Positions 1 through 64,000 of a stretch of DNA of 64,000 nucleotides are shown here, in pieces. A model generated the notes under the pieces. The model was not told the origin of the DNA. It did no database searches and saw nothing but the letters and a program-made list of their open reading frames with translations. This stretch comes from Candidatus Latescibacterota bacterium. GTDB lineage: Bacteria; Latescibacterota; UBA2968; GCA-2709665. The stretch is from positions 4,832,001-4,896,000 of the forward strand of contig OZ241917.1 in the NCBI GenBank assembly GCA_965203805.1, in the 5' to 3' direction. Within the stretch, counting starts at the first letter, position 1, and each line of letters opens with the position of its first letter. The translations under genes and the position numbers were made by a program.

Positions 1-1
1 C

Positions 2-247
2 GAAATTCTCATTCAGGAAGCCATCGCGCGTCTGACGCGCCACCGCACCACGATTGTGATCGCGCACCGGTTATCGACCGTGCGAAATGCGGACAAGATT
101 CTCGTCTGCGACGGCGGTCGAATTGTCGAGTCCGGCACCCACGAGAAGCTGATGGTTCAGGATGGCCTTTACACGCGCATGGTGCGGACCCAGGAGATTT
201 CCCGCGGCTGGCGGATTCCCCAGGCCAGGGAAAACGCGGCCGACTGA
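2..247 (+). CDS. ABC transporter ATP-binding/permease protein, C-terminal fragment (truncated by window start)
   Basis: Frame from nt 2 reads [35 protein letters not shown]...GTHEKL, the H-loop region of MsbA-type exporters. Confidence 0.85.
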
Positions 248-365
248 CCACCTGTCCCGAATTCGCGTTACCGATCCGGTAGTCACTCGAAGTAACGGAA
301 AGAGATTGAGGGGGCGAACCGACGGATCGCCCCCTCTTCAGCCGCTGACGGCCTGGTGAAACCGC

Positions 366-1364
366 TCATTTCTCCCACACCGTCACGTCCGAGAATGCCG
401 TTCGCGCTCTGTCGCGAGCGACGCGCTGCCCGTACGTGACGGAAGCGCGGAATCCGGCCTGAAAAAGGGCCGCCGCCTTCGGTTCGAACCCTGCGTCGCA
501 ATAGGCCAGGTACCGGTCCGCTTCCGGAAGCGGCAATGCTTCCAGCAGTTCACAGGCGCGGTCCCAGAAACGCGGGTGGCAGTACACGTCTACCACGCAG
601 CTTGAAGGCCACAGACTGTCGAAGGACCACATCGCCAGACCCGCCACGGCCGTCGTCTCCCGTTGTCGAAGCACGATCACGCGCGGGGGCCTTCCGTCCG
701 CTTTTCGCGCTGCCGCATCGCGAATGAACGGAAGAAGCGGGCTTTCGGTGGATTGCCGTCCGAAAAGCCGCATGCCCGCACACCGCGTCACACCCGGAAA
801 ATCACCGGCAAAAAGGGCCGTCGACGCCGGCCAGTCCCGCCAGTCCAGCCCGGCCGCATCCGCCTGTCCTTTCGCGAAATAATCCCTCTCGAATTCTTCC
901 TTCGACGCCGTGTAGAATTCCATGTAGCCGCTTTGGGACTCCAGGCCTTCGAAGCCATGCGCCCGGTAGATGTGATAAGGGGGCGAGTCGAAGCCTGTCC
1001 CGAGGTAGAGCGCCTGCCCGCCTCGTCTTCTGAAATGATCCATTGTGATGCGCATCAGTTTCATCGCGGCCAGCTTCCGCCTGTCCTCCGGTCTCGTATA
1101 CACGTGTCCGAATATGCCTGCCCCCCGGGTTTCGACGGTGGTCATATTGGCAAACGGAATCCCGTTGCGATGCAGAACGTAGAAGTACGCCTCGACATCC
1201 AGGCGCTTCCGAAGCACCATCGTGTTTCCCCAGCGCCAGATCTCGCCCTTGTGCTCCAGCAACGCCTCGATCCGATCCGCCCAGTCCGGATCGGGTCCCT
1301 TCACAACGCCCGCATCCACGGATTCGCCGGATTTCAGTCTGATTGTATCAATGTGCTCGTACAT
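366..1364 (-). CDS. GNAT-family N-acetyltransferase-like protein
   Basis: HVYTRPEDRRKLAA (motif A-like) and YHIYRAHGF (motif B-like); 332 aa. Confidence 0.65.
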   Translation of the reverse strand: MYEHIDTIRLKSGESVDAGVVKGPDPDWADRIEALLEHKGEIWRWGNTMVLRKRLDVEAYFYVLHRNGIPFANMTTVETRGAGIFGHVYTRPEDRRKLAAMKLMRITMDHFRRRGGQALYLGTGFDSPPYHIYRAHGFEGLESQSGYMEFYTASKEEFERDYFAKGQADAAGLDWRDWPASTALFAGDFPGVTRCAGMRLFGRQSTESPLLPFIRDAAARKADGRPPRVIVLRQRETTAVAGLAMWSFDSLWPSSCVVDVYCHPRFWDRACELLEALPLPEADRYLAYCDAGFEPKAAALFQAGFRASVTYGQRVARDRARTAFSDVTVWEK

Positions 1365-1436
1365 CTCAATCCTCGTCTCCGGATCCGGACGCCGGAGTCC
1401 ATGCGGTCCGCCTGCCCGCGAATCGCGGAACCGGGA

Positions 1437-2951
1437 TTATCTCGCCCACTCCGGCAACCCTGTCAGCTCGATGCCCAGTGCCGGCCCGCCAAGTGCATAT
1501 ATGGCGCCCGCAATGATCGCGACCCCGGTCAGATTCAGGATCAACCCCATGCGGACCATATCCTTCATGCGAACACGGTCCGTGCCGAATACGATCGCAT
1601 TGGGCGGCGTAGCCACGGGCAGCATGAATGCGAAGGAGCAGGAAAGTGTGGCAGGGACCATCAACAGAAGGGGATTCACCTGTATCGCGACGCCCAGCCC
1701 CGCCAGAATGGGGAGAAACATCTCTGCCGTTGCGGTATTGGACGTCAACTCGGTCAGAAACGTAATCATCAGGCAAAGGACGGCCACCAGCAACATGGGA
1801 TGGACCGCGCTGAGCCCGGCCAGGCGATGCCCGAACCACATCGACAGACCCGAGTCCTTGAACCCCGTCGCCAGGGCGAAACCCCCACCGAAGAGCAGTA
1901 CGATATGCCATGGCAGCTTCGCCACCGTTTCCCGATCCAGGATCTTTTCCGCGGAAGCGCCGCGGGCGGGAACGAGAAAGAGCAGCAGCGCCATTCCCAT
2001 TGCGACCGTGCCGTCATTCAGAAACGCGCCGCCCGGAAACAGCCCCGACCACCCCGGGATTACCGTATCGCCGATCCGGATCTCGTTCCGGAAGAGCCAG
2101 AGGAGCGCCAGCAGCACGAAGTTCGCCAGAACGACCGCTTCCTCGTAAGAGAGCGGCCCCAGCGCTCTGTATTGATCCCGCAGAACACGCTGATCGAAAG
2201 TCTTCGCCTGCCTGCCGCCGGCGTGCAGATGACTCAACAGCAGCCACGCCAGAACAAGGAAGAACACGGAAACCGGAAATGCGAAGAGGAACCAGCCCGC
2301 GAACGAAATCTCCTGCGCACCAGGGAAGTGAATGTTCAGAATCCGGGCGAACGAGAGATTCGGCGGCGTACCCACCAGCGTTGCCACACCACCGATGGAT
2401 GCGCTGTACGCCACACCGAGAAACAGGCCGGTTGCAAATCGCCCCTGTTGCGTTCCCTCCTCCAGCTTCAACACCACCGCCAGGACGATCGGCACCATCA
2501 TCATCGTGGTTGCCGTATTGGAGATCCACATCGACAAAAAAGCCGTGGACACCATGAATCCCAGGAGAATCCGCCGCGGACGAACGCCGCACCACAGGAG
2601 CACGCGCAATGCGATCCGCCGATGCAGATTCCAGCGCTGCATGGCCAGCGCAACCATGAAACCGCCGATGAACAGCAGAATGACGTGGTTGAAATAGATA
2701 GGCGCGACCTTTTTGCCATCCATAATTCCGAACAGCGGGAACAACACGACCGGGAGCAGCGCGGTGGCCGCCAGCGGAACCGCTTCCGTCATCCACCATA
2801 CGGCCATCAGCAGGGCGACGGCCGCCGTCCTTGTCACGACCGGCCGGCCGGGATCCAGATCGAAGAACAGGAGAAGCCCGATTGCCAGAACCGGTCCCGC
2901 GATCAGCCCGATTTTCTGCATCCTCGTGCCGGAATGTCTCTGCAGATCCAT
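1437..2951 (-). CDS. SLC13/DASS family Na+/dicarboxylate or sulfate symporter
   Basis: WWMTEAVP, SMWISNTATT, GTPPN, TELTSNTATA and LPVATPPNA motifs; many TM helices; start placed at MDLQ. Confidence 0.92.
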   Translation of the reverse strand: MDLQRHSGTRMQKIGLIAGPVLAIGLLLFFDLDPGRPVVTRTAAVALLMAVWWMTEAVPLAATALLPVVLFPLFGIMDGKKVAPIYFNHVILLFIGGFMVALAMQRWNLHRRIALRVLLWCGVRPRRILLGFMVSTAFLSMWISNTATTMMMVPIVLAVVLKLEEGTQQGRFATGLFLGVAYSASIGGVATLVGTPPNLSFARILNIHFPGAQEISFAGWFLFAFPVSVFFLVLAWLLLSHLHAGGRQAKTFDQRVLRDQYRALGPLSYEEAVVLANFVLLALLWLFRNEIRIGDTVIPGWSGLFPGGAFLNDGTVAMGMALLLFLVPARGASAEKILDRETVAKLPWHIVLLFGGGFALATGFKDSGLSMWFGHRLAGLSAVHPMLLVAVLCLMITFLTELTSNTATAEMFLPILAGLGVAIQVNPLLLMVPATLSCSFAFMLPVATPPNAIVFGTDRVRMKDMVRMGLILNLTGVAIIAGAIYALGGPALGIELTGLPEWAR

Positions 2952-3031
2952 AGTCGCGCCCCCGATGGCCGGTGTTTCGCCAACGGCACAATATATGCAC
3001 GCGCCGCCACCGGAAAAGCGCAAAATGCCCA

Positions 3032-3060
3032 TTGACATCCCGCCTGCCTTGACCTACATT
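3032..3060 (+). promoter_or_regulatory. sigma70-like promoter for the Gfo pair
   Basis: TTGACA-17 nt-TACATT about 60 nt upstream of the ATG at 3122. Confidence 0.6.
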
Positions 3061-3121
3061 GCATCCCGCTCGATTTCTTATGATCGCGGCCAGTGGGGTT
3101 CAGCAAATACAGAGGCGGTGG

Positions 3122-4195
3122 ATGAAGAACGGGAAGTTCGGTTTCGGGATTATCGGCTGCGGAGTGATCGCCCCCACACATCGCCAGGCCATCGATGCCT
3201 GCGACGCGGCCGAACTCGTGGCGGTCTGCGATACCGACGAAAAGCAGGTCCGGTCGTTTCTCGCCGGCATGGACGGCGCTGCGGCGGGGATTCGCACGTA
3301 TTCAGACTATAGAGAACTGGTCCGGGACCGGAATGTGGACATCGTCAGCGTATGCACGCCCTCGGGGCTGCACTGGGAAGGCGTGACCGCAGCCGCGAGG
3401 GCCGGAAAGCACGTACTTTGCGAGAAGCCGCTCGAAATCGACGCCGGCCGCATGACCGACATGACGGCGGCCTGCCGCGAAGCCGGGGTGAAGCTCGGAT
3501 GCGTCTTCCAGAGCCGCACCAGTCCGGACATGATGAGGGCGCGCAAAGCCATTCAGGACGGCCTGCTGGGTCAGGTGATTCTGGCCGACGCCTATCTCAA
3601 GGACTACCGGTCTCACGCCTACTACCGGAGCGCGGGCTGGAGGGGCACCTGGTCGCTGGACGGCGGCGGCGCCCTCATGAACCAGGGCGTTCACGGCGTC
3701 GACCTTCTCCTCTGGCTTACGGGAAGCCCGGTTGAATCGGTATTCGCGCGGGCAGAGCATAAGGTGCGCGACATTGAAGTGGAAGACACGGCCGTGGCCA
3801 ATCTGAAATTCAGAAGCGGCGCGTTCGGCGCCCTCATCGGCACCACGTCGTGCAACCCCGGCGAAGCCCGCCGCATCGAGTTGCACGGAGACCGGGGCAC
3901 CATCACGGTAAGCGGCAGTTCGATTTCCCGCTGGGCGCACACCCGGGAAGAAGACGGCCGCGCCGAAGACACCGAACCGCCCAAAGCAATCGAAATCGAA
4001 GGCGCGGTGGCCGATCCCGGTGACATCGGCAGCGCCGGCCACGTCTACCTTGTGGAAGACCTTGTCCGGGCTATCCGGGAAGACCGCGACCCTTACGTTA
4101 CGGGCGAATCCGCCCGCGGCGCCATAGACCTCATCCTGGCGATCTACGAGTCCGCACGAACGGGCAGGGAAGTCGAAGTCCGGCACGAAGGCTGA
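3122..4195 (+). CDS. Gfo/Idh/MocA family oxidoreductase
   Basis: GIIGCG, CEKP, GGGALMNQGVHGVD. Confidence 0.93.
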   Translation: MKNGKFGFGIIGCGVIAPTHRQAIDACDAAELVAVCDTDEKQVRSFLAGMDGAAAGIRTYSDYRELVRDRNVDIVSVCTPSGLHWEGVTAAARAGKHVLCEKPLEIDAGRMTDMTAACREAGVKLGCVFQSRTSPDMMRARKAIQDGLLGQVILADAYLKDYRSHAYYRSAGWRGTWSLDGGGALMNQGVHGVDLLLWLTGSPVESVFARAEHKVRDIEVEDTAVANLKFRSGAFGALIGTTSCNPGEARRIELHGDRGTITVSGSSISRWAHTREEDGRAEDTEPPKAIEIEGAVADPGDIGSAGHVYLVEDLVRAIREDRDPYVTGESARGAIDLILAIYESARTGREVEVRHEG

Positions 4196-4254
4196 ACCGG
4201 GCGGTCCCTGCGCGGCATGCCGTGCACCAACCCCGAAAAGGAACGATTCCCAAT

Positions 4255-5313
4255 ATGGCCAGACAGACCAAACTCGGCTGGGGCATCATTGGCGCCGGAA
4301 TGATCGCGGGTCATTTCAGGTCGGCAATCGACGCGTGCCCCAACGCGGAACTCGTTGCGGTCTGCAACTATAATGAGGAGAAGGGAAGGAAATTCGCGTT
4401 CGAGTCCGGCGGCATCCGGTTTTACAGACACTATCAGGACCTGGTCGCGGACCCGAATGTGCACATCGCCGGGATCTGCACCCCGTCCGGCATGCACGCG
4501 GACAACGTGATTGCGGCCGCCGGCGCCGGCGTGCATTCCCTTTGTGAGAAACCGCTGGACGTCACGCGTGAGAAAATGGATCGGATGATCGGAGCCTGTC
4601 GCGATGCCGGCGTCAAACTCGGCTGTATTTTTCAGAGTCGAACCAGCGACGAAGCGATAAGGGTGCGAAACGCCGTCAGGAACGGAGATCTGGGCAAACT
4701 GGTGCTGGCCGACGCCCTGTTGAAGAATTACCGCTCACAAGAGTACTACGACAGCGCCGGATGGCGGGGAACCTGGAAACACGACGGCGGCGGCGCGCTG
4801 ATGAACCAGGGGGTCCACGGCGTGGATCTCTTGTTGTGGCTGATCGACGACGACGTGGAATCCGTCTTCGCCCGCGCCGAACACAAGGTGCGCGACATCG
4901 AGGTGGAAGATACCGCCGTTGCCACCATCAAATACAGGAGCGGCGCGTTCGGAACGCTCATCGGCACCACTTCCTGCAATCCCGGAGAGGCGACGCGGCT
5001 TGAAATTCACGGTGATTCCGGGACCATCACCATGAGTGGTACCGAAATCACGCGCTGGGCCACCACCACCGAGGAAGACGGACGCGCGGTTGACGCGTTT
5101 CCACCAAGGCAGATCGGCGCGGCCGGGAACGTGGGGACCGCCAGCGCCGTCGCGCCCGGCCACGGCTTTCTGGTAGACGACATCACCCGCGCCGTCCTGG
5201 AAGACCGGGAGCCCCATATCCCGGGGGAGTCGGCGCGGAAGTCGGTGGACCTGATCCTGGCCATCTACGAATCCGCACGGACCGGACAGGAGATTTTCAT
5301 GGACTCGTGGTAG
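4255..5313 (+). CDS. Gfo/Idh/MocA family oxidoreductase (tandem paralog of the upstream gene)
   Basis: GIIGAG, CEKP, GGGALMNQGVHGVD; long stretches identical to 3122-4195 (e.g. VESVFARAEHKVRDIEVEDTAVA). Confidence 0.93.
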   Translation: MARQTKLGWGIIGAGMIAGHFRSAIDACPNAELVAVCNYNEEKGRKFAFESGGIRFYRHYQDLVADPNVHIAGICTPSGMHADNVIAAAGAGVHSLCEKPLDVTREKMDRMIGACRDAGVKLGCIFQSRTSDEAIRVRNAVRNGDLGKLVLADALLKNYRSQEYYDSAGWRGTWKHDGGGALMNQGVHGVDLLLWLIDDDVESVFARAEHKVRDIEVEDTAVATIKYRSGAFGTLIGTTSCNPGEATRLEIHGDSGTITMSGTEITRWATTTEEDGRAVDAFPPRQIGAAGNVGTASAVAPGHGFLVDDITRAVLEDREPHIPGESARKSVDLILAIYESARTGQEIFMDSW

Positions 5314-5326
5314 GCGTCATGAACCA

Positions 5327-5468
5327 AGCGTCCTGTCCCAAAAATACCTCACCATTCTTCCGACGATACATCCCGTCTCGCTGCGTACCTCCCGCTCGCC
5401 GACCCTACCCATGTCGCCTGCTGGCGGACAAAACGCCTTTGGATCTAACCTACTGGGGGACAAGGGCT
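5327..5468. mobile_element. Possible degenerate MITE
   Basis: Imperfect terminal inverted repeats AGCGTCCTGTCCC (5327-5339) and GGGACAAGGGCT (5457-5468) around about 140 bp of non-coding DNA. Confidence 0.3.
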
Positions 5469-5527
5469 ATATCTCTTCCATCATCTTTCATTTTCTCTTC
5501 GTCCTTTTTCTTGCACGCCCAAGAAAA

Positions 5528-5760
5528 CGTCGTTGGCGCGCTTGGCGCCACTTGCGGTGGCAGGAACTGTGAGCAGAGCGTATCTTTGTCTTAGCGACCG
5601 GGAGTCGAGGCCGTGTTCTAATTGGTGGATGATACCCCGTAAGAAAACGTGGTCCAGGGATCTGTGCGGACTTGAGATTGGTGACACCCTTGGGTGATCC
5701 CGTTTAGGAAAGTGATGTGACCGCCATCCCCCCTCCCGGAAACCCATAAGGAGGAGGACA
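5528..5760 (+). ncRNA. Candidate bridge RNA in the IS110 left non-coding end
   Basis: Two parallel modules: CCCGT-AAGAAAA (5636-5647, matches target left arm + core) followed by GGTCC (complement of target right arm GGACC), and CCCGT-TTAGGAA (5699-5710, matches IS right end + core). Exact RNA ends unknown. Confidence 0.7.
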
Positions 5761-5762
5761 CC

Positions 5763-7133
5763 ATGGTTGGCAAAGGTACCCCCAGGAAGTCTCGGAAGCC
5801 AAAGGGTTTGTCCACGGTGCATACGCGTGCTGCCGGTGTTGACGTTGGATCCCGGTTTCACGTTGTTGCCGTGCCTGAGGATTTGTGTGCAGAACCCGTA
5901 CAAACGTATCAGAGTTTTACCGGCGACCTACACCGGTTAGGGGATTGGCTGGAGGCGGTTGGCATCACGACGGTGGCGATGGAATCGACCGGTATCTATT
6001 GGATTCCGCTATTTGAAATCCTCGAAGCCCGTGGCCTGGAAGTGTTATTGGTCAACGCAAGGGATGTGAAGCAGGTACCGGGTCGCAAAACCGACGTCAA
6101 CGATGCGCAGTGGCTCCAGCAGTTGCATCAATACGGGCTGTTGCGTGGTAGTTTTCGTCCAGCGCAAGAGGTGGCCACGTTGCGTGCGTATCTGCGTCAC
6201 CGTGAGGGATTGGTTTCCTATGCGGCCGCCCACATTCAACACATGCAGAAGGCGCTGATGCAGATGAACCTTCAGTTGCACCACGTGCTTTCTGACATTA
6301 CCGGTGTGACGGGTATGGCCATTATGCGGGCGATCGTGGCCGGCAACCACGACCCGCGCCAGTTGGCGAGTATGCGGGATAGACGCTGCAAAGCGCCGAT
6401 CGAAACCGTGGAAGCCGCCTTGACGGGACACTATCAGCCAGAGCACTTGTTTGCCCTGCGTCAGGCCATTGAGTTATATGATATCTACCAGGCCAAAATG
6501 GCCGAGTGTGACAAGGCCATTGAGGCTGCCTTGGCACGCCTGCATCCGGCCGAAGCGGTGTTGCCTGACAGTTCCACCCGGCCCAAGCCACGCCGTCGGA
6601 AGCCGAAGACCAACCAGCCTGGATTTGACATCCACACGGCCATGGTCACGCTGTTGGGCACGGATCTGACCCAGATCCACGGATTTGCACCCTATACGGT
6701 CTTGCGACTGGTCGGCGAGTGCGGCACCGATATGAGCCGGTGGCCCACAGCGAAGCATTTTACCTCGTGGCTCACGCTGTGTCCCGGCAGCAAGATCTCG
6801 GGGGGCAAGCTGCTTTGTTCCAGGACGCGGCGTTCGAACAATCGGGCAGCCACGGTCTTTCGCATGGCAGCGCTCAACGTCGGTAAGACCTCCACGGCCC
6901 TGGGCGCTTTCTATCGACGCTTGGCCGCACGCGCGGGCAGAGCCAAGGCCATCACCGCCACGGCACGTAAACTCGCCGTGTTGTTTTACAACACGTTACG
7001 TTATGGAATCGATTATTGCGATCCGGGCGTCGACGCTTACGAAACGCAACACCGCCAACGAATGCTCAACGGCCTGCGCCGACGCGCGAAAGCACTGGGG
7101 TACGACATCTCATTGGCTGCTTCCCCAACGTAG
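5763..7133 (+). CDS. IS110-family transposase/recombinase
   Basis: DEDD RuvC-like motifs GVDVG, AMEST, KTDVND; C-terminal Tnp domain with KISGGK serine; strong RBS AAGGAGGAGG. Confidence 0.96.
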   Translation: MVGKGTPRKSRKPKGLSTVHTRAAGVDVGSRFHVVAVPEDLCAEPVQTYQSFTGDLHRLGDWLEAVGITTVAMESTGIYWIPLFEILEARGLEVLLVNARDVKQVPGRKTDVNDAQWLQQLHQYGLLRGSFRPAQEVATLRAYLRHREGLVSYAAAHIQHMQKALMQMNLQLHHVLSDITGVTGMAIMRAIVAGNHDPRQLASMRDRRCKAPIETVEAALTGHYQPEHLFALRQAIELYDIYQAKMAECDKAIEAALARLHPAEAVLPDSSTRPKPRRRKPKTNQPGFDIHTAMVTLLGTDLTQIHGFAPYTVLRLVGECGTDMSRWPTAKHFTSWLTLCPGSKISGGKLLCSRTRRSNNRAATVFRMAALNVGKTSTALGAFYRRLAARAGRAKAITATARKLAVLFYNTLRYGIDYCDPGVDAYETQHRQRMLNGLRRRAKALGYDISLAASPT

Positions 7134-7471
7134 TTCCTTAGGAAAGGACCAAAAAGAACGGCGCCTGCCTGCCGAGCAGGCTTCGGCGCAGGCAGGCCGC
7201 TCGGCGCCTGTCTGCGTGCGTGAGACAGCACGCACAGGCAGGCGGGGCCGGTTTTTCCGTGAACTACCTCAGTGGCGCCAATGGAAATTGGATGCCCTTT
7301 CACCGAAACCGCCCATCCCGAACGATGTTGCTGGACGGAGTAGCACGGAAAAACCCCTCCCTTCACCACCTTGCGGAAAGAAGGTCGTCCGGGGAGTTCT
7401 TCCTGGCGGATTCACGTGGGTCCGCCGTTTGTCTTTTGTCCTTGATTTAAGCCGACAGCTTTCGTCTGATC

Positions 7472-7748
7472 GCTAACGGCTGTCGTCATCATACAGGTAC
7501 CAATCGGTCTACAACGGTACGTCCCGACCGGAGAACTACCAGAGCAGAGCGCGCTGATCCGTCAAGCTACGCGGTTTGATTTGCTACTGATGGTGACAGG
7601 CCAGAGTATCCCGTGCATACTGTGAGGGTGTTCGCGCTGTGCATATGGCAGGCCCCGCGCCCAGCGGCGACTTTTGGTTCCTTTTGGTCGCTTCAAAAGG
7701 AACCCGCCGGAGGCAGGGAATTTGGGGAGATGTGGATGTTGAATTTGA
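7472..7748 (+). repeat. 277-bp non-coding structured repeat B, copy 1
   Basis: Ungapped reverse-complement match to 20200-20476; pseudoknot/triplex motif at 7667-7703. Confidence 0.9.
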
Positions 7749-7930
7749 CCTTCGTCTTATAGTTCAGGCTGACGGTTGACAACTTAGGGTTGATTGCTGG
7801 TTTTCTCCGGCCGAATTCAGGCAGCTTATTGCCGGGACGGAACACCGCGTCACGCAGACACATCGAAAGGAACAGCCGGTTGCGACACCCGCAGCCGGCT
7901 GTTCCCTTCGTTCCCCGATGTCGCGCGTCT

Positions 7931-9004
7931 TCAAGCGCGGCAATCTCCCACCGTCACAACCCTTCCCGTTTCCGCGGAGGCGTAGATCGCTTCCACCACC
8001 TCAACGGCGCGAAGTCCGTCCATGCCGGATATCCCGGGAGGTTTCCCGTCCAGAATCGCGTTGACCGTCGCGCTCAGATAGACCCGGCCCGAAACGCCGC
8101 CGTATCCCTCTACCGTCCCCGAGGCGATTCTCAACGTCGTCACCGGGCCATCCGGGAAATCGGGGTGGTCGCTCACCACGAAGACTTCGTCCGCCGTACC
8201 TCCCCAGGCCGGACTCCATGAAACCGTACCCAGGGTGCCTCGAAGGCCGATGAAGAGATCCCTGCCGGCGGGATAGGCCTTCGGTGCGGAATAACTGATG
8301 TCCAGCGTGGCTGTCGCGCCGCGATTGAATCTCACGATTCCGAAACTGTTGTCTTCAATGTCCAGGTGGTGCTGCTGATGGCTCACCATGCCGGTCGCCT
8401 GTCCGACCTCGTCCTGCAGGAACCATCTGAACAGATCGATCCAATGGGTTCCCAGGTTGTGCATCGGACCGCCCCCCGCGATCGCCCGTTGATTCAGCCA
8501 GGGTGAAATGCCATCATCCAGGTACCGAAGGGGGGAGCCCGCCGCGCAACGCCCCTCGAGCGCGACAATCTGTCCCAGCAAGCCGCTGTCCACGAGTTCC
8601 TTGATCTTTCTGGATGCCGGATGCGCGCGCCAGCAGTAGGGCGAAGTCAGCGCCACACCCGCCGCTTCCGTGGCCGCGATCATGCGCCGGATGCCCCCGG
8701 AAGTATCGGCCATCGGCTTCTCGACAATCACGTGCTTGCCGGCCTCCGCGGCCCGTTCCACCGCGTCTGGGCACTCGGCGTGCGGCAGCAGGATCACCGC
8801 GAGACCGATATCCTCCCGCGCGAGAAGCGCGTTGTAATCCTCGTACCCTTCGATCCCGGTCTGACCGCACACCCGCCTCAGATACACCGGATCCGCCTCC
8901 GCGACGGCCCGCACGTCCGTCCGGTCGATGGCGTCAAAATGCGGAAGATAGTCCATGGAATGAAGATGGTGAAATCCGATGATCCCGACGCCGAGCCTCT
9001 CCAT
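7931..9004 (-). CDS. Gfo/Idh/MocA family oxidoreductase
   Basis: MERLGVGIIG, VEKPM, GGGPMHNLGTHWID. Confidence 0.92.
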   Translation of the reverse strand: MERLGVGIIGFHHLHSMDYLPHFDAIDRTDVRAVAEADPVYLRRVCGQTGIEGYEDYNALLAREDIGLAVILLPHAECPDAVERAAEAGKHVIVEKPMADTSGGIRRMIAATEAAGVALTSPYCWRAHPASRKIKELVDSGLLGQIVALEGRCAAGSPLRYLDDGISPWLNQRAIAGGGPMHNLGTHWIDLFRWFLQDEVGQATGMVSHQQHHLDIEDNSFGIVRFNRGATATLDISYSAPKAYPAGRDLFIGLRGTLGTVSWSPAWGGTADEVFVVSDHPDFPDGPVTTLRIASGTVEGYGGVSGRVYLSATVNAILDGKPPGISGMDGLRAVEVVEAIYASAETGRVVTVGDCRA

Positions 9005-9068
9005 CGAATTGCATTCTCCTTTTCTGCCGGCCGCGGCTTTTCCACTCGCGACTCCCGGCGATAAACGT

Positions 9069-10304
9069 TCAGCCACACCAATCCACGATGGCGCGCGCGA
9101 GTACTTCGGCCCCGTCAGCCAGGCTTTGAACGGGGATCTGCTCCTGGCTGGAGTGGGCTACGCCCAGCGTTCCCGCGCCGATCACCACGGCGGGTACGCC
9201 AATCAGATTCGTGTAGAACCACGCATCGCACGACGCGGGCATCGCCCCCACCTCCGCGGCCTGTCCGCTGGCGAGGCAGGCCCGTTCCAGCGTGCGTACG
9301 ATGGGGTGATCGACAGGGACTTCGTTGCAATCGTGCCGGTACATGAACTCCATATCGAAATGGTCCGGGAGCCAGTCGCCTCCCTCGGCCTTCAACACCT
9401 CCTCCATCTCGCGCATCACCTCTTCTTTGGTGCGCGTGGGAAGGAATCCGAGAACGCCCTTGAACGTCGCCTTTCTCGGCGCCATTGCCGGCCAGTCCCC
9501 CGCCTCCAGCGTGCCAAACGTTATGGGCATGGGGTTGTCGTACGCGTCGTAGAGCGGGTGCCCCCGGGATTCCGCCAACAATCTGCCGTGATATCCCTCC
9601 AGAATTTCAATTGCCCGCATGGCTTCCTTCAGTGCGCTTACCGTACGCCCTGCCTGACCGCTGTGACCGGCCCGCCCGTAGACGTTTACCGTGAACCATA
9701 CGGCGCCGCGAATGGAAGGAAGGATCTTCAGTTCGGACGGCTCCAGCACCAGCGCCGCATCGGCGCGGTCGTCCCCTCGCACAAAAGCCAGCGTTCCGTT
9801 GCCGCCGCATTCCTCCTCGATTACCAGGTGACCGATCAGATCCCCCTTGAGCTCGATTCCCATCTCCTTGATCGCGGCGAGCGCCAGATAGAGCATGGCG
9901 GCCTGACCCTTGCAGTCGCACGCGCCCCGGCCGAAAACGACGCCGTTTTCAACGCGCCCGTCGAACGGCCGGTCCTGGCCCGACGATGCCGGCACGACGT
10001 CCAGGTGGGTATTCACGATCAACGACCGCCCCCCGCCGGTTCCATTTCTGACCACCCTCAGGTTCGGGCGATCCGCGTAGGTGATATCCGGCAGCCGGAA
10101 CGAATAGTCGGGGTCCTCCTGAATGGCGTCCGCAACCGGTACCAGCTCGCGTTCGTCCACCACCGCGTGCATTCGCGCGTGCAGCAGGCGCATCGCCTGT
10201 CCTTCGTCTCCGCGCACGGACGGAATGCGGATCAGATCGCGGAGCAGTCCGACGGCGTCTTCCCTGTGAGTCTCGATTGCCGCTCTCAATTGCCGATTAT
10301 CCAA
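9069..10304 (-). CDS. M20/ArgE-DapE family deacylase
   Basis: NTHLDVVP, GRGACDCKG, EEE, GHSG, AHS; probable TTG start after GGGGAG. Confidence 0.9.
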   Translation of the reverse strand: MDNRQLRAAIETHREDAVGLLRDLIRIPSVRGDEGQAMRLLHARMHAVVDERELVPVADAIQEDPDYSFRLPDITYADRPNLRVVRNGTGGGRSLIVNTHLDVVPASSGQDRPFDGRVENGVVFGRGACDCKGQAAMLYLALAAIKEMGIELKGDLIGHLVIEEECGGNGTLAFVRGDDRADAALVLEPSELKILPSIRGAVWFTVNVYGRAGHSGQAGRTVSALKEAMRAIEILEGYHGRLLAESRGHPLYDAYDNPMPITFGTLEAGDWPAMAPRKATFKGVLGFLPTRTKEEVMREMEEVLKAEGGDWLPDHFDMEFMYRHDCNEVPVDHPIVRTLERACLASGQAAEVGAMPASCDAWFYTNLIGVPAVVIGAGTLGVAHSSQEQIPVQSLADGAEVLARAIVDWCG

Positions 10305-10406
10305 GACCGCACTCCCCGGATCCGGCGCGCGCCTTCGCCCACTCCGGATCCTCAGTTGCAGGGACGGCATGACCGGTCGTCCCGTTTCCGACAGGGTTCC
10401 GCCGGG

Positions 10407-11744
10407 TCACCCGGCGACTTCCTCCAGCGCACGGTCGAGGATGTCGATGCCCATCTCCGCCTCGCTTTCCGTAATCACCAGCGGCGGCGCGATCCGTACG
10501 ACATTTCCGTATAACCCGACCTTGCCGAGCAGAAGGCCGTGCGCTCCCGCCGTGAGCAGCACGTCGGACGTCAGGTCCGGCGCGGGCGTCTTCTCCTCTG
10601 GTTCCAGTACGAACTCCAGCCCGATCACGAGCCCCTGCCCGCGCACGTCGCCCAGAACCTCGTATTTCGTCATCAGTTCCCTGAGTCGCGCCATCATGTA
10701 GTCGCCCACGCGTTGCGCGTTTTCCGGCAGCATCTCCTCTTCCATCACGTCCAGGACAGCGTGGGACGCAGCGCTGGCCAGCGGATTGCCGCCGCAGGTG
10801 CTGGACATCTCACCGACCCCCATGCACTCGAAAATCGCGCTCTCGCCGGCAAGCGCGGACGCCGGCATTCCGCTGCCGATGCCCTTGCCGAGACAGACCA
10901 TATTCGGCCGCAGGTCCTCCCACTCCAGCGCAAACAGCTTTCCGGTGCGCCCGAACGACGATTGCACCTCATCCAGAATGAAGACCATCTCCCGCTCACG
11001 CGCCCACGCTTCCAGCCCCTTCAGCCACCCGGCCGGCGGAAAAATGAAACCCGCGCCGCCTTGATAGGGCTCTGTGATGACGGCGCCAACGTCGCCCGTG
11101 GACGTGGAATCGATGATGCGGTCCAGGTTTTCCAGGCAGCGTTGCGCGCACTCCTCTTCCGTTTCGCTATTGTAAAAATCCCGATAAAAGTAGGGAAACG
11201 GCGCCAGTATTCCACCCGGGAGTTGCGGGCCGAACGCGCGCTTCGTCTTCATATTTCCGGCCACGCTCATCGGTCCGTACGTGCGTCCGTGAAATCCCCC
11301 GTAGAACGAAAGCACCTCGTGCTTGCCCGTGAACCGTTTTGCGATGCGGATCGCCGCCTCCGTCGCTTCGGCTCCCGTTGTAAGCAGGAAGGTCTGATCG
11401 ATGTTCTCGGGCAACAGATCGGTCAGTCGTTTCGACAGCGTGACGCGTTCCGGCGTCGGAAACGAATAGCAGTTCATCAGTCTCCCGGCCTGTTCCCGTA
11501 TGCTCTCCACGTGGCGAGGGTGGGAATGCCCCAGATTGGTGACCAGCACGCCGGAGGTGAAGTCGAGAAACCGGTTGCCGTCCACGTCCCACACCCAGAC
11601 GCCCTCGCCGTGGTCCCATACCACCGGCACCTGATCGGCCATGCACGGCGGCTCGTATTCCCTGGAGACGTCGAGCAATTCGGCGGACCGGGGTCCCGGA
11701 ATTTTCCGCTTCTCCAATGTGATCGCGTTCGCCACCTGCGCCAT
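10407..11744 (-). CDS. Class III PLP aminotransferase (4-aminobutyrate aminotransferase-like)
   Basis: DFTSG, GAEATE, FHGRT, DEVQSSFGRTG, GKG. Confidence 0.93.
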   Translation of the reverse strand: MAQVANAITLEKRKIPGPRSAELLDVSREYEPPCMADQVPVVWDHGEGVWVWDVDGNRFLDFTSGVLVTNLGHSHPRHVESIREQAGRLMNCYSFPTPERVTLSKRLTDLLPENIDQTFLLTTGAEATEAAIRIAKRFTGKHEVLSFYGGFHGRTYGPMSVAGNMKTKRAFGPQLPGGILAPFPYFYRDFYNSETEEECAQRCLENLDRIIDSTSTGDVGAVITEPYQGGAGFIFPPAGWLKGLEAWAREREMVFILDEVQSSFGRTGKLFALEWEDLRPNMVCLGKGIGSGMPASALAGESAIFECMGVGEMSSTCGGNPLASAASHAVLDVMEEEMLPENAQRVGDYMMARLRELMTKYEVLGDVRGQGLVIGLEFVLEPEEKTPAPDLTSDVLLTAGAHGLLLGKVGLYGNVVRIAPPLVITESEAEMGIDILDRALEEVAG

Positions 11745-11779
11745 ATCAGATCTCCCGACAGGTTGATGCGCCCGTAAGC

Positions 11780-12769
11780 TTATGCCAGTTCCTTGTTGAT
11801 CAGAAACCGCGGCGGACGCCCGTCGATAAACCGCACAAAGTCCTCCATCACCTTCTCACGCATGCTCCAGTTCGCCTCTTCGGAATACCACGCCAGATGC
11901 GGCGCAAGGAGCGCACTCTCCAGGTTGAACAGGTCCATTTCCGGATCGGGCGGTTCCTGCTCGTACACATCGATGGCGGCGCCCGCGATCCAGCCCTCCC
12001 TCAGCGCACGGGCAAGCGCGTCCGCGTCCACCAGACCTCCCCTGGCGGTATTCACCAGATAGGCGTGGGACTTCATCGCCCGAAGTTCCCTTTCGCCGAT
12101 GAGATGATACGAATCTTCGTCGAGCGACGCGTGAACCGTGACCATATCCGCTTCTCTGAGCACCGTGTCGAGGTCCACGACCTGCACACCCAGTTCCTTC
12201 CGGCGTTCTGCGGAAAGATACGGATCGCAGACCAGGACGTTCACGTCGAACCCCGCCAGTTTACGCAGCGTGAGGCTCCCGATACGCCCGCATCCGATAA
12301 TGCCGACGGTCTTTCCCTTGACGGAATAGACGGGATATACCTCGGTAAAGTCCCATATCCCGTTTCGGCTCGACGCCTCCAGAATTCTCCGACCCACATT
12401 CAGCTTCCGCCAGCCCGACAGCATCAGCGTGATGGCGTGTTCGGCCACCTCGTCCGAACAGTAGTCCGGCTCGTAGGCGACCCGGATTCCTTTTCTCGTC
12501 GCCGCGCTCACGTCCACGTTGTCGTATCCGACGCCGTGCCTCAGGATCAGCCTGCACCGTTCCAGTTGATCGATCACGCTCGCGGTCATCTTTACCATAT
12601 TTACCAGAATCATATCCGCGTCGACGATCTTTTCGACGAGATCGGGCTCGGACCTGAACTTCAGCTGATGATATTCGAAGGTGACATGCCCGTATTTGCC
12701 GAGTTCTTCCTCTTCCCATTTCAGATCGGGCTCGATATAGTCGGTAACCACAATCTTGATCGGCTCCAT
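11780..12769 (-). CDS. D-2-hydroxyacid dehydrogenase (CtBP-like)
   Basis: GVGYDNVD, GCGRIG, NTARG, DVYEQEP, PHLAWYS. Confidence 0.93.
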   Translation of the reverse strand: MEPIKIVVTDYIEPDLKWEEEELGKYGHVTFEYHQLKFRSEPDLVEKIVDADMILVNMVKMTASVIDQLERCRLILRHGVGYDNVDVSAATRKGIRVAYEPDYCSDEVAEHAITLMLSGWRKLNVGRRILEASSRNGIWDFTEVYPVYSVKGKTVGIIGCGRIGSLTLRKLAGFDVNVLVCDPYLSAERRKELGVQVVDLDTVLREADMVTVHASLDEDSYHLIGERELRAMKSHAYLVNTARGGLVDADALARALREGWIAGAAIDVYEQEPPDPEMDLFNLESALLAPHLAWYSEEANWSMREKVMEDFVRFIDGRPPRFLINKELA

Positions 12770-12788
12770 AGAACACTCCTGAGAATAG

Positions 12789-12903
12789 CAGTCCGTTGAA
12801 AAAGTCGCTCCGCAGGCGAGACCGAGTCATTGTGGCCGAAAACAACGCCGTTACTCGGTCACAAGGGCCGGACGCAGCCCGGATGGACTTTATCAACGGG
12901 CTG
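12789..12903. mobile_element. 115-bp MITE with 18-bp TIRs and a 4-bp ATAG target duplication
   Basis: CAGTCCGTTGAAAAAGTC (12789-12806) and GACTTTATCAACGGGCTG (12886-12903), 16/18 complementary; ATAG at 12785-12788 and 12904-12907; internal GACCGAGT/ACTCGGTC stem. Confidence 0.8.
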
Positions 12904-12917
12904 ATAGAGACGCGGGT

Positions 12918-13961
12918 TCACCCGCCAAAAGGCAGCGCCACGGGATTGCCCGTCCTCGCCGATTCGTAGATCGCCAGGATAATCTCGATCGCCCGCTTCG
13001 ATTCCGGTCCATCGATTTCCGGCTCGCCGCCTTCATTCAGAATACGAACCATCTCCGCTATCTGCGCCTTGTGCCCCTCCGTGCCGAACGTCCTGGAATC
13101 CGATGCCGCCCTGGCGACGTCGGTCGTGTCCGCCGCGGCCTCCTCCACACTTTCGCCCGCCACGTCCCACCTGGTTATCTGGTCCGCTTCCACTACTATC
13201 GTACCCCGATCGCCGGAGAACTCCATGCGGGCGGGCAACCCGGGATACGCCGCTGACGACGCTTCGATCACACCCAGCGCTCCGTTCTCGTATTCCAGTG
13301 TGGCAACCACGGTGTCCTCCACTTCGATATCGTGGATTAACGTGCCCATCCTGGCGTAGACGCGCTTGACCGGTCCCATGATCCACTGGATCAGGTCCAC
13401 CGTGTGGCTGCCCTGCGTCATCAGCGCCCCGCCGCCCTCCATCGCCCAGTCGCCCCGCCAATCGTCCGCATCGTAGTAGGCCTGTGGCCGAAACCACTTG
13501 ATATAGGCGTCGGCCAGAACCATCCTGCCGAGTGCGCCGGATTGAACCGCGGTTCGCACCCGGTTGACGGCCTCCCCGTACCGCAATTGGAATACCCCCA
13601 TGAGTTTCACCCCTGCGTCTCCGGCCGCACTGATAATGCGATCCATATTCTGAATCGACACATCGAGGGGCTTTTCCACGATCAGGTGCTTTCCCGCCGC
13701 CGCTGCATCCGTGACGATTGGAATGCGGACGCCGCTGGGCGTGCAAATACAGACCACATCCACTTCCGGCCGGCGGAAAACGGCTTCGTGGTCGGTAAAC
13801 CAGGGGACGCCGTGCGCTTCTCCGGCGGACCGGGCGCGCGATTCGCTGCGGCTGTACACCGCGACAAGCTCCGCCCCTTCGGTATCCTGCACGGCGCCAA
13901 TGTGATAATCCGCCACCACACCGCATCCGATCATTGCAAAACCGACGGTCCGATCACCCAT
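12918..13961 (-). CDS. Gfo/Idh/MocA family oxidoreductase
   Basis: AMIGCG, VEKP, GGGALMTQGSHTVD; same subfamily as the 3122/4255 pair. Confidence 0.93.
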   Translation of the reverse strand: MGDRTVGFAMIGCGVVADYHIGAVQDTEGAELVAVYSRSESRARSAGEAHGVPWFTDHEAVFRRPEVDVVCICTPSGVRIPIVTDAAAAGKHLIVEKPLDVSIQNMDRIISAAGDAGVKLMGVFQLRYGEAVNRVRTAVQSGALGRMVLADAYIKWFRPQAYYDADDWRGDWAMEGGGALMTQGSHTVDLIQWIMGPVKRVYARMGTLIHDIEVEDTVVATLEYENGALGVIEASSAAYPGLPARMEFSGDRGTIVVEADQITRWDVAGESVEEAAADTTDVARAASDSRTFGTEGHKAQIAEMVRILNEGGEPEIDGPESKRAIEIILAIYESARTGNPVALPFGG

Positions 13962-14188
13962 AGACGAATCCTCCCGGACAATACCTTCAACATGTATGGA
14001 AATACCCGAATTGACGGCGCGTGTCCGGCGGCGCTGCGCCACATCCGGTGCTTCGGGGCTTGCCCGAAGGCCGCGTGCGGTGTATCTTTTTCGGGCCTTG
14101 CGACCGTCACGCCCGCGGGCTTCTGCGACTCCCGGTTTCCTGACGCTGCGTTGCGAAAGACGCCTTCACCTGCGGAGGACATGACCAG

Positions 14189-15016
14189 ATGGAATACGTG
14201 CATCCCGAACTTCTGGACGGCAAAGTCGCGTGGGTCACGGCTTCCGCGCGAGGCCTGGGACGGGCGATTGCGGAACGTCTCGCCCGTTGCGGCGCTTCGT
14301 TGGTCGTCCACGCAAGGTCCGACCGGACGGCCGCCGAGTTCAACGAAGCCCCGTCGACGACGCACGTGGCCCGGGAAATCCGGAGAGCGGGCCACGCCGT
14401 GATCACCGTATTCGCGGACGTCTCGGACCCCGGACAGGTGCAGGCGGCGGTCGAACGCATCGAGAGCGAACTCGGCCCCATCGACATTCTGGTGAACAAT
14501 GCCGGCGGCGACATCGCGGCGGCGGGCGGAAAACCGAAGCCCAACGATACGCTCGACATCCCGCTGGAAGACGTGGAAGCCGTGTTCAAGAGGAATTTCG
14601 ACACAACCTTGCATTGCTGCCGCGCCGTTGTACCGGGCATGATTCAGCGCGGGGGAGGCAGAATCGTCAATATCGGCTCGGTGGACAGCTTCACCGGCGC
14701 GCCCGGCGGAGGCCCCGTGTACGCCACGGCCAAAGCGGCGCAAACCCATTATACCCGCTGCCTGGCCGCTCAGCTTCGGGAACACAACATCACCGTGAAC
14801 ATGGTTGCGCCGGGCGACTCCCCGAGCGGTCGCTTTATCGCCACGGGTCAGGCCGACCCGGAATATCTGAACGCAATGAACCGGCCCACGCTGATCCGAT
14901 ACGCGTATCCGGATGAGATCGCGCGGGCCGTGCAATTCTTCGTCTCACCGCTGGCAAGCTTCGTGAGCGGGCAGATCCTCCGCGTGGACGGCGGCGCGCA
15001 GCTCTCGCCGGCGTAG
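14189..15016 (+). CDS. SDR family oxidoreductase
   Basis: TASARGLG, NNAG, YATAK, VDGG. Confidence 0.92.
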   Translation: MEYVHPELLDGKVAWVTASARGLGRAIAERLARCGASLVVHARSDRTAAEFNEAPSTTHVAREIRRAGHAVITVFADVSDPGQVQAAVERIESELGPIDILVNNAGGDIAAAGGKPKPNDTLDIPLEDVEAVFKRNFDTTLHCCRAVVPGMIQRGGGRIVNIGSVDSFTGAPGGGPVYATAKAAQTHYTRCLAAQLREHNITVNMVAPGDSPSGRFIATGQADPEYLNAMNRPTLIRYAYPDEIARAVQFFVSPLASFVSGQILRVDGGAQLSPA

Positions 15017-15037
15017 TCCGCCTTGCGACCACGCCCG

Positions 15038-15634
15038 TCAGCGCCTGTCCAGTTCCGCCCGGTATTCCTCCGGCGTATCGATATCCCGCAACACCCCTCC
15101 ATCGTCCACCGCGACCTCGAGCGTGTCGTCCGGGTGCCCCCGCATGACGGGTTTCAGCCCGTCCTCCCCCGTTAGAGATCGGATTTCAGGGAAATAACGA
15201 CCCAGATCCACCAGGGCCGGATGTCCCCGTTTGCCCCGGTACACCGGAACGACGATCCCCTTATTTCCGTTCCGATACGCCGCCGCCACCTTCCTGACCA
15301 CGCGCTCTCGGATGTGCGGCTGGTCGCCCAGGGCGATTAACGCTGCATCGGCCGTTTCTTGCAGGGCGGAAAGCCCGCACATGATACTCGAAAACATCCC
15401 CTCACGGTAGTCGGGATTCGTTTGAAACAGGACGGGCCGCTCCCCCAGACTTGCACGTACGGCATCCGCCTTGTGGCCGAGCACCACCAGGATGTCGTCC
15501 AGTTCGGCCTCCAGCAGCGTATCGACCACGGCCTGAAGTACCGTCTTTCCGCCGAACGGCAACAACTGTTTGGGAGACCCCATGCGTGTCGACAACCCCG
15601 CGGCCGGCACGAGTGCGCATATACGTTTTGTCAT
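15038..15634 (-). CDS. MocA/MobA-like nucleotidyltransferase
   Basis: AAGLSTRMGSPKQLL, GMFSS, LGDQP, GHP, DIDTPEEY. Confidence 0.9.
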   Translation of the reverse strand: MTKRICALVPAAGLSTRMGSPKQLLPFGGKTVLQAVVDTLLEAELDDILVVLGHKADAVRASLGERPVLFQTNPDYREGMFSSIMCGLSALQETADAALIALGDQPHIRERVVRKVAAAYRNGNKGIVVPVYRGKRGHPALVDLGRYFPEIRSLTGEDGLKPVMRGHPDDTLEVAVDDGGVLRDIDTPEEYRAELDRR

Positions 15635-15888
15635 CTGGTTATCAAGTATAATAAAAAACCTGCGCGGAGACCACAACTTCTGACCGGCTGCGGGACAGGA
15701 CGGGCGCATCCTGCAGATCCGCATTTAAAACAACCACTTAATCGTCACCTTTCAAGGCAGGCCGCCGGGAGGCCGTTCCGGATCGCATTCCCGCGAATGC
15801 GATAACGCCGACGCGGCGCTCTTTCGTGCTTAATCATTCATAAAAATAATAAAAACAAATAATTAATTTGTCCATTTTACGCTTTGCC

Positions 15889-15916
15889 TTGACTTTTTTC
15901 CATTAAATAGTACATT
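15889..15916 (+). promoter_or_regulatory. sigma70-like promoter in an AT-rich intergenic region
   Basis: TTGACT-16 nt-TACATT upstream of 15984. Confidence 0.45.
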
Positions 15917-15983
15917 ACATCCTTTTGAAAGGAACAGGGGGTCGAATTCCGCACGTCCTCAGCCTCCGGAGAAGGCATTTCAG

Positions 15984-16229
15984 GTGCTCTGTGAAACGTG
16001 TGAAAAGCGTCCCGCCACACGGATCTCCACCCGGATAGTCAATGGCGGGAAACAGATCACGTATCGTTGCGAAGTCTGCGAATCGCTACCGGAAGCCGGG
16101 TCGCAACCTCGCCTGGAACGCCCGTGCGAACGTTGCAGGAAGAAAGAGGGCGTTGTCAAGCTTACCCGACTCGCCGAACGATATCGAACCGTAACCTATC
16201 TTTGTGAAACCTGCGCGGCCGGGCCGTGA
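15984..16229 (+). CDS. Small protein with two tandem C4 zinc fingers (McsA N-terminus-like)
   Basis: CETC...CEVC and CERC...CETC; each unit resembles the McsA start pattern MLCxxCxxRPATxxxTxIVNGxK...LCxxCA; GTG start after GGAGAAGG. Confidence 0.7.
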   Translation: MLCETCEKRPATRISTRIVNGGKQITYRCEVCESLPEAGSQPRLERPCERCRKKEGVVKLTRLAERYRTVTYLCETCAAGP

Positions 16230-16310
16230 TCTCCTGCCCCGGGAATATGTCACCGAGCTTCCCGTGATTCATCATCCCGCCGCCGCGCCGTTGAATAACC
16301 GGACAGCCGC

Positions 16311-19300
16311 ATGATGGATACCAGCACATTCCTGAATCCTCCTGCCCCCTATCGAATTCTGCCGACCTGGACATGGAACAGCACGGTCGAAGACGGAGAA
16401 ATCGTGCGTCAGATCCGGGAGATGGGTGAAAAGGGTCTGGGCGGTTTCTGCCTGTCCGCGGGGCCGGGGCTTCGCATTCCGTACCTTTCCAGAATCTGGT
16501 TCGACCGGGTTCGGGTGGCCGTGGAAACCGCCCGCGAGGTCGGACTTCAGGTCTGGCTGCACGACGAATATCCCCATCCCCACAGCATCAGCGGCGTTCA
16601 GGTATCGTTAGGCTACCCGCAGTATCGGGCCCAACATCTTACGTTTGACGAAATCACGGTCCAGGGTGGGCAGCAGGTCGACATGGAGCTTCCATGGGGC
16701 ACCGTATTACGCGCGCTGGCCGTTCCGCTGAAACGCGACCGGTGCCTCTGGGAGGACGTCGCGGATATCGGTGAAAATATCGGTGCGAATCAACGCCAGG
16801 AAATATACCGCGAGCACCCGGAAGACGCGGTTTACCACAACAAACGGTTTCTTGCCCGCGACCTCACGCACCGCCTGTTCTGGAAGGCTCCGCCGGGACG
16901 CTGGAGAGTGCTTGTTTTCATCCAGCGGGAAAACGAAGCGGCGCAACCCCATGGAATCCACTTCGATCCGTTCAACGCGGATGCCGTCGCCTGTTTTCTG
17001 GAGACCACGCACGGAAGGTACGCCAAGGGGCTGGCAGACGATTTCGGCCGCGTGATTCAGGGCATTTTTACCACCGAGACGTTTTCTACTCCCGGCAGAT
17101 GGCCGTGGTCTCCGACATTGCCCCGGGTATTCAAGGACCGGAACCGGTACGACCTGCTCAAATGCCTCCCGGCGCTGATGACCTATTTCGGCCCGAACAC
17201 GGCCCGGATCCGGTACGACTACTTCCAGACGCTGAGTGAGATGCTCAGGGACAACTTCCATAAACCCTTCGAGAGGTGGTGCGCGAAACGCAACGTGCTG
17301 CACGCGGCCGACGTCACCGTCTTCAGGAACGCCCACCGGCGCAACGTACATATTCCCGGTACGTGCGGAGGCGGCGAAAAGGTTGGCGGGTTCAGAGACG
17401 GGGACGCGCACGCCGCCTCGTATCGCCGGAACCCCAGGTTCTCCGTTTCGGAGAACGACGGGGGTCGCGCGTTTAACACGTGCTTCCAGGGTACCGGCTG
17501 GTCTCTGACGCTCCAGGATATGAAGTGGACGATCGACCGGATGGGCGCTCTCGGCGCGAATCTCTTTCACGCTCGGGGATTGTCTTACACCCTCGACGGA
17601 CTGCGCAAGCACGACAGTCCGCCCTCGATTTTCCATCAGAACCCGTACTGGAAACATTTCCGACTTCTGGCAGACTACGCCGGCCGCCTATCCTATGTCC
17701 TCAGCCAGGGACGCCGGAGGGCCAATCTGGCACTTCTGGATCCGGTGACGAGCCTCTGGGCGCACCTGGGCAGTCCTGGCCTCGGTTGGGAATATATCGG
17801 ATACGACGAGGATGAGGCCAAGCTGACCCGGCGGCTTGCCACAGATTGGGCGTACCTGATAGAGTCCCTATGCCGGATGCAGCGCGACTTCGACTCCCTG
17901 GATCCGGAAACCCTCGCGGTGGCGCGCGTCGCCGGAAACCGGCTGCAGATTGACGGCGCCGGCTACGACGTACTCATCCTTCCGCCCATTACAAACCTGG
18001 AGCGCGACGCGTTCGAACGCATCAGGCAATTCATCAATGCCGGCGGCAGAGTCATCTGTCTCGGCCTGCTTCCGATCGAAGACATCCAGGAGGGTCCATC
18101 GGTTGTCGAGGCTTTCTCCCGCCTGACCGATATGGAGCCCGGCAGAATGAGGCGGGACTATATCGGCCACGAACTTGGCGTACATCTCATTCAGCGGGGA
18201 AACCTCTACTTCATTCGTACGGGTGGTTCCGTGGAAAAGAACCGCGGTGCGCGTATGCTGGGCGATCTGCTCCACCGGATCCTTCCGCCGGACGTGAACG
18301 TCGAGACCGACAAGAAGCACGGTTCGGCGATATTGGCGCAGAGACGAGAGACGGCAAACGAAGATCTGTTTTTCTTTGCCAATACCGACCGGACCGCCTT
18401 CACGTCCCGGATCACCCTCGTGGTTCCGCCTCACAGGCGAAAGGTGGAACGGTGGGACCTGGAAACCGGCAGGCGTACCCCATTGCCCGTGAAGCGCGAA
18501 GGCGACCAGGTCAGGCTCAACGTCACCTTCGAACGTTTGCAGTCCCATCTGATCGTCGCGTCAGAAGACAAACCGCAGCCTCCCGCCGAATCGGAAACGG
18601 CGGCCGTTTTACGTCCCGACGGAAACGACCCGTGGAAAGTCGATCCCGAAGAGGACAACTGCCTTCGCCTGGACAGGTTCCAGATGCAACTCGATCCCCA
18701 GAACAAGGGGATCGAGCAGGGCTGGCACAAACCGGGCTACAGGGACAATCGCTGGACGTCCGTAACCCCCAAGCCGGTTGTCGACCAGATCGGAGACCTG
18801 TCGTCTCTTTCCGGACTGCCCTTCACGTTTAATAGCGGCGGACCGGGCAAGACCGCCGGTCCCGGTATCGAATTCCCCCTGGTCTGCTGGTTCAGAACGG
18901 CATTTTCCGCTGACGTCGTGCCGTCCAAACTGTCCCTGGTCATGGACCGCAGCGCCATTCTGGGCAATTACCAGATCTATCTGAACGGCGTCCGACTGCC
19001 TGGCAAGGCTTTTCGTCCCACTTTCAGGTACGACCACAACAACGTCACTTGTGCGGTGGTGCGCCGCGCTACGACGGGAAGGAACGTGCTGGCCATCCGC
19101 GTGGAACTGGACGAGCTCAACCAGGGCCTCGTCGACGCCTTTTATCTGTTCGGAAAATTCGGAGTGAGGCGCTGGCTCAACCACTATTTGCGAATGGTTG
19201 CCCCGGTCGACCGTGGTTTCCCGGGTGAGCTCGACGAGCAGAAGATGCCGTATTACGCGGGCACGGTCGTGTACACGAAGGATATGACGTTTGCCGAACT

Positions 19301-19553
19301 TCCCGAGACCGAACAGTTCGTTTTTTCGCTCGAGGAGGAACTCAAGGACGTTTCCGATATCGTAGAGGTGGTCATCAACGGCCGCTCCCTGGGGACAAGG
19401 GCCTGGGCGCCCTACAAGTGGACGGCCGGAACCGAATGGCTGAAACCGGGAAAGAACCGAATCGTGGTCCGGATGACCAACACCCTTTCCCGGCTGCTCA
19501 CCGGCTGTGAATTCGAGACCCGAACCCACTCTCTGGAACCCGTCAAACTATAG
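16311..19553 (+). CDS. GH106-like (alpha-L-rhamnosidase-like) glycoside hydrolase homolog, possibly catalytically impaired
   Basis: P-x-W-x-W-N start, WLHDE, RYDY, GW...DMKW..D..GALG, RKHDSPPSIFHQNPYW, C-terminal YYAG and WAPY domain. Confidence 0.82.
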   Translation: MMDTSTFLNPPAPYRILPTWTWNSTVEDGEIVRQIREMGEKGLGGFCLSAGPGLRIPYLSRIWFDRVRVAVETAREVGLQVWLHDEYPHPHSISGVQVSLGYPQYRAQHLTFDEITVQGGQQVDMELPWGTVLRALAVPLKRDRCLWEDVADIGENIGANQRQEIYREHPEDAVYHNKRFLARDLTHRLFWKAPPGRWRVLVFIQRENEAAQPHGIHFDPFNADAVACFLETTHGRYAKGLADDFGRVIQGIFTTETFSTPGRWPWSPTLPRVFKDRNRYDLLKCLPALMTYFGPNTARIRYDYFQTLSEMLRDNFHKPFERWCAKRNVLHAADVTVFRNAHRRNVHIPGTCGGGEKVGGFRDGDAHAASYRRNPRFSVSENDGGRAFNTCFQGTGWSLTLQDMKWTIDRMGALGANLFHARGLSYTLDGLRKHDSPPSIFHQNPYWKHFRLLADYAGRLSYVLSQGRRRANLALLDPVTSLWAHLGSPGLGWEYIGYDEDEAKLTRRLATDWAYLIESLCRMQRDFDSLDPETLAVARVAGNRLQIDGAGYDVLILPPITNLERDAFERIRQFINAGGRVICLGLLPIEDIQEGPSVVEAFSRLTDMEPGRMRRDYIGHELGVHLIQRGNLYFIRTGGSVEKNRGARMLGDLLHRILPPDVNVETDKKHGSAILAQRRETANEDLFFFANTDRTAFTSRITLVVPPHRRKVERWDLETGRRTPLPVKREGDQVRLNVTFERLQSHLIVASEDKPQPPAESETAAVLRPDGNDPWKVDPEEDNCLRLDRFQMQLDPQNKGIEQGWHKPGYRDNRWTSVTPKPVVDQIGDLSSLSGLPFTFNSGGPGKTAGPGIEFPLVCWFRTAFSADVVPSKLSLVMDRSAILGNYQIYLNGVRLPGKAFRPTFRYDHNNVTCAVVRRATTGRNVLAIRVELDELNQGLVDAFYLFGKFGVRRWLNHYLRMVAPVDRGFPGELDEQKMPYYAGTVVYTKDMTFAELPETEQFVFSLEEELKDVSDIVEVVINGRSLGTRAWAPYKWTAGTEWLKPGKNRIVVRMTNTLSRLLTGCEFETRTHSLEPVKL

Positions 19554-19652
19554 GTAACCGAGGCCGGCCGGCGCGGACGCACGCCCTCACCGGAGGAACC
19601 GGATGCGCCGTTGACCCCCGCTGCCGGCGTCATAAATACCGTATCGGGCAAG

Positions 19653-19685
19653 AAAAAAAGCGGCCTCACGTTGAGGTCGCTTTTT
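19653..19685. terminator. Bidirectional intrinsic terminator
   Basis: AAAAAAAGCGGCCTC-ACGTT-GAGGTCGCTTTTT. Confidence 0.75.
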
Positions 19686-19873
19686 CGTATAATACGAACG
19701 GTGAGATTCACCGAACGCCAATGCGCCGCGGTCGGGAGGAAATGCAGGCGGGAGGGTTGTCCTGTCAGAGAGTCGTCCGCTCCGTTCGTGCGTGAAGCGA
19801 GAACCGGCCGCATTCAAGCGGCGCCGTTCGTTGTCACTGATCTCGGCAGATGTCATTTCAAATGGAGATAAAT

Positions 19874-20137
19874 ATGAAAAAGGGATGGATCGCAGCTGGC
19901 GTGGCGGCGGCACTGCAGGGATTTCTTCTGGTGGCGGCGGGTGTCATCTTCGCCGCCCTGTTCCTCATCAAGATCCTCTGGGCGTGGACGATTCCCGATC
20001 TGTTTCCCGGTGCAGTGGAACAGGGACTCATCGCGGGGGAAATCTCCTGGTTTGCATCCCTCAAGCTCGCGCTGTTTCTCGGAATCCTGTCGGCGATAAT
20101 CGGGGGAGGAAACGTGTCTACGTCGGTTTCGAGGTGA
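19874..20137 (+). CDS. Small membrane protein
   Basis: GGAG RBS; 87 aa with hydrophobic helices around WTIPDLFPGAVEQGLIAGEISW. Confidence 0.7.
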   Translation: MKKGWIAAGVAAALQGFLLVAAGVIFAALFLIKILWAWTIPDLFPGAVEQGLIAGEISWFASLKLALFLGILSAIIGGGNVSTSVSR

Positions 20138-20199
20138 GAGTCACGCAAAGCAGCGATCAGCTAAAGGCGTTAGCTTTAACTAAGAGACAATAGTCAACT

Positions 20200-20476
20200 T
20201 CAAATTCAAGATCCACATCTCCCCAAATTCCCTGCCTACGGCGTGTTCCTTTTGAAGCGACCAAAAGGAACCAAAAGTCGCCGCTGGGCGCGGGGCCTGC
20301 CATATGCACAGCGCGAACACCCTCACAGGATGCACAGGATCCTCTGCCCTGACACCCTCAGTGGAACATCGAACAATGTCGATCGACGGATCAGCGCGCT
20401 CTGCTCTGGTAGCCCTCCGGTCAGGATGTCATTTCGTAGACCGATCGGCGACTGAATGATGAGGACAGCCGTCAGC
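20200..20476 (-). repeat. 277-bp non-coding structured repeat B, copy 2
   Basis: Reverse complement of 7472-7748; motif at 20245-20281. Confidence 0.9.
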
Positions 20477-20632
20477 TTGAACCAGGAGATCAATCAGTGG
20501 ACGTGTGCGCCGTAAATCGGCAGAACCCTGAATGGCGCACGCCTCTCCCGTGGGGAGAGGGGGAGCACAGCGAAATGCCTTCAAGTGATTACAGTATTTG
20601 ATATGATTGATGATACGTGATCGGATACCCAG

Positions 20633-21385
20633 ATGAAATTCGACGACGGGTCGTACTACAAGGCATACGATCACAACTATCGCGTCGCCTATGAAGAAGG
20701 ATTGACGTACCTTGGCGAAGGGGGATCGCAGAAGGCCGCCCTTGAGCGTCTGGAGGGAATGGTCCGAAGAATCCCGCATTCGCCGACGGAAACAGAGATT
20801 CTTGACCTGGGATGCGGAGATGGCACGGTAGGAATTTTTCTGGCCGGACTGGGATACCGGTACCTGGGTATCGACATCTCGGAGGCTGCAATCGAACGCG
20901 CGAGTCAGCGGTCTGCCGAAGCCGGCGCGGATGCGGGATTCCGGGTAGCGAATGTGCTGGATACGGATACGTTGCCGGCCGACGGATTCGACATCATTCT
21001 CGACTTCTATTGCTTCCACATGCTGGTTGTCGACGCCCACCGGAAAAACTACCTGAGAAACGTCAGACGGGCCATGCGGGACGGAGGATATTTCATCCTC
21101 TTCGGCTCGCACGACCCGGAGGCGTACGAGGGCCCGGTGGATTCGTTCGCCGAATTCTGCAAACAAACGGGCGCCAACACGTCCGGCGTCCCTCTTCAGA
21201 AACGTAGGGGAAACCGTTGGCAGGACGTGAAAAGCAGGAGCGTATTCCTGATGGGGCGCTCGCGCAGCCTGAAGGGCTATCGGGAGGAACTGACCGCGGC
21301 GGGTTTCAGGATCCTGTATCATACGACGTATCGCTATCCCCCTGCCGCGGGCTTCCTGATGCAAAGGGAACGGCAAGCGTCTTGA
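20633..21385 (+). CDS. Class I SAM-dependent methyltransferase
   Basis: ILDLGCGDG, GIDIS, FDIILD. Confidence 0.9.
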   Translation: MKFDDGSYYKAYDHNYRVAYEEGLTYLGEGGSQKAALERLEGMVRRIPHSPTETEILDLGCGDGTVGIFLAGLGYRYLGIDISEAAIERASQRSAEAGADAGFRVANVLDTDTLPADGFDIILDFYCFHMLVVDAHRKNYLRNVRRAMRDGGYFILFGSHDPEAYEGPVDSFAEFCKQTGANTSGVPLQKRRGNRWQDVKSRSVFLMGRSRSLKGYREELTAAGFRILYHTTYRYPPAAGFLMQRERQAS

Positions 21386-21496
21386 ATGGCAGATGGATTC
21401 AAGCGGAGTGATTCCATGAAAAATCTCGGCGTCGGCTGCTCACGGTGTTACTTGAGGTAACGCATTCACCTCTTCCTTCAGGCACTGAGGAATGGC

Positions 21497-21925
21497 ATGC
21501 CTGAGCGCGACTACAGTCTTACGTGGTACCACGGCTCTCAGCAAGCGTTGACAGAACTTCGCGTTGGAAGTTCGATCACGCGGGTCCGCGACCTGGCAAA
21601 GGCGTTTTCTCACCGGCCGACGCTTGTCTGTATGTCTGATCCGGGCGAGTCGATTTCTCTCAAGATTACGGTTACGCACAACGGCGTCACGCCGGGTTTT
21701 CTCTATGCTGTTTCCGAGCAGATCGACCCGCGGGATATCTATCCGCATCCTCACCCGGTGAATGCCGATCGTTGGGAGTGGCTGACCCGGCGGGAACTGA
21801 AGCTGCAGTTCATCGAAAAGACCATCGTGACGGACCGGGAACGCCTGACCGACGAAGAAATCTCAGACCTCAGGCGGAAGCAGAAGGAACGTGGCGAGGA
21901 GACGTTTTTGGAGCGGTCAGATTGA
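21497..21925 (+). CDS. Hypothetical protein, possible ADP-ribosyltransferase fold
   Basis: WYHGS N-terminal strand, SSIT, GFLYAV, late WEWL; GAGG RBS. Confidence 0.55.
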   Translation: MPERDYSLTWYHGSQQALTELRVGSSITRVRDLAKAFSHRPTLVCMSDPGESISLKITVTHNGVTPGFLYAVSEQIDPRDIYPHPHPVNADRWEWLTRRELKLQFIEKTIVTDRERLTDEEISDLRRKQKERGEETFLERSD

Positions 21926-22017
21926 AATGTTGCGAAAAACGGATTCGATGCAATTCCCTGATAGCCGCGGAGTTCGTGAAGTTGGAAACTTCAGGTCAAT
22001 TTGGGGTGTCATCTCCT

Positions 22018-22336
22018 ATGCCGTGTGTTTACATTGAAACTACTATAGTCAGTTATCTGACGGCGCGCCAGTCTCAGAGTCTGCTGGTAGCAGCCTGGCA
22101 AGACGTGACGGTCACGTGGTGGAGTTACCAGCGACAGGATTTCGATCTTTGCACGTCGGCCCTCGTCATTGAGGAAGCCAGCCGCGGCGATCAGGAAGCG
22201 GCAGCACGCAGAATAGCACATCGACAATGCGCTGATCAAACCGCAGTTTCGGGCAATATGCCTAAAACATGGGTATCCCAGCCCCGAAATCTGTACCCCC
22301 CAGGAGATGGTCGGAGGTCTGCCCGATGAAAGATGA
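22018..22336 (+). pseudogene. PIN-domain (VapC-like) toxin pseudogene with internal deletion and frameshift
   Basis: VYIETTIVSYL...EASRGD..AARR in one frame; HIDNALIK...EICTPQEM in another frame from 22217; the central DAxH...TWN segment is missing. Confidence 0.75.
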
Positions 22337-22508
22337 AGTCATCGTCGCCCTGTGGAAGATCAAAGAGGAAATCGCACGGGAGCACGAATATGACGTGGAC
22401 CGTCTGGGCGCAATGGTCCGCGAAAAAGAGCGTGAGTACGCGTACAGAGTCGTAGACCGGGCACGTTCGAAGAAATCGGATACGTGCCAGGATTCCGGAG
22501 ATTCGTAA
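22326..22508 (+). CDS. Small putative antitoxin partner of the PIN gene
   Basis: MKDEVIVALWKIKEEIAREHEYDVDRL, overlapping the PIN end, typical of small genes downstream of this PIN family. Confidence 0.6.
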   Translation: MKDEVIVALWKIKEEIAREHEYDVDRLGAMVREKEREYAYRVVDRARSKKSDTCQDSGDS

Positions 22509-22656
22509 TACAAACGTCACTCATCACGCGATCGCCGTAACAGCTTGAACCGCGTTTGACCTCATACTTTCGACATCCACAATTTGGCGATCTGGATCAT
22601 GCGTGGCGTAGGCATGGCCTTTCGCGATCCGGCCGCGCGGGCCGGTGGAGGTTGCG

Positions 22657-23739
22657 ATGAGACGGTCTCTGGCATTGGTTCTTCTCTGGGCGTTCTCGGC
22701 GCTGGCGGCGGCTGGAGCGTCCGCCTGCGACAGCGATACGGGGACCGCCGGGTCCTACGCATCCCGCGCCGGCGCCGTTCTGGGGACGTACCGCCCGGCG
22801 CCGCCGGACCGCTCGCCGGAGACCATGGCGCGCGCGGCGGCCCGCTTCCTGGGTTCGCTGAACGAGGCGCAGAGCCAGGCCGCGCGCCACGGCCTGGCGA
22901 GCCCCGAGAGACGCAGGTGGACCAACGCCCCAGTTCGCGGGCCGGCCGGCGGCGTCGCGCTGGGCGACCTGGACAACGACCAGCTTCGCGCCTTCTCGGA
23001 CCTTCTGGCGGCGCTGCTCAGCGCGAAGGGCTACGCCAAGGTACGGGACGTCATGCTGGGGGACGACCTGCGCGCCGTTATCGACGGCGAGCCGAATGAG
23101 GGGGTGGGGATCGAGGCCTTCCGCTTCGTCCTGTTCGGGGAACCCTCGGCGGCGTCGCGATGGGCGGTGCAGCTCGACGGGCATCATGTCGCGCTCAACG
23201 TCACGCTCGATGGCGACGCCTATTCCCTGTCGCCGAGCTTCATCGGCACCTACCCGCAGGCGTTCACCGTGGCGGGCGTGAAGTTGCGGCCGCTGGGCGC
23301 GGAGACGGATCTCGCGCACAGTCTGGCCGGCAGCCTGACGCCGGAGCAGCGCGCGCTGGCGGTGATTGCCGACCGGCGCGGCGCGCTCCGAGTCGGGCCC
23401 GGCCGGGACGGCGTCGTCCCGGAGCCCGTCGGCATACCCGGTAGACTGCTGGACGGGACTCAGAGGGAGAAACTCGTCGCCCTCGCCTCGCAGTGGTTCG
23501 ACCTCATGCCGCCGGACCCTGCGCGGGCGCACAAGGCGCGGTTTCTCGACGGGCTGGGCGAGACCCGGTTTGCCTGGAGCGGCCCGCTCGCGGCCGGGAG
23601 CGACGTCTCTTGGGCCATACAGGGGCCGTCGATAGTCATCGAGTATGCGAACGACGCGCGGGGCGGCGCCGACGCCGGCAATCCCGCGGATCACGTGCAC
23701 TCCGTCTATCGGGACCTCGACCGAAACCTGGGGCTGTAG
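22657..23739 (+). CDS. DUF3500 domain exported protein
   Basis: RRWTNAP, LS.KGY, FGEP, WAVQLDGHH, YANDA...HVHSVYRD; N-terminal signal MRRSLALV...ASAC. Confidence 0.85.
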   Translation: MRRSLALVLLWAFSALAAAGASACDSDTGTAGSYASRAGAVLGTYRPAPPDRSPETMARAAARFLGSLNEAQSQAARHGLASPERRRWTNAPVRGPAGGVALGDLDNDQLRAFSDLLAALLSAKGYAKVRDVMLGDDLRAVIDGEPNEGVGIEAFRFVLFGEPSAASRWAVQLDGHHVALNVTLDGDAYSLSPSFIGTYPQAFTVAGVKLRPLGAETDLAHSLAGSLTPEQRALAVIADRRGALRVGPGRDGVVPEPVGIPGRLLDGTQREKLVALASQWFDLMPPDPARAHKARFLDGLGETRFAWSGPLAAGSDVSWAIQGPSIVIEYANDARGGADAGNPADHVHSVYRDLDRNLGL

Positions 23740-23798
23740 GCCGGGCGGCGGCAGTCCTTCCCGCCTTGACGGGAAACCGATCGGAAAACGGTACGACG

Positions 23799-24053
23799 AT
23801 GACGAAATCGCCCGCCAGAGCCTTGCACAAGCACATCCGCATCGTTCCCGAGCAGTGGCGCCGCATCGAGAGCGCCGCCGCGGGCACCGTCTGCTTGTCC
23901 AACCAGCTTCTTGTTGAGCTCGCGATGGAGGCGCTCGACCGCCGCGAATCGCTCGGCCCGGACGCGGGCCGTGTCGGCGGGGGGTCGCAGGCGAGACCGT
24001 CGAACACGCGCACGACGGCGTGGGTGAGCGGAACGAATTCCTTCAAGCGTTAG
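23799..24053 (+). pseudogene. Probable remnant of a small ribbon-helix-helix-like gene
   Basis: HKHIRIVPEQWRRIESAA...NQLLVELAMEALDRRE has a beta-alpha-alpha pattern, then degenerates. Confidence 0.35.
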
Positions 24054-24136
24054 TCGGACGTGCAAGATTCATCGAGCCTGCTCTACGCTCAGTGACGTAT
24101 ATTTCAGCCCCAACCATACCTGGAGGTACGTGATTC

Positions 24137-24544
24137 ATGACCCCATGGAAGATCAACCTGGACGATGTGCCTGAAGAACATCAGGAATGGACGTGGAAGA
24201 CCGGAAAGTACGAACGCTATCGCCGGCATGTCTCCGTCGCCCTTGGAAACACCCCGGAAACGCCGCATCCGTTCGACGTGGAACTGACGCGTCTGCCCCC
24301 GGGCGCGCGTCCGTGTCCCGTGCACTCGCACGACCGGATGTGGGAGTTCTTCATCGTCGTATCGGGCCGCGCCGTGGTGGACCGCGACGGGGAATCCACC
24401 GAAGCCGTCGCCGGAGACTGCTTCATGCAGCCGGCCTGCACGCGGCACCGGATCCGGAACGCCAGCGACACGGAAGACCTGGTCTTCTACGTGATCGCGA
24501 ACGACCCCGGCGTTCCCATTGTGAGCCGCAAATACGAGGTCTGA
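24137..24544 (+). CDS. Cupin domain protein
   Basis: PVHSH...WEFFIVVSG, GDC..P...H..RN; GGAGG RBS. Confidence 0.9.
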   Translation: MTPWKINLDDVPEEHQEWTWKTGKYERYRRHVSVALGNTPETPHPFDVELTRLPPGARPCPVHSHDRMWEFFIVVSGRAVVDRDGESTEAVAGDCFMQPACTRHRIRNASDTEDLVFYVIANDPGVPIVSRKYEV

Positions 24545-24711
24545 TCGGAGGGGCGAACCGCACGGTCCGCCCGCCGCTGTCATCCGCCACGAACGCCGCG
24601 CCCGGAGCTACGCCCGGTCCGTCGACGGGTCTCCGCGTACTTCCTCGTCGCTGAATCCCCTCCTCCGCTCGTGTCGGGTATTCGTTTGCATTCATCGCCA
24701 GGGGATCAGAA

Positions 24712-25599
24712 TTGGGGTTCTCCATCTCCGCCGGTGAGATCTTCGGACTGACGTGCTCGTTCGTCTGGGCGCTGAACAGCCTGATGGTGCGCACGCAGTC
24801 ACAGGCCATCCCGCCGGCGATGATGAACGGCATCCGGTGCGCCGTCGCCACCGTCTTCTTCTGGGCGCTGCTCCCGTTCGGCCCCCCGCTGTCCAGCTAC
24901 GCCCACGTTACCGGCACGGAATGGGCGCTCCTGGTGGGCGGGCTGCTGATCGGCATGGCCATGGGCGAAACGATGTACCTTGCGGCGATCAGGGAGATCG
25001 GCGTTTCTCGCGCAATGGCGCTGTCCGGGACTTTCCCGCTGTCCACGTTCTTCTTCGAGTGGGCCCTGCTGCAGAATCCGTTCAGCCGGCGATTCTTTCT
25101 CGGGATCTGCCTCGTGGCGCTGGGTGTGCTCTTTCTGTCGAGCCGGGCCCGGCAGCCGGCCGGCGAGCGGCCCGACCGGCTGGCGCTGGGCGTATTCCTC
25201 GCGCTGTTCGCCTGTCTGTTATGGGGCCTGAGCACGGTCATGCTCAAACCGGCGATCGCCCACATGACGTCGGTGCAGGCCAACAGCGTCCGCGTGCCGC
25301 TTACCGCCGCGGTGCTCTTTCTGGTCCGGGCGTGGGCGGGCCCGGTGATGCGCATCCGGGAAATCGACCGGCGGGCGCTGTTGATCGTGGCCGCCAGCGG
25401 CATCGTCGGCGTGGGCGCCGGATCCCTGTTCTACGTGATGGCGATCGACCGCATCGGTCCCGCGAAGATGGCCACCCTGGCGTCCGTCTCTCCCGTCATC
25501 GGGATGCTGATGGCGGTTATCTTTCTCAAGGAAAAGCTGACGCTGCGGCTGGTGGGTGGCGTGGTGCTGTGTGTGGCGGGGGTGTGGATGGTCCTGTGA
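24712..25599 (+). CDS. DMT/EamA family transporter
   Basis: About 10 TM helices in two repeats, IGVSRA and IGPAK, FLKEKL. Confidence 0.9.
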   Translation: MGFSISAGEIFGLTCSFVWALNSLMVRTQSQAIPPAMMNGIRCAVATVFFWALLPFGPPLSSYAHVTGTEWALLVGGLLIGMAMGETMYLAAIREIGVSRAMALSGTFPLSTFFFEWALLQNPFSRRFFLGICLVALGVLFLSSRARQPAGERPDRLALGVFLALFACLLWGLSTVMLKPAIAHMTSVQANSVRVPLTAAVLFLVRAWAGPVMRIREIDRRALLIVAASGIVGVGAGSLFYVMAIDRIGPAKMATLASVSPVIGMLMAVIFLKEKLTLRLVGGVVLCVAGVWMVL

Positions 25600-25616
25600 C
25601 GTACGGGTCCGATGTG

Positions 25617-25640
25617 TATACACACACTTGTGTGTGTATA
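25617..25640. promoter_or_regulatory. Perfect 11-bp inverted repeat (operator-like)
   Basis: TATACACACAC-TT-GTGTGTGTATA in the EamA/Nif3 intergenic region. Confidence 0.5.
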
Positions 25641-25713
25641 TTTCGCCGTCCTCCACACATCGTTGATAACGGCACGTTTGTCGAAATTGGCTGGAGACGT
25701 GAGGGACAGGTCT

Positions 25714-26433
25714 ATGATTCGCGCTATTCTGGACGGTCTGTTTACCCGGGAATTGCTGGACGCACACCCGGATGAATGGGGTACCGCCGATTTTTGCGAC
25801 CATCCGGCGGCGGCGGGGTACTCGACCACGATAACGCCGGAAGTGATACGTACGGCAACCGATCGAGGCGTAGACCTGATTGTCACCCACCATGATGCCT
25901 GGGATTTCATGTTCGAGCAGCGGGAGCAGGTCCAATCTCTATTGAAAGAAAGCGGAATCACGCACGTGTGGGCGCACCTCCCGCTCGACCTCGCGGACTT
26001 CGGGACCTCGGCGACGCTGCTGTCGGAAATGGGCTGCGCGCCGGTGGCGGTTATGCAGCACGCGGAGGTAAGGGTGGGCGAACTTGCCGAACCCGAACCT
26101 CTGAACGCGGTGCGCGTGAGACTCAGCGGATTGTTATCGGAGGAACCCTGCCGGGTACAGGATGCGGATCGGGCGGTGAGGAGAGTAGCTGTGGCAACCG
26201 GCGCGGGAATCTATACCACGCTTGTACGGGATGCGTTGCAATACGATATCGACCTGTACGTCACGGGGGAGACGAACCTCTATCTGCTCGAGTACGCGAA
26301 ATACAAAAACGTCAACGTGCTCGTGTACTCGCATAACTACACGGAGTTACCCGGCGTACGGGCCTTCGCCGAAAGAATCGCCGGCGCTCTCGGGCTCGAG
26401 CTGAAGGGGCATCTGGGGGATTCTCATTTTTAG
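25714..26433 (+). CDS. Nif3-like dinuclear metal-centre protein
   Basis: LIVTHH, AHLPLD, VATGAG, YVTGE, HNYTE. Confidence 0.88.
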   Translation: MIRAILDGLFTRELLDAHPDEWGTADFCDHPAAAGYSTTITPEVIRTATDRGVDLIVTHHDAWDFMFEQREQVQSLLKESGITHVWAHLPLDLADFGTSATLLSEMGCAPVAVMQHAEVRVGELAEPEPLNAVRVRLSGLLSEEPCRVQDADRAVRRVAVATGAGIYTTLVRDALQYDIDLYVTGETNLYLLEYAKYKNVNVLVYSHNYTELPGVRAFAERIAGALGLELKGHLGDSHF

Positions 26434-26965
26434 ACTCTCGAATCGCCGCGTTTCAGAACAAGAACCAACTCCGCGCCTGAATTCCGTTTCGCCGGGGAGA
26501 ATTCCAATTTCGGTAACCAGCTGAACGTCGACGCGTTCAGGAGAATGTGCGATGTCGAGATCGAAGCTAATGGTAGTCGGATACGGCGGGATGGGCCGAA
26601 AATTCTCGAAAGTCTTCACCGAAACCTTCTCGATCTCGTGGACCACCTCCGAAACAACACACCGGCCACTTATTGGGAGAGCCAGGTCTGCAATCCGTTT
26701 ACCAGTCGGCTGCGACGCCGGTTGGTCGAGTCCATGGGGCAATACGCCGATCGGTTGGATCGGGGCGAGTTTCCGTTTGAGTCCGAGCTGTCCGGCAGGT
26801 CGAGTTGACTCGCGCTCTTGCGGATTGATAGAAATAGTTCGGCTGCGATCACATTACGGAGTTATCTTTAACTTACGACACGGAATCTGTTGAGCCGAGT
26901 GAGAGCCAACAGCGACAGGCGAAATACTACTGTAAAGTGATGAAAGTCAAATTTTCAGTTGTGAA

Positions 26966-26994
26966 TTGCCATGATGCCGGTTTCGAGGTAAATT
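26966..26994 (+). promoter_or_regulatory. sigma70-like promoter for the DUF433/DUF5615 pair
   Basis: TTGCCA-17 nt-TAAATT. Confidence 0.45.
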
Positions 26995-27099
26995 TGCCGA
27001 ACTCGCAGTCTTCGAAGGCGATGTGTAGTCCTGGCCAGATTTGCCAGGTGTGTCCCGCGTCGTAGCCGACCTGGACAAACTCCCAGTCTGGAGACATCA

Positions 27100-27318
27100 A
27101 TGGAATGCACTTACATCAGTCGCGATTCGGAAATCATGAGTGGGGCACTCTGTTTTACAGGGACTCGCGTACCGGTTCAGAATTTATTCGACTACCTTGC
27201 GGGGACCTCCTCGCTTGACGATTTCCTGGAGGACTTTCCCTCGGTTTCGCGCGAAGCCGCGGTAGCTGTACTCGAGGCCGCGAAAGCACACCTCTTTGCT
27301 GATGCGTCTACTGCTTGA
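27100..27318 (+). CDS. DUF433 antitoxin-like protein
   Basis: IMSGALCFTGTRVPV...FLEDFPSV. Confidence 0.92.
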   Translation: MECTYISRDSEIMSGALCFTGTRVPVQNLFDYLAGTSSLDDFLEDFPSVSREAAVAVLEAAKAHLFADASTA

Positions 27319-27622
27319 CGAATCCGTACCGCGGAACCTGCGGCGATTCCTACCCGATCATACAGTACGAACAGTGATTGAGATGCAGTGGGGTGGAATC
27401 ACGAACGGTGAGGTACTCCGACTTGCCGCGTCCGAATTTGATGCGTTTATCACCGTTGACAAGAATCTTCGGTACCAACAGAACCTATCCAACCTTCCCA
27501 TCGCGGTCGTAGTCCTGCACGCGCGCTCGAACGAGCTTCAGTTCCTGACGCCGCTCCTGCCTGAGTTGAAAGAAACCCTGTTTTCGCTGAAGCCACGCTG
27601 TCTCGTGCAAGTCGGGGCATAA
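27302..27622 (+). CDS. DUF5615 PIN-like toxin
   Basis: MRLLLDESVP, NGEVL, FITVDKNL.YQQNL; overlaps DUF433. Confidence 0.9.
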   Translation: MRLLLDESVPRNLRRFLPDHTVRTVIEMQWGGITNGEVLRLAASEFDAFITVDKNLRYQQNLSNLPIAVVVLHARSNELQFLTPLLPELKETLFSLKPRCLVQVGA

Positions 27623-27652
27623 CCAGCATCTTCAATTATCCCATTTGCGATA

Positions 27653-28141
27653 ATGAAAATAAGCCTCGCAGTCAAAACCCGGCGCGCCGTCAAGACGGAC
27701 GTCCCGGCGCTTATTGACCTGGCGCAGCGGTCCTGGCTTTCCGGCAACTGCGAACTCGCCCCGATCGACGCGGTACGGGACTGGATGGAAGCGGACCTCG
27801 AGACGAAGCGATATCCGGAGATATGGCCGAACGTCACGGTTGCGGAGCACCGGTCACGAATCCTGGGCCTCGCGTATGCCGACGGCCGGGAGGTCGCGGA
27901 ACTGTGGGTTCACCCTTCATTTCAGCGGCGGAGCATCGGGAGCAGGTTGTTGCAGGCCTGCGAGCAGGAAATACTCCGCGCGGGTTACGACACCTCGAGA
28001 CTGCAGTACTCGGAGTATAACGTGGCTGCTCCACACTTCTACCGTGCTCGCGGATACGTGGAGGTGAGCAGGTCGCGGGGCAGACTTCCATCCGGAGTGG
28101 AACGGGACATCATTGTCATGGAAAAAAGGCTGAACGCCTGA
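27653..28141 (+). CDS. GNAT N-acetyltransferase
   Basis: LWVHPSFQRRSIGSRLL, FYRARGY. Confidence 0.88.
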   Translation: MKISLAVKTRRAVKTDVPALIDLAQRSWLSGNCELAPIDAVRDWMEADLETKRYPEIWPNVTVAEHRSRILGLAYADGREVAELWVHPSFQRRSIGSRLLQACEQEILRAGYDTSRLQYSEYNVAAPHFYRARGYVEVSRSRGRLPSGVERDIIVMEKRLNA

Positions 28142-28305
28142 AAGACTCACGCGCCGTTCGCGGCAGATTCACCGGCGCTGCCTCCCGGATAACGCAGTGC
28201 GATTCAGCGTCCAGGATAAAGGACCCGACCTATGAAAGTCAAGGCGATCGACTTCGTGATTTCCCACGTGTCGGATCCTCCTCATGTTGTCGGCGGGCGC
28301 CCTGA

Positions 28306-29064
28306 TCATCCGTCTTCGTTCGATTTGTGTACAGCGACGAATTTGTCGATCTGGCGGAAGATTCTGTGCAGGGTGGCGACGTCGCGCCGGTCCATGGACA
28401 GGCGGCCGAAGAGGCGCCGGATGGACCTCGGGAAGGCCTTGGGCATGTAGTCGGCCGGAAAGCCGAGTTTGTCCAGGCCGGACGCGATGTGGGCGTAGAG
28501 GGACTCCATTTCTTCGAAGGACGGACGGTCCAGTTCCGGCTCTTCGCGGGGTTCCGCGGCCGCACGGAAGAGTTCATACCCGAAGATGAGCACGGCCTGG
28601 GAGAGGTTCAGCGAAGGATACCTGTGGGCCGTGGGAATATTGGCGACGATACTGCATAGCCGCATTTCATTGTTGGTGAGTCCGTTTTCCTCCCGCCCGA
28701 AGACAAGGGCGGCCTCATTGCCTCCGGGCAGGGAAACCAGTTTCTCCGCCGCGTGCCGGGGCCCGTACATGACGTCGAAGTGCTCCCGTTTCCTGTGGGT
28801 CGTGCCGACGGAGAGCACAGTGCCGGAGAGGGCTTCTTCGAGCGATTCGCAGACGGTGGCGCCATAGAGTACGTCGCCCGAGCCGTGCGCCATCTTTCGG
28901 GCGTCTCCGCACGTGTGGTCGGGCGGGTCAACGAGGTAGAGCCTCGAGAGTCCCATGTTCTTCATGGCGCGCGCCACCGAACCGACGTTGCCCGGCTCCT
29001 TGGCGCCAGCCAGAACAACGCGGATGCGGTCGAGCGCTTCCGGTGCGGTCGATTGTTGCCGCAT
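28306..29064 (-). CDS. trmJ: SpoU/TrmJ-family tRNA methyltransferase
   Basis: PGNVGSVARAMKNMG, LVFGREENGL, SLNLSQAV. Confidence 0.88.
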   Translation of the reverse strand: MRQQSTAPEALDRIRVVLAGAKEPGNVGSVARAMKNMGLSRLYLVDPPDHTCGDARKMAHGSGDVLYGATVCESLEEALSGTVLSVGTTHRKREHFDVMYGPRHAAEKLVSLPGGNEAALVFGREENGLTNNEMRLCSIVANIPTAHRYPSLNLSQAVLIFGYELFRAAAEPREEPELDRPSFEEMESLYAHIASGLDKLGFPADYMPKAFPRSIRRLFGRLSMDRRDVATLHRIFRQIDKFVAVHKSNEDG

Positions 29065-29168
29065 CTGTTGCTCCTTGTCTGATTGCATTACCGGCGCCCG
29101 TACTCTGAAGGCGCGCTCTGAAGACCGGTCCCCCGGGTCACCGTCGCAGCGTCGGGCCCGCCGGTCGA

Positions 29169-30383
29169 CTATTGACTCAACAGGCGTTTCCATCCCCTGG
29201 GAACGGCATTGGTTTCGAGCAGCATCAGCACCGCCTGCCGCTGCGCGGTCTCCAGGCTGTCGTCTCGGGCTTCCCAATAGGCGGCGCCGCGCCGGGTCGC
29301 GTCGGGGCGCATCGAAAAAGCCTCCCGGCTGAAGACGGAATCGTGAAGCGCGGGGTTCAGCGAATAGCCGCCAATGCGCGTCGTCTGTTCGGCCATGGCG
29401 CCTGTTCCGGTGGTAATGCGCACGGTTTGCAGGACCGGCAGCCAGTACCGGTCGTAGTACAGCGCGTTTTGCTGATAGGTGCGCAATTCTTCGACGCCGA
29501 GCGGTTTTCGTCCCCTCTTGTTCAGCCGCAGGTCGTAGCCCACCAGTGAGAAGTCGTCTGCGGAAATCCAGATCGCCCCTTCAAGTCCGGGGCGTTTCTT
29601 CTTTCTCGGCTCGACGCGAATCCTGTGCACCGCCACGTCACCCATCTGTACGGTTCCGGTCAGACGATAGCGGTAATTCTCCCGGGCGTCGGATGCCAGC
29701 GGAAGCGGACCCACGTCGAAATCGCGGCCATTGAGGCGGCCGCTGCGGATATTGACGATTACGCCGGGATGCATGCCGAACTGCTGCGCAGGCGCGTGAC
29801 GCGACCGGTACGCCGTAATGACCTGGACGATCTCTCCCGGATTCCGATAGTACCCCCGGCCGTCGTAATCGATTCGCGCGAGGATGTTCGAACCGCCGCT
29901 GCCGCCGCCAAACAGAGTCTGGGTGCCGCGTAATGCGAAGCGATGCGTTTGGAGATCCGCGTAGCGCGTGTGGAAGACGTTTTCGCGGGGTTCCCGGCCT
30001 ATTTTTTCGAGGAGCGCCTTGAGGGACGGTCGCGGAAGGTCAACGTGTGACTTGAGGGTAATGGGAGACGGGGAGAGCAGGACGTCCAGCTGGGTCTCCG
30101 GAGTCGCGGCCGAGTCAATTTCCCGCAGTGAGGTCCGATAGCCCACCAGGGAGACCCGGAGACGGATCGGGCCCGCGGGCAGGTCGGAGACCGCGAATCG
30201 GCCATGGAGGTCCGTATGGTCTCCCCGCCTGAGTTCCGGCAGGACAACCGTGGCGTAGGGAAGCGGCGCGCGCGTGGCACTGTCTCTCACGGTGCCGATC
30301 AGGGTGGCCGTATGCGAGGACGCCTGAAGGATGTGCAACGCGACAAAGCCGGCGATGACGTTAGAAAAATGCCGTACGGACAT
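29169..30383 (-). CDS. Exported protein with a carboxypeptidase-regulatory-like N-domain and a DUF5686-like domain
   Basis: Signal peptide; GTVRDSATRAPLPYATV...TDLHGRF...SLVGY; PLASDA..YRY..G, GAIWI...DF, YWLP. Confidence 0.7.
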   Translation of the reverse strand: MSVRHFSNVIAGFVALHILQASSHTATLIGTVRDSATRAPLPYATVVLPELRRGDHTDLHGRFAVSDLPAGPIRLRVSLVGYRTSLREIDSAATPETQLDVLLSPSPITLKSHVDLPRPSLKALLEKIGREPRENVFHTRYADLQTHRFALRGTQTLFGGGSGGSNILARIDYDGRGYYRNPGEIVQVITAYRSRHAPAQQFGMHPGVIVNIRSGRLNGRDFDVGPLPLASDARENYRYRLTGTVQMGDVAVHRIRVEPRKKKRPGLEGAIWISADDFSLVGYDLRLNKRGRKPLGVEELRTYQQNALYYDRYWLPVLQTVRITTGTGAMAEQTTRIGGYSLNPALHDSVFSREAFSMRPDATRRGAAYWEARDDSLETAQRQAVLMLLETNAVPRGWKRLLSQ

Positions 30384-31524
30384 CAGCCAGTGCCTGAATG
30401 AGACGGTTGATTTCTTCCTCTCCGTGGTCGGCCATGAGCGTGAGGCGAAGTCGGCTCTCGCCCTCCGGCACTGTCGGAGGCCGGATGCCGCTGAGATAGA
30501 TCCCTTCCTCGAAGAGATGGTCCGAAATTGCCATCGTGCGCTTCGCGTCGCCGATTAGAACGGGAATGATCTGGGATTCGGAGCCCATGAGATCGAAGTC
30601 GAGGTCGCGCAAGGCGCCCTGAACGGTTCGGACGTTTCGCCAGAGGTCGTCTCGCAGGTCCGGCCGTGATTCGACGAGTCCCAAAGCGGCTGAGGCGGCG
30701 GCGCAGGCGTCGGGTGGCGGGGCCGAAGTGTAGATGAAGGCCGGCGCCCGATTGATCAGCAGGTCGATGAGTTCCGCGTTTCCGGCGACGAATCCGCCAC
30801 AGGCGCCGAGGGCCTTGCTGCCGGAGGTCGTCAGAACGTCGATACCCTGTGTGATGCCGAAATGGTCGTGTATTCCGCGGCCGGAAGCGCCCAGGACGCC
30901 GGTTCCATGGGCGTCGTCAACCATGAGGATGGCCTTGTGCCGGTTCGCTGCGTCCACCAGTTCGGGGAGCGGGGCAAGGTCGCCGTCCATGCTGAACAGC
31001 CCGTCGGTGACGATCAGCCGGCGCCGGTAATCGATCCGCGACCGGAGAAGCTTGTCCAAATGGTCGACGTCCCGGTGGCGATAGACGAAGGTTTCTGCGC
31101 GGGAGAGCCGGCAGGCGTCGATGATGCTTCGATGGTTCAGGCGGTCGCTGAAAACCGCATCTTCCTCGCCTGCAAGCGCGCTAACCGCTCCCAGGTTCGC
31201 CATATAGCCGGTGGGAAAGCAGAGGGCCGATTCGGTTCCCAGGAATCGGGCCACCCTGTCTTCCAGCGTCCGATGCGGTTCCATATTTCCTGAAATCAGG
31301 CGGGAGGCCGCCGCGCTCAGCCCGTACGTGCGCAGGGCAGCGTCCGCGTCTTCCTTAAGTGCAGGGTGATTTGCAAGCCCGAGATAGTTATTGGAACAGA
31401 AGAGGAGACGTTCCTTGCCGTCGATGCGGACCCTGGGACCCTGCGCTCCTTCCACCAGATGAAGGCTGCGGTACAGTCCGCGTGATTTCAGGTTGTTCAA
31501 CTCTGTGTCGAGATGAGGAAGCAC
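30361..31524 (-). CDS. bioF: 8-amino-7-oxononanoate synthase (alpha-oxoamine synthase family)
   Basis: SNNYLGL, SRLISG, GYMAN, FSMDGD, DDAHG, SKALG, IRPPTVP. Confidence 0.85.
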   Translation of the reverse strand: MLPHLDTELNNLKSRGLYRSLHLVEGAQGPRVRIDGKERLLFCSNNYLGLANHPALKEDADAALRTYGLSAAASRLISGNMEPHRTLEDRVARFLGTESALCFPTGYMANLGAVSALAGEEDAVFSDRLNHRSIIDACRLSRAETFVYRHRDVDHLDKLLRSRIDYRRRLIVTDGLFSMDGDLAPLPELVDAANRHKAILMVDDAHGTGVLGASGRGIHDHFGITQGIDVLTTSGSKALGACGGFVAGNAELIDLLINRAPAFIYTSAPPPDACAAASAALGLVESRPDLRDDLWRNVRTVQGALRDLDFDLMGSESQIIPVLIGDAKRTMAISDHLFEEGIYLSGIRPPTVPEGESRLRLTLMADHGEEEINRLIQALADVRTAFF

Positions 31525-31628
31525 TGGACGGGCACCGGTACGCGAGGCAGTTCAGGGACACGAAACTCGGACGGAAATTATGGAAATCCCCCGGGAATGT
31601 CAAGCAGGTGGCGGAGAATGGTACGGGT

Positions 31629-31656
31629 TTGACAAAAGGGTTCGTTCGCTTATATT
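31629..31656 (+). promoter_or_regulatory. sigma70-like promoter of lnt-tatC
   Basis: TTGACA-16 nt-TATATT. Confidence 0.6.
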
Positions 31657-31670
31657 CTTAGCGGGTTTTC

Positions 31671-31779
31671 GTGGCAGGGTTCAACCGGACCGGTTGGCGG
31701 GACTCGCTGCTTGCGGCCAACCGGTTTTTCCGTCCCGTAACATGACAACCCTGCCGCCCGGGAAGCGGCGCAAGGGTTT
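31671..31779 (+). promoter_or_regulatory. Structured 5' leader with mutually exclusive stems
   Basis: 31671-31681 pairs with 31747-31757; inner 10-bp stem 31689-31698/31716-31725 followed by Ts; 31747-31757 can instead pair with 31765-31779 next to the GGAGG RBS. Confidence 0.45.
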
Positions 31780-31794
31780 GGAGGAACCGGAATC

Positions 31795-34116
31795 ATGGCG
31801 GAGGCACGGCAGGGCGCAGACTGGAAATGGATGGCGCTGTTTCCCGCGGTTTCGGGCCTTATCCTCGGCGCGGCATTTCCGCCTCTGCCTCTGGGTTTTC
31901 TGTCTTATGTCGCGCTGATCCCGCTGCTGCTTGCGGCGGAGCAGGTGCGCGGCAGGGCGGCTTTCGCCGCAGGGTTCGTTCAGGGGATCTTCTTTTACGG
32001 TGTCACGCTATACTGGATCGGTTCGATCACGCCGCCCGGCATGGCCGGCGCGGTTTTTTATATGTCCCTGTTTCGCGGCCTGTTCACGTGGGGGTTCGCC
32101 AGAGTCGTCGCGCGATATGGCGGCGCGGGGTTGTGGAGCGCGCCGTTCCTCTGGGTGGGGTTGGAATATTTCAACTCTGTGGGCGATATGGGGTTTCCAT
32201 GGGTCGTGCTGGGAAATTCCCAGACGGCCTGGCTGTGGCTGATCCAGTATGCCGAAGTGACGGGAGTGTACGGGGTTTCGTTCTGGATTGTGGTGGTCAA
32301 CCTGAGCGTGCTGATGCTCTGGAGGCACCGGGCGCGGCGCAGGATTTGGGTTGCGGTTCTGGCGGCCCTTTTTGCGGGACCGGCGGCAAACGGGTATCTG
32401 GCTCTGAAGAACGTTCCGGATGAACAACCCGTGACCGTCGGCCTGGTCCAGCCGGATATGCCGCCTGTGGCCAAGGAATACCGGGGATTCGATTACAATT
32501 TCGGCAAGCTGAAGCCGATGACCGTCGAGGCCGCGCAGCAGGGGGCAGGGCTCGTCGTGTGGCCCGAGACAGCCGTGGGCTATCTGAAAGGGGAATTGTA
32601 CCGGCGCCATCGCGAGCGGGTGCAGGCAATGGTGGACTCGCTCGGCATTCATCTGTTTACCGGCGCATACAGACTGGAAGCCGGCGACCCTGTAAAGGTC
32701 TTCAACTCCTCGTTTCTGTTCGCGCCGCGAAGCGGGATCATCGGACACTACGACAAGACACGCCTCGTGCCGCTCGGTGAACGAGCGCCGTTCCCGGAAT
32801 TGCTTCCGTTTCTGAGAAAGATCAGGTTCACGGGCGGCGGGTTCGTGGGGGGCAACTGGGATTCCGGAGAGACCCGGACGGTCTTCGACGTTTCCGAAGC
32901 CCGTTTCTCCGCGCTGATCTGTTACGATTCGGTCTTTCCCGGATTCGTGCGGGCTTTTGCGGACCTGGGGGCCGAGTTTCTGGTGATCATTACCAATGAC
33001 GGCTGGTTCGGCCGGACTTCCGGACCCTTTCAGCACGCCGAGGCGGCTGTGTTTCGCGCCATCGAGAACCGGCGTGACGTGGTACGCTGCGCGAATACGG
33101 GCGTTTCCACGTTCATCGACGCCTACGGACGGAAATCGGGAACGACCGGGATTTTCCATCCGGCGGTAGTGACGCAGGGAGTGACGCCTCGAACCACAAA
33201 GACGTTCTATACGAGATACGGAGACCTGTTCGCCCGGCTTTGCCTGGTACTGGGCGTGATCATGGGGTTGATGTCCTTTCGAGGTCGAACAACGGATGCA
33301 TCCCATTCCATACTGCCACCGGGCTCCGAAACGCCCGCCGGACGCCCGCCCGAACCGGCTTCGGGCGGCGACGACAGGGCGATGCCCTTTCTGGATCATC
33401 TGGAGGAACTGCGATGGCGTCTGTTAAAGGGGCTGGCGGCCCTCACGGTCGGCGCCGTGATCTGCGGGGTATTCTCGGACAATATCCTCGGGTGGCTCGT
33501 GCTGCCTGTCCGGGAGGCGACACCCGTCATGAAGCTGTTGGGCGTGGCGCCCGTCGAGCCGCCGGTCAAGCTGATCTATTTGAAACCGATGGGGATGTTT
33601 CTCGTTAAACTACAAATCGCCCTTGTCGGCGGCGCGATCCTGGCGTTGCCGGTTCTCCTGTATCAACTGTGGATTTTCGTCGCGCCGGGTCTGTTGACAA
33701 CAGAGCGGCGGTACGTATCTTTTATTGTCTTCTCATCGTCAATCTGTTTTGTCCTCGGTGGCGCCATCGCTTACGTGAGCGTGGTGCCGCTGTCGTTTCG
33801 TTTCCTTATTCTGATCGGCGAAGGGACCGGGGTCGACCCCCAGTTCGATATCGGCTTCTACATTGGTTTCGTGCTGAGGCTGCTGGTTGCGTTCGGGGTT
33901 GTCTTCGAGCTTCCGGTAGCGGCGTTCTTCCTGAGTCGGATCGGTCTGCTGACCGCGGACCGGATGCGTTGGGGAAGGAGATACGCGGTTGTGATCGGCT
34001 TTGTGCTGGCCGCGCTGCTGACGCCGCCGGACCCGATCTCCCAGCTGATGATGGCGCTCCCGCTGGTACTGCTCTACGAATTCAGCATCTGGGTGGCGCG
34101 TGTTGCCGGCAGATGA
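31795..34116 (+). CDS. lnt-tatC: Apolipoprotein N-acyltransferase (Lnt) fused in frame to twin-arginine translocase TatC
   Basis: Lnt motifs GFPW, WPETA, YDKTRLVPLGE, LICYDS, TNDGWF, RAIEN, ANTGVS; Pro-rich linker; TatC motifs MPFLDHLEELRWRL, FVAPGL..TE, FELP, LTPPDPISQ, LYE; no stop in 773 codons. Confidence 0.9.
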   Translation: MAEARQGADWKWMALFPAVSGLILGAAFPPLPLGFLSYVALIPLLLAAEQVRGRAAFAAGFVQGIFFYGVTLYWIGSITPPGMAGAVFYMSLFRGLFTWGFARVVARYGGAGLWSAPFLWVGLEYFNSVGDMGFPWVVLGNSQTAWLWLIQYAEVTGVYGVSFWIVVVNLSVLMLWRHRARRRIWVAVLAALFAGPAANGYLALKNVPDEQPVTVGLVQPDMPPVAKEYRGFDYNFGKLKPMTVEAAQQGAGLVVWPETAVGYLKGELYRRHRERVQAMVDSLGIHLFTGAYRLEAGDPVKVFNSSFLFAPRSGIIGHYDKTRLVPLGERAPFPELLPFLRKIRFTGGGFVGGNWDSGETRTVFDVSEARFSALICYDSVFPGFVRAFADLGAEFLVIITNDGWFGRTSGPFQHAEAAVFRAIENRRDVVRCANTGVSTFIDAYGRKSGTTGIFHPAVVTQGVTPRTTKTFYTRYGDLFARLCLVLGVIMGLMSFRGRTTDASHSILPPGSETPAGRPPEPASGGDDRAMPFLDHLEELRWRLLKGLAALTVGAVICGVFSDNILGWLVLPVREATPVMKLLGVAPVEPPVKLIYLKPMGMFLVKLQIALVGGAILALPVLLYQLWIFVAPGLLTTERRYVSFIVFSSSICFVLGGAIAYVSVVPLSFRFLILIGEGTGVDPQFDIGFYIGFVLRLLVAFGVVFELPVAAFFLSRIGLLTADRMRWGRRYAVVIGFVLAALLTPPDPISQLMMALPLVLLYEFSIWVARVAGR

Positions 34117-34204
34117 GCCGGGGTTGCGATGCAGGCGTTCCTTTACACGCCGGCGCCGGATCGGCGTCCGCAAGGCAATGTAGACTAACAAGGACTTGTT
34201 TTTA

Positions 34205-35182
34205 ATGAATATACTGGTTGCAGCCGTTGTTCTGGCAATCTGTTTCGCGGTGCTTGCAAAATGTGCTTCGTGGTTTGTGGACGGAGCGGTGGGGATTGCC
34301 GAAGTTCTGAACGTGCCCAAGATGCTGATCGGCATCGTGCTCGTGAGCCTTGCGACAACCTCACCGGAGCTTGCCGTGTCGGTGCTGGCCGCATTCGAAG
34401 GGCACCCGGAGATGGCGCTGGGCAACGCCATCGGGTCGGTAATCGTGGACGACGGCGTGGCGCTCGCGCTGGGCGTTCTCGTTGCAGGCACGCCGATTCT
34501 CATCAATCCGTACCTGCTGCGGACAACGGGAATCTTTCTGATTGTGGTGGATCTGGCCGCCTACGCGATGGCGTTCGACGGAACGCTGGACCGGATCGAG
34601 GGCGGCGTACTGCTCGTCCTGTTCGTGGCCTACACGGTCTTTACGTACGTTACACGACGGCGTTCAGCATCGGCCGAGGGGAATCGGATCGAGGAACTGA
34701 AGGAGATCGAGGAATCCATAGAAGGTCGGGGACCGGGCATGCTGACGCTCTGGTTCTGCGTGGGCCTTGTCGGGGTATTGATTTCCAGCCACTTTATCGT
34801 GGAATCCGCCGTGGTCATCGCCAAGGCATTGGCCGTCAGCGAAGCGGTGATCGCGCTTACGGTCATCGCCATCGGCACGTCGTTGCCTGAGATCGCGACA
34901 GGCGTGACGGCCGCCCGCAGAGGGCACGGTGAGATTGTCGTCGGCAATATCCTTGGCGCGGACATCCTGAATATCTGCTGGATCGCCGGCGCTTCCGCGG
35001 TTGTCAATCCGCTCGTGGTGACGCCCAAAGTGATCCATTTTTCGTTTCCCGCCATGCTGGTAATCGTATTTGCGATGCTCTTCCTGATGCGCACCGGCTA
35101 CCGGCTGACACGCATCGAAGGGTTCGTACTGCTGGCGGTTTACGGGATATATCTGGGCTTGACGGGAATCATGTTTTTTTAG
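34205..35182 (+). CDS. Ca2+/Na+ (CaCA, YrbG-like) antiporter
   Basis: alpha repeats ATTSPE...GNAIGS and GTSLPE...GNILGAD. Confidence 0.92.
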   Translation: MNILVAAVVLAICFAVLAKCASWFVDGAVGIAEVLNVPKMLIGIVLVSLATTSPELAVSVLAAFEGHPEMALGNAIGSVIVDDGVALALGVLVAGTPILINPYLLRTTGIFLIVVDLAAYAMAFDGTLDRIEGGVLLVLFVAYTVFTYVTRRRSASAEGNRIEELKEIEESIEGRGPGMLTLWFCVGLVGVLISSHFIVESAVVIAKALAVSEAVIALTVIAIGTSLPEIATGVTAARRGHGEIVVGNILGADILNICWIAGASAVVNPLVVTPKVIHFSFPAMLVIVFAMLFLMRTGYRLTRIEGFVLLAVYGIYLGLTGIMFF

Positions 35183-35191
35183 GGGACCATT

Positions 35192-36226
35192 ATGGGCGGG
35201 ATATTCGTGACCGGAGGCGCGGGCTTCATCGGGTCGAACTTTGTCCGGTACTGGCTGTCCAGATATCCGGATGACAGCGTCGTTAATTACGATCTGCTCA
35301 CGTATGCCGGGAATCCGGACAACCTGGCCGACGTGACGGAGACATATCCCGGAAGGTACGAATTCGTGCAGGGCGATATCGGCAATTATGAGCTGACCCG
35401 GGATCTTCTGGAACGGCACCGGCCGGACTGTGTCGTCAACTTCGCCGCCGAGTCGCACAACAGCCGCGCCGTTGTGAATCCCGACGTTTTCTTCGAGACC
35501 AACGTGCTGGGAACGCAGCGACTGTTGCAGGCCGCACACGACGCCGGCGTGCCCAGGGTTCACCATATTTCCACCTGTGAGGTCTACGGAGACCTGCCGC
35601 TCGATTCGGACGAGAGCTTTTCGGAAACCGACCCGTATCAGCCGCGAACGCCTTACAACGCCTCCAAAGCGGCCGCCGACCTGGCGGTCCGGGCGTACCA
35701 TCTGACGTTCGGTCTGCCCGTTACGATCTCCAACTGCGCGAACAACTACGGGCCCCGCCAGTTCCCGGAAAAGGTGGTCCCTCTGTTTGTCACCCAGCTC
35801 CTCAACGGGAAGAAGATGACGCTCTACAGGAGCAGCCGGAACAAACGGGAGTGGCTCCACGTGGACGACCACTGCCGGGCGATCGACCTGATCCTGAAGC
35901 AGGGGAAGATCGGGGAGACGTACAATGTCGGCAGCGGCGTTGAAGTGGACGTCGAGACGATTGCAGACACCATTCTGGACGTGCTCGGGCTGGACGGATC
36001 GTACAAGGTTTACGTCCCGGACCGACCGGGACACGACCGCAGATACCTTCTGGATTCGAGCAGGCTGCGTACCCAGCTCGGGTGGCGTCCGCGGATTTCC
36101 TTCGATCGCGGGTTCAGGGAAACCGTACTGTGGTATACCGACAATCGCGCCTGGTGGGAACCGCTCCTGAAACGTCTCGACGTGGACGAGGAAGCCTGGA
36201 CGCAGGCGCCGTCACGGCGGTCCTGA
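35192..36226 (+). CDS. rfbB: dTDP-glucose 4,6-dehydratase
   Basis: TGGAGFIGSNF, LTYAGN, FAAESH, PYNASK, DRPGHDRRY. Confidence 0.95.
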   Translation: MGGIFVTGGAGFIGSNFVRYWLSRYPDDSVVNYDLLTYAGNPDNLADVTETYPGRYEFVQGDIGNYELTRDLLERHRPDCVVNFAAESHNSRAVVNPDVFFETNVLGTQRLLQAAHDAGVPRVHHISTCEVYGDLPLDSDESFSETDPYQPRTPYNASKAAADLAVRAYHLTFGLPVTISNCANNYGPRQFPEKVVPLFVTQLLNGKKMTLYRSSRNKREWLHVDDHCRAIDLILKQGKIGETYNVGSGVEVDVETIADTILDVLGLDGSYKVYVPDRPGHDRRYLLDSSRLRTQLGWRPRISFDRGFRETVLWYTDNRAWWEPLLKRLDVDEEAWTQAPSRRS

Positions 36227-36265
36227 CCCGCGGGAATCGTTCACGTTTCCTGGAAAGGACACTGG

Positions 36266-36832
36266 ATGCCATTCCGGTTCCAGAGGTTGCGCATTCCGGA
36301 ACTCGTACTGGTGGAACCCCGGGTCTTCGAGGACAGTCGCGGGTTTCTGATGGAGTCCTACAGGAAGTCGGATTTCGAGGCGAACGGAATCTCCGCCGAG
36401 TTCGTGCAGGACATTCATTCCCATTCGATCAGGGGTGTATTGAGGGGGTTGCACTACCAGCTGCACCCCGCGGCGCAGGCCAAGCTGGTGAGGGTGGTGA
36501 AGGGCGAGGTATTCGACGTGGCCGTGGATATCCGCAGGAATGCCCCCACCTTCGGACAGTGGGAAGGCGTGGTGCTATCTGACGAAAACTACAGGATGTT
36601 CTACGTTCCGGAGGGATTTGCGCACGGATTCTGCGTGCTGAGCGACGAGGCCGAATTCGTCTACAAGGTCACCGCGGAGTTCGCGCCGGACCTCGACCGG
36701 GGCATCCTGTGGAACGATCCGGCCGTCGGCATCGACTGGCCGGTTTCCAATCCCGTCCTGTCCAGGAAGGACCTGGAACTGCCCCTGCTGGCCGACGCCG
36801 AAAATAACTTCGTCTACGACCCGGGCGCATGA
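36266..36832 (+). CDS. rfbC: dTDP-4-dehydrorhamnose 3,5-epimerase
   Basis: DSRGF, GVLRGLHYQ, DVAVDIR, GFAHGF. Confidence 0.95.
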   Translation: MPFRFQRLRIPELVLVEPRVFEDSRGFLMESYRKSDFEANGISAEFVQDIHSHSIRGVLRGLHYQLHPAAQAKLVRVVKGEVFDVAVDIRRNAPTFGQWEGVVLSDENYRMFYVPEGFAHGFCVLSDEAEFVYKVTAEFAPDLDRGILWNDPAVGIDWPVSNPVLSRKDLELPLLADAENNFVYDPGA

Positions 36833-36913
36833 AAACGAAGCGGATTCGACGTCATTCCGGGAGGCGACGCGGTTACGGACGTCGTTCCGGAGATCGTCGG
36901 ATCCCGGCAGAAC

Positions 36914-37552
36914 CTACCCAAGCGGGCCGCCGCCGAAGAGGTCTTCTCCTTCTTCGGCGGTTTCTTCTTTGTTGGAGATGCCCCAGATCAGTCCGTGAGG
37001 ATCCAGTTCGTTCAGAGGGGGGCTGTCGTAGTCAGGTTGGAGTTCGCTTCCGCAGATGGGACAGCAGGCATACGACGGATGATACAGTACGCCGTTGTTG
37101 CAGGTCTTGCAGGATTTCACCATCGTATCCAGCTTCTCGCCGCAGCGCACACAATGCTGAAAGTAGCCGTCGTAGGGCGTGCTCTCCCCGCACCCGGAGC
37201 AGGTCACAACGTCGTGCATGCCCAGTTTGTCGGCCGGCGGCTGCTCGAGCGAGATCGCCTGCCGATCCGGCACGGAGACGTATTCGGCCTTGAACGTCTG
37301 GAATTTTTCGCGGATCTGGCTGGTTTGTACGCCCAGGTATTTTTCCGAAATCGTGATCGTGAAGACCAGATCGGGCGAAATGCCCAGGAAGTGGATGAGG
37401 TCTCGGGTATTCCAGTCCCGCTGTTCGACGATCGTGGCCTTGTGGGTTTCACACAGGTTGAGGAAGTCCTGGATTTTTTTTCGGTTCTCCCGCCGCCGGC
37501 TGTTGTCATCCCGCTCAAACTCGTACAGGGTGCCGAAGTCGATGCGGATCAT
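36914..37552 (-). CDS. Hypothetical zinc-ribbon protein translationally coupled to uvrA
   Basis: Four CxxC pairs (CSGC, CVRC, CKTC, CPIC); ATGA overlap with the uvrA stop. Confidence 0.75.
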   Translation of the reverse strand: MIRIDFGTLYEFERDDNSRRRENRKKIQDFLNLCETHKATIVEQRDWNTRDLIHFLGISPDLVFTITISEKYLGVQTSQIREKFQTFKAEYVSVPDRQAISLEQPPADKLGMHDVVTCSGCGESTPYDGYFQHCVRCGEKLDTMVKSCKTCNNGVLYHPSYACCPICGSELQPDYDSPPLNELDPHGLIWGISNKEETAEEGEDLFGGGPLG

Positions 37553-40320
37553 TGCTCGATCACCTCTTTGAGAAAACGGCCGGTGTGGGAGGCCGGCGCG
37601 GCGGCAACCCGTTGCGGGGGCCCCTCCGCGACGACCCGGCCGCCGGATTCGCCTCCGCCGGGACCGAGGTCGACGATCCAGTCCGCCCGTTTCACCACGT
37701 CCAGGTTGTGTTCGATCACAATGACGGTATTGCCCTTGTCCACCAGCCGGTCCAGAACCGCGATGAGCGTCCGGATGTCCTCGAAGTGCAGCCCGGTCGT
37801 AGGCTCATCCAGAATATACATGGTTTTTCCGGTTGCCACACGGGAAAGTTCGGCGGCCAGTTTGATGCGCTGCGCTTCGCCTCCTGAGAGTGCCGTTGCC
37901 GACTGGCCCAGCCGGATATAGCCCAGGCCGACGTCCGAGAGGGTTTTCAGTTTCCGCCGCGCGCCGGGTATTTCCCGAAAGAACGTGAGCGCCCTCTCGG
38001 TGGTCATATTCAGGACGTCCGCGATCGAACAGCCCTTGTAACGGATTTCCAGGGTCTCCCTGTTGTAACGGCTTCCGCCGCAGGCATCGCAGGTCACATA
38101 GACATCGGGGAGGAAGTCCATTTCAATTCGTTGCTGGCCGTCGCCCTGGCAGGGCTCGCAACGTCCTCCCTTCAGATTGAAGCTGAATCGACCCGGCGTA
38201 TATCCCCGAACCCTGGATTCGGGCAGTTGCGCGTAGAGCTCTCGAATGTCCGTGAGGAGGTCGGTGTAGGTGGCCGGGTTTGATCGGGGTGTCCGCCCGA
38301 TTGGCGCCTGGTCGATCCGGATGATCTTGTCGATCTGAGAAAGTCCCTCGATGCCGTCGTGTTCAAGCGGTACGGCCGTGGCGTTGTGCAGTCTGTTTGC
38401 CAGCGCGGGATAGAGTGTCTCGTTGATCAGGGTACTCTTTCCGGACCCGGACACACCGGTAACGCAGACAAGGACGCCAAGCGGCAGCGTGACGTCAACG
38501 CCCTTGAGATTGTGTCCTCGCGCCCCCTTCAAAACGATCCGGCCGGCAGGTTGTCTTCTGTCGGGGGGCCGGGGGATGGATTTCCGCCCGGAAAGGTACG
38601 CGCCCGTAAGGCATTCCCGGTCGGCCATAATATCCTCAGCGCTACCCTGTGCGATCAGTTCGCCTCCCAGCTCGCCTGCTCCGGGCCCGAGGTCGATCAG
38701 ATGGTCGGCGGCCATCATGGTCTCCCTGTCGTGTTCCACTACCAGAACGGTATTGCCGAGGTCGCGGAGCGTTTCCAGAGTATCGATGAGCTTGCGGTTG
38801 TCCCCGGGGTGCAAGCCGACACTGGGTTCGTCAAGGACGTAGAGCACTCCCGAAAGGCGCGTGCCGATCTGTGTGGCCATGCGAATCCGCTGCGTCTCGC
38901 CGCCTGAGAGGGAGGCCACGTTGCGTTCCAGCGTGAGATATCCCACACCCACGTCCCTCAGGAAGACGAGTCGGTTGCGGATTTCATCCAGAATCGTGTC
39001 GACGACCTCGCGGGGTTTCAGCCTTCCCTTCAGGCGATCCATGAAATCGATGGCCCGATCGATGTCCATCGCCGAAACCTGCCCGATATTGCTGCCGTGA
39101 ATGGTGACCGCCAGGGCCTCCTTTCGCAACCTCGCGCCGGCACAGTCCGAACAGACAACGGTATGGATGTACGGTTCAGGGCCGGATCCGGCTTCATCCG
39201 ATGCGGCATCCGCAGCCCGCCCGCTGAGCGACGGGATCACGCCGTCGAAGCCGAGGGATTCGTCGCCCCACAGTATGGCCTCCCTCGCTTCGGTTGAAAG
39301 GGAACCGAATGGCGCGGCGACGTCGAACCCATACCGGTCCGCAAGGCGCTTGAGCAGATTGAGCTTCGCGCGGCCCCTGGGGACCCCCCAGGGCGCGATT
39401 GCGCCCTCGGCGATGGAGCGGCCCGCGTCCGGAACGACACCGTCAGGATTGATATCCGTCCTCTCGCCCATTCCGTTGCAGGCGGGACAGGCGCCGTGCG
39501 GACTGTTGAACGAGAACAGACGGGGCGTCAGTTCTTCAAGGGCGACGTCGCAGTTTCTGCAAATCAACCGGGTGGAAAAGCTCAACTCACGGCCTTCGAG
39601 CACATCCAGAACGACGATACCGCCGGACAGGGCCAGCGCGGTTTCCAACGAGTCGGCCAGCCGCCGTTCCATATTCGGTCGGACAACCAGGCGGTCGATT
39701 ACGGCGTCGACGGTGTGCGGTCTCGTCGGGTCCAGGCGAATCTCCTCTTCCAGGGCCCGGTCGCGGCCGTCGATCCGCACGCGCACGAATCCATCGCGCC
39801 GGAGGCGTTCCAGTTCCCGCTCCAGGCGACCCTTCCGGTTTCGTATCCACGGCGCCAGAATCCGAAGGCGGGCGCCCGCGGGCATCGCAAGCACCGTGTC
39901 GACGATTTCGCCGACGGTCTGGCAGGCAACCGGGTTACCGCAGTTCGGGCAATGCGGCAGACCGGCCCGTGCGAAGAGGACCCTGAGATGGTCGTGGATT
40001 TCCGTGAGGGTGCCAACCGTCGACCGGGAATTTCCCGCGGCCCGCAGCTGTTGAATCGCCACGGCGGGGGAAAGGCCGTCGATGCTGTCAACGTCGGGTC
40101 TCTCCATGACCTCCAGGAAACGGCGCGCGTGGGCGGACATCGCCTCCACGTACCTGCGCTGTCCTTCAGCATAGATGGTGTCGAAGGCCAGCGAGGTTTT
40201 CCCCGAGCCGGACGGCCCCGTGATGACCACAAACCGGTTTTTGGGGATGTCGAGATCGAGACCCCGGAGGTTGTGCTGGCGGGCGCCGCGTATTCGGATG
40301 GCGTCGTTTGCAGGTGGCAT
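37549..40320 (-). CDS. uvrA: Excinuclease ABC subunit A
   Basis: GARQHNL, GPSGSGKTSLAFDTIYAEGQRRY, two LSGGE signatures, GRTPRSNPATY, zinc fingers. Confidence 0.96.
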   Translation of the reverse strand: MPPANDAIRIRGARQHNLRGLDLDIPKNRFVVITGPSGSGKTSLAFDTIYAEGQRRYVEAMSAHARRFLEVMERPDVDSIDGLSPAVAIQQLRAAGNSRSTVGTLTEIHDHLRVLFARAGLPHCPNCGNPVACQTVGEIVDTVLAMPAGARLRILAPWIRNRKGRLERELERLRRDGFVRVRIDGRDRALEEEIRLDPTRPHTVDAVIDRLVVRPNMERRLADSLETALALSGGIVVLDVLEGRELSFSTRLICRNCDVALEELTPRLFSFNSPHGACPACNGMGERTDINPDGVVPDAGRSIAEGAIAPWGVPRGRAKLNLLKRLADRYGFDVAAPFGSLSTEAREAILWGDESLGFDGVIPSLSGRAADAASDEAGSGPEPYIHTVVCSDCAGARLRKEALAVTIHGSNIGQVSAMDIDRAIDFMDRLKGRLKPREVVDTILDEIRNRLVFLRDVGVGYLTLERNVASLSGGETQRIRMATQIGTRLSGVLYVLDEPSVGLHPGDNRKLIDTLETLRDLGNTVLVVEHDRETMMAADHLIDLGPGAGELGGELIAQGSAEDIMADRECLTGAYLSGRKSIPRPPDRRQPAGRIVLKGARGHNLKGVDVTLPLGVLVCVTGVSGSGKSTLINETLYPALANRLHNATAVPLEHDGIEGLSQIDKIIRIDQAPIGRTPRSNPATYTDLLTDIRELYAQLPESRVRGYTPGRFSFNLKGGRCEPCQGDGQQRIEMDFLPDVYVTCDACGGSRYNRETLEIRYKGCSIADVLNMTTERALTFFREIPGARRKLKTLSDVGLGYIRLGQSATALSGGEAQRIKLAAELSRVATGKTMYILDEPTTGLHFEDIRTLIAVLDRLVDKGNTVIVIEHNLDVVKRADWIVDLGPGGGESGGRVVAEGPPQRVAAAPASHTGRFLKEVIEQ

Positions 40321-40367
40321 GCGGGACCGGCGAGGCAAAACCCCGATCGGGCGACCGGGGCTTTGGA

Positions 40368-40434
40368 TGGTACGGCAAAGAGGACTCGAACCCCCAACCG
40401 TCCGGTACGTAGACGGCTTCTGAGCTATTGCCGC
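40368..40434 (-). tRNA. Degenerate tRNA-Arg(ACG)-like element lacking most of the D-arm (pseudo-tRNA)
   Basis: GCGGCAA-TAGCTCAG-AA-GCCGT-CTACGTA-CCGGA-CGGTT-GGGGG-TTCGAGT-CCTCT-TTGCCGT-A-CCA. Acceptor stem, T-arm and CCA intact; 67 nt; only 3 of 5 anticodon-stem pairs. Confidence 0.7.
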
Positions 40435-40448
40435 GAAGGCGTTGGACA

Positions 40449-40476
40449 AATATACCTCCCGCCGGCGCCGTTGCAA
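40449..40476 (-). promoter_or_regulatory. sigma70-like promoter upstream of the tRNA-like element and uvrA
   Basis: Minus strand TTGCAA-16 nt-TATATT. Confidence 0.55.
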
Positions 40477-40492
40477 GCCCAAAAATCGCCAC

Positions 40493-40521
40493 TTGACAAT
40501 GGCGGACGAAATCGGAAGATT
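40493..40521 (+). promoter_or_regulatory. Divergent sigma70-like promoter for hemL
   Basis: TTGACA-17 nt-AAGATT. Confidence 0.5.
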
Positions 40522-40580
40522 AAGGACTTGCCGCAGCTGTGGTGAAATCCGAAAGCGGCCGTTGGGTCAGGGGGTGTGTT

Positions 40581-41870
40581 GTGAGCAACCGTTCGGCAGC
40601 GTTATTCGAAGCGGCGCAACGGGTGATTCCGGGGGGCGTGAACAGCCCGGCGCGGGCGTTCGGCCCTGTCGGCGGCCAGCCGCTGTTCATAACCCGTGGA
40701 AGCGGATCGAAGGTTTACGACGCGGACGGACGGGAATACATCGACTACGTCTGTTCGTGGGGACCGCTGGTTCTGGGCCACGCGCCGCCAGGCGTCGTTG
40801 AAAGGCTCAAGCGGACCTGCGAGCAGGGTACGAGTTTCGGGGCGCCCACTGAGACGGAGGTTGAAATGGCCCGGCTGGTCACCGAACTCGTACCCGGTGT
40901 GGAAATGGTGCGCATGGTGAATTCGGGCACCGAGGCTACGATGTCGGCCGTGCGCCTGGCAAGGGGGTATACGGGCCGCGAGAAGGTGATCAAGTTCGAG
41001 GGCTGCTGGCACGGGCACGCCGACAGCTTTCTGATTCAGGCGGGGTCGTCGGCGCTCACCACGGGCGTGCCCAGCAGCCCCGGCGTGACCGCGGGCACGG
41101 CGGGGGATACCCTCACCGCGCCATACAACGACCTCGAGGCGGTAAAGCGGATCGTGGCGGAGAACCGGGACGAGATCGCGGCGGTCATCGTGGAGCCGGT
41201 GGCCGGCAATATGGGTGTGATTCCGCCGGCTGACGGATTCCTGGAAGGACTGCGGGAACTCACCGCGGATTCGGAGATTGTGCTCATATTCGACGAAGTG
41301 ATCACCGGATTCAGGGTGCATCCAGGCGGCGCCCAGGCCTTATACGGGGTCACGCCCGATCTGACCACGCTCGGCAAAATTATCGGCGGCGGGCTGCCGG
41401 TGGGCGCATTCGGCGGCAGGCGGGAGATCATGTCGCATATTTCGCCACTCGGCAAAGGGGTATCGCAGGCCGGGACGCTTTCGGGAAATCCCCTTGCGAT
41501 GACGGCGGGCTACGAGACGCTCAGGCGACTCCGGGAACCCGGCGCGTATGAATCGCTGGAGGGCAAAGCCGCCGCTCTGGAGGCCGGCTTCCGGGAAAAC
41601 CTGAGGTCCCTCGGATTGCCGTTTCGACTGAACCGGGTCGGGTCCATGATGACCCTGTTCTTTACGGACCGTCCCGTGACGCGATACGAGGCCGCCGTCG
41701 CGTGCGACCAGGAGGCTTTCGCGCGATACTTCCGGGTGATGCTGGAACAGGGCGTCTATCTGGCGCCCTCGCAGTTCGAAGCGACCTTTGTATCGCTGGC
41801 GCATACCGAAGCGGATATCGACCGGACCGTCAAAGCGCAGCATACGGCATTGAAGTCATGCGCAGCCTGA
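40581..41870 (+). CDS. hemL: Glutamate-1-semialdehyde 2,1-aminomutase
   Basis: [53 protein letters not shown]. Confidence 0.96.
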
Positions 41871-42322
41871 GCGTAATCCTTCTATTGTCGCTCGGCCTGC
41901 CGGGATGCGGCGGCGAAAGCGATCACTTTACGCGGCTCCGGTCCGGTACGCCGCGAGAGCGCGAGGATGCGGCGGCGTATCTGGGCGCCCGCCGCGTTCC
42001 CGGATCGGTTCCCTGGTTGCGACAGGCGCTGAGGGATACGGTTCCGGAGGTGCGTGCCAAGGCGATCTGGGCGCTGGGGATGCTGGGCGCCGGCGAGGCG
42101 CTTCCCGATCTGGTGCCGTTCCTTACGGCCAACAGCCGTCGGTTGCGCCAGCAGACCGCCGTCGCAATTATGCATATTGAACGCCCCGAGGCGATCGCCG
42201 TTCTGGAGATGGCGATGCGCACGGAAAGAGACCCGTGGGTCAGAAGCGATCTGGCAAGGGCGATAGCGCACCTCAAGCAGTTTGTGGGTGAATCGGATAT
42301 TGCGGAAGGGACGTTTCGGTAA
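41858..42322 (+). CDS. HEAT-repeat lipoprotein
   Basis: Lipobox LPGC; HEAT-like repeats ([19 protein letters not shown]). Confidence 0.75.
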
Positions 42323-42376
42323 GCGTGTTCGGGCTTGCCATATAACCGGGACAGGACATTCGGGGGCATTTCACTT

Positions 42377-44551
42377 ATGAATCGATGGTTTGAAACTTGC
42401 ATTTGCGCGGCCTGCCTGATCGGCATCCTGCCGACGGGTTCGCTTATGACCGCCGCCGCCGCCGATTGGACGCACTGGCGCGGACCTATGCAGACCGGCG
42501 CTTCGCCGGAGAGCGGCCTGATTTCAAGATGGTCTCCGGAAGGAGAAAACCTGGTCTGGCGGTCGGCGTTCATCGGCCGGTCCACGCCGGTCATACTGAA
42601 CGGGCGGGTATACGTGATCGGACGTACCGGGGACGGGGTCGCCAGGCAGGAGCACGTCGCGTGTTTCGACGCCGAGAACGGACGGCTGGTATGGGAACGC
42701 AAGTTCAACGTGTGGCACTCCACCATCACGTTTAACCGTCTGGGCTGGGCGAATCTGGGCGCCGACGGGGAAACCGGAAACGTGTACGCACACCTGGTGA
42801 ACGGTCTGCTGCTGTGTTTCGACCGCGACGGCCGGATTCTCTGGACCCGGTCGCTGACCGAGGAGTTCAACAGGTTCTCGGGCTATGGAGGCAGGCTGCA
42901 CACGCCCGTCGTCGACGGAGACCTGGTCGTGATCAGCATGGGCAACAGGGGCTGGGCGGACCGCCCGCCCTCCCACCGGTACATGGCGTTCGACAAGCGG
43001 ACTGGAGAGACCGTTTGGATGGCGCGGCCGGGCGGGGGCGGGCAGGCCGACCTGACCGTGTACTCCACCCCGGTGTCGGCGACCGTCGACGGCGGTCGGG
43101 TACTGATCGCGGGCAACGGAAACGGCGGCATCTTCGCATTCAGGGTCGGGACCGGCGAGGTCGTGTGGGGCTTCCCGTTGAGCCGGCGGGGCATCAACAC
43201 CTCTCCGGTTGCGGCAGACAATCGCGTTTACGCGACCCACAGCGAAGAAAACGTGGACAATACCACGATGGGTCGGGTGGTATGCCTCGACGCGAGAACC
43301 GGCAAAGAAATCTGGCGCCGGGACGGAGTCGCGGCGGGCTATGCTTCTCCGGCCCTTCACGCCGGGCGCCTGTACGTCATCGACAATTCGGCGAACGTAC
43401 ACTGCCTCGATGCAAAAAGCGGGAAGAAATACTGGGAGCATAATATCGGCACGGTGGGGAAGGGCTCACCCACGTGGGCAGACGGGAAACTGTACCTGAC
43501 GGAAGTCAACGGCGGATTCCGGATCCTCGAGGTGGACGACGCGGGCGCACAGGTGCTGGATGAGGAGAAGATTGCGATGCCCGGCGGCAGGCCCGCGGAG
43601 ATCTACGGATCGGTCGCCGTCGCGTATGGCCGGATTTACTTCGCAACCGAAGCCGGACTCTTTTGCCTGGGAGACCGGGATTCGCCCGTCACGCCGGCGA
43701 CCACGCCCATTCCCGATCATCCGCCGGCGCCTTCGGGCGCCGAACCCGCCTCGCTGCTGGTCTTCCCGGCCGAGAAAACGCTGGCCTGGGACGAAACGCT
43801 CCCTTTAAGCGTCCGGGCGTACGATGAACGGGGCCGGATTATCGGAGACGTAGACGCGGAATGGTCCTTCGAAGGGCTGGACGGACGCGTCGACAACGGT
43901 CGGTTTACACCGGAAGCGCGCGGACAGGCCGGGTGGGTGGTCGCCAATTCAGGCGGGCTGACCGCGCGGGCGTGGGTCCGCGTGGTTCCCAGACCTCCCT
44001 GGGCGGAGGACTTCGAGGAGATCCCTGAGGGGAGGAATCCGCGCCACTGGGTGTGGGGCGGGAGGGGGTTCCGGGTCGAGGAAAAGGATGGAAACAAGGT
44101 GCTGGTGAAGCCGCCCGCGGCGCGCGGACTGGACCGTTCCAACCTCTACATCGGACCGCCCGATATGAAAGGATATACCGTCCAGGCCGATCTGATGGGC
44201 GGCACGCGCCGGCGCTGGCGTCCGGACATGGGCCTTATCGCGCACCGGTACATCCTGGATCTGCAGAGTGCCTATCAGCGCCTGGAAGTCCGGTCGTGGT
44301 CCTCGGATCTGAGGATGGTGCAGCGCGTGCCCTTCGAATGGGACCCCGACGTCTGGTATACCATGAAGATGAGGGTGGATATCGAAGGTGATCGGGCCTT
44401 CGTCCGCGGTAAGGTCTGGAAGCGGGGCGACGCGGAACCCGGCGCCTGGACGATCGAAGCGGAGGATCCGCTACCCATAAGGGAAGGCAGCCCCGGGCTC
44501 TACGGATACTCGCCGGCGAACATCTATTTTGACAATGTGCGCGTGTACTGA
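42377..44551 (+). CDS. Exported PQQ-like (BamB-type) beta-propeller protein with C-terminal beta-sandwich domains
   Basis: DWTHWRGP start; repeated STPV/SP..ADG and FD..TG..VW blades; C-terminal lectin-like region. Confidence 0.85.
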   Translation: MNRWFETCICAACLIGILPTGSLMTAAAADWTHWRGPMQTGASPESGLISRWSPEGENLVWRSAFIGRSTPVILNGRVYVIGRTGDGVARQEHVACFDAENGRLVWERKFNVWHSTITFNRLGWANLGADGETGNVYAHLVNGLLLCFDRDGRILWTRSLTEEFNRFSGYGGRLHTPVVDGDLVVISMGNRGWADRPPSHRYMAFDKRTGETVWMARPGGGGQADLTVYSTPVSATVDGGRVLIAGNGNGGIFAFRVGTGEVVWGFPLSRRGINTSPVAADNRVYATHSEENVDNTTMGRVVCLDARTGKEIWRRDGVAAGYASPALHAGRLYVIDNSANVHCLDAKSGKKYWEHNIGTVGKGSPTWADGKLYLTEVNGGFRILEVDDAGAQVLDEEKIAMPGGRPAEIYGSVAVAYGRIYFATEAGLFCLGDRDSPVTPATTPIPDHPPAPSGAEPASLLVFPAEKTLAWDETLPLSVRAYDERGRIIGDVDAEWSFEGLDGRVDNGRFTPEARGQAGWVVANSGGLTARAWVRVVPRPPWAEDFEEIPEGRNPRHWVWGGRGFRVEEKDGNKVLVKPPAARGLDRSNLYIGPPDMKGYTVQADLMGGTRRRWRPDMGLIAHRYILDLQSAYQRLEVRSWSSDLRMVQRVPFEWDPDVWYTMKMRVDIEGDRAFVRGKVWKRGDAEPGAWTIEAEDPLPIREGSPGLYGYSPANIYFDNVRVY

Positions 44552-44659
44552 CCGGACCGGAAAACCGGATGCGGTGTTGTTCGAATTCGGCCGGGTTACG
44601 TGATTGACCGTCGACAGAACGCTATACAGAGAAGCGAATGCAATCAGAGAAAGGCAGAG

Positions 44660-46087
44660 ATGAAAACAAAGTGGACTTTGAAGTGGGCTGTGATTCTGGC
44701 CTGGTCGGCGTCGGTCGCGGGCGCGGAGGAGACCTCGATGTGGGGATTCACGCCCTCGCGGAACCTGGTGTCGGACGAAACGAACCTGCCAACCGAATGG
44801 AATACGGCCACCGGCGAGAACATCAGGTGGAAGGCCGCCCTCGGCTCCCAGTCCTATGCGGGACCGGTACTGCTGGGCGGCAAGGTGTTTATGGGGACGA
44901 ACAACCACGCCGAACGGAATCCCGACATCAAGGGCGACCGCGGCGTGGTGATGGCGTTCCGGGAATCGGACGGAGAATTCCTGTGGCAGTCCGCCCATCC
45001 GAAGCTGCCCGCCGGACGGGTGAACGACTGGCCGCTGCAGGGCGTCTGTTCCACGCCGTTCATTCAGGGCGATCGCCTGTTCTACATTTCCAACCAGGGC
45101 CGTGTGGTCTGCGCGGATACGGAGGGATTCCTGGATTCGGAAAACGACGGGGCGTACCAGGGCGAAGACGTGACCGGCGCCACCGGCGTGGATATCGTCT
45201 GGGAATACGATATGATGAACGAGCTGGACGTGTTCCCCCACAATCTGGCCACATGTTCTCCCGTTGGAGCGGACGGCATGCTGTTCGTCATTACCAGCAA
45301 CGGCGTGGATGAAGGCCACGTGGCGATCCCGTCGCCGTTCGCGCCCAGCTTCATCGCCCTCAGCCTGAAAACCGGGGAACTCGTCTGGGAGAAGGCCTTT
45401 CCCGGCACGAATATCCTGCATGGACAGTGGTCCAACCCGGCCTACGGAACGATCGACGGCAAACCCCAGGTTATCCTGCCGGGTGGGGACGGCTGGGTCT
45501 ACGCCGTGGCGCCGAAGACGGGCGAACTGATCTGGAAGTTCGATTGCAATCCGAAGGACTCGGTATGGGAGCTTGGCGGACGGGGTACCCGCAATGCCAT
45601 CATTGCCACACCCGTGATTTATGACGATAAGGTGTTTATCGGCGTGGGACAGGACCCCGAACACGGGGAAGGGGTGGGGCATCTCTGGGCGATTGACGCG
45701 ACGGGGAAGGGCGACGTTACGGACACCCACGCGGTCTGGCATCTGGGAGGCAAGGCGTTCAACCGGACGATGTCGACGGTCGCCATCCACAACGGGCTGC
45801 TGTACGCGGCCGATCTGAGCGGCTTCGTCTATTGTCTCGATCTGGAGACAGGCAAGCCGCACTGGACCTACGATGCCTACGCCGCCATCTGGGGGTCGCC
45901 GTTCGTTGCCGACGGAAAGGTCTATATCGGCGACGAAGACGGTGACGTGATGATCTTCAGGGCGTCTGCGAAACTTGAGAAGATCAGCGAAATCAACATG
46001 GGCAGCGCGGTATATACAACACCCATTGCGAAAGACGGGGTGTTGTACATCGGGACCCGCAATACGCTGTTTGCAATCGGGAAATAG
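44660..46087 (+). CDS. Exported PQQ-like beta-propeller protein
   Basis: Signal peptide; MWGFTPSRN; repeated TG..VW/IW blades; SPFVADGKVY. Confidence 0.85.
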   Translation: MKTKWTLKWAVILAWSASVAGAEETSMWGFTPSRNLVSDETNLPTEWNTATGENIRWKAALGSQSYAGPVLLGGKVFMGTNNHAERNPDIKGDRGVVMAFRESDGEFLWQSAHPKLPAGRVNDWPLQGVCSTPFIQGDRLFYISNQGRVVCADTEGFLDSENDGAYQGEDVTGATGVDIVWEYDMMNELDVFPHNLATCSPVGADGMLFVITSNGVDEGHVAIPSPFAPSFIALSLKTGELVWEKAFPGTNILHGQWSNPAYGTIDGKPQVILPGGDGWVYAVAPKTGELIWKFDCNPKDSVWELGGRGTRNAIIATPVIYDDKVFIGVGQDPEHGEGVGHLWAIDATGKGDVTDTHAVWHLGGKAFNRTMSTVAIHNGLLYAADLSGFVYCLDLETGKPHWTYDAYAAIWGSPFVADGKVYIGDEDGDVMIFRASAKLEKISEINMGSAVYTTPIAKDGVLYIGTRNTLFAIGK

Positions 46088-46163
46088 GACGCGGCCAGCC
46101 GATCGGGGATATCGTTGTCCTGCAGCCGAATTCAAACAACCCACTTCCGGGACAGGACACAGG

Positions 46164-46898
46164 ATGCTGCTGGAGAACAAGGTGATTCTTGTGACCGGGG
46201 GGGCCTCGGGCATCGGACGCGCCGCGTCGTTGTGTTGCGCGCGGGCCGGCGCTCGGGTGGCGGTGACGGATTGCGATCGGGACGGCGTTGCGGCAACCGT
46301 TCGTGAAATCAAAGGTTCCGGCGGCGACGCCCGGGGTTTCCGGGTCGACGTTCGCGAGGAAGCCGGCGTCCGGACGATGGTGAAGGGCGTGGTCCGGGCG
46401 TTCGGTCGGATCGACGGCCTGATTCATTCCGCGGGGATACTGGACGGCGCGCTGGTGCCCGTCGATCTGTTCGAAGCGGACACGTGGGACCGGGTGGTCG
46501 ACGTCAACCTGAAGGGCAGTTTTCTGCTGTGCAAACACGTGGCGCCGGTCATCGAGCGGTCCGGCGGCGGCGTGCTCGTACTGGTATCTTCCGGCGCCGG
46601 TGTGCGGGGAGGCAGTTCGTCGGCGGCATACGGATCGAGCAAAGGCGGCGTGCACGGGCTCTCTCTGGTGCTTGCGCCGCAACTGGCGCCGAGGGGAATC
46701 CGGGTGCACGCGCTGTGTCCCGGGAGCCTCGACACGCCGTTGAAGATCGTCGCGCTGAGGAAACAGGCTGAAGCGGAGGGGCGATCGCTGGAGGAGTTGA
46801 GAGCGGGACTGGGCGATCCCGAAGGCGTGGGCAAGGTGCTGGCGTTTCTGGTTTCCGACGATGCGGACTACGTGAGGGGAACCGTCCATACGCGGTGA
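46164..46898 (+). CDS. SDR family oxidoreductase
   Basis: TGGASGIG, HSAG, YGSSK. Confidence 0.92.
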   Translation: MLLENKVILVTGGASGIGRAASLCCARAGARVAVTDCDRDGVAATVREIKGSGGDARGFRVDVREEAGVRTMVKGVVRAFGRIDGLIHSAGILDGALVPVDLFEADTWDRVVDVNLKGSFLLCKHVAPVIERSGGGVLVLVSSGAGVRGGSSSAAYGSSKGGVHGLSLVLAPQLAPRGIRVHALCPGSLDTPLKIVALRKQAEAEGRSLEELRAGLGDPEGVGKVLAFLVSDDADYVRGTVHTR

Positions 46899-47016
46899 GT
46901 TGGATCGGACGCCCGTTCCGCCCGCCCGGTCGTCGAGATCGGCCACGTGTGAACGGACGATCGGGTCCCGGCGCTCCCGGTGAGCGAATCGACAATACGG
47001 GAAAGGGAGGCAACGA

Positions 47017-48300
47017 ATGCAGCGCACGATGAAAATCGCGCTGATCGGCGCGGGGATGTTCGGCGGCGACGTGCACGCCAGGGCATTCGCCGATTTGCAG
47101 CGGATGGGAATCAGTGGAAATCTGGGGCGGGTCGGGCTGGACCGGTGGGCGCGGGACCTGGCCGACATACAGTTCGATCTGGTAGCCGTGGCCACGCGGT
47201 CCCGGGCATCGGCCGAGCGGGCGCGTGGGAACTTCAGGGCATCCACGGGGCGCGAGCCGGGAGCCTATTGGGGTGAAACGCCCTGGGAAGACGTGCTGCG
47301 CGATTTTCCGGACCTTGACGTTATGGCGGTGGTCACGCCGGACAATTTGCATACCGAAGTGACGCTGGCCGCGCTGCGGAACGGGTCGCACGTGGTGATG
47401 GAAAAACCGATGTGCCTGTCGATCGAGGAGGCGGACGAGATCATCGAGCTGGCCGACGCAAAGGGGCTGGTGGTCTGCGTGGATATGCACAAGCGGTACG
47501 ATCCCGACCATCTGCGGGTCCAGTACGACCTCTCCACGCGGATTGGCGAGCCGCTCTACGGCCAGGCCGGGCTCGAAGAGCCGCTGGAAGTCTCAACCAG
47601 CACGTTCAAGTGGGCGGAGCAAAGCGATCCGTTCAGTTATGTCGGTCCTCACTGGACGGACCTGATTTATAACTATTACAGGAGCAAACCGGTCGCGCTT
47701 TCCGCTGTCGGTCAGAAGAAACGGCTGCTTCGTGAGGGCATCAATGCCTACGACGCGGTTCAGGTGCGCGTTGAATTCGAAAACGGAATGAGCATCTATT
47801 TCCACAATAACTGGATCACGCCCGACGATTTCGAGGGCCCCGTGAATCAGGGCCATGAAATCGTGGGAACCGACGGCAAGGTGGAGTCGGACCAGCAGTA
47901 CCGGGGCCTGCGATTCTGGTACAACGGGGGCGGCAGCCGCACGGTGAACAACCATATGACGCGGGACGTCAGCCGGCCGGACGGCTCGGAGGCGTATATC
48001 GGCTACGGCGTGGACAGCATCACGGTGGGGCTGGTCGCCGCCTGCCGCATCAAATTCCTTGGGGAGACGCGGGAGGACGTGGACGGGATCTATCCGACCG
48101 CGGCGGACGGCCGGATAACGGTCGCGATCGTCGACGCGGCCAGGCGGGTGCGGGACCTGAATTTCAAGTATCTGCAGGAAGGGAAGGGGACGCCGGTGAC
48201 GGCCCGATTCGGGGACGACGGCATCACCATCATCGATCCTTACCGGGTCGACGAGGGACCGGAAGCCGTCTTTCAACGCATTTACAAAAAGCCTTTATAA
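47017..48300 (+). CDS. Gfo/Idh/MocA family oxidoreductase (long variant)
   Basis: IGAGMFG, TPDNLH, MEKP, HKRYDP. Confidence 0.88.
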   Translation: MQRTMKIALIGAGMFGGDVHARAFADLQRMGISGNLGRVGLDRWARDLADIQFDLVAVATRSRASAERARGNFRASTGREPGAYWGETPWEDVLRDFPDLDVMAVVTPDNLHTEVTLAALRNGSHVVMEKPMCLSIEEADEIIELADAKGLVVCVDMHKRYDPDHLRVQYDLSTRIGEPLYGQAGLEEPLEVSTSTFKWAEQSDPFSYVGPHWTDLIYNYYRSKPVALSAVGQKKRLLREGINAYDAVQVRVEFENGMSIYFHNNWITPDDFEGPVNQGHEIVGTDGKVESDQQYRGLRFWYNGGGSRTVNNHMTRDVSRPDGSEAYIGYGVDSITVGLVAACRIKFLGETREDVDGIYPTAADGRITVAIVDAARRVRDLNFKYLQEGKGTPVTARFGDDGITIIDPYRVDEGPEAVFQRIYKKPL

Positions 48301-48391
48301 CGGTGGACGGCAGCGGGCCGTGAGAGACGCCGCGCCTTCGGGTGCGCACGGCGTCCGCGGCTCGTCTTTTTTTTGAACTCAGGAGGATTCG

Positions 48392-49762
48392 ATGGGCAGG
48401 GAGTTCGATATCACACCCCGGGACGTTCCCCGCGTGGACACGAAATACAGGCGAATCGTCTCCAGACTGCCGCATCCGGAGTCGGTTCCGGTGCTCCAGG
48501 CGTTGCGCACCTTCGAGCCGACTTCCATGCGGGGGCAGCCGCCGGTCGTATGGGACCGCGCCGAGGACGTTTGCGTCTATGACGGGTACGGGAATGTGTG
48601 GCTGGATTGGAGTTCAGGGGTGCTGGTGACCAACGCGGGTCATGGGATGCCGGAGGTGCGGACGGCGATTCTGGACCAGGTCAACAACGGACTTCTGCAC
48701 AGTTACGTGTTCCCGAACGCCGCGAGGGCGAAGCTTGCGGAGTTTCTGATTCGGCTGGCGCCGGACGGTCTGGAAAAGGTGTTTCTGCTGACAACGGGTT
48801 CAGAAGCCACCGAGAATGCGATCAAGCTGGCGCGCACGTGGGGAATCAGGCAGGGCGGGAGCCGCAAGATCGGGATCGTGGGTTTTGAGCGGGGATTCCA
48901 CGGGCGTACGATGGGGGCGCAGCAGGCCGGCGGCATGCCCGGGCAGAAGGACTGGATCGTGAATGAGGATCCCGCCATCGTACAGGTCGCCTTTCCGGAC
49001 GGATACTGGACCGGGAATACCGATTTCGACCACTTCTGCGCGACGCTGAAGAAAAGCGGGTTGAATGCCGACGACGTCGCGGCGGTGATCGTGGAGACCT
49101 ACCAGGGCGTGGGGCCGGATTTTCTTCCGGTCGAATACGCGAGAGCGCTGGCCGAATGGTGCGGGGCGCACGGGGCCCTGCTGATCTTCGACGAGGTTCA
49201 GGCGGGGTTCGGGCGGACCGGAACCATGTGGGGGTTCGAACACTACGGCATCACGCCGGATCTGATCACGTTCGGCAAGGGCGTGAGCAGTTCCCTGCCG
49301 CTGTCGGGCGTGATCGGCCGGACGGAAGTGATGGATCAGTACCCTCCCGGTTCCATGACCAGTACGCATACCGGCAATCCGGTCTGCGCGGCGGCGGCGC
49401 TGGCCAGCCTCAAGAAAATCGTGAATGACGACCTGGCGGGCAATGCCGCCCGGCTGGAGGCGGTCATGATGGACGGTTTGCGAGAAATTCAGGCCCGTCA
49501 TCCGCGCGTGATCGGGAACTGCACGGGCAAGGGGCTGGTGGCGGGACTGCAGATGGTCAAACCGGGTCTGAAGGAGCCCGACCCGGATCTGGCCTTCGAC
49601 GTGGTGGAACGCTGTTTTCACAAGGGGTTGCTGTTCTTCGCGCCCGTGGGGTCCTGGGGGCAGACGGTCAAGGTCTCGCCGCCGCTGACCATTACGGCGG
49701 ACGCCGTGGTCGACGGGTTGACGGTGTTGGGCGAATCCGTGGATGAGGCCGTAGGGAGTTGA
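48392..49762 (+). CDS. Class III PLP aminotransferase
   Basis: DWSSGV, GSEATE, FHGRT, DEVQAGFGRTG, GKG. Confidence 0.93.
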   Translation: MGREFDITPRDVPRVDTKYRRIVSRLPHPESVPVLQALRTFEPTSMRGQPPVVWDRAEDVCVYDGYGNVWLDWSSGVLVTNAGHGMPEVRTAILDQVNNGLLHSYVFPNAARAKLAEFLIRLAPDGLEKVFLLTTGSEATENAIKLARTWGIRQGGSRKIGIVGFERGFHGRTMGAQQAGGMPGQKDWIVNEDPAIVQVAFPDGYWTGNTDFDHFCATLKKSGLNADDVAAVIVETYQGVGPDFLPVEYARALAEWCGAHGALLIFDEVQAGFGRTGTMWGFEHYGITPDLITFGKGVSSSLPLSGVIGRTEVMDQYPPGSMTSTHTGNPVCAAAALASLKKIVNDDLAGNAARLEAVMMDGLREIQARHPRVIGNCTGKGLVAGLQMVKPGLKEPDPDLAFDVVERCFHKGLLFFAPVGSWGQTVKVSPPLTITADAVVDGLTVLGESVDEAVGS

Positions 49763-49843
49763 CCGTCTGATGTCCAATCGGGAACAGAAAAGGCGGGCGG
49801 CGGAGAACGTCGCTCGCCTTCGCCCTTCCAAGGAGGAATATCG

Positions 49844-51031
49844 ATGGATTTGTACGAGAAGTACAGGCTGACTCGCGTCATCAACGCGTGCGGTAAAATG
49901 ACCCATCTGGCAGGGGCGATCGTATTGCCCGACGTGATAGAAGAGGTGACGCACGCAATGGGCTGCTTCTACGATCTGGACGAACTCCAGGACCGCGCGG
50001 GGGAGGTGATTGCACGCGCCACAGGCGCCCAGTGGGGGTGCGTTACCGCGTGCACTGCCGCGGGCATTTCGCTGGGAGTGGCGGCGGCGATGACCGGAAA
50101 CGATCTGGGCCGGGTCTGGCAACTACCGGACACCACCGGGATGGCCAATGAGGTCGTCATCCAGAAGGGCCACGCGGTAAACTTCGGAGCCCCGGTGACG
50201 CAGATGGTCCGGCTGGCCGGCGCCGCCGCCGTGGAGATCGGGACGGTGCACCGTTCGACCGAGGAACAACTCAGGCACGCCATTGGCGAGCGGACCGCGG
50301 CCGTGGTGTTCGTGGTGTCGCACCACACCGTCCGGTACGGCGCCCTGCCCCTCACCCGCGTCGTCAGGATCGCACACGAGCACGGCGTCCCCGTGATCGT
50401 CGATGGGGCCGCGCAATCGTTTGTAATCAAAGAGATCCTGGGCGCCGGGGCGGACCTGGTCATTTGCAGCGGCCACAAGTATCTCTCGGGTACCACGGCA
50501 GGCGTCGTCTGCGGCCGTGAAGATCTGGTGCGGGCGGTGAACCTGCAGAACCGGGGGATCGGTAGGCCGATGAAGGTAGGCAAGGAGGGAATCGTCGGCG
50601 CGATGGCGGCGCTGGAGTACCGGATGCGCCTGGACGTGGCGGGCTGGGAGGCGGAGCAGAACCGGAAAATGGAACGGGTGATGTCGCGCCTGGACGGCAT
50701 CGACGGCATCGGTCTCAGCGTGGATGCCGATCCCAACGGGAATCCGTTCAGCCGCGCGCGTGTGACGGTGGACGCGGACAAAACCGGATTGAGCGCTGCG
50801 GTGATCAACCTCGCGATGTTGGAAGGTGATCCGTCCATCCGGCTTCGCGCGCACCATACCGACGAAGGATATTTCACCGTGGATGCGATGGAAATGACGG
50901 ACGAGGAGGTGGAATTGACGTGCGACCGGCTGGTGGGGATACTTTCGGCTCCGCCTGCCGAAAAAGCGATGTTGATGGAAAGACTCGGAGACGAGGCCGC
51001 GGTGCCCGCGCAGTGGTCGTGGCTGCGCTGA
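49844..51031 (+). CDS. SelA-like PLP enzyme (DgaE/D-glucosaminate-6-phosphate ammonia-lyase-like)
   Basis: VINACGKMTHL, VDGAA, SGHKYL, GIGRPMKVGKE. Confidence 0.85.
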   Translation: MDLYEKYRLTRVINACGKMTHLAGAIVLPDVIEEVTHAMGCFYDLDELQDRAGEVIARATGAQWGCVTACTAAGISLGVAAAMTGNDLGRVWQLPDTTGMANEVVIQKGHAVNFGAPVTQMVRLAGAAAVEIGTVHRSTEEQLRHAIGERTAAVVFVVSHHTVRYGALPLTRVVRIAHEHGVPVIVDGAAQSFVIKEILGAGADLVICSGHKYLSGTTAGVVCGREDLVRAVNLQNRGIGRPMKVGKEGIVGAMAALEYRMRLDVAGWEAEQNRKMERVMSRLDGIDGIGLSVDADPNGNPFSRARVTVDADKTGLSAAVINLAMLEGDPSIRLRAHHTDEGYFTVDAMEMTDEEVELTCDRLVGILSAPPAEKAMLMERLGDEAAVPAQWSWLR

Positions 51032-51120
51032 TATCCCGTGTCGGCGCCGTGCCGCCGGGAAGAGCGCCCCGTAAGCGCACTCCGCGGAGACGATTCAGGA
51101 GGTAGGCTATTTCAGGAAAC

Positions 51121-51759
51121 CTATAGCTTCTCGACAGTCAGGTTCCGGTATTTCGCGCCCGTGCGCTGAACCTCCAGCCAGATCGACACCGGAAACCTCG
51201 GTTCGAATGGGTGGCTCAACCGAACGGTTCCACCCTCGACCGTGAAGTTGGCGCCGTCAACCGTACAGACCACGTCGTACCATCTGCCTGCCTCAACCTG
51301 AAAATCCGCGTCGGACTCGACATTCCAGGGCCCGTAGATTCCGGATTCGTCGAAGATCTTGCGACCGCTGTCGATCTGTATAGAATGAGGTCTGTCGTCG
51401 TCCATCGCCACGAGCATATTGTCGCCGGCGGCGTCCACGAACCCCACGATCTTGCCGTCGCTCCGTGACCGTTCAAGGATCGACACCTGGTACCGGAGTC
51501 GAAACGGTCTGTCCACGACCCTCTCGGATATCAGGTATTGAATCCGGTTGGAGGAGGGACATACGATCGCGCCGTCCTGAACGGTCCACTGGTCCGAGAG
51601 AGGCCACCACCCCTCGAGCGATTTCCCGTCGAAGAGATCGGCGCTGTCGCCCTCCACTGTTCGCCATCGATCCACTTCGACATCGCCGCGTGACAGCAGA
51701 ACGACGGCCAACACAACGTTGGCCAGCAGGCTGGCGGCGGTCAGGACTTTCAGCTTCAT
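51121..51759 (-). CDS. DUF1080 (3-keto-disaccharide hydrolase-like) membrane-anchored protein
   Basis: N-terminal TM; LFDGKSLEGW, WTVQDGAI, YRNL. Confidence 0.7.
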   Translation of the reverse strand: MKLKVLTAASLLANVVLAVVLLSRGDVEVDRWRTVEGDSADLFDGKSLEGWWPLSDQWTVQDGAIVCPSSNRIQYLISERVVDRPFRLRYQVSILERSRSDGKIVGFVDAAGDNMLVAMDDDRPHSIQIDSGRKIFDESGIYGPWNVESDADFQVEAGRWYDVVCTVDGANFTVEGGTVRLSHPFEPRFPVSIWLEVQRTGAKYRNLTVEKL

Positions 51760-51790
51760 CCGCAGCCTCCATTATCCTCCGGCAAACCCG

Positions 51791-53038
51791 TCAGTTGCCC
51801 AGGTGGGGCCCGCCGCCGAACACCCGGGCGATGTCATTCCGGATGTCTTGTTCGGTCAGCGGCCAGCCCGCATTCCTCAGCGCTTCGTACTTCCGGTTGA
51901 ATACCGGCGCGATGGTTCTTACGGAATGGGTCCATTTGTAGAGCAGTTGGTCCAGGACCCGGGCATCGGAGTGTTGTGGCACGAAGCTGGTGCCGAGAAG
52001 TTCGAGGCGCTGCGCCGTGATTTCCTCGATGATGCTGGGGTTGTTCAGGAACCACCAGCAGCCGAAAGGCGTCACGTTGGGGAACTTTCTGGCGGCCACG
52101 CAGAGTTCGTGCTGGTTCTCGCGGGAAAGCAGCGTGACGAGGAAGCTCACGTCGGGCCATTCGCGGGCGATGTTCTCGAGTACGGTGACGTCCCATTTTC
52201 CCAGGCCGTCGCCCCCGTCCCGCAACAGGGTGTTGACCCCTCGTCTGACGCCCACCATCATCGCGGCGGGAATCCCGTGATCACGGGCCGTGGGGTAAAC
52301 CACGGCGCCCAGCAGCTTCGCAACGGCGGACCGGGATGGATAGGCGAAGTCGGGCGGGAGGGAAATGGCCAGGTAACGGGCATCCATTCGCGCAATGCAG
52401 TCGTCGAGGTAGCGGCGAAGTTCCGCAATCGTCCGGGGCGAGAGGTCGTTTTCCACCCTGTAACCCAGCGCGTTCAATTTCGCGACGGCCGCGGGCCAGC
52501 CGACCAGGGCACTGTCCAGCCGGAGGGCGGCTGCAAAACGGGGGTCCCGATCGAATCCCGCCTGCCACAGGGCGCCCTCCAGTTCGTCCAGAGGATCGTT
52601 GGTCATATATACGCGGGCGACGCCGGACTTGCTGAAAATGAGATCGACGTAGGCTTCCGGGTCCGTCTTTGAGAAGAATGCACGGAATTCGGACAGGGAT
52701 TCGGCCCGGGGGTTCAGGCCCAGCGCCGACATAACGGTCACCACGCCCAGCTGGGCTTCGGACAGCGGACTGCCGCTTCCCGCGAAGAGCGTGCGCCAGA
52801 CAACGTCGGCCTGGTGCGGTTTCGGCAATGCGTTGAACTTCCTGACGGAGACCCCGGCGGGAAGCTGGCGGCAGGTTTCGACCTTGAGATAATGGTAGGT
52901 AAGCAGTTCGTCGGGCCCCATCAGGCAGAGCGGACCCATCTGAGTCGGATAGAGGTGGGTGTGAATGTCGACGAATGCTTGATTCTCGAAGGCCCTGGCG
53001 ACCGCTTCGCTGACGGAGAAACCGGCGGTGGATGCCAT
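51791..53038 (-). CDS. uxaC: Uronate isomerase (amidohydrolase superfamily, divergent UxaC type)
   Basis: DIHTH, LLTYHYL, MTNDP, FGCWWF, QHSDARVLDQL.YKW.H. Confidence 0.85.
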   Translation of the reverse strand: MASTAGFSVSEAVARAFENQAFVDIHTHLYPTQMGPLCLMGPDELLTYHYLKVETCRQLPAGVSVRKFNALPKPHQADVVWRTLFAGSGSPLSEAQLGVVTVMSALGLNPRAESLSEFRAFFSKTDPEAYVDLIFSKSGVARVYMTNDPLDELEGALWQAGFDRDPRFAAALRLDSALVGWPAAVAKLNALGYRVENDLSPRTIAELRRYLDDCIARMDARYLAISLPPDFAYPSRSAVAKLLGAVVYPTARDHGIPAAMMVGVRRGVNTLLRDGGDGLGKWDVTVLENIAREWPDVSFLVTLLSRENQHELCVAARKFPNVTPFGCWWFLNNPSIIEEITAQRLELLGTSFVPQHSDARVLDQLLYKWTHSVRTIAPVFNRKYEALRNAGWPLTEQDIRNDIARVFGGGPHLGN

Positions 53039-53133
53039 GTCCCTTCCTCTATTGACTGTGCCGCGCACGGCGGGAACGCGGAACGATGACCGTTACGCGG
53101 AGCCGCATTGCGAGGCCTTCACAACACCGGTTC

Positions 53134-54102
53134 TCAGACTGTCTGGATGAGATATCCCTTTTCCTTATCGACCACGTTCATCAGAGGTTCCTCAGCCAGA
53201 AAGCGCCGCAGGTTCTCCCGGAAGATTCGAAGGATATTCCCGCGTCCCTCGGGAGAGTACCCGGCGGAGTGGGGTGCGAACACGACGTTCGGCATGTCCC
53301 ACAAAGGACTGGAATCCGGCAGCGGTTCCTCTGCGAAGACGTCCAGGCCGGCCCCGGCGATTCGTTTTTCCTGAAGCGCCCGGACCAGGTCGGATTCGTT
53401 GACGATGGGACCGCGTGCGATATTCACCAGAAAGGCCGTTTCTTTCATCCGGCTGAAGCAGGCCGCGTTGATGATGCCATTCGTGTTTGCGGTCAACGGC
53501 AGCGCGACGACGACGTAATCGGCGTCGGCGATTGCGGCCAGCAGCCTGTCGGGCCTGAACAGTCTGCCAATGCCTGCGGGCGGCGTCGCCACCTGGGCGT
53601 CGACAGCGGTCACCGCAAGGCCGAGAGCATCGAGCCGGACCGCGATGCTGCGCCCGATGGATCCCAGGCCGAGCACGCATGCCGTCTTTCCATGGATCTG
53701 AGAGAGCGCCCCGATGTGCCGGTCCCAGACGCGGTCCTTCCGGTCGCGTTCGAAGTGCATGAGTCCCCGCGCATGGGCGAGCATGAAAGCAAGCGCCTGT
53801 TCCGCCATCGCGGCGTCGAAGGCGCCGGCGGTATTGGTAATGACCACGTCGCTCCGGATCATTTCCGGATACAGCATGGTTTCGAATCCCACGCCGATAC
53901 TCTGAACCCACCTGAGTCTCTTCGCCTTCAGAAACGGGTTCCGCGGCAACCGCCCGTAGACGACGTCCGCGTCCGCAATCTCCCGCAGGAGGTCTTCGTC
54001 GGAATGCGCCGCGACCGCCTTCACGCACGGAGAAACGGATTCGAGCTCTTCGCGCCACTCCGTCCAGGGTCCGGCCATAATGATGACTTTAACGGTGTCC
54101 AT
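53134..54102 (-). CDS. D-2-hydroxyacid dehydrogenase
   Basis: GLGSIG, NIARG, LDVFAEEPL, PHSAG. Confidence 0.92.
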   Translation of the reverse strand: MDTVKVIIMAGPWTEWREELESVSPCVKAVAAHSDEDLLREIADADVVYGRLPRNPFLKAKRLRWVQSIGVGFETMLYPEMIRSDVVITNTAGAFDAAMAEQALAFMLAHARGLMHFERDRKDRVWDRHIGALSQIHGKTACVLGLGSIGRSIAVRLDALGLAVTAVDAQVATPPAGIGRLFRPDRLLAAIADADYVVVALPLTANTNGIINAACFSRMKETAFLVNIARGPIVNESDLVRALQEKRIAGAGLDVFAEEPLPDSSPLWDMPNVVFAPHSAGYSPEGRGNILRIFRENLRRFLAEEPLMNVVDKEKGYLIQTV

Positions 54103-54231
54103 CGCAGTCCTTAATGACAGGCAGATGACATTCACGGAAGCAACACGCCGCCGCCGCGCCGAACCGTCCCCGAACGCGGTCGACGCGACGGCCGTGTCGG
54201 GAACGACGGATTTGCGAGCGTGGCGAAACCT

Positions 54232-54260
54232 AGTATATTCCTTTCGGTGGTGCAAGTCAA
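54232..54260 (-). promoter_or_regulatory. sigma70-like promoter
   Basis: Minus strand TTGACT-17 nt-TATACT. Confidence 0.6.
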
Positions 54261-54454
54261 GGATCGAGAGCCGACGACGGTCCGGAACAAGCGCGATGGC
54301 GCCATGGACGGCAACGTTCCGGTTCCATGGCCGTCCGGATTGCTTGACCGGCACGGCAGACGCCTGCGTCAGGGCGCCGTTGCGATCGGTCCGGATCGAA
54401 TCCTGACGTTCAGACTCGAATTGAGCAGATTTCGGAGATTTTTTCAGTCGTCTA

Positions 54455-54482
54455 TTGCCTTTTGACGCGATTTTATTATAAT
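54455..54482 (+). promoter_or_regulatory. sigma70-like promoter for the TonB-dependent receptor
   Basis: TTGCCT-16 nt-TATAAT in an AT-rich stretch. Confidence 0.5.
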
Positions 54483-54597
54483 AGTTATGAGGAATAAGGT
54501 CTGTTGCAATTTGCTACACCAGGTGCGTAATCTCCCGCCGGCCTTGATCTCATCCAAGACGGCGTTTCGCGAAACCCGAAACATAAGGAATTCCGCA

Positions 54598-57249
54598 ATG
54601 ACGTTCTGTTCCAGATTCAAGTTGACGAATCGTGTTTTCAGGTCCGTTGCCCCTACAGTAGCCGCGCTTTTCTTCATGACCGGCGTCGCCGCGTCGCAGG
54701 AGTCCGAGGCCACGGCCGACACCGATTCTTCGGAAATCATCCTCGATGAAATCGTCGAACTCGAAGAACTGGTCGTGATCGGGTCCCGGCGCCCGCGCTC
54801 CGTAACGAAATCGGTCGTGCCCATCGACGTGGTCAGCAGCGAGGATTTCGTCAAGCAGGGCGGCACCGACATGACCGACCTGTTGAGAAACGTGATTCCC
54901 TCCTATAACGTCAACACCCAGCCCATCAGCGACGCCGGAACCGTTGTCCGGCCGCCGAACCTTCGCGGTCTGGCGCCCGACCACGCGCTGGTGCTCGTCA
55001 ACGGCAAACGCCGGCATCGGGCCGCCGTGATCCACTGGCTGGGCAACGGCGTCGCGGACGGCGCGCAGGGCCCCGACCTGACCGCCATACCGGCCATCGC
55101 CCTGAAACGTGTGGAGGTCCTCCGTGACGGCGCCTCGGCGCAGTATGGATCCGATGCGATCGCAGGTGTGCTGGACTTCCGCCTGAAGGACAACAACGAG
55201 GGAATGGCCGCGGATGTGAAGGTGGGAAGTTTTCAGGATGGGGAAGGGAAGTTCCTGGGCGACGGCGAGATGTTCACGGCCGCGTTCAACATCGGTCTGG
55301 GCAATGAGAACACGTGGGCCAACCTCAGCCTGGAATATGGCAATACCGGTGAAACCATCCGTTCCGTGCAGCGCAACGACGCCGCGGGGCTGATTTCGGC
55401 GGGCAATACCGAGGTGGCGAATCCAGCCCAGATCTGGGGCCAGCCATTCGTTCGCGACGACCTGAAAATCTTCGCCAACTACGGCGCCACCCTGGGCGAA
55501 AGCGTCGATTTCTACGGCCACGCGAACTATGCCGACAAGGAAACGGAGGGCGGGTTCTATTTCCGGAATCCACATACCCGCAGCGGTGTGTTCAAAGGGC
55601 CGTTAATCGATCTGGACGGGGACGGCGAGGCCGAGACGCCATCCCTGCTGGTCGGCGATCTGGACGGTGTGGGTCAGGGCAGCGAATGTGCGCCGGTCCC
55701 CATCATTGACAACAGACCCGAACAGAACGCGTGGCTCCAGGTTCGCGACGATCCCAACTGCTTCTCCTTCCTGAAGATGTTTCCAGGGGGATTCACGCCA
55801 CGGTTCGGCGCATTTACCACGGATGAATCCATCCTCATGGGCATCAAAGGAAGTGGGATCGGACAGCAGCCGCTGGCGTCCTGGGATCTGAGCATGTCGT
55901 ACGGACGTCACGAGGCGGACTACTTCATTTTCAATACCGTGAACGCATCCATGGGTCCCGCAACGCCCACGTATTTCGATCCGGGTTCCTACGTCCAGTC
56001 GGACGTCACCGTGGATTTGGGTGTGACCTACCCCGTGAACCCGCAGGTCTTCCTTGCGGCGGGTCTCGAATACCGGAAAGAAACGTTTGAGATCGTCGAG
56101 GGACAGATCGAGTCCTATATTATCGGCCAGCCGCTGGCCAGCCAGGGATTCCAGCCGGCGACGAACGGCTTTTCCGGCTTCAGCAAAGTGGCCGCCGGCA
56201 GGTGGTCGAGACCGAACATCGCGGTATACGCGGAAGGGGACATTCAGCCCTCGGACCGGGCGTCATTTTCCCTTGCTCTGCGCCAGGAGCGTTTCGACGA
56301 ATTGAAAACGTTGTCGAATACTCCGCCGTTGTCATCCGAGACGTACAATTCCAGCAACTACAAGGCTGCTTTCAACATAGGCTTAACCGAGGACGCCAGG
56401 GTGCGCGGCAGTTACAGCACCGGCTTCAGGGCGCCCACGCCGGGCCAGCAGAGCGCCTTCAACATCACCACCGAGTTCAACTTCGAGAAGAACGACCTGG
56501 TGAACAACGGAACGGTCCCCTCCACAAGCCGGGCGGCCGCGTTGAAAGGGGCAAAGCCTCTGGTGCCCGAGAAGTCCAAAAACCTCTCTCTGGGTGTCGT
56601 CCTGGATATGGGCAATGCAAGCATGACGGTCGATTACTTCGACATCAGGGTGAACGACCGCCTGACGGTTTCGCAGGACTTTGCGCTTACTGATCCTGAG
56701 AGGGAGCAACTCATCCGGGAGGGCCTCACCAGCGCGGCAGGGCTGCAGGAATTCCGCTTCTTCACCAACGACTTTAACTCCAAGACCCAGGGCATCGACG
56801 TGGTAATTTCCGTTCCGGTAGGGCTGGGCGCGATGAACGTCGCATACAACTACACGGGTACGAAGGTTACGGAACACAATCCGGAAATTCTGGACGATCT
56901 CCGGCTCAGGGAACTGGAGGAAAACCTTCCCAAGCAGCGCGGGAACCTGACCCTGACCCAGACGCTCACGAGCCGCTGGGACGTGCTGGGCCGCATCAAC
57001 TATTTCGGCAAATGGTACGACTCCGAAGACGACCAGGTGTACAGCGGCAAGGTCCTGATCGACGCCGAGACCAGCGTCTCGTTCGACGACTACAGGTCTA
57101 CGATCGCAATCGGCGCGCAGAACATCCTCAATACCTATCCCGACGAGCACGAGTTGGCCCGGGACAGGACGGGCAACAGGTACAGCCAGTTCAGCCCGTT
57201 CGGTTTCGGCGGCGCGTTCTGGTACGCGAAATACAGCTTTAACTATTAG
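54598..57249 (+). CDS. TonB-dependent receptor
   Basis: TonB box EELVVIGSR; plug LRGL...LVLVNGKR; VEVLRDGASAQYGSDAIAGV; GFRAP; aromatic C-terminus. Confidence 0.95.
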   Translation: MTFCSRFKLTNRVFRSVAPTVAALFFMTGVAASQESEATADTDSSEIILDEIVELEELVVIGSRRPRSVTKSVVPIDVVSSEDFVKQGGTDMTDLLRNVIPSYNVNTQPISDAGTVVRPPNLRGLAPDHALVLVNGKRRHRAAVIHWLGNGVADGAQGPDLTAIPAIALKRVEVLRDGASAQYGSDAIAGVLDFRLKDNNEGMAADVKVGSFQDGEGKFLGDGEMFTAAFNIGLGNENTWANLSLEYGNTGETIRSVQRNDAAGLISAGNTEVANPAQIWGQPFVRDDLKIFANYGATLGESVDFYGHANYADKETEGGFYFRNPHTRSGVFKGPLIDLDGDGEAETPSLLVGDLDGVGQGSECAPVPIIDNRPEQNAWLQVRDDPNCFSFLKMFPGGFTPRFGAFTTDESILMGIKGSGIGQQPLASWDLSMSYGRHEADYFIFNTVNASMGPATPTYFDPGSYVQSDVTVDLGVTYPVNPQVFLAAGLEYRKETFEIVEGQIESYIIGQPLASQGFQPATNGFSGFSKVAAGRWSRPNIAVYAEGDIQPSDRASFSLALRQERFDELKTLSNTPPLSSETYNSSNYKAAFNIGLTEDARVRGSYSTGFRAPTPGQQSAFNITTEFNFEKNDLVNNGTVPSTSRAAALKGAKPLVPEKSKNLSLGVVLDMGNASMTVDYFDIRVNDRLTVSQDFALTDPEREQLIREGLTSAAGLQEFRFFTNDFNSKTQGIDVVISVPVGLGAMNVAYNYTGTKVTEHNPEILDDLRLRELEENLPKQRGNLTLTQTLTSRWDVLGRINYFGKWYDSEDDQVYSGKVLIDAETSVSFDDYRSTIAIGAQNILNTYPDEHELARDRTGNRYSQFSPFGFGGAFWYAKYSFNY

Positions 57250-57305
57250 ACTTCATCGGCCCGCCCCATGCAAAAACGGGTGGCGCGCGTCGATTCGCAC
57301 AGAAG

Positions 57306-57344
57306 AAAACGCAACGGCTGGATGTATGGCCGTTGCGTTTTTTT
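57306..57344. terminator. Bidirectional intrinsic terminator between convergent genes
   Basis: AAAACGCAACGGC...GCCGTTGCGTTTTTTT. Confidence 0.8.
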
Positions 57345-57373
57345 TATGGTCGGTTGGCGTGTCGGGGCTTGAC

Positions 57374-58153
57374 TTATCGGTAGAACACGGGGCAGTATTC
57401 CTTGTTATGAATGAACTTGGCCAGGGTGCCCTCGGGTTGGCCGGCGGGGTGCGATTTCTCCGTGCGCATGTGGATGGCGAAACTCCGCCTGGGCGCTCCG
57501 GAGTGGTTGGGACGGCTTCCGTGGAAGGTGAGACAGTGGTGGAACGAAACGCCGCCGGGTGGAAGGATGGCCTCGACCTCCCGCCACGTCTCGCCGGAGG
57601 GAAGGGTGATCTGCTCGCGCTGCATTTCGATGTCGTCGAAGTAGAAGGCGCCCTGATTGAGCAGACCCCACTTGTGGGAGCCCTGAACAAAGGCCATGGG
57701 GCCCGTGTCTGCCGCGACGTCGGATACGGCAACCCAGGCGGTGAATAACTCGCTGCCCTCCCGCCATGCCTTCCAGTACTGCCTGTCCTGGTGCCAGCCG
57801 ACGCTGACGCCGGATCCTGAATCCGACGTTGCAGGCGGCTTGGAAAGGAGCTGGACCCACCACACCTGCACCTTTTCCGCCCCGGTGACATCCGCGGCAA
57901 GCCTGCCGAGGTCGGGGTGGCTGACAAGCTCCATTATCGCACGGTTGGCAAGCTGGGGCATTTCCACCTTGCCCAGCTTGTTGGGGTCGTCCCCGGGATT
58001 CCAATAGGAAGGCTGTGGAGGAATGCCGGTCTCGTATCGTCCTGCCAGCACGTCATCCATGCCGTCCATGACGCGGCGGATCAGGTCAACGGGAATCACC
58101 GGACGCGGATGGATGACGTATCCGTCCCTCAGGTAATCTTCGTGGCGAGCCAT
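57374..58153 (-). CDS. Phytanoyl-CoA dioxygenase (PhyH) family Fe(II)/2OG oxygenase
   Basis: WHQD, GSHKW, HGS..N.S...RR. Confidence 0.92.
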   Translation of the reverse strand: MARHEDYLRDGYVIHPRPVIPVDLIRRVMDGMDDVLAGRYETGIPPQPSYWNPGDDPNKLGKVEMPQLANRAIMELVSHPDLGRLAADVTGAEKVQVWWVQLLSKPPATSDSGSGVSVGWHQDRQYWKAWREGSELFTAWVAVSDVAADTGPMAFVQGSHKWGLLNQGAFYFDDIEMQREQITLPSGETWREVEAILPPGGVSFHHCLTFHGSRPNHSGAPRRSFAIHMRTEKSHPAGQPEGTLAKFIHNKEYCPVFYR

Positions 58154-58182
58154 GAGGCGTTCCCTTATGTTTCTTCGTGATC

Positions 58183-59820
58183 TTACCAGGCCGCGGCATA
58201 TCCGTCCCGGCGAGGGTCCGACCCGCCGATGAGCGTGTTGGTTTCCGGGAGCATGCGGATGGCCTGGGCGCTGCCGGGGCCGTCCCAGTCACCCAAAATG
58301 CGGAGGTCGTGACCCCGGCGTGCGAGCCCCTCGCGGACGTTTTCGGAAAACCTGCCTTCCAGTTGAAGGACATCCTCGCAGGTGTGCGGAACCGTGGACT
58401 CCATCGGGTTCTGCAGACTGCGCCATCGGGGCGCCTCCACGGCTTCCTGCGGGGTCATGCCGAAGTCCAGAATATGCGTAATGAGCTGGAGATTGGTCTG
58501 TACCTGGGTGTCCGCGCCGGGCGTGCCGCACACGAGCACGGCCCTGTTGTCTCGCGTGACGATGACCGGGTTCATGGTATGCCGCACCCGTTTCCCGGGC
58601 ATGAGACAGTTGGGGTGGTCCGCTTCCAGGTGCCAGTACGTCATGCGGTTATTGAGAAGGATGCCCGTGTTTCCCGCGAGAAGTCCGGATCCGAATCCGG
58701 ACTGAATGGACTGCAGCACGCAGACGGCGTTTCCCCACCGGTCCGCCGTGCAGAAGCACGTGGTGTCCTCGTGGGACTCGGGCCTGCCGGCGGGGACGTC
58801 GTTGGCCGCGCGGTCCAGGTCGATGCGCCGCGCCTGTTCTTCCCCGTAGGACTTGGAGAGGAGGCCCGCGAGCGGAATATCCAGCCAGTCGGGATCGGCG
58901 ACGTAGGCTTCCCGGTCTGAAAACGCCAGCTTCTTGGCCTCGACCATCAGATGGACGCACTCGGCCGTGTTGCAGCCGAGGGACTGAAGATCGAAGCGCT
59001 CGACGATATTGAGCTCCTGGAGCAGGATGTGGCCGCTGGAATTGGGCGGCATCTCATACACGGTGTGGCCGCGGTACGTGGTGTGAATGGGGTCCGCCCA
59101 GCCGGCCCGGTGGTTCGCCAGGTCTTCCATGGCGAGCAGACCGCCCCTGGAATGGTTGAAGGCGACAATGGCTTCCGCGATGTCTCCCTCGTACAGGGCC
59201 GCACGGCCATCCGCGGCGACCCGGCGCAACGTGGCGCCCAAGTCGTTCTGACGAAGGACGTCGCCCGCGGCGATGGGCTGTCCCTGCTTTGTGAACACGT
59301 CGCGCGTGAAGGGGTCCGAGGCGAAGTTCGCGGTCCTGGCGCGCAGGCTGCCGGACAATTTGTGGCTGACGGGAAATCCCTCTTCACAGAGGGAGATGGC
59401 GGGTTCCAGGACCCGTTCGAGACCGAGAATTCCATGGCGCTCGTGGGCGGCGAGCCAGCCGTCCACGAGGCCGGGGACGGAAACGCTCAGAATGCCCCTC
59501 ATGGGTATTCCGCCCCGTTCCAGATAGAACTCCCGGGTTGCGGCGCGCGGCGCGGCGCCGGTTGCATTGACGGCCGAGACCTCCCCGGTATCGGCCATGT
59601 AAATAAGCAGATAGCCGTCACCGCCCACGCCCGACGCGGCGGGTTCGACCACGCCCAGCGCGGCGGCGGTGGCGACGGCGGCGTCGATGGCGTTGCCGCC
59701 GGCCATCAGCGTGGTGACGCCGGCCTGGGATGCCAGGGGATGGCCTGAAGCGACGAGCCCGTTGTTTCCCATCACCGACGGGCGGAAGGCGTGGTGGCCG
59801 ATGCCGTGAGGCGATTGCAT
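58183..59820 (-). CDS. ggt: Gamma-glutamyltransferase family protein
   Basis: GGNAIDAA, SGVGGD, DTT nucleophile, LNNR, HTMNP, GTPG, DPRRDG. Confidence 0.93.
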   Translation of the reverse strand: MQSPHGIGHHAFRPSVMGNNGLVASGHPLASQAGVTTLMAGGNAIDAAVATAAALGVVEPAASGVGGDGYLLIYMADTGEVSAVNATGAAPRAATREFYLERGGIPMRGILSVSVPGLVDGWLAAHERHGILGLERVLEPAISLCEEGFPVSHKLSGSLRARTANFASDPFTRDVFTKQGQPIAAGDVLRQNDLGATLRRVAADGRAALYEGDIAEAIVAFNHSRGGLLAMEDLANHRAGWADPIHTTYRGHTVYEMPPNSSGHILLQELNIVERFDLQSLGCNTAECVHLMVEAKKLAFSDREAYVADPDWLDIPLAGLLSKSYGEEQARRIDLDRAANDVPAGRPESHEDTTCFCTADRWGNAVCVLQSIQSGFGSGLLAGNTGILLNNRMTYWHLEADHPNCLMPGKRVRHTMNPVIVTRDNRAVLVCGTPGADTQVQTNLQLITHILDFGMTPQEAVEAPRWRSLQNPMESTVPHTCEDVLQLEGRFSENVREGLARRGHDLRILGDWDGPGSAQAIRMLPETNTLIGGSDPRRDGYAAAW

Positions 59821-59835
59821 GGCGTTCTCCGTGAG

Positions 59836-61119
59836 TCAGCGCTGGAAACGGAACATCCGGGAATACGGCGCCGGATCGAGGAAAATGCCGCCGCTGTGCC
59901 GGTAGTAATCCTCGTCGAGGACGAATGCGCCGGAGCTGGGCGTGAGCCACGACGCGTTGGCGGTGGGATAATCGGCAAGCAGTTCGGCCCAGTTGCCGTA
60001 GTTTTCCGGCCCGTTGGATTCGATCAGCCCGCCTCTGATTCCCGGGAATGCGGGCAAGCGGGCCGCGACGTTCTTGTTCCACTCCACCAGGAGGGGAATG
60101 CATCCGTTGTCGGCCACGAAGCACGGCACGCCGGCTTTCGCCGCGGCGCGCACCATCCGGAACGCCAGCGATAGCGTTTTTCCCGCGGGTTTGATGGCAA
60201 TCGCGCCGTACCCCTGGCTGGTCCGTGTGCGCACGTCCTCAACGGTCTGCACGCTCTCGTCGGCCGCGAACCGGGCCGGAAGGTCGGCGACGTCGATCCC
60301 TTCGGGATTTCGAAACGGCTCTTCGATGATAACGATGTGTTCGTGAATACCGGCCTTGCGCGCGTGGTCCAGCAGGCGGGCCATGGATTCCTTCTTCTCG
60401 TATCGACCGTTTGCGTCGAGATAGTAGACGACGTTCCCGGAATGCGTCATCGGGGTATCGTACGTTGCGGCGAGGCCATGGATGCGGTCGAGCCACGCGA
60501 TGTCCTTCCGCAACATATCGGACTCCTCGCCGGGTTGCCCGATCTTGATTTTCAGAATGTAGACGCCCGTGTCCAGGATGTCCCGCAGTTCGTCCATGGG
60601 CATTCCATAGCCAACGGCCGGGGCCACCCCGAGGCGGGTCTGGCGGCTCGTAAGATGCGGTCGGTACGCGCGAGGTATGAGGTTGTCGAAGGCTGCGATC
60701 CCGTTACGCTTCGCATGGAGCATCCACGCGGCGTTGTCCATGGCCACCAGGGCGATGAGTGTAAAGGTGAGCCGCAAGTTCGGGTTGCCCGTGACGGTTC
60801 TGCCGTAGTCGTGCGCCTGCGGGACGAGTTCAGACATCATCGCGGGCGGGTCCGCGAATTCCCGGTCCACCGCCCGTTGAAGCGCGAATTCCAGAACCGA
60901 GGACATGAGGATATTACCGCCGACTTCGGTGTGGTTCGAAAACACGTCGGGGTCGGACCAGAGCACGGCCGTGCCGCCCACGCCCACCGCTTCGTTATCG
61001 TCTTCGTCTCTCAAGCGTACGACCAGGTTCCACTTCTCGTGGAAAGCCGCGCCCTTGAACGCGAACGGCCTGGCGAAAGGCTGACGCTGCAATTCCAGGT
61101 CAGCGTGGACGATGCGCAT
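59836..61119 (-). CDS. Enolase-superfamily (mandelate racemase-like) protein
   Basis: KIK, LDAN, IEEP, ADES, AIKP. Confidence 0.8.
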   Translation of the reverse strand: MRIVHADLELQRQPFARPFAFKGAAFHEKWNLVVRLRDEDDNEAVGVGGTAVLWSDPDVFSNHTEVGGNILMSSVLEFALQRAVDREFADPPAMMSELVPQAHDYGRTVTGNPNLRLTFTLIALVAMDNAAWMLHAKRNGIAAFDNLIPRAYRPHLTSRQTRLGVAPAVGYGMPMDELRDILDTGVYILKIKIGQPGEESDMLRKDIAWLDRIHGLAATYDTPMTHSGNVVYYLDANGRYEKKESMARLLDHARKAGIHEHIVIIEEPFRNPEGIDVADLPARFAADESVQTVEDVRTRTSQGYGAIAIKPAGKTLSLAFRMVRAAAKAGVPCFVADNGCIPLLVEWNKNVAARLPAFPGIRGGLIESNGPENYGNWAELLADYPTANASWLTPSSGAFVLDEDYYRHSGGIFLDPAPYSRMFRFQR

Positions 61120-61126
61120 GCGCGCC

Positions 61127-62137
61127 TCACTCCCAGCGGGTGAGGTCCAGGAGGACGCCCAGCCAGGCGTTTTTTTCCTCCAGCAGGCCCCGGTAGGCCG
61201 TGGCGGCGCTGGAAGCCGGCAGGACGTGGGTGAGCAGTGGGGCGACCTTCAGGCGCTCCCGGGCGATAAAGTCCAGCATAAGGTCGTCGGGATCCGGGTC
61301 GCCGAACTGCGCCGCGTCGGCCTGCCTGGAGCCATGCGCGCCAATCACGGACACGCCGGTGCGGTGAAGGTCGAAATAGAGGTCGATTTCGGCGCTGCCC
61401 CGCGGGCTTCCCAACAGGACGACCTGACCCATCTGCGCGGCGGCCCTGATGGCATGCGGGGCCACATCCGGGTTGCCCGTGGCCTCGACCACGACCTGGC
61501 AGCCCGCGCCGTTCGTCAGGGCATCAATGCAATCTCCAACGCCCTCCGCGGCCGGATTGATACAGGCCTCGACGCCGCAGGCCTTCGAGACGGCCAGTCG
61601 TTCGGGGACGGTATCGATGCCGATGACCCGGCGGGCGCCCGAAAGCCCCATCAATTGTGCGGCCAGGTTGCCGACGAGACCCTGGCCGAACACGGCGACC
61701 GTATGGCCGAGACGGACGTCGGACAGGCGCACGGCCGTAAGCGCGATCTTCGCGATGACCGCGAACGGCGCCCGTTCCAGCGCCAGGTTCTCCGGGAGCT
61801 TGAGCAGCGACCGGCCTGAAGCGATCAGCGCGTGCGAGGCGTGCTTTCCGCGCACGTAGACCAGGTCGCCTTCGCCCACGGCGTCCACGTCGCGGCCGGC
61901 AAGCAGTACGCGCCCGACGGAAGCGTAACCCGGGTAAAAGGGATATTTGGCGTATGTGAAGTCCGGAAGCGGGAAACCCACGTGCGTCTGCGTGAACATC
62001 GCCAGTTCGGTGCCGGGGCTGATCAGACCGTAGAGGTTTTCGACCAGGACTTCGGCGGGTCCAGGAGTGTCCCGGACCTCGACGTCGACGGTTTCCACGT
62101 TCATTCTTTCCGGAAAAACAAGCTGTCTGGCCTTCAT
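61127..62137 (-). CDS. MDR-family (zinc-binding alcohol dehydrogenase-like) oxidoreductase
   Basis: ISPGTE, PGYASVG, GQGLVG, EATG. Confidence 0.88.
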   Translation of the reverse strand: MKARQLVFPERMNVETVDVEVRDTPGPAEVLVENLYGLISPGTELAMFTQTHVGFPLPDFTYAKYPFYPGYASVGRVLLAGRDVDAVGEGDLVYVRGKHASHALIASGRSLLKLPENLALERAPFAVIAKIALTAVRLSDVRLGHTVAVFGQGLVGNLAAQLMGLSGARRVIGIDTVPERLAVSKACGVEACINPAAEGVGDCIDALTNGAGCQVVVEATGNPDVAPHAIRAAAQMGQVVLLGSPRGSAEIDLYFDLHRTGVSVIGAHGSRQADAAQFGDPDPDDLMLDFIARERLKVAPLLTHVLPASSAATAYRGLLEEKNAWLGVLLDLTRWE

Positions 62138-62196
62138 GACGAATCCTCAGTGATTCGTGCCCGGGTTCCAGGGCTCCCTGGCGGATCGCTCTCGCG

Positions 62197-63549
62197 TCAG
62201 TGTCCCAGTCCGATACCGGTCAGGCGGGATGTCTCCACAGACCCTTCGGTGATGTCGAAGGCTTCGGGAAACCGGTCCGCCCAGATACCGTTCGCATCCG
62301 GGCAGTATTGCCGCGCGTTGCCCTCGATGGCCGTCACAGAGGGGACGCGCGCGGCCAGGCCCGCGGAGTGCAGAAACGAGGCTCCCGGGCAGGTGAGGTC
62401 CTGGACGCAGAGAAACATGCCGTATTTTTCGGCGGCGGCGCCCATCAACAGGGCCTGCGACTGCCCCTTGCAGGTTTTGAGCGCCACGCCGGAATAGCCG
62501 AGGTCACGGGCGAGCAGCAGGCTCTCGAAATCCTCCAGCGACTCGTCAATTACCACGGGACGGATCCTGGCGGCTTCGTGCATTCTGTTTTCCGGGTTCG
62601 CCCGGAGATCGCGGGCGGTGGGTTGCTCGATGTAAGCCACGCGTTCGAGGGCGCCGCCGCTCTTTTCCTCCATTTGCGCCAGGAAATCCAGAAGATAGCC
62701 CACGTCGCGGCATTGTTCGTTGAAGTCGAGGGAGTATGCCCAGTCGGAAACGGACCGTTCGGCCTGTGTCCGGGAGGTGACGGCGTGGATGTCGCAGACG
62801 CGGGCGACGTCCCACGCGAGGTCGTCGCCGTTGAGTTTGATTTTGAGGTGGGTCAGGCCGTCCGCGCGGATCCACTCCGAGAGGGTCTCGGGCAGGCCGT
62901 CGTCCAGGCGCTGATCGACGTCCGCGTCCGTGAGCGGGTCCAGGGCGCCCACGAGGTGGTAGAGCGGCATTCGCGGCGTGGGGTTCCGGAGGGTGTACCG
63001 GTCCAGGTATTCGCCGCTGAAGTCCTCGTTGAGATAACGGGCCAGGTCGTGGTTCATCCACCGGTCGGACAGGCCGTCGTACGCGTTGATCCGATTGACC
63101 TTGCCGAAGGCGTCGTGCAGCGCGGCGTCGATCGGGCTGGCAGTAACGAGGGTACAGAGTTTGGGAATCGGTTCCGCCAGGTCCAGGTCCGCACCGGTTT
63201 CCGCGGCAAGATCGAGAAACCGCGATTCCAGGTCCTCCATCATGTCGACGGGATGCCCGCTATCCCCGTAGGTGCGGGTGAAAGCGGCCATGCGCTCGCC
63301 CAGTCGGACCATCGCCTGCATCGAATCGTCGAAGCCGACGGTCTGAGAGGGAAAGGACCAGGCGTTCCCCAGTGGCATGGACCCGAAACCGGACGCCCTC
63401 TCGCCGGCGCCGTTCTCCACGTCGACGGTCACGTTCAAGAGTTTGCAATGCGTCGTGACCACGCCGCCGAATTTAAGGGGGGTACGGTAGGGGTATGCCT
63501 CGAAGTCGAGTTCTACGTTGAGGATTCGGATATCCGAGGGCTTTGGCAT
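62197..63549 (-). CDS. Enolase-superfamily (mandelate racemase/muconate lactonizing-like) protein
   Basis: KIK, LDFNE, IEQP, IDES, ALKTCKG, VQDL. Confidence 0.85.
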   Translation of the reverse strand: MPKPSDIRILNVELDFEAYPYRTPLKFGGVVTTHCKLLNVTVDVENGAGERASGFGSMPLGNAWSFPSQTVGFDDSMQAMVRLGERMAAFTRTYGDSGHPVDMMEDLESRFLDLAAETGADLDLAEPIPKLCTLVTASPIDAALHDAFGKVNRINAYDGLSDRWMNHDLARYLNEDFSGEYLDRYTLRNPTPRMPLYHLVGALDPLTDADVDQRLDDGLPETLSEWIRADGLTHLKIKLNGDDLAWDVARVCDIHAVTSRTQAERSVSDWAYSLDFNEQCRDVGYLLDFLAQMEEKSGGALERVAYIEQPTARDLRANPENRMHEAARIRPVVIDESLEDFESLLLARDLGYSGVALKTCKGQSQALLMGAAAEKYGMFLCVQDLTCPGASFLHSAGLAARVPSVTAIEGNARQYCPDANGIWADRFPEAFDITEGSVETSRLTGIGLGH

Positions 63550-63571
63550 CGTCGCTCCATTCTGCGGGTCT

Positions 63572-64000
63572 CTATCCGCCCAGCTGTCGTTCCACGCCTG
63601 CCGTGAGGGCGGCATCGATGCGCGCGACGCTCTCCTCCAGGTGGGCGCGGGTCTGGCGGTCCAGTCCGTTGCTGGAAAGGGCGTCCCGGATCGCGGTTTT
63701 CAGTACTGCCAGGTCGGCGCGCGCAAGGGAAGTGGCATCGGCAGGCGCGTCACCGGGCGGTTTCACGACCAGTCCGACGACGTGGTTCAGGTGCAGGCGC
63801 TGGAGATTTCGCCGAAAGCTGTTAATGTTGGTTCCGGATTCCAGTTCCACCCAGATAGCCTCCCGGAGACCGTCGAAGAGTTCCGGCATGCCGAATACGT
63901 CGCCGCGCGCCCAGAGTCCCACGTCCTGCAGTCGGTTCAGAAGCAGTGGATGGTACAGCGCACTCAGAGGGCCCCGCTGAATGCTCAGAATCCGGCTGTG
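63572..64000 (-). CDS. C-terminal part of a zinc-dependent metalloprotease (DUF4953/EcxA-like), truncated by window end
   Basis: RILSIQ...LNRLQD...ELFDGL..AIW.EL...INSFRRNLQR...TRAHL. Confidence 0.7.
   Translation of the reverse strand, partial: HSRILSIQRGPLSALYHPLLLNRLQDVGLWARGDVFGMPELFDGLREAIWVELESGTNINSFRRNLQRLHLNHVVGLVVKPPGDAPADATSLARADLAVLKTAIRDALSSNGLDRQTRAHLEESVARIDAALTAGVERQLGG

Follow-up and report, generated by a model that had tools for sequence, protein, structure and literature searches.

We present here a 1617-bp IS110-family element (positions 5528-7144, one copy of its AA core included) in the window, the 64,000-nt stretch of a Candidatus Latescibacterota genome that was analysed, and consider it likely, with a probability of roughly 0.8, that this is an intact and probably mobile member of a very large, poorly described clade of RNA-guided recombinases within the IS110 family. 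Members of the clade share a protein of ~455 aa, an AA core and an RNA encoded at the left end; here, a 235-nt non-coding RNA region occupies the left end of the element, 5' of the recombinase gene (Table 1). Homologs amount to more than 8000 database proteins from many phyla. Bridge recombinases are under development as programmable genome-writing tools and, to our knowledge, nearly all mechanistic knowledge of them comes from IS621 and ISCro4, which have a CT core and a left guide placed 5'.

Table 1. Features of the element and its insertion site (window positions).
Feature	Position	Strand	Basis or remark
Host hairpin, left part: 5' arm GTCCTTTTTCTTG (5501-5513), loop CACGCC (5514-5519), first 8 nt of 3' arm CAAGAAAA (5520-5527)	5501-5527	+	
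Left target CAAGAA, followed by core AA (5526-5527)	within 5501-5527	+	
IS left terminus (right donor)	5528-5568	+	Segment kept in the 59-bp mini-element
Conserved core of the predicted bridge RNA, enclosed by outer helix P0 (5599-5604 with 5733-5738)	5599-5738	+	58-sequence alignment, RNAalifold, pair counts
Helix P1, 5' strand GGCCGU, closing the target-binding module	5609-5614	+	
Proposed right target guide GUUCU, 5' side of loop	5615-5619	+	Covariation with right flanks
Target-module inner stem-loop (GGUGG...CCCC), between right and left target guides	5624-5638	+	
Putative left target guide AAGAAAA (5 nt + AA core), same sense as target top strand	5641-5647	+	
Helix P1, 3' strand GUGGUC	5649-5654	+	Includes GGTCC (5651-5655), initially annotated as right target guide
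Donor-binding module; closing helix P2 (5657-5661 with 5726-5730)	5657-5730	+	
Donor module, 5' strand	5670-5679	+	
Donor module, inner hairpin	5680-5701	+	
Additional P2 pairing	5666-5669 with 5722-5725	+	By eye, uncounted
Putative left donor guide UUAGGAA, equal to IS right end + core (7138-7144)	5704-5710	+	
Segment after left donor guide, AGUGAUGUGAC, candidate right donor guide region	5711-5721	+	GAU conserved
Shine-Dalgarno sequence GGAGGAGG	5750-5757	+	Ahead of recombinase gene
Recombinase ORF, 456 aa	5763-7133	+	Pfam, NCBIfam, alignment, fold
Right terminus: left donor TTAGG (7138-7142) + core AA (7143-7144)	7138-7144	+	
Host hairpin, right part AGGAC (7145-7149), and rest of composite host repeat	7145-7420	+	GC-rich hairpins, then a T-run

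The initial annotation had recognised an IS110-family insertion with an AA core, located in a structured repeat at its A-tract, and the boundaries given there hold. Removal of 5528-7144 in silico leaves a perfect 13-bp inverted repeat, and a whole-genome search allowing up to 4 substitutions returned 13 matches, one of them the reverse reading of another, hence 12 distinct uninterrupted hairpins that agree with this excision. When the T-loop form was used as the pattern, 10 copies were exact, one had 1 mismatch and one had 2. The computed empty site aligned continuously across the junction to more than 15 other repeat copies (in one example at 99% identity over query 106-211). The A-tract reads A5 in empty sites and A4 on the left plus A3 on the right in the occupied site, so the overlap is 2 nt, the AA core. 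The IS begins with CGTCG at 5528, and AGGACC (7145-7150) lies directly 3' of its right end. As in the IS110 family, terminal inverted repeats are absent and nothing is duplicated beyond the short core common to donor and target. These boundaries were called from the 12 paralogous empty hairpins of the same genome because the nearest species representative (G012, whose flanking gene is 96% identical), where an orthologous empty allele was sought, wholly lacks the hairpin repeat at the corresponding locus and thus offers no empty site. Contig joints linking 5525 to 7143 (X1 and X12) were considered separately as excision products and rejected, as one side is only 20-23 nt long; most simply they are other empty repeats.

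Of the 14 other species representatives of the genus, 12 carry the host hairpin in intergenic regions. For the pseudoknot/triplex repeat of the initial annotation, support extends to the hairpin only, through compensatory changes that relatives show in the stem. Searching Rfam in evalue mode over window positions 5000-7700 gave only a sub-threshold match to Mu-gpT-DE at 5249-5301 (22.3 bits against a threshold of 49), and all matches of eight intact host repeats were below threshold and ascribed to chance; thus, neither the bridge RNA nor the host repeat has a curated Rfam family. The suggestion that the repeats serve as a safe harbour is plausible since the hairpins are intergenic, and the idea itself is already known for other IS110 elements. 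Taken alone, the element is an ordinary case of an IS110 in a palindromic repeat. Like ISPpu10, ISPpu9 and IS621 (bioRxiv 10.64898/2026.03.19.712850; PMC12288879), it occupies one precise site in a multi-copy intergenic palindrome, and such one-site insertion fits a 'safe zone' logic. For ISPpu10 the target DNA hairpin itself has been shown to be required (bioRxiv 10.64898/2026.03.19.712850). Elsewhere in the host genome we found a 59-bp mini-copy of the present element, consisting of 40 nt of the left end and 19 nt of the right end, with flanks ...CCGAAGAAAA / AGCGG... and the same left flank, AAGAAAA, as the full element. This site is uninterrupted in a related species and has no such hairpin, which argues that the DNA hairpin is not essential here.

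The protein belongs to the IS110 family by every profile used. Pfam assigns DEDD_Tnp_IS110 (E 1.3e-19) and Transposase_20 (E 3.8e-11), and the match to NCBIfam model NF033542, 'IS110 family RNA-guided transposase', reaches 247.7 bits where the cutoff is 140. An alignment of 20 sequences shows no variation at residues D27, E74, D111, D114 and S346, the last forming the SG motif with G347; by homology, the D-E-D-D set and the SG serine are presumably catalytic, as in IS621 and ISCro4, where a DEDD RuvC-like domain is combined with a Tnp domain carrying the Ser (PMC11208160; PMC11208158). Protein similarity to these two systems is nevertheless remote, and the 456 aa found here exceed their chains of 305-328 residues. 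A phmmer search detected no similarity to IS621 or ISCro4 at E<=1; a profile of 20 homologs matched IS621 (8wt6) at E 3.7e-7 with the SG motif aligned. An AlphaFold model (pLDDT 69.5) had only IS621 and ISCro4 chains among its top 10 Foldseek matches, with E-values of 1.9e-7 to 1.2e-6 and probability 1.00, but TM-scores of only 0.29/0.40 and 16-17% identity in the fold alignment. The predicted fold thus resembles that of the solved bridge recombinases.

A fold with two parallel modules is common to the left ends of 148 homologous loci. In 58 distinct homologs, 94.4% of cells were paired compared with 86.3% in shuffles (0/500), the covariation score was 0.312 against 0.159 (0/500), and slid controls reached 43-54% paired. 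The G-U pairs place the RNA strand on the + strand. Since the single-sequence fold of 5528-5765 was no more stable than shuffles (z +1.04), the structure is drawn from comparative data alone. A promoter scan of 5300-5800 gave one minus-strand consensus match and was otherwise uninformative. From these alignments, the left end appears to encode a structured RNA with guides matching both target and donor, and covariation points to three of them: the left target, left donor and right target guides.

The motifs read in the initial annotation are all present (CCCGT at 5636-5640 and 5699-5703, AAGAAAA at 5641-5647, CGT, GGTCC at 5651-5655, TTAGGAA at 5704-5710, GATG at 5714-5717 and TGAC at 5718-5721), and its two left guides are borne out by covariation. 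In the 148 homologous loci, the 7-mer that follows CCCGU tracks the left flank in module 1 and equals the IS right end in module 2. The module-1 7-mer of a locus was found exactly in the expected 82-nt upstream window in 93/139 loci, whereas guides of other classes were found in the same window in 128/1905 trials; in 93/93 cases the conserved first IS base, C, lay next to the locus's own 7-mer. An exact own 7-mer abuts the IS in one or more loci for ten of the 16 seven-nt guide classes, among them TTGACAA, TGTCAAA, CAAGAAA, AGGGAAA and TTAAAAA. The left donor 7-mer is exact downstream of the ORF in 129/148 loci. Both left guides end in AA in 145/148 loci and both in AC in 2 (L022 and L140). 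The left target guide would base-pair with the target's bottom strand.

The right target guide has to be placed elsewhere than first proposed. The initial annotation took GGTCC to read the right flank GGACC, so that both target guides would be near-contiguous, and expected flanks to track the whole of 5641-5655. Tracking was found for 5641-5647 with the left flank; GGTCC gave none with the right flank. Its complementarity to right-flank positions +2 to +6 is perfect here, but a score of 5/5 was reached in this window only, 1 of 99 unique elements, and compatibility overall was 2.41/5 compared with 2.40 in shuffles, 730/2000 of which reached it. The position is near-invariant (GGTCC in 76 of the 99, GGCCC in 13, other sequences in 10) although right flanks differ (AGCCG, AGTTG, TGAAT, AAGAG and others), and the mini-copy is flanked on the right by AGCGG, not GGACC. 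Variants of GGTCC instead follow the upstream GGCC strand: P1 pair 23-72 is GU in 34, GC in 13, AU in 9 and unpaired in 2 of the 58 sequences, and L059 carries the double change AACC/GGTT. P1 is supported mainly by conservation, with a double change in 1/6 pairs and pair 27-68 unpaired in 21/58. As judged from the alignment, then, GGTCC forms helix P1 with GGCC(GU) and closes the target module, and a guide role for it is highly improbable. The proposed spacing of 3 nt between left and right guides falls with it, the covarying guide being GUUCU.

GUUCU would pair with the top-strand AGGAC, one G-U pair included. Compatibility of this position with right flanks was 3.61/5, compared with 2.96 +/- 0.07 in shuffles (0/2000) that ignore relatedness among elements, and the signal is confined to register 0 (z 9.4; slid registers -0.9, 0.8 and 2.7). 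Because most elements have AGC or AGT right flanks, it rests on ~45/99 elements (mean 3.3/5). Targeting might instead depend on the 7-nt left guide alone, with the 'AG' after the core read by the protein or only weakly, in which case the covariation of the 5' strand would follow from ancestry that elements and targets have in common. Right flanks do mostly start with AG, one element tolerates varied flanks (AGT, ACT and AGC in CAWAIS copies, variation at +1 among the L023-L028 copies, and AGC in the mini-copy, where the guide has U at +3), and the shuffles carry no phylogeny correction. Yet at each of positions +2, +3 and +4 the score is higher than in any of the 2000 shuffles, the signal is lost in slid registers, and unrelated guide/flank pairs of differing sequence reach 5/5 (distinct pairs being this window, L016/L130, L081, L100, L115, L138 and L151), so we regard targeting by the left guide alone as unlikely and retain GUUCU as the candidate right target guide. 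Opposite the core, most relatives carry UU in the RNA, this element AA (5620-5621) and others CA or CU, and these bases do not follow the target. In the search for a right donor guide, every position of the donor-module 5' strand and of the 16 nt that follow the left donor guide was paired with positions 1-10 of the IS left end, which gave no coherent register (best z 3.5, MI <=0.16), and the candidates offered initially for this role, GATG and TGAC, had no clear covariation within 5711-5721.

Mobility was judged from copies and relatives. A sponge-metagenome contig equals window positions 5516-7147 with 3 differences in 1632 nt, and a contig from another organism covers 5523-7159 with 38 differences. 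The host genome holds one full copy despite 12 empty matching hairpins, so present-day activity is presumed rather than proven. The copy could be an immobile relic, trapped at its site after losing transposition: its 12 perfect targets stand empty, a DNA search of 60 relatives found the element absent except for distant pieces, and its right end is unlike the family consensus, with the ORF stopping short of the end and not within TTAGG. The ORF is nevertheless intact with all family-invariant residues, every RNA helix and motif is preserved, and the near-identical sponge-metagenome copy sits on a contig with a depth of 213 compared with 21.6 for that of the flanking gene, which is a weak hint only, as contig depth is not copy number. 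We therefore hold a relic to be the less probable reading and favour an intact, probably mobile element. In the mechanism we propose, transcription of the left end would yield a ~140-nt bridge RNA (5599-5738), each module of which would present a closing helix, a 5' strand, an inner stem-loop, CCCGU and a 7-nt left guide; after pairing of the guides with DNA, and probably by way of a circular intermediate, the DEDD/Ser recombinase would exchange strands at AA and leave the element in the 3' arm of the host hairpin.

Comparison with characterised systems shows a mixed architecture. As in IS621 and ISCro4, the RNA lies at the left end upstream of the gene and has target and donor modules, the left guides would read the bottom strand including the 2-nt core and a short right target guide the top strand, and natural targets are repeated hairpins; the core, however, is AA here and CT there. 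In IS621 it is the 5' side of the loop that pairs with the bottom strand (PMC11208160), whereas in our element each left guide follows its inner stem-loop on the 3' side and the right target guide precedes it on the 5' side. The guide order is thus the reverse of that in IS621, because the covarying GUUCU is on the 5' side of the loop. Unlike IS621, the left guides are of 7 nt rather than 8-9 nt, and donor and target modules are nested in one outer helix. By the IS621 rule the right guide also pairs with the core (PMC11208160; PMC11208158); such core coverage is not evident here because of the AA at 5620-5621. The guide order is that of the IS1111 seekRNAs (ISEc11, ISKpn4 and ISPa11; PMC11187229), though the RNA is left-end encoded here. 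IS1111 elements have their non-coding region downstream of the gene and subterminal inverted repeats of 11-13 bp (PMC11187229), whereas our RNA region is upstream and the right end lies only 11 nt past the stop codon (7131-7133). No consistent subterminal inverted repeat of the IS1111 type (~7-17 bp) was found in the 104 distinct elements compared; the best end-to-end inverted repeat was 4-5 bp in 72/104, at scattered offsets.

The insertion sites of most relatives are frameshift A-runs within transposase genes of IS3 and IS630. A search of the literature for IS110 elements that target the frameshift sites of IS3 returned no relevant paper, although such work may exist in print. A broader reading, which we put forward tentatively and at somewhat less than even odds, is that the element represents a third architectural class of bridge/seek RNA systems, combining the left-end RNA of IS110/IS621 with the right guide, stem-loop, left guide order of IS1111. 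Its left guides of 7 nt would stand behind an invariant CCCGU and its right target guide need not cover the core; ancestrally, the clade would be a 'hyperparasite' homing into the A-runs at which transposase genes of the IS3 and IS630 families undergo programmed frameshifting; and the element described here would be a case of natural retargeting to a hairpin repeat of the host, with AAAAAAA changed to AAGAAAA and the right guide from GC/AC-U to GUUCU. The architecture of the clade may already be listed in the supplementary data of Durrant et al. or in ISfinder.

To conclude, an AA core, short left guides and the opposite guide order in a huge natural clade point to a wider design space for bridge recombinases. 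The clade offers a natural test of how general the IS621 rules are, in particular core coverage by all guides and the handshake positions. Because its members prefer slippery A-runs in the transposase genes of other elements, they may be transposons that live on other transposons as parasites or disable them and, as the element in the window indicates, a few base changes in the RNA may move such an element onto a host repeat.

Each boundary of the hairpin arms, loop and insert described in the initial annotation was confirmed by a check of the sequence (see table), and its reconstructed hairpin target was recovered elsewhere in the genome, a single contig of 5.87 Mb. The computed empty site, left plus right flank, aligns unbroken to many other places in this genome. 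The proposed search for empty sites and other copies, run with the restored 33-nt hairpin and up to four substitutions, gave 13 hits corresponding to 12 distinct intact hairpins, ten of which are mutually identical and differ from the restored site only in the first loop base. Intact sites carry five A's, whereas the occupied site has four to the left and three to the right, so that element and target have two A's in common; this shared AA behaves like an IS110 core dinucleotide, not like a duplication. DNA and protein searches alike found this to be the only full copy of the element in its own genome.

The hairpin family is genus-wide, being present in 12 of 14 other species representatives of the same genus and in one of seven genomes from other genera of the same family; single genomes among those compared carry up to 21 copies. 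Compensatory stem variants (GCCC/GGGC, GGCC/GGCC and CTTA/TAAG) argue that the stem itself is maintained. In the host genome, 10 of 13 hairpin sites overlap no ORF of at least 150 aa, and the remaining three overlap short ORFs that traverse GC-rich repeat sequence. The hairpin sits within a ~300-nt composite repeat (window 5380-5527 and 7145-7420, and also the host-repeat loci L085-L092), comprising modular GC-rich hairpins, a terminator-like element (GGGGCCGG-T5) and a long-range complementary pair, TTTTTCCGTG ... CACGGAAAAA. No Rfam family was found for this composite repeat, and in the closest species representative the orthologous intergenic region lacks it. Just 3' of the upstream oxidoreductase gene's stop codon, window 5313-5421 is part of a repeat of ~95-110 nt with very many copies, found in 15/15 genus genomes (at least 32 scored matches per genome, hundreds listed overall). 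A match to Mu-gpT-DE at the end of this gene (5249-5301) is probably due to chance (Rfam 22.3 bits against a gathering threshold of 49, E 0.044).

The IS110 family assignment made earlier holds, as the ORF matches Pfam DEDD_Tnp_IS110 and Transposase_20 as well as NCBIfam NF033542 ('IS110 family RNA-guided transposase'; 247.7 bits, cutoff 140). The protein has at least 8000 database relatives at E<=1e-10, the best being 97% identical, with no informative name among the matches listed. Our comparison set drew 80 loci from species genomes and another 80 from metagenome contigs, spanning many phyla at 61-75% amino-acid identity. Plasmid-borne copies occur in Citrobacter and Enterobacter. A phmmer search of the protein against PDB sequences returned nothing at E<=1. 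A 20-sequence profile reached the well-studied bridge recombinase IS621 at E 3.7e-7 with the SG motif aligned, and the ten best Foldseek hits of an AlphaFold model (pLDDT 69.5) were IS621 and ISCro4 chains, followed by Nop56/58 and RuvC. Kinship of the family to IS621 is thus only remote. Residues D27, E74, D111, D114 and S346 are invariant in the 20-sequence alignment, and both ORF and RNA are intact in the window element.

The ~150 nt 5' of the start codon are strikingly conserved among relatives. RNAalifold, applied to 58 distinct sequences, predicted five helices, whose pairs were then counted. Overall, 94.4% of cells pair, compared to 86.3% after shuffling and 43-54% in slid controls; changes on both sides were seen in 16 of 29 pairs, and none of 500 shuffles reached any of the five measures. 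Since G-U pairs are conserved, the plus strand is the RNA strand. The target module (module 1) and donor module (module 2) are parallel, each with a 5' strand ending UUGG, an inner stem-loop, CCCGU and a 7-mer.

Features of the insertion, its host hairpin and its proposed bridge RNA (window positions)
Feature	Position	Detail or basis
Hairpin 5' arm	5501-5513	sequence
Hairpin loop	5514-5519	sequence
Hairpin 3' arm, first 8 nt	5520-5527	sequence
Insert, 1617 bp	5528-7144	starts CGTCG at 5528, ends TTAGG-AA at 7138-7144
Outer helix P0	5599-5604 with 5733-5738	RNAalifold and pair counts
Helix P1, closing module 1	5609-5614 with 5649-5654	RNAalifold and pair counts
Module 1 inner stem-loop	5624-5638	RNAalifold and pair counts
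Helix P2, closing module 2	5657-5661 with 5726-5730	RNAalifold and pair counts
Module 2 inner hairpin	5680-5701	RNAalifold and pair counts
Recombinase ORF, 456 aa	5763-7133	sole long ORF of the insert
Hairpin 3' arm remainder, AGGAC	7145-7149	directly after the insert

The initial annotation had read AAGAAAA as left target guide, TTAGGAA as left donor guide and AA as core, and had proposed testing guides against flanks for covariation. That test, run here, confirms both left guides and the core. The module-1 7-mer, AAGAAAA in the window element, varies among elements (AAAAAAA, TAAAAAA, TTGACAA, TGTCAAA, CAAGAAA, AGGGAAA, TGGCAAA, TTAAAAA). Among the 139 loci with enough flank, 93 carry an exact match to their own 7-mer in the 82-nt interval lying 185-267 nt before the start codon, followed in 93/93 by C, the conserved base at the start of the element; in the non-redundant set the figure is 86/127. 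Guides of other classes matched in 128 of 1905 control trials, mostly among mutually overlapping poly-A classes. The CAAAAAA class gave 0/8 exact matches, its flanks being TAAAAAA, and the first position of the guide is therefore loose. The module-2 7-mer is TTAGGAA in 128 of 148 loci and equals the right end of the element just 3' of the ORF in 129. AA terminates both 7-mers in 145/148 loci, and in L022 and L140 (near-identical elements from different sources) the core is AC in target guide (CTTCTAC) and donor guide (TCGAGAC) alike. The consensus right end is GGAGTTTCTTAGGAA (loci L004-L172), and the protein consensus ends GVS. The TAG stop codon of the recombinase falls within TTAGG in most relatives, hence the high conservation of the donor guide; unlike theirs, the ORF of the window element ends 11 nt earlier, at a different TAG (window 7131-7144).

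The right target guide proposed earlier, GGTCC at 5651-5655, did not survive comparison, and with it falls the supposed 3-nt spacing of left and right guides. Across 99 unique elements with diverse right flanks, this 5-mer reads GGTCC in 76 and GGCCC in 13, with other variants in the remaining 10; its compatibility with the right flank is 2.41/5 compared to 2.40 shuffled, reaching 5/5 in this window only. It belongs to the 3' strand of P1, and changes in it are matched on the upstream strand (GGCC/GGUC, GGCC/GGCC, GACC/GGUC and, in L059, AACC/GGUU). When RNA columns were instead scanned without bias against positions in the right flank, the best pair was column 30 in the module-1 5' strand with flank position +3 (MI 0.50; 43/49 compatible: G-C 22, A-T 10, G-T 6, T-G 3, T-A 2). 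For the full test, 28 of 148 loci were dropped (5' strand unparsed or right flank missing), so that 120 loci could be used, with 99 unique combinations. The 5-nt segment that follows P1 pairs with flank +5 to +1 at 3.61/5, compared to 2.96 +/- 0.07 shuffled (0/2000), with positions +2, +3 and +4 each above every shuffle; z is 9.4 at register 0 and -0.9, 0.8 and 2.7 in slid registers. The 45 elements with a flank other than AGC/AGT average 3.3/5. Unrelated guide/flank pairs reach 5/5 in this window (GUUCU with AGGAC), L016/L130, L081, L100, L115, L138 and L151, and poor scorers include L093, L117, L140 and L067. This covariation places the right target guide at 5615-5619 with a probability of about 65-70%. 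The following two bases are UU in most elements and could there face the AA core; as they are AA in the window element and CA or CU elsewhere, the right guide does not evidently pair with the core.

For the right donor guide, neither the module-2 5' strand nor the 16 nt that follow the left donor guide gave a coherent complementary register with the left end of the element (best z 3.5, MI at most 0.16). GAU at 5714-5716 is conserved family-wide and could pair with a conserved (G/A)TC near the left terminus, in agreement with the first option of the initial annotation, GATG, although this is conservation, not covariation.

As far as the accounts in PMC11208160 and PMC11208158 go, IS621-type modules run stem, left guide, stem-loop, right guide. 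Within the account of Siddiquee et al. (PMC11187229), IS1111-type seekRNAs place the top-strand complement first, with the IS110-type ISEc21 in reverse, and in IS1111 elements the non-coding region lies downstream and there are subterminal inverted repeats of 11-13 bp. By these descriptions the present clade shares its guide order with IS1111, but carries its RNA region upstream, has a right end of a few bases only and lacks consistent subterminal repeats. We therefore file it in the IS110 family, outside both the IS621-type architecture and the IS1111 group. This architecture may already be catalogued among the predicted bridge RNAs that these papers tabulate for ISfinder elements.

The sole other match in the genome is a 59-bp mini-copy outside the window (G000:C1:2904345-2904403, minus strand; L002:1482-1540), in which the outermost 40 nt of the left end (3 mismatches, 1 gap) are fused to the terminal 19 nt of the right end (1 mismatch, 1 extra base). 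Possible readings are a non-autonomous copy or the remnant of a deletion. The flank to its left ends AAGAAAA, which supports the left target guide independently; the flank to its right opens with AGCGG. The mini-copy is located at the 3' end of a coding region, not in the hairpin repeat, and in a related species the corresponding region is uninterrupted, though diverged. This site argues that the hairpin is not required for insertion, unlike in ISPpu10, which is reported to require one in the account consulted (bioRxiv 10.64898/2026.03.19.712850).

A DNA search of 60 relatives did not find the element, save distant 65-70% pieces in four genomes. Among contigs of public runs, one from a sponge metagenome is exactly window 5516-7147 with 3 differences, and one from another organism covers 5523-7159 with 38. 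The sponge contig has a depth of 213 compared to 21.6 for the contig of the flanking gene; since contig depth is not copy number, the difference no more than hints at several copies of the element elsewhere.

The target reconstructed for most relatives is an A-run within another transposase gene: of the IS3 family (HTH_Tnp_1 upstream, rve downstream and ...ERDILKK, encoded by the left flank, at the junction; L006, L030, L057, L034, L053), of the IS630 family (HTH_33 upstream, DDE_3 downstream; L073) or IS21-like (L029). A plasmid locus, L084:2230-2260, is also listed among insertions in transposase A-runs. Such A-runs serve as the programmed-frameshift sites of these families. The clade thus appears to home into other insertion sequences and, as most relatives target such A-runs, the window element is a retargeted member of an 'IS-hunting' clade. 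A literature search for this targeting found no description of it. Taken singly, the window element is an ordinary instance of IS110 insertion into a palindromic repeat; the architecture and target habit of its clade are of more interest.

Follow-up and report, generated by a model that had tools for sequence, protein, structure and literature searches.

We found that, in the genome of a Latescibacterota bacterium, a 37-nt motif shows the strongest conservation within two related repeat families, F1 and F2, which together define an undescribed family of structured repeats in Latescibacterota that is spread through one order of these uncultured marine bacteria. Within the 3' domain of these elements, the motif forms an invariant core, of a CGAC type in F1 and of a CGCC type in F2. 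We hold with moderate confidence that F1 and F2 are structured mobile elements whose 3'-domain motif folds, likely as RNA, into a triplex pseudoknot cap. In the literature we found no description of such Latescibacter or sponge repeats, or of bacterial repetitive triple-helix pseudoknots.

The window, by which we mean the whole 64,000-nt stretch that was analyzed, carries the motif at 7667-7703 on the plus strand and at 20245-20281 on the minus strand. Read directly from the window, it consists of GCGAC-TTTTG-GTTCCTTTTG-GTCGC-TT-CAAAAGGAAC, with all 37 letters identical at the two sites, exactly as an earlier sequence-only reading had placed them. That reading had also joined the halves of a third, F2-type copy on the minus strand, of which the 5' part runs up to 7143 and the 3' part starts from 5527 (Table 1). 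The gap is an IS110-family element (5528-7142) with a transposase ORF at 5763-7133 that matches PF01548 and PF02371 and is the only such gene in the genome; its junctions were read in the window against intact F2 copies. Uninterrupted genome copies bore out the joined sequence except for one loop letter: 10 of the 12 F2 motif matches in the genome share a single sequence that equals the reconstruction but for the loop, which is TA there and TG in the window copy. The proposal of three instances in two variants was, in contrast, a large undercount: over the genome as a whole, the motif numbers 17 copies of the F1 type and 12 of the F2 type. A search for the full 37-mer with up to four mismatches allowed gave 17 matches in 5.87 Mb (15 copies identical, two with one change), and since the chance expectation for a single 13-mer of the motif is 0.03 per window, the motif is far above chance. 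The two identical window copies are two members of an interspersed repeat family and form the arms of a 277-nt inverted repeat, I1, that is 87% complementary. A location near the 3' end of roughly 300-nt elements, as had been suggested, is correct for F1 (~280 nt), but F2 is longer (~400-450 nt).

Table 1. Coordinates of the F1 and F2 elements, their motif parts and associated features in the window.
Feature	Position	Strand	Comment
F1 element, copy 1	7472..7748	+	arm of 277-nt inverted repeat I1
F1 helix P1 (long-range)	7544-7553 pairs with 7633-7642	+	encloses a variable domain of ~80 nt; RNAalifold
F1 motif, S1a	7667-7671	+	
F1 motif, loop 1	7672-7676	+	
F1 motif, S2a	7677-7686	+	
F1 motif, S1b	7687-7691	+	
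F1 motif, loop 3	7692-7693	+	
F1 motif, S2b	7694-7703	+	
N-CGCCG-N' module	7704..7710	+	immediately 3' of stem 2; here N...N' is C...G
F1 element, copy 2	20200..20476	-	motif 20245-20281
F2 element, 5' part	7143..7470	-	body and two REP-type hairpin inserts
F2 motif, S1a (CGCC)	7163-7160	-	
F2 motif, loop 1	7159-7150	-	
F2 motif, S2a start	7149-7143	-	
F2 element, 3' part	5337..5527	-	left limit (5337) set from the empty site in G001
F2 motif, S2a remainder	to 5520	-	
F2 motif, S1b (GGCG)	5519-5516	-	
F2 motif, loop 3	5515-5514	-	
F2 motif, S2b	5513-5501	-	followed by purine-rich tail
IS110-family insertion sequence	5528..7142	+	splits the U-run of F2 stem 2; TT on both sides
Terminator-like hairpin and T-run	7404..7437	+	spacer between head-to-head F2 and F1

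F1 yielded 68 BLAST pieces in this genome, about 20 of them near full length, and was present in all 14 other genomes of the genus that were searched, with 8-29 matches each. F2-type motifs were found in four of five genomes tested from other genera of the family, and motif variants also occur in sister genera and in metagenomes, the elements reaching 20-90 copies per genome. In other species the F1 motif was letter-identical in 23 of 25 cases, whereas whole elements are only ~80-88% alike. The exact-anchor scans also returned chance matches, at 54 of 118 genome loci (as read from the listing) and 58 of 62 metagenome loci, and a one-mismatch pattern search of the phylum was swamped by background, giving count enrichments in the family only and no useful loci. 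Rfam 15, with SAM-II, SAM-V, preQ1-II, HEARO and the known ribozymes among its families, gave no match at gathering thresholds over the whole window; a search at E up to 10 over 5000-8200 produced chance-level matches to unrelated families only, and the elements at nine divergent loci had no Rfam match. No tRNA or tmRNA was found. Canonical F1 copies are also present in records labeled Gemmatimonadota and "uncultured bacterium", which we treat as bin labels and not as evidence of transfer between phyla.

The elements are polymorphic for insertion. G001 lacks the whole F2 and F1 block, and neither G001 nor G008 has copy 2 at the orthologous intergenic site; because they are missing at the same sites in sister species, the elements are insertions. 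Comparison of the empty with the filled site (one clean empty site) revealed no overlap longer than CC. Inspection by eye showed no terminal inverted repeats, and the F2-F1 pair has dissimilar outer ends. Both families are intergenic and modular, and form mosaics with other small repeats. Furthermore, the motif is itself a site of repeated insertions by other mobile DNA, both IS110 and MITE-like: a MITE-like element lies immediately after GGCGAC in two F1 copies of this genome, replaces part of the motif in two F2 copies, and is inserted at the motif in at least five relatives (L045, L081, L091, L093 and L182).

Several known kinds of mobile system were considered as the source of these elements and rejected. 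A TnpB/IscB omega-RNA or guide scaffold does not fit, as PF07282 (TnpB) had no match in the genome while control genomes were positive, no recurrent mobile-element gene was seen beside 42 element copies, and the sequence 3' of the motif is conserved rather than variable, as a guide would be. The only recurrent real neighbors were Gfo/Idh/MocA oxidoreductases, the other recurrent "ORFs" being frames over repeats. A retro-element was dismissed on account of the lone reverse transcriptase (RVT_1) gene of the genome, which is far from the elements. Similarly, a RAYT/REP origin was discarded because the two Y1 transposase (RAYT-like) genes of the genome lie beside a different repeat, CCTGCCTGC...GCAGGCAGG.

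Comparison of motif variants revealed two stems that cross, the hairpin loop pairing with an upstream segment, together with compensatory maintenance of stem 2 among variants selected for pairing, as in an H-type pseudoknot. Stem 1 is GCGAC/GUCGC in F1 and CGCC/GGCG in F2. In a loop search that did not require complementarity, all 20 distinct CGAC-type sequences carried (G)UCG in the hairpin loop, and GGCG was present in 23 of 24 distinct CGCC-type sequences. For stem 2 we wrote our own parser, because a MAFFT alignment of all variant types left the stem-2 strands out of register; this parser requires pairing, so that the resulting table leans towards structure, and in it 259 of 265 cells pair across 23 distinct variants, with two to five pair types at positions 4-13, against 46-67% in slid controls. 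The non-standard cells were five G.U and also three C-A, which equal G.U on the other strand. Covariation of both stems, which had been claimed from the window, is therefore seen, in stem 2 through many double changes and in stem 1, together with the loop, through a single compensatory change between two clades (CGAC/GUCG versus CGCC/GGCG).

Covariation extends beyond the motif. Among 89 distinct F1 copies, N and N' are the pair with the highest mutual information (A:T in 52, C:G in 23, T:A in 7 and G:C in 1, the remainder including at least three non-Watson-Crick combinations and three not listed). The second-highest value belongs to a pair of the long-range helix P1, placed by RNAalifold at alignment pairs 25-34/115-124, which switches between A-U (49) and G-C (29) in the same 89 copies. 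One-sided changes in the F1 alignment gave G.U in six cells (four pairs) and never A.C, and one invariant G.U pair is predicted in addition.

The feature that distinguishes the motif is the relation of loop 1 to the purine strand. Rich in pyrimidines, loop 1 sets U on A and C on G in parallel with the purine strand, in runs of 4-9 and at a fixed offset per family in 50 of 51 variant rows; the earlier claim that the third strand matches base for base and covaries thus holds in all rows but one. The matches (loop 1/purine strand) are UUUU/AAAA, UUUUU/AAAAA, UUUCUU/AAAGAA, UUCUUUU/AAGAAAA and UUCUUUUU/AAGAAAAA. The C of loop 1 is opposite a G of the purine strand, the U-run is as long as the A-run, and the lengths of A-runs and U-runs vary together across all three strands. 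In the variants whose C is off-centre, the parallel run exceeds the best antiparallel one (7 versus 5, 8 versus 6, 9 versus 7 and 6 versus 5), except in one variant in which the purine tract is the same both ways. When the 16 rows with an internal or off-centre C were compared with composition-preserving shuffles, p was 0.005-0.05 in 13 rows and 0.17-0.34 in three. By our reading of these data, stem 2 continues 3-6 bp past the last triple in every type, which fits a 5' end of stem 2 that lies across the deep groove; the register begins directly after stem 1, which is possible only if stem 1 keeps loop 1 at the end of stem 2 that bears the hairpin loop. The relatedness of the variants reduces these observations to a small number of independent events. 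Taken together, the variants support the pseudoknot and triple-helix reading, as three strands that change jointly in composition, length and register predict 4-9 consecutive triples. The C+.G-C triples among them require protonation.

We therefore propose, on comparative grounds, a fold for the motif in its single-stranded form, most likely RNA of the U-rich strand. It would adopt an H-type pseudoknot in which stem 2 is a hairpin of 10-13 bp and stem 1 arises where the loop of this hairpin pairs with the 4-5 nt that immediately precede loop 1. This pairing would fix the pyrimidine loop 1 to that end of stem 2 which carries the hairpin loop. Starting at that end, loop 1 may run down the deep groove, parallel to the purine strand, in U.A-U and C+.G-C triples (four predicted in F1 and eight to nine in F2), and then cross to the 5' end of stem 2 with a linker of 0-1 nt. 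In F1 the N-N' pair and the CGCCG pentaloop probably cap the far end of stem 2, resulting in a closed, dumbbell-like block. Such a rigid cap could be a roadblock to 3'-5' exonucleases or a recognition handle for a protein, and would serve the RNA of the element or a transcript that carries the element. As a best guess, we take the block to be a compact RNA cap with a role in stability or recognition. The earlier suggestion that the module protects an RNA end or serves as a mobilization signal is likewise a guess.

A plain long hairpin in a nested stem, with neither pseudoknot nor triplex, is a simpler fold that we consider quite unlikely. Loop 1 would then be one strand of an internal loop or an alternative pairing partner, and the mirror symmetry would come from T-rich low complexity plus descent, in line with the related variants and their few independent events. 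Energy folding, by RNAalifold and as MFE, does prefer nested structures: in F1, CGGCG pairs CGCCG with a 3-nt overlap with stem 1, and in G000-type F2 loop 1 can pair the purine-rich tail GAAGAGAA. In F1, moreover, CUUUUG could pair CAAAAG, and CTTTTGGT is present twice in tandem. These nested partners are, however, not conserved, as the tails of G016- and G020-type F2 and of all CGAC types cannot pair loop 1, and yet these types retain the parallel match. In addition, the off-centre C obeys the parallel and not the antiparallel rule, the A-run and U-run lengths shift jointly in three strands, and the N-N' covariation excludes a nested outer helix, with which it cannot coexist.

The fold could instead matter in DNA, the motif being a site where single-stranded or supercoiled DNA adopts an intrastrand triplex or a hairpin, with RNA irrelevant, an alternative that seems to us possible but rather doubtful. 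It would use the pyrimidine motif on the motif strand or the purine motif on the other one, a mirror repeat also allowing a purine-motif triplex on the opposite DNA strand, and would act in mobilization of the element itself or as a fragile or target site. The insertion polymorphism of the elements, the several strikes on the motif by other mobile DNA (IS110 in the stem-2 T-run, MITE-like) and the extreme letter-level conservation of the motif agree with this reading, as do the folding z-scores, which do not favor the U-rich strand: against shuffles the whole element gave z -0.62 on this strand (no better) and -2.86 on the opposite strand. Intrastrand triplex DNA repeats are also known in bacteria and linked to genome instability, according to one survey (PMC4666352). 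RNA is nevertheless indicated by helix covariation over the whole 220-450-nt element, as in RNA genes, by the one-sided changes in F1, which give G.U and no A.C, and by three-frame stop runs, which were found on the sense strand in 11 of 13 copies and on the opposite strand in 2 of 13; this suggests that the sense strand is read as RNA. No partner enzyme was found for the DNA reading either, the genome having no TnpB, one reverse transcriptase and Y1 genes beside another repeat. RNA-library contigs from four studies contain F1-like and F2-like pieces, although these were kept as contigs that may contain DNA and from which strand and ends are not readable. The contigs diverge from the window after 7747/7748; the depth of the RNA libraries and the uncovered parts of the stretch are uninformative on expression level and transcript ends. 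A ligand-sensing or protein-binding regulatory pseudoknot of the SAM-II, SAM-V or preQ1-II class, controlling neighboring genes, appears highly improbable. Most of the bacterial H-type pseudoknots that contain major-groove triples are riboswitch aptamers (PMC7583470), and a ribosome-binding site and ATG follow the element within ~110 nt in two low-copy relatives (L096 and L159). Against this, there are 20-90 copies per genome with no common neighboring gene, many copies lie between convergent genes, and no riboswitch family matched, even at E up to 10.

The triple-helix pseudoknot fold is rare in bacteria, and the proposed RNA cap resembles several known systems in part. Telomerase RNA shares the H-type topology, and its U-rich loop 1 likewise occupies the major groove of stem 2 alongside an A-rich strand, to which it runs parallel. 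Its pseudoknot and triple helix are conserved across telomerase RNAs of widely differing size and sequence, and the human RNA has three consecutive U.A-U triples (both in PMC7583470). The motif differs in being bacterial and multicopy, without a template or reverse-transcriptase partner, and in having 4-9 predicted triples and a loop 3 of only 2-3 nt. The SAM-II, SAM-V and preQ1-II/III riboswitches have about two U.A-U triples around the ligand and are single 5' leaders, whereas the motif occurs tens of times per genome, is tied to no gene and has no Rfam match. In ENE/MALAT1-type elements, as would be the case here, two U-rich strands clamp a genomically encoded A-rich tract and a long U.A-U run is broken by C+.G-C. 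MALAT1 and the motif share the order of strands, with the Hoogsteen strand first, the Watson-Crick strand next and the purine strand last. Those elements are eukaryotic or viral and located at the very 3' end, while the motif is followed by conserved sequence past the purine strand and has a stem 1 that would close the pseudoknot. Natural RNA triple helices have three known roles, of which that of a "stability element" is one (PMC7583470). We suggest tentatively, as an idea with rather less than an even chance, that the motif could be the bacterial equivalent of the triple-helix stability elements known from eukaryotes and viruses, shielding mobile RNAs, or the messages behind which they insert, from 3'-5' exonucleases. 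It would then be a self-contained RNA block, made up of the pseudoknot, 4-9 consecutive U.A-U/C+.G-C triples and a capping pentaloop, and carried as a module by mobile, structured RNAs. If so, no natural major-groove RNA triple helix known from bacteria would be longer, and it would be the first such helix to have been disseminated by a family of repeats.

Among DNA repeats, the closest parallels are TMECO/BoxC and other ITxF repeats (Holder et al. 2015, PMC4666352), which like the motif have three consecutive triplex-capable blocks on one strand and are abundant, conserved and interspersed, theirs being associated with rearranged loci. To be counted in that survey, a repeat needed three blocks of 6-15 nt on the same strand and loops of 1-6 nt (PMC4666352). 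F2 has blocks of 8 nt, with a 5-nt spacer (GGTCC) between the pyrimidine blocks and 8 nt from the second pyrimidine block to the purine block; the F1 blocks, at 4 nt, are below the 6-nt minimum. TMECO, a DNA triplex of the purine motif, is G/C-rich and has no pseudoknot (PMC4666352), in contrast to our pyrimidine motif (T.A-T, C+.G-C) inside a 220-450-nt element with long-range covarying helices. REP/BIME mosaics and MITEs share with F1 and F2 an intergenic, multicopy and modular character and presence or absence between close relatives. F1 and F2 are, however, much longer and more structured than REPs; by eye they showed no terminal inverted repeats, and the single site that was compared gave no clear sign of a target duplication.

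For a motif that is present tens of times per genome across a whole order of an uncultured phylum, the signal from comparison is unusually clean. If the triple helix forms in RNA, it would offer biophysics a set of matched triple-helix variants that occur naturally, as well as a new modular RNA cap; if in DNA, it would extend intrastrand-triplex repeats to the pyrimidine motif and tie them to mobile elements and insertion hot spots.

With respect to neighboring genes, crude greedy ORF calls placed the upstream gene in the same orientation as F1 in 14 of 19 copies, and a downstream gene converging on F2 in 16 of 23; these counts are too weak and noisy to give a clear orientation rule. An intrinsic terminator was rejected as an identity for the motif, as the T-run precedes the hairpin on the motif strand and a terminator scan returned no plus-strand site at the motif. 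The terminator-like hairpin that separates the head-to-head F2 and F1 is a consensus match only, and is common to the three F2 copies with this 5' extension.

We found the motif GCGAC-TTTTG-GTTCCTTTTG-GTCGC-TT-CAAAAGGAAC at exactly the two window positions where the sequence-only reading had placed it, one copy in each arm of a 277-nt inverted repeat whose arms are 87% complementary. Both copies belong to a repeat family, F1; a third instance, from a second family, F2, adjoins the first F1 copy head to head and is interrupted by a 1615-bp IS110-family element, whose transposase gene (PF01548 and PF02371) is the sole one of its kind in the genome (G000). TT stands on both sides of the IS110 junctions, and the break falls within the stem 2 U-run. 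The joined F2 motif proposed from the sequence alone proved correct when compared with uninterrupted copies: 10 of 12 F2 hits in G000 carry an identical CGCC-GTTCTTTTTG-GTCCTTTTTCTTG-GGCG-TA-CAAGAAAAAGGAC, and the window copy differs solely in the loop (TG instead of TA).

Coordinates of the motifs, elements and neighboring features (window positions unless a genome is named)
Feature	Position	Strand	Remark
F1 motif, first copy	7667-7703	+	
F1 motif, second copy	20245-20281	-	
F1 element, first arm	7472-7748	+	
F1 element, second arm	20200-20476	-	
N-CGCCG-N' module	7704-7710		
F1 3' tail	7712-7748		GGCAGGGAATTTGGGGAGATGTGGATGTTGAATTTGA
F2 5' part	7470 down to 7143	-	upstream of IS split
F2 3' part	5527 down to ~5337	-	downstream of IS split
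IS110-family element	5528-7142		separates the F2 parts
IS110 transposase ORF	5763-7133		
REP-like hairpin repeats	7165-7243		inside F2 copy
Heptad runs	7749-7800		
38-nt palindromic repeat	7808-7845		right edge of F2-F1 block
Gfo/Idh/MocA-type genes	3461-5094; 7931-9076		
Same-site F1 compared	7472-7760; G012:C2:4401712-4402000		
TMECO/BoxC-like repeat, partial	20530-20560		
TMECO/BoxC-like repeats, examples	upstream of G000 2608393 and 3276402		
RAYT-like gene (Y1_Tnp)	G000 4533812-4534033		
REP-like copy after it	G000 4534127-4534160		
MITE-like element	G000 3456838-3457078; 5049495-5049694; 3241620-3242008; 3249980-3250358		also L045, L081, L091, L093, L182

G000, a single contig of 5.87 Mb, holds 17 F1 motifs (15 identical) and 12 F2 motifs. 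The elements that contain them number about 20 for F1 (near full length, ~280 nt) and about 20 for F2 (~400-450 nt). The two families are related along their length: common to both are TCCGTCCAGCAAC and GGCCCC-GCGCC(C/G)AGCGGCG(A/C)C, and in both a long-range helix closes a variable domain. Head-to-head F2/F1 pairs occur at six G000 sites with a spacing of 139-411 nt. Every one of the 14 other genomes of the genus that were searched carries F1, with 8-29 matches, and so do a few genomes of sister genera. Two further genera of the family are rich in F2-type motifs; among 168 genomes of the phylum, an exact anchor search confined genuine motifs to the order. Most carriers are labelled Candidatus Latescibacterota and a few bins otherwise, and we do not count those other labels as signs of transfer between phyla. 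The Rfam search that had been proposed returned no Rfam 15 family matching the elements, and we found no description of such elements in the literature searched.

Comparison with relatives shows the elements to be insertions. Where G000 has the second F1 copy, a different small repeat stands in G001, the closest relative, and in G008 the two flanking genes lie ~19 nt apart. The F2-F1 pair is missing from G001, in which window position 5325 is followed immediately by 7832; in most other species the gap at this site is just 20-75 nt, and G012 has F1 and a ~65-nt remnant of the F2 tail. The overlap at the empty site is CC at most, and no terminal inverted repeats were seen by eye in the elements. 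We found no partner enzyme for them in G000, which has no TnpB gene and only one reverse transcriptase gene; its RAYT-like Y1 transposase gene is flanked by a repeat other than F1 or F2. The same-site F1 copies of G000 and G012 are 87% alike between flanking genes that are 92-95% alike, with the differences concentrated in the variable domain, which suggests copy replacement or conversion between paralogous elements. The repeat block lies between tandem paralogous Gfo/Idh/MocA-type oxidoreductase genes; direct repeats D1 and D2 are 70-72% alike. By crude neighbor clustering, such oxidoreductase genes stand beside elements at 10 loci. The palindromic repeat at the right edge of the F2-F1 block (CCGGCCGAATTCAGGCAGCTTATTGCCGG...) has ~25 further copies in G000.

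Within the genus the F1 motif is nearly invariant (23 of 25 copies from other species are identical), and the fold test was therefore built on variants from other genera and metagenomes. Across 23 distinct variants, 259 of 265 stem 2 cells are paired, and positions 4-13 show 2-5 pair types, a count that leans towards structure as it comes from a parser selecting for pairing; sliding the partner as a control gave 46-67%. On these comparisons we regard stem 2 as real beyond doubt. Stem 1 shows a single compensatory change between two clades (CGAC/GUCG versus CGCC/GGCG), and its complementarity is kept in 20 of 20 CGAC-type and 23 of 24 CGCC-type distinct sequences, recovered by a search that did not require it.

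Motif variants by type and carrier (S2a and S2b, the strands of stem 2, S2b being the purine strand; L, variant loci from other genomes or metagenomes; G015 to G020, genomes of relatives)
Type	Carrier	Loop 1	S2a	S2b
CGAC	F1	UUUUG	GUUCCUUUUG	CAAAAGGAAC
CGAC	L094	UUUUG	GUUACUUUUC	GAAAAGUAAC
CGAC	L095	UUUUG	AUUACUUUUC	GAAAAGUAAU
CGAC	L047	UUUU	CCCCACUUUUG	CAAAAGUGGGG
CGAC	L159, L188	UUUUUC	CCCGGUUUUUG	CAAAAAUCGGG
CGAC	L048	UUUCUUC	CCCGGUUAUUUG	CAAAGAACCGGG
CGAC	L273	UUUCUUC	CCCGAUUCUUUG	CAAAGAAUCGGG
CGAC	L223	UUUCUUC	CCCCUUUCUUUG	CAAAGAAAGGGG
CGAC	L236	UUUUCUUG	CUCCUUCUUUGG	CCAAAGAAGGAG
CGCC	F2	GUUCUUUUUG	GUCCUUUUUCUUG	CAAGAAAAAGGAC
CGCC	other G000 copies		GCCC...	...GGGC
CGCC	G015, G019	CUUCUUUUUC	GGCCUUUUUCUUG	CAAGAAAAAGGCC
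CGCC	G016	CUUCUUUUG	UCACCUUUUCUUG	CAAGAAAAGGUGA
CGCC	G020		CCAACUUUUCUUG	CAAGAAAAGUUGG

In 50 of 51 variant rows, loop 1 and the purine strand of stem 2 match in parallel, and each family has one fixed offset. Where a G lies off-centre in the purine tract, the C of loop 1 is placed according to the parallel (Hoogsteen) rule and not at the antiparallel Watson-Crick position (UUUCUU on AAAGAA; UUCUUUU on AAGAAAA; UUCUUUUU on AAGAAAAA). Parallel runs compare with the best antiparallel runs as 6:5, 7:5, 8:6 and 9:7, with a 6:6 tie in L223, where the purine tract is the same in either direction. When loop 1 was shuffled with its composition preserved, the observed match was reached with p values of 0.005-0.05 for 13 of the 16 rows that have an internal C; the remaining 3 gave 0.17-0.34. 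The register also follows changes in length: in G016 and G020 the A-run is 4 instead of 5, and the Watson-Crick and loop 1 U-runs are both 4; L159 and L188 have an A-run of 5 instead of 4 and five U in loop 1; and an extra C-G pair of stem 2 at the junction in L236 is accompanied by an extra U at the start of loop 1. The compensatory changes in both stems and the parallel match of loop 1 thus support the pseudoknot with a pyrimidine third strand that had been read from the window.

In every case stem 2 extends 3-6 pairs past the last predicted triple, with stem 2 lengths of 10-13 and loop 1 lengths of 4-10 by our reading. By the established geometry of H-type pseudoknots and A-form RNA, in which the deep groove is bridged (Pleij), such a span would put the start of stem 2 on the opposite side of this groove, close to where the third strand stops, and a linker of 0-1 nucleotide is enough. 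The register starts right after stem 1, which requires loop 1 to be anchored by its 5' end at the loop end of stem 2, the job of stem 1; in a nested fold the start of loop 1 would lie about nine pairs off.

Against the pseudoknot, energy folding favors nested alternatives. In F1, CGGCG pairs with CGCCG, overlapping stem 1 by three nucleotides, and F2 of the G000 type folds into a long hairpin with loop 1 paired to a GAAGAGAA tail. Such partners, however, lack conservation: the parallel match persists in every CGAC type and in F2 of the G016 and G020 types, none of which has a tail able to pair with loop 1. Directly 3' of stem 2, F1 and many other variants carry N-CGCCG-N', whose outer positions, six apart, are the top mutual-information pair of the F1 element and show all four Watson-Crick combinations (A:T 52, C:G 23, T:A 7, G:C 1 and at least 3 non-Watson-Crick among 89 distinct copies, 3 not being listed). 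Between N and N' lies the segment to which the upstream CGGCG pairs in energy folding, so their pairing is incompatible with the nested helix. They would form one extra pair at the far end of stem 2, closing a CGCCG pentaloop, an explanation that is not complete; their covariation appears to fit the pseudoknot conformer and to count against the nested one. We consider a plain nested hairpin with accidental mirror symmetry quite improbable; nested folds may still be real alternative states.

The motif might instead act as a triplex site in DNA, either serving mobility or giving rise to fragility, a reading we hold to be possible but unlikely. The elements are insertion-polymorphic, and the motif has been struck repeatedly by other mobile DNA, including the IS110 element in the window F2 and a MITE-like element right after GGCGAC in several F1 copies (in G000 and other genomes) and in two F2 copies. 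On the other DNA strand, the mirror repeat also permits a triplex of the purine motif; PMC4666352 notes this for several classes of bacterial intrastrand triplexes. Folding of the complete F1 element does not surpass shuffles on the U-rich strand (z -0.62) and gives z -2.86 on the opposite strand. One-sided changes in the F1 alignment gave G.U in 6 cells (4 pairs) and never A.C, with one further invariant predicted G.U pair; stem 2 has 5 G.U but also 3 C-A cells, so the strand call is a tentative one. F1- and F2-like pieces occur in RNA-library contigs from four studies (marine, sponge, coral and one coded organism), which carry no strand, ends or level and whose libraries may contain DNA. In the 90 nt after F1, stops in all three frames occur on the sense strand in 11 of 13 copies and on the antisense strand in 2 of 13, and GCTGA occurs 32 times on the sense and once on the antisense strand of F1 flanks, an indirect sign that the sense strand may be present as RNA and kept clear of ribosomes. 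TGANNGC/GCTGA heptad runs flank F1 on the sense strand only (13 F1 copies in G000) and are what places these stops downstream of it.

Our comparisons show the family, its spread by insertion, the covariation and the register rules; that the triples form, that the molecule is RNA and what role it plays are inferred. As the most likely mechanism, to which we give about an even chance, we propose an RNA function. The U-rich strand would be made as RNA, alone or within a neighboring transcript; its 3' domain would fold into a pseudoknot with a triple helix and an end cap, and this rigid block could stabilize the RNA against 3'-5' exonucleases or offer a handle for recognition. The predicted fold works like the telomerase RNA pseudoknot and the SAM-II, SAM-V and preQ1-II aptamers, but the motif matches none of these models and comes without template, partner gene or fixed gene context; a riboswitch-like regulator seems to us highly improbable. 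By strand order and triple-run length, ENE/MALAT1 stability elements are nearest. According to PMC7583470, human telomerase RNA has three consecutive U.A-U triples and the listed riboswitches two, and stability is one of three known roles. As genomic objects, intrastrand-triplex repeats (TMECO/BoxC) and REP/BIME mosaics are nearest, from which F1 and F2 differ by their pyrimidine motif, pseudoknot and long structured body.

Several other repeat modules accompany the elements. GC-rich hairpin repeats (CCTGCCTGC...GCAGGCAGG) behave like REP elements: their 10-mer core occurs 163 and 151 times in G000, one copy lies right after the RAYT-like gene, and F1 and F2 carry them optionally, at two fixed points; RNA-library contigs skip these inserts (joints 7165/7243 and 7205/7242). 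A MITE-like element of ~150-190 nt with GAGACGGTAGACGG-type ends lies repeatedly inside or in place of the pseudoknot motif, which looks like its preferred target; in F1 it starts directly after GGCGAC. The F1 3' tail recurs at 23 further G000 loci, standing alone behind other modules, namely GCTGA runs and a MITE-like element ending ...CTCCCGTCTCACCGCC, and intergenic regions are therefore mosaics of shared modules. Finally, CCCCCTCTCCCC...GGGAGAGGGGG...GGGGGGAGAGG repeats resemble TMECO/BoxC, an enterobacterial purine-motif intrastrand-triplex repeat, as described in PMC4666352; if this likeness is true, G000 would hold two different kinds of triplex-prone repeats.

Follow-up and report, generated by a model that had tools for sequence, protein, structure and literature searches.

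A predicted single-polypeptide fusion of apolipoprotein N-acyltransferase and TatC in uncultured Latescibacterota

The genes for apolipoprotein N-acyltransferase (Lnt) and the Tat translocase protein TatC were found joined in one open reading frame in the genome of a Latescibacterota bacterium. The frame lies on the forward strand at 31795..34116 of the 64,000-nucleotide stretch of DNA that was analysed (the window), ends in a TGA codon at 34114-34116, and is predicted to encode a natural covalent join of two envelope machines, one membrane polypeptide of 773 amino acids (84.8 kDa). Lnt and TatC are textbook, often essential components of the cell envelope that have been studied as separate proteins; in lipoprotein maturation Lnt follows Lgt and LspA and attaches the third acyl chain. 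Comparison with related genomes indicates that the fusion is real, that it is inherited, and that it has arisen several times. It is most probably a bifunctional housekeeping fusion, carried on one inner-membrane polypeptide (about 85 kDa) and descended from a translationally coupled gene pair. The literature searched contained no description of an Lnt-TatC fusion.

Two full-length modules in one reading frame

The Lnt module, amino acids 1-499 (31795..33291), was delimited by profile matches, alignment with E. coli Lnt, and hydropathy. In Pfam, LNT_N matched amino acids 20-170 (111.8 bits) and the periplasmic CN_hydrolase domain matched amino acids 215-446 (102.6 bits), while the NCBIfam lnt model TIGR00546 scored 322.1 bits against a cut-off of 132.9 and was covered from position 2 to 394 of 395. 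The first-pass annotation, made from the letters of the window, had recognized a full Lnt by the motifs WPETA, YDK, and ICYDS, and these were found to carry the predicted catalytic residues E258 (codon 32566..32568), K321 (32755..32757), and C376 (32920..32922), none of which varied among the 108 fused proteins compared. In the alignment they match WPE, NK..LVPFGE, and ICYE of E. coli Lnt, and we take their counterparts in E. coli numbering to be E267, K335, and C387. Identity to solved Lnt chains was low (E ~1e-31, phmmer), and the alignment of the Lnt part reached the last residues of E. coli Lnt (510-512 of chains 5XHQ/6Q3A). The last transmembrane helix, seen as a hydrophobic segment at about amino acids 477-495, is followed by RGR. 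Stand-alone Lnt of E. coli and P. aeruginosa (PDB 5N6H, 5XHQ, 5VRG, 6Q3A) has the same LNT_N and CN_hydrolase domains, triad, and last transmembrane helix, but ends after that helix, whereas the fused protein runs on through a 30-amino-acid linker into TatC. The Lnt half is a full apolipoprotein N-acyltransferase with predicted activity; its membrane domain would have eight helices, and the Glu-Lys-Cys triad would sit in a periplasmic domain of nitrilase fold.

The TatC module covers amino acids 530-773 (33382..34113) and begins, as had been read at first, at the ATG at 33382, which encodes M530, the ancestral initiator methionine, followed by PFLDHLEELRW. Pfam PF00902 matched amino acids 534-756 over the whole profile (1-208 of 208; 222.3 bits), the NCBIfam tatC model TIGR00945 scored 199.3 bits against a cut-off of 132.7, and amino acids 530-772 were colinear with residues 1-231 of Aquifex TatC 4B4A and residues 5-235 of 4HTS. 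E637 and E705 did not vary among the 108 fused proteins, and E537/E538 were retained in 90% or more of them; these acidic residues, which lie in the N-terminal region, in cytoplasmic loop 1, and within the membrane, presumably correspond to E15, E103, and E170 of E. coli TatC. The FE(L/M)P motif of the TatC half matches in alignment the Aquifex motif with a buried Glu that is described in PMC9360617. The TatC of Aquifex aeolicus (4B4A/4HTS) and of minimal TatAC systems of the B. subtilis type gives the same full-length match. Minimal systems have a single TatA-family gene, according to the same source (PMC9360617), and so does the window's genome, in which the one tatA is at C1:1145349 (TatA_B_E match, 64.5 bits). 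The fused tatC does not adjoin it, and no tatA or tatB match was seen in the window, in agreement with the first reading. The TatC half and the single TatA are predicted to form a minimal TatAC translocase, which would export folded proteins with twin-arginine signals. The N-terminus of stand-alone TatC is free, whereas in the fusion it would be tethered to a 55-kDa membrane enzyme.

Between the modules is a linker of amino acids 500-529 (33292..33381), which is acidic and Pro/Ala-rich. It had been described as Pro-rich, which holds, and as about 35 amino acids long, which does not, the length being about 30. The linker is predicted to be translated as protein: across the 108 fused proteins it was in frame every time, at lengths of 16-93 amino acids (median 36) and with a composition of 15% E, 15% P, 14% A, and 14% D; within the genus its dN/dS was 0.50, compared with 0.12 for Lnt and 0.06 for TatC; and the motif SILP (amino acids 505-508, 33307-33318) was invariant across the genus. 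It occupies the position of the N-terminal extension of TatC in relatives with split genes. The linker would be disordered and would connect the cytoplasmic end of the last Lnt helix to the cytoplasmic N-terminus of TatC. Lnt has eight transmembrane helices with both termini in the cytoplasm, as stated in PMC8048626, and with the Lnt part aligned to its end and TatC aligned from residue 1 the fusion is topologically consistent, as had been proposed.

All 773 codons are open, without a stop or frameshift, which bears out the original reading of the frame. A GGAGG Shine-Dalgarno-like motif at 31780..31784 lies 10 nt before the ATG at 31795, and a consensus scan placed a promoter-like site (TTGACA-16 nt-TATATT, 11/12 matches) on the same strand at 31629..31656, some 140 nt ahead of the start codon. 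That scan returned four promoter-like sites, compared with a mean of 1.2 in shuffles. The genome has a canonical anti-Shine-Dalgarno sequence at its 16S tail, and Shine-Dalgarno-like motifs were found at 24% of crudely defined gene starts versus about 6% of background positions.

Distribution and origin of the fusion

The carriers belong to an uncultured Latescibacterota group from sponge metagenomes. The proposed fusion held throughout the window's order (families f1 and f2), where all 53 genomes were fused, but the sister lineages f3 and f4 were partly split, with the two genes still adjacent. The TatC match in the order lay within an open frame of 764-841 amino acids with two exceptions, one of 506 amino acids at a contig end (G019) and one of 713 (G049), and in both of these the frame was open across the junction. 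All 28 of the 28 junctions that were read directly in the order were fused, and identity among the 108 fused proteins compared was 40-88%.

Thirty of the 69 f4 loci were split yet adjacent, 62 of the 69 were either fused or adjacent, and two of the three f3 genomes (G042 and G043) had a split, adjacent pair. The split pairs have the same genes, order, and strand as the fusion, their TatC has an acidic N-terminal extension at the linker position, and MPFLDHLEELRW is conserved in them; what parts the two products is either a frame offset or a stop codon, in many cases one embedded in ATGA. In 11 of the split f4 loci the first in-frame tatC ATG was one base before the lnt stop (ATGA), and in four others an in-frame stop was followed by an ATG 6 nt on. 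Most genomes with split pairs also carry a second, divergent lnt, whereas the window's order has none. In a quick-search tree of Lnt alone (60 rows), in which the deep order was without resolution, the second lnt of f3 and f4 fell on a long branch. Linkage of lnt and tatC was found in none of 19 loci from other classes and none of 55 from other phyla.

The gene tree required four changes between the fused and split states under two models, and therefore the fusion appears to have recurred. Forcing the 31 fused f4 rows together cost 357.9 lnL (p-AU 0.00026). These comparisons show, as far as gene order and phylogeny can, an origin from an abutting, translationally coupled lnt-tatC pair that merged about four times. 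The ancestral state of the class would have been such a pair, with the tatC start often overlapping the lnt stop as ATGA and with a short N-terminal extension on TatC. A frameshift or loss of the stop at the junction would then have merged the frames, about four times, the extension becoming the linker, and the fused state would have become fixed throughout the window's order.

Fusion at the termini of Lnt has precedents. The annotation of the window had named mycobacterial Lnt-Ppm1, which we take to be Rv2051c of M. tuberculosis. As with Lnt-TatC, another enzyme is attached there to the cytoplasmic C-terminus of Lnt and relatives have separate genes, but Ppm1, a polyprenol-phosphate mannose synthase, is a soluble or peripheral protein, whereas the partner here is a six-helix translocase core. 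TatC was the sole C-terminal domain found in the present protein, which has no match to a mannose synthase there. Other natural fusions, Lnt-SNase and PAP2-Lnt, were also present; in these too the cytoplasmic termini of Lnt take partners, seemingly from neighboring genes, but the partners are different and, unlike TatC, include no component of protein export.

Some of the fused proteins were labeled Gemmatimonadota or Gemmatimonadaceae at NCBI and were counted as the same class as f4. Occurrence of the fusion in a second phylum, which these labels would imply, was rejected: the relatives P0115 and P0060 were tied to the f4 genomes G128 and G099, although P0113 itself was not among them.

Integrity of the frame and its translation

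A single-base error at an ATGA-type junction would yield exactly such a frame, and the frame is broken in two related genomes (G029 and G129, the latter locus L169), so an error that removed the lnt stop, or decay of the gene, had to be considered. The two breaks are inside lnt, however, and contigs from two other studies (X2 record 4 and X3 record 12) cover positions 32800-34200 unbroken; they differ from the window by 9 and 10 substitutions, contain no gap, and show no indel at the junction. Two contigs of a further run (X6) end at 33406 and 33414 and are uninformative for the junction, and an RNA run (X19) yielded three contigs only, of 151-231 bases and 90-99% alike, none of which crosses the junction and which provide no expression evidence for the gene. 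Each of the 53 genomes in the order, a good many of which are single contigs, keeps the frame, which also argues against an assembly error, while decay is contradicted by the strong purifying selection on both modules and by the invariant catalytic residues. Nor is there another lnt or tatC to take over: in the closed, one-contig genome of 5.87 Mb the fused gene was the sole lnt and the sole tatC over the profile cut-off, which answers the earlier question of stand-alone copies at that cut-off. An artefact or pseudogene is exceedingly improbable, and this reading is refuted as far as sequence data reach. It is also quite unlikely that TatC is made mostly or additionally on its own from the continuous frame, by an internal start at the M530 ATG or by cleavage in the linker, with the fusion protein minor or transient. 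TatC ancestrally started at that ATG, which in some split relatives (L134, L137, L182, and L183) comes first among the in-frame ATGs. None of the 34 fused loci and none of the split loci read has lost it, and 17 of 19 loci from other classes have it too; because it is conserved, an internal start is available. However, the 12 residues of the motif that includes M530 are conserved together, and Leu takes the place of the Met in two TatC genes of another class, so its conservation need not mean initiation. Shine-Dalgarno-like motifs at -16 to -5 preceded M530 in 7 of the 34 fused loci, a frequency to be set against the 24% and about 6% given above, and the purine-rich Glu and Gly codons of the linker could create them by chance; they were present in none of the 15 members of the window's genus and none was conserved across clades. 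The consensus scan found no promoter-like site inside lnt upstream of 33382. A disordered linker would be long enough for protease access, but in linkers of 16-93 amino acids from 53 genomes at about 55% identity no stop has accumulated, and the purifying selection on the linker in frame, with its invariant SILP, argues for a joined product. On the preferred reading, a bifunctional fusion, both modules would be made 1:1 and placed together in the membrane, each with its usual chemistry.

Tat export and lipoprotein maturation

As the only copy of either gene, the fused gene must serve all lipoproteins and all Tat substrates of the organism. The proposal that it is a machine dedicated to Tat-exported lipoproteins was therefore not sustained, and lgt and lspA are present as one gene each, unfused and elsewhere in the genome. 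The TAT-signal model TIGR01409 had seven matches in the genome, five of them over the cut-off, among which were PhoX, two Mo-enzymes, and solute-binding proteins. A loose regular-expression census of Tat signals was too noisy (981+43 matches, versus 407+23 in the reversed genome), and a strict expression (45+6 versus 9+0) was used after inspection by eye; TIGR01409 recovered the same seven loci as the inspected strict set. The DUF3500 protein of the window (22645-23739), once offered as a possible substrate, is absent from the seven, and its N-terminus (MRRSL...), with a very hydrophobic core, looks Sec-type. Three of the seven predicted Tat substrates, the three best TIGR01409 matches, have a lipobox, and in one of these candidate Tat lipoproteins, an MsrP-like Mo-enzyme encoded at C1:3319269-3320309, the RR motif and the lipobox Cys were both kept in 30 of 30 orthologous loci.

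Coupling of Tat export to lipoprotein maturation is plausible on such evidence, and a kinetic benefit for the Tat-exported lipoproteins of the organism is possible. The stronger reading, that Lnt and TatC act as one physical unit in which folded Tat-exported lipoproteins are matured beside the translocase, and that fusion only hard-wired a tie which the split, translationally coupled pairs had before, is unlikely. It draws on the linkage across one class (53 of 53 genomes fused in the window's order, together with the linked loci of f3 and f4), on the recurrence of the fusion about four times, and on the lipobox and RR conservation described above. Lnt is moreover joined to the N-terminal region of TatC, which takes part in recognizing the RR motif in the account given in PMC9360617. 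Against it, Lgt and LspA are needed before Lnt and yet are unlinked; the clients of Lnt must be mostly Sec-exported, with 220 Sec-type lipobox ORFs in a crude scan (reversed-genome control 36) versus three Tat lipoproteins; and overlapping genes merge easily without a functional tie. TatC frames in the phylum also continue from unrelated upstream ORFs, such as that of an Fe-S protein in G156. Within f4, close relatives switch between the fused and the split form. Selection may be neutral towards the fusion itself, which need not be useful. The most far-reaching version, in which Lnt and TatC are physical partners throughout the class, split or fused, forming a Tat-lipoprotein maturation unit with the acylase at the signal-binding N-terminal side of TatC that finishes folded Tat prolipoproteins at their exit, is unlikely. 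If this is true, an interaction of export with lipoprotein modification, undescribed in any organism, would have its 'Rosetta stone' in the four independent fusions.

The housekeeping fusion, which remains the favored explanation, would by itself mean that TatC can carry a membrane protein of 55 kDa at its N-terminal region, which assists in twin-arginine reading, and that Lnt tolerates a translocase on its C-terminus. To our knowledge, little is known of the coupling of Tat export and lipoprotein maturation outside actinobacteria and haloarchaea. One bacterial class in which lnt and tatC have been held together and joined repeatedly provides a testable lead on the spatial coupling of the two processes. 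The public names of these proteins, among those listed, were 'apolipoprotein N-acyltransferase', 'hypothetical protein', and, for one 622-amino-acid form, TatC; surveys based on names could therefore wrongly call Tat absent in these genomes.

Architecture and genomic setting of the fused gene

The gene at 31795-34116 (+) formed a single open frame, 773 codons long with TGA as its stop. Pfam assigned LNT_N to aa 20-170, CN_hydrolase to aa 215-446 and TatC, over its whole profile (1-208 of 208), to aa 534-756, and the NCBIfam equivalog models for lnt and tatC scored 322 and 199 bits, each against a cut-off of 133. In alignments with solved structures, aa 22-498 matched E. coli Lnt through its C-terminal residues, final membrane helix included, and aa 530-772 matched residues 1 to 231 of Aquifex TatC 4B4A. 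WPETA (E258) aligned with WPE of E. coli Lnt, YDK (K321) with NK..LVPFGE, and ICYDS (C376) with ICYE. The first-pass annotation, which had read from these three contexts a full Lnt continuing into a full TatC with no stop, was borne out on both points. The linker that it placed between the modules was also present, with a length nearer 30 residues (500-529, ...TDASHSILPPGSETPAGRPPEPASGGDDRA) than the 35 or so proposed.

The fused gene was the sole TatC and the sole Lnt match over cut-off in a profile search of its genome, and the sole Lnt-like match at E ≤ 1e-30, so the suggested check for a stand-alone tatC or lnt elsewhere found none over cut-off. The genome encoded one TatA-family gene (C1:1145349), one lgt (C1:3106943) and one lspA (C1:1712741). 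The fused gene was flanked by a divergent class I/II aminotransferase, a Na/Ca exchanger, and a sugar-nucleotide dehydratase. A GGAGG sits 10 nt 5' of the ATG of the fused gene, and a promoter-like site was found at 31629-31656; none was found 5' of 33382, where the TatC part begins at M530. M530 is the ancestral TatC initiator. The sequence MPFLDHLEELRW was conserved across the phylum; among 19 loci of other classes, 17 had an ATG there and two had Leu. Separate production of TatC from an internal start at M530 is a minor possibility: the equivalent ATG is the first in-frame ATG in some split relatives, and 7 of 34 fused loci have a Shine-Dalgarno-like motif 5' of it, but none of the 15 in the window's genus does.

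Integrity of the junction and selection

Logan contigs from sponge-metagenome runs of two other studies spanned 32800-34200 unbroken and gap-free; they carried 9 and 10 substitutions, and no indel was listed in any run; the junction thus held in the comparison with independent reads that had been proposed for it. The window's genome itself is one 5.87-Mb contig. Runs containing the window stretch were mostly labeled as sponge metagenome, and same-genus records (L031-L044; fused protein 85-94% identical) carried either Candidatus Latescibacterota or Gemmatimonadota labels. All of the genomes are metagenome-assembled genomes (MAGs) of uncultured bacteria, and their families and genera are coded here as in the search tool.

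A first search covered 40 relatives, drawn from nine genera in two families of the window's order. All 40 had a colinear, stop-free match, which was unbroken in 38; the match in genome G019 was divided by contig ends, and in G029 (G029:C1:5245443-5247709) the frame was interrupted around Lnt residue 54-104, with the Lnt-TatC junction open. A locus in sister family f4 (L169, G129:C181) likewise had a frame break within the Lnt part and an open junction. These two breaks may be either sequencing errors or decaying lnt modules. When the TatC part was the query, the match lay inside a 764-841-aa open frame in the 53 genomes of the window's order (its own genome, G000, counted), with the exceptions of G019 (506 aa, contig end) and G049 (713 aa), in which the frames were open through the junction.

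Among the 15 sequences of the genus, the linker had a dN/dS of 0.50, compared with 0.12 in Lnt and 0.06 in TatC. P521, D527 and SILP (aa 505-508, 33307-33318) were invariant in all 15 members in an otherwise variable linker, and the counterpart of SILP in other genera of family f1 was (S/T)ILP. A broader alignment of 108 fused proteins was made up of P0001 and 107 of the best 120 protein-database matches to aa 440-773; the others were set aside as close relatives (six), as short at the N-terminus (five) or as TatC alone (two). In this alignment the Lnt triad was invariant, as were many TatC residues, M530, E637 and E705 among them, and the linker was 16-93 aa long (median 36), with E, P, A and D accounting for 58% of residues. 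Spanning contigs, conserved frames and purifying selection together exclude an artefact or a pseudogene as far as sequence can tell.

Distribution and origin of the fusion

A total of 168 species genomes of the phylum were surveyed. The prospect that close relatives would all have separate genes was contradicted by the window's order (families f1 and f2), in which 53 of 53 genomes had the fused form. In sister family f3, the TatC frames were 265-283 aa in all three genomes; tatC was directly 3' of lnt in G042 and G043, and in G041 no lnt was found within about 8 kb upstream of tatC. In f4, 69 junctions were read directly. The genes were fused in 32, a count that includes L150 (contig end) and L169, which was flagged as split by the script for its lnt frame break and was counted as fused on a TatC frame open for 1,989 nt upstream. 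They were split but adjacent in 30 and 1.4-1.9 kb apart in two, and no lnt was found in the fetched stretch in five, one of which had just 374 nt upstream. In 11 of the adjacent pairs, the first in-frame ATG of tatC began one base before the stop of lnt, as ATGA; in four it was five bases before that stop. In four others there was an in-frame stop and then an ATG 6 nt on, and these four loci were the sister clade to the largest fused f4 clade. The split TatC thus usually carries a 20-30-aa acidic N-terminal extension in the place of the linker. TatC of f4 (L117-L125, for example) was about 27 aa longer than that of the window, with the extra residues between the first and second helix (tblastn span of 813 versus 732 nt; genome-search matches begin at query residue 35-64).

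In other classes of the phylum, none of 19 TatC loci had an Lnt match in up to 2.6 kb upstream, several of these stretches being cut by contig ends. In other phyla (Zixibacteria, KSB1, Calditrichota, Bacteroidota, Ignavibacteria and others), none of 55 Lnt loci had a TatC match in flanks of up to 3 kb. A collection of 5.8 billion proteins contained 237 matches to aa 440-773. The domain architecture suggested at first pass as a search target (CN_hydrolase with TatC) was recovered among the best 120: 113 had all three Pfam domains, five had CN_hydrolase and TatC, and two had TatC alone. These 120 were named 'apolipoprotein N-acyltransferase', 'hypothetical protein' or, in a few cases, TatC. Among 1.84 billion representatives at 50% identity, just two of the best 150 matches were Lnt-TatC proteins with confirmed domains (P0026 and P0091, both of types found in the window's class), in a search that is blind to a fused member behind an unfused representative. 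A full-text search of a limited set of papers found no description of an Lnt-TatC fusion. Taken singly, the two halves are ordinary for their families, and the novelty is in the architecture.

A tree of 92 concatenated Lnt and TatC rows required four changes between the fused and split states, and each of the four fused clades had 100% SH-aLRT support. The same four changes were obtained from a mixture-model tree of a 56-row subset (quick search). Forcing the 31 fused f4 rows together, a group chosen after the tree was seen, cost 357.9 log-likelihood units (p-AU 0.00026). The change counts do not distinguish gains from losses; because split forms are on all intervening branches, repeated fusion of lnt and tatC is the simpler reading.

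Predicted function and other TatC and Lnt variants

Both modules were complete and under strong purifying selection, with catalytic and functional residues kept. Lnt is described as having eight helices with the N- and C-terminus in the cytoplasm (PMC8048626), and TatC as a six-helix protein whose N-terminal domain and first cytoplasmic loop read the RR motif; TatAC systems that lack TatB are also described (PMC9360617). The join is therefore topologically sound, as had been proposed at first pass, and is predicted to put Lnt at the signal-binding side of TatC. We infer a bifunctional housekeeping enzyme-translocase of 14 helices, with the two modules made 1:1.

Tat substrates and lipoproteins were counted from open reading frames rather than called genes. 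TIGR01409, a TAT-signal model, matched seven sites in the genome at E ≤ 1, five of them over cut-off, and these were the same seven ORFs chosen by eye among 51 strict-regex matches. The seven predicted substrates were DctP-type and NMT1-like binding proteins, a heparinase II/III-like protein, two molybdopterin oxidoreductases, a dioxygenase, and PhoX. In the three best-scoring matches the Tat signal was followed by a lipobox Cys. One of these three, an MsrP-like molybdopterin oxidoreductase outside the window (G000:C1:3319269-3320309 (-)), had the Tat signal NRRKFLK, then the lipobox LVGCG and a poly-Glu or Pro/Gln-rich tether, and all 30 of its orthologous loci in the order (L235-L264) had both the RR motif and the lipobox Cys. 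The three matches and this conservation indicate that the predicted Tat lipoproteins are real here and account for much of what is a small Tat load.

By crude counts, the predicted clients of Lnt must mostly be Sec-exported, and Lgt and LspA are outside the fusion, so the proposal of a dedicated translocase-acylase for Tat lipoproteins was not supported; a coupling that helps Tat lipoproteins is a possibility. The DUF3500 protein at 22645-23739 (+) (224 bits), put forward as a possible substrate of this kind, has the N-terminus MEVAMRRSLALVLLWAFSALAAAGASAC, with a lipobox Cys, was absent from the TAT-signal matches of the genome, and is probably a Sec-type lipoprotein.

A second lnt, standing alone and sharing 32-37% identity with the Lnt of the window, was found in most f4 genomes and in G042 and G043 (L215-L224, L233 and L234; G071:C1:3224300-3226100 and others), and formed its own long-branch clade in a quick tree. 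G041 had an lnt of the second type only, plus an unlinked tatC. The window's order either lost the second lnt or never had it. In another family of the phylum, f10 (L202-L204, L206), an open frame of 170-197 aa, rich in Gly, Glu and Asp and without a Pfam domain, was found 5' of TatC, giving whole frames of 406-430 aa, so that this TatC has a different long N-terminal extension. In one genome of another class (L189, G156:C7, 311-1954 (-)), the TatC frame was stop-free from an RnfB-like Fe-S/4Fe-4S ferredoxin ORF (548 aa open), and the TatC frames of four other genomes of that family were 282-291 aa; this may reflect a recent fusion or, alternatively, an error in a MAG that is 57% complete.

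The mycobacterial Lnt-Ppm1 protein is a known analogue among Lnt fusions. Others were found among public representatives (P0184, P0193, P0166, P0176): Lnt with a staphylococcal-nuclease domain (688 aa), a PAP2 phosphatase with Lnt (735 aa), and Lnt with about 340 aa of C-terminal sequence without an assigned domain (826 and 842 aa). With Lnt-Ppm1 known and the nuclease and PAP2 forms found, Lnt is a frequent fusion partner.
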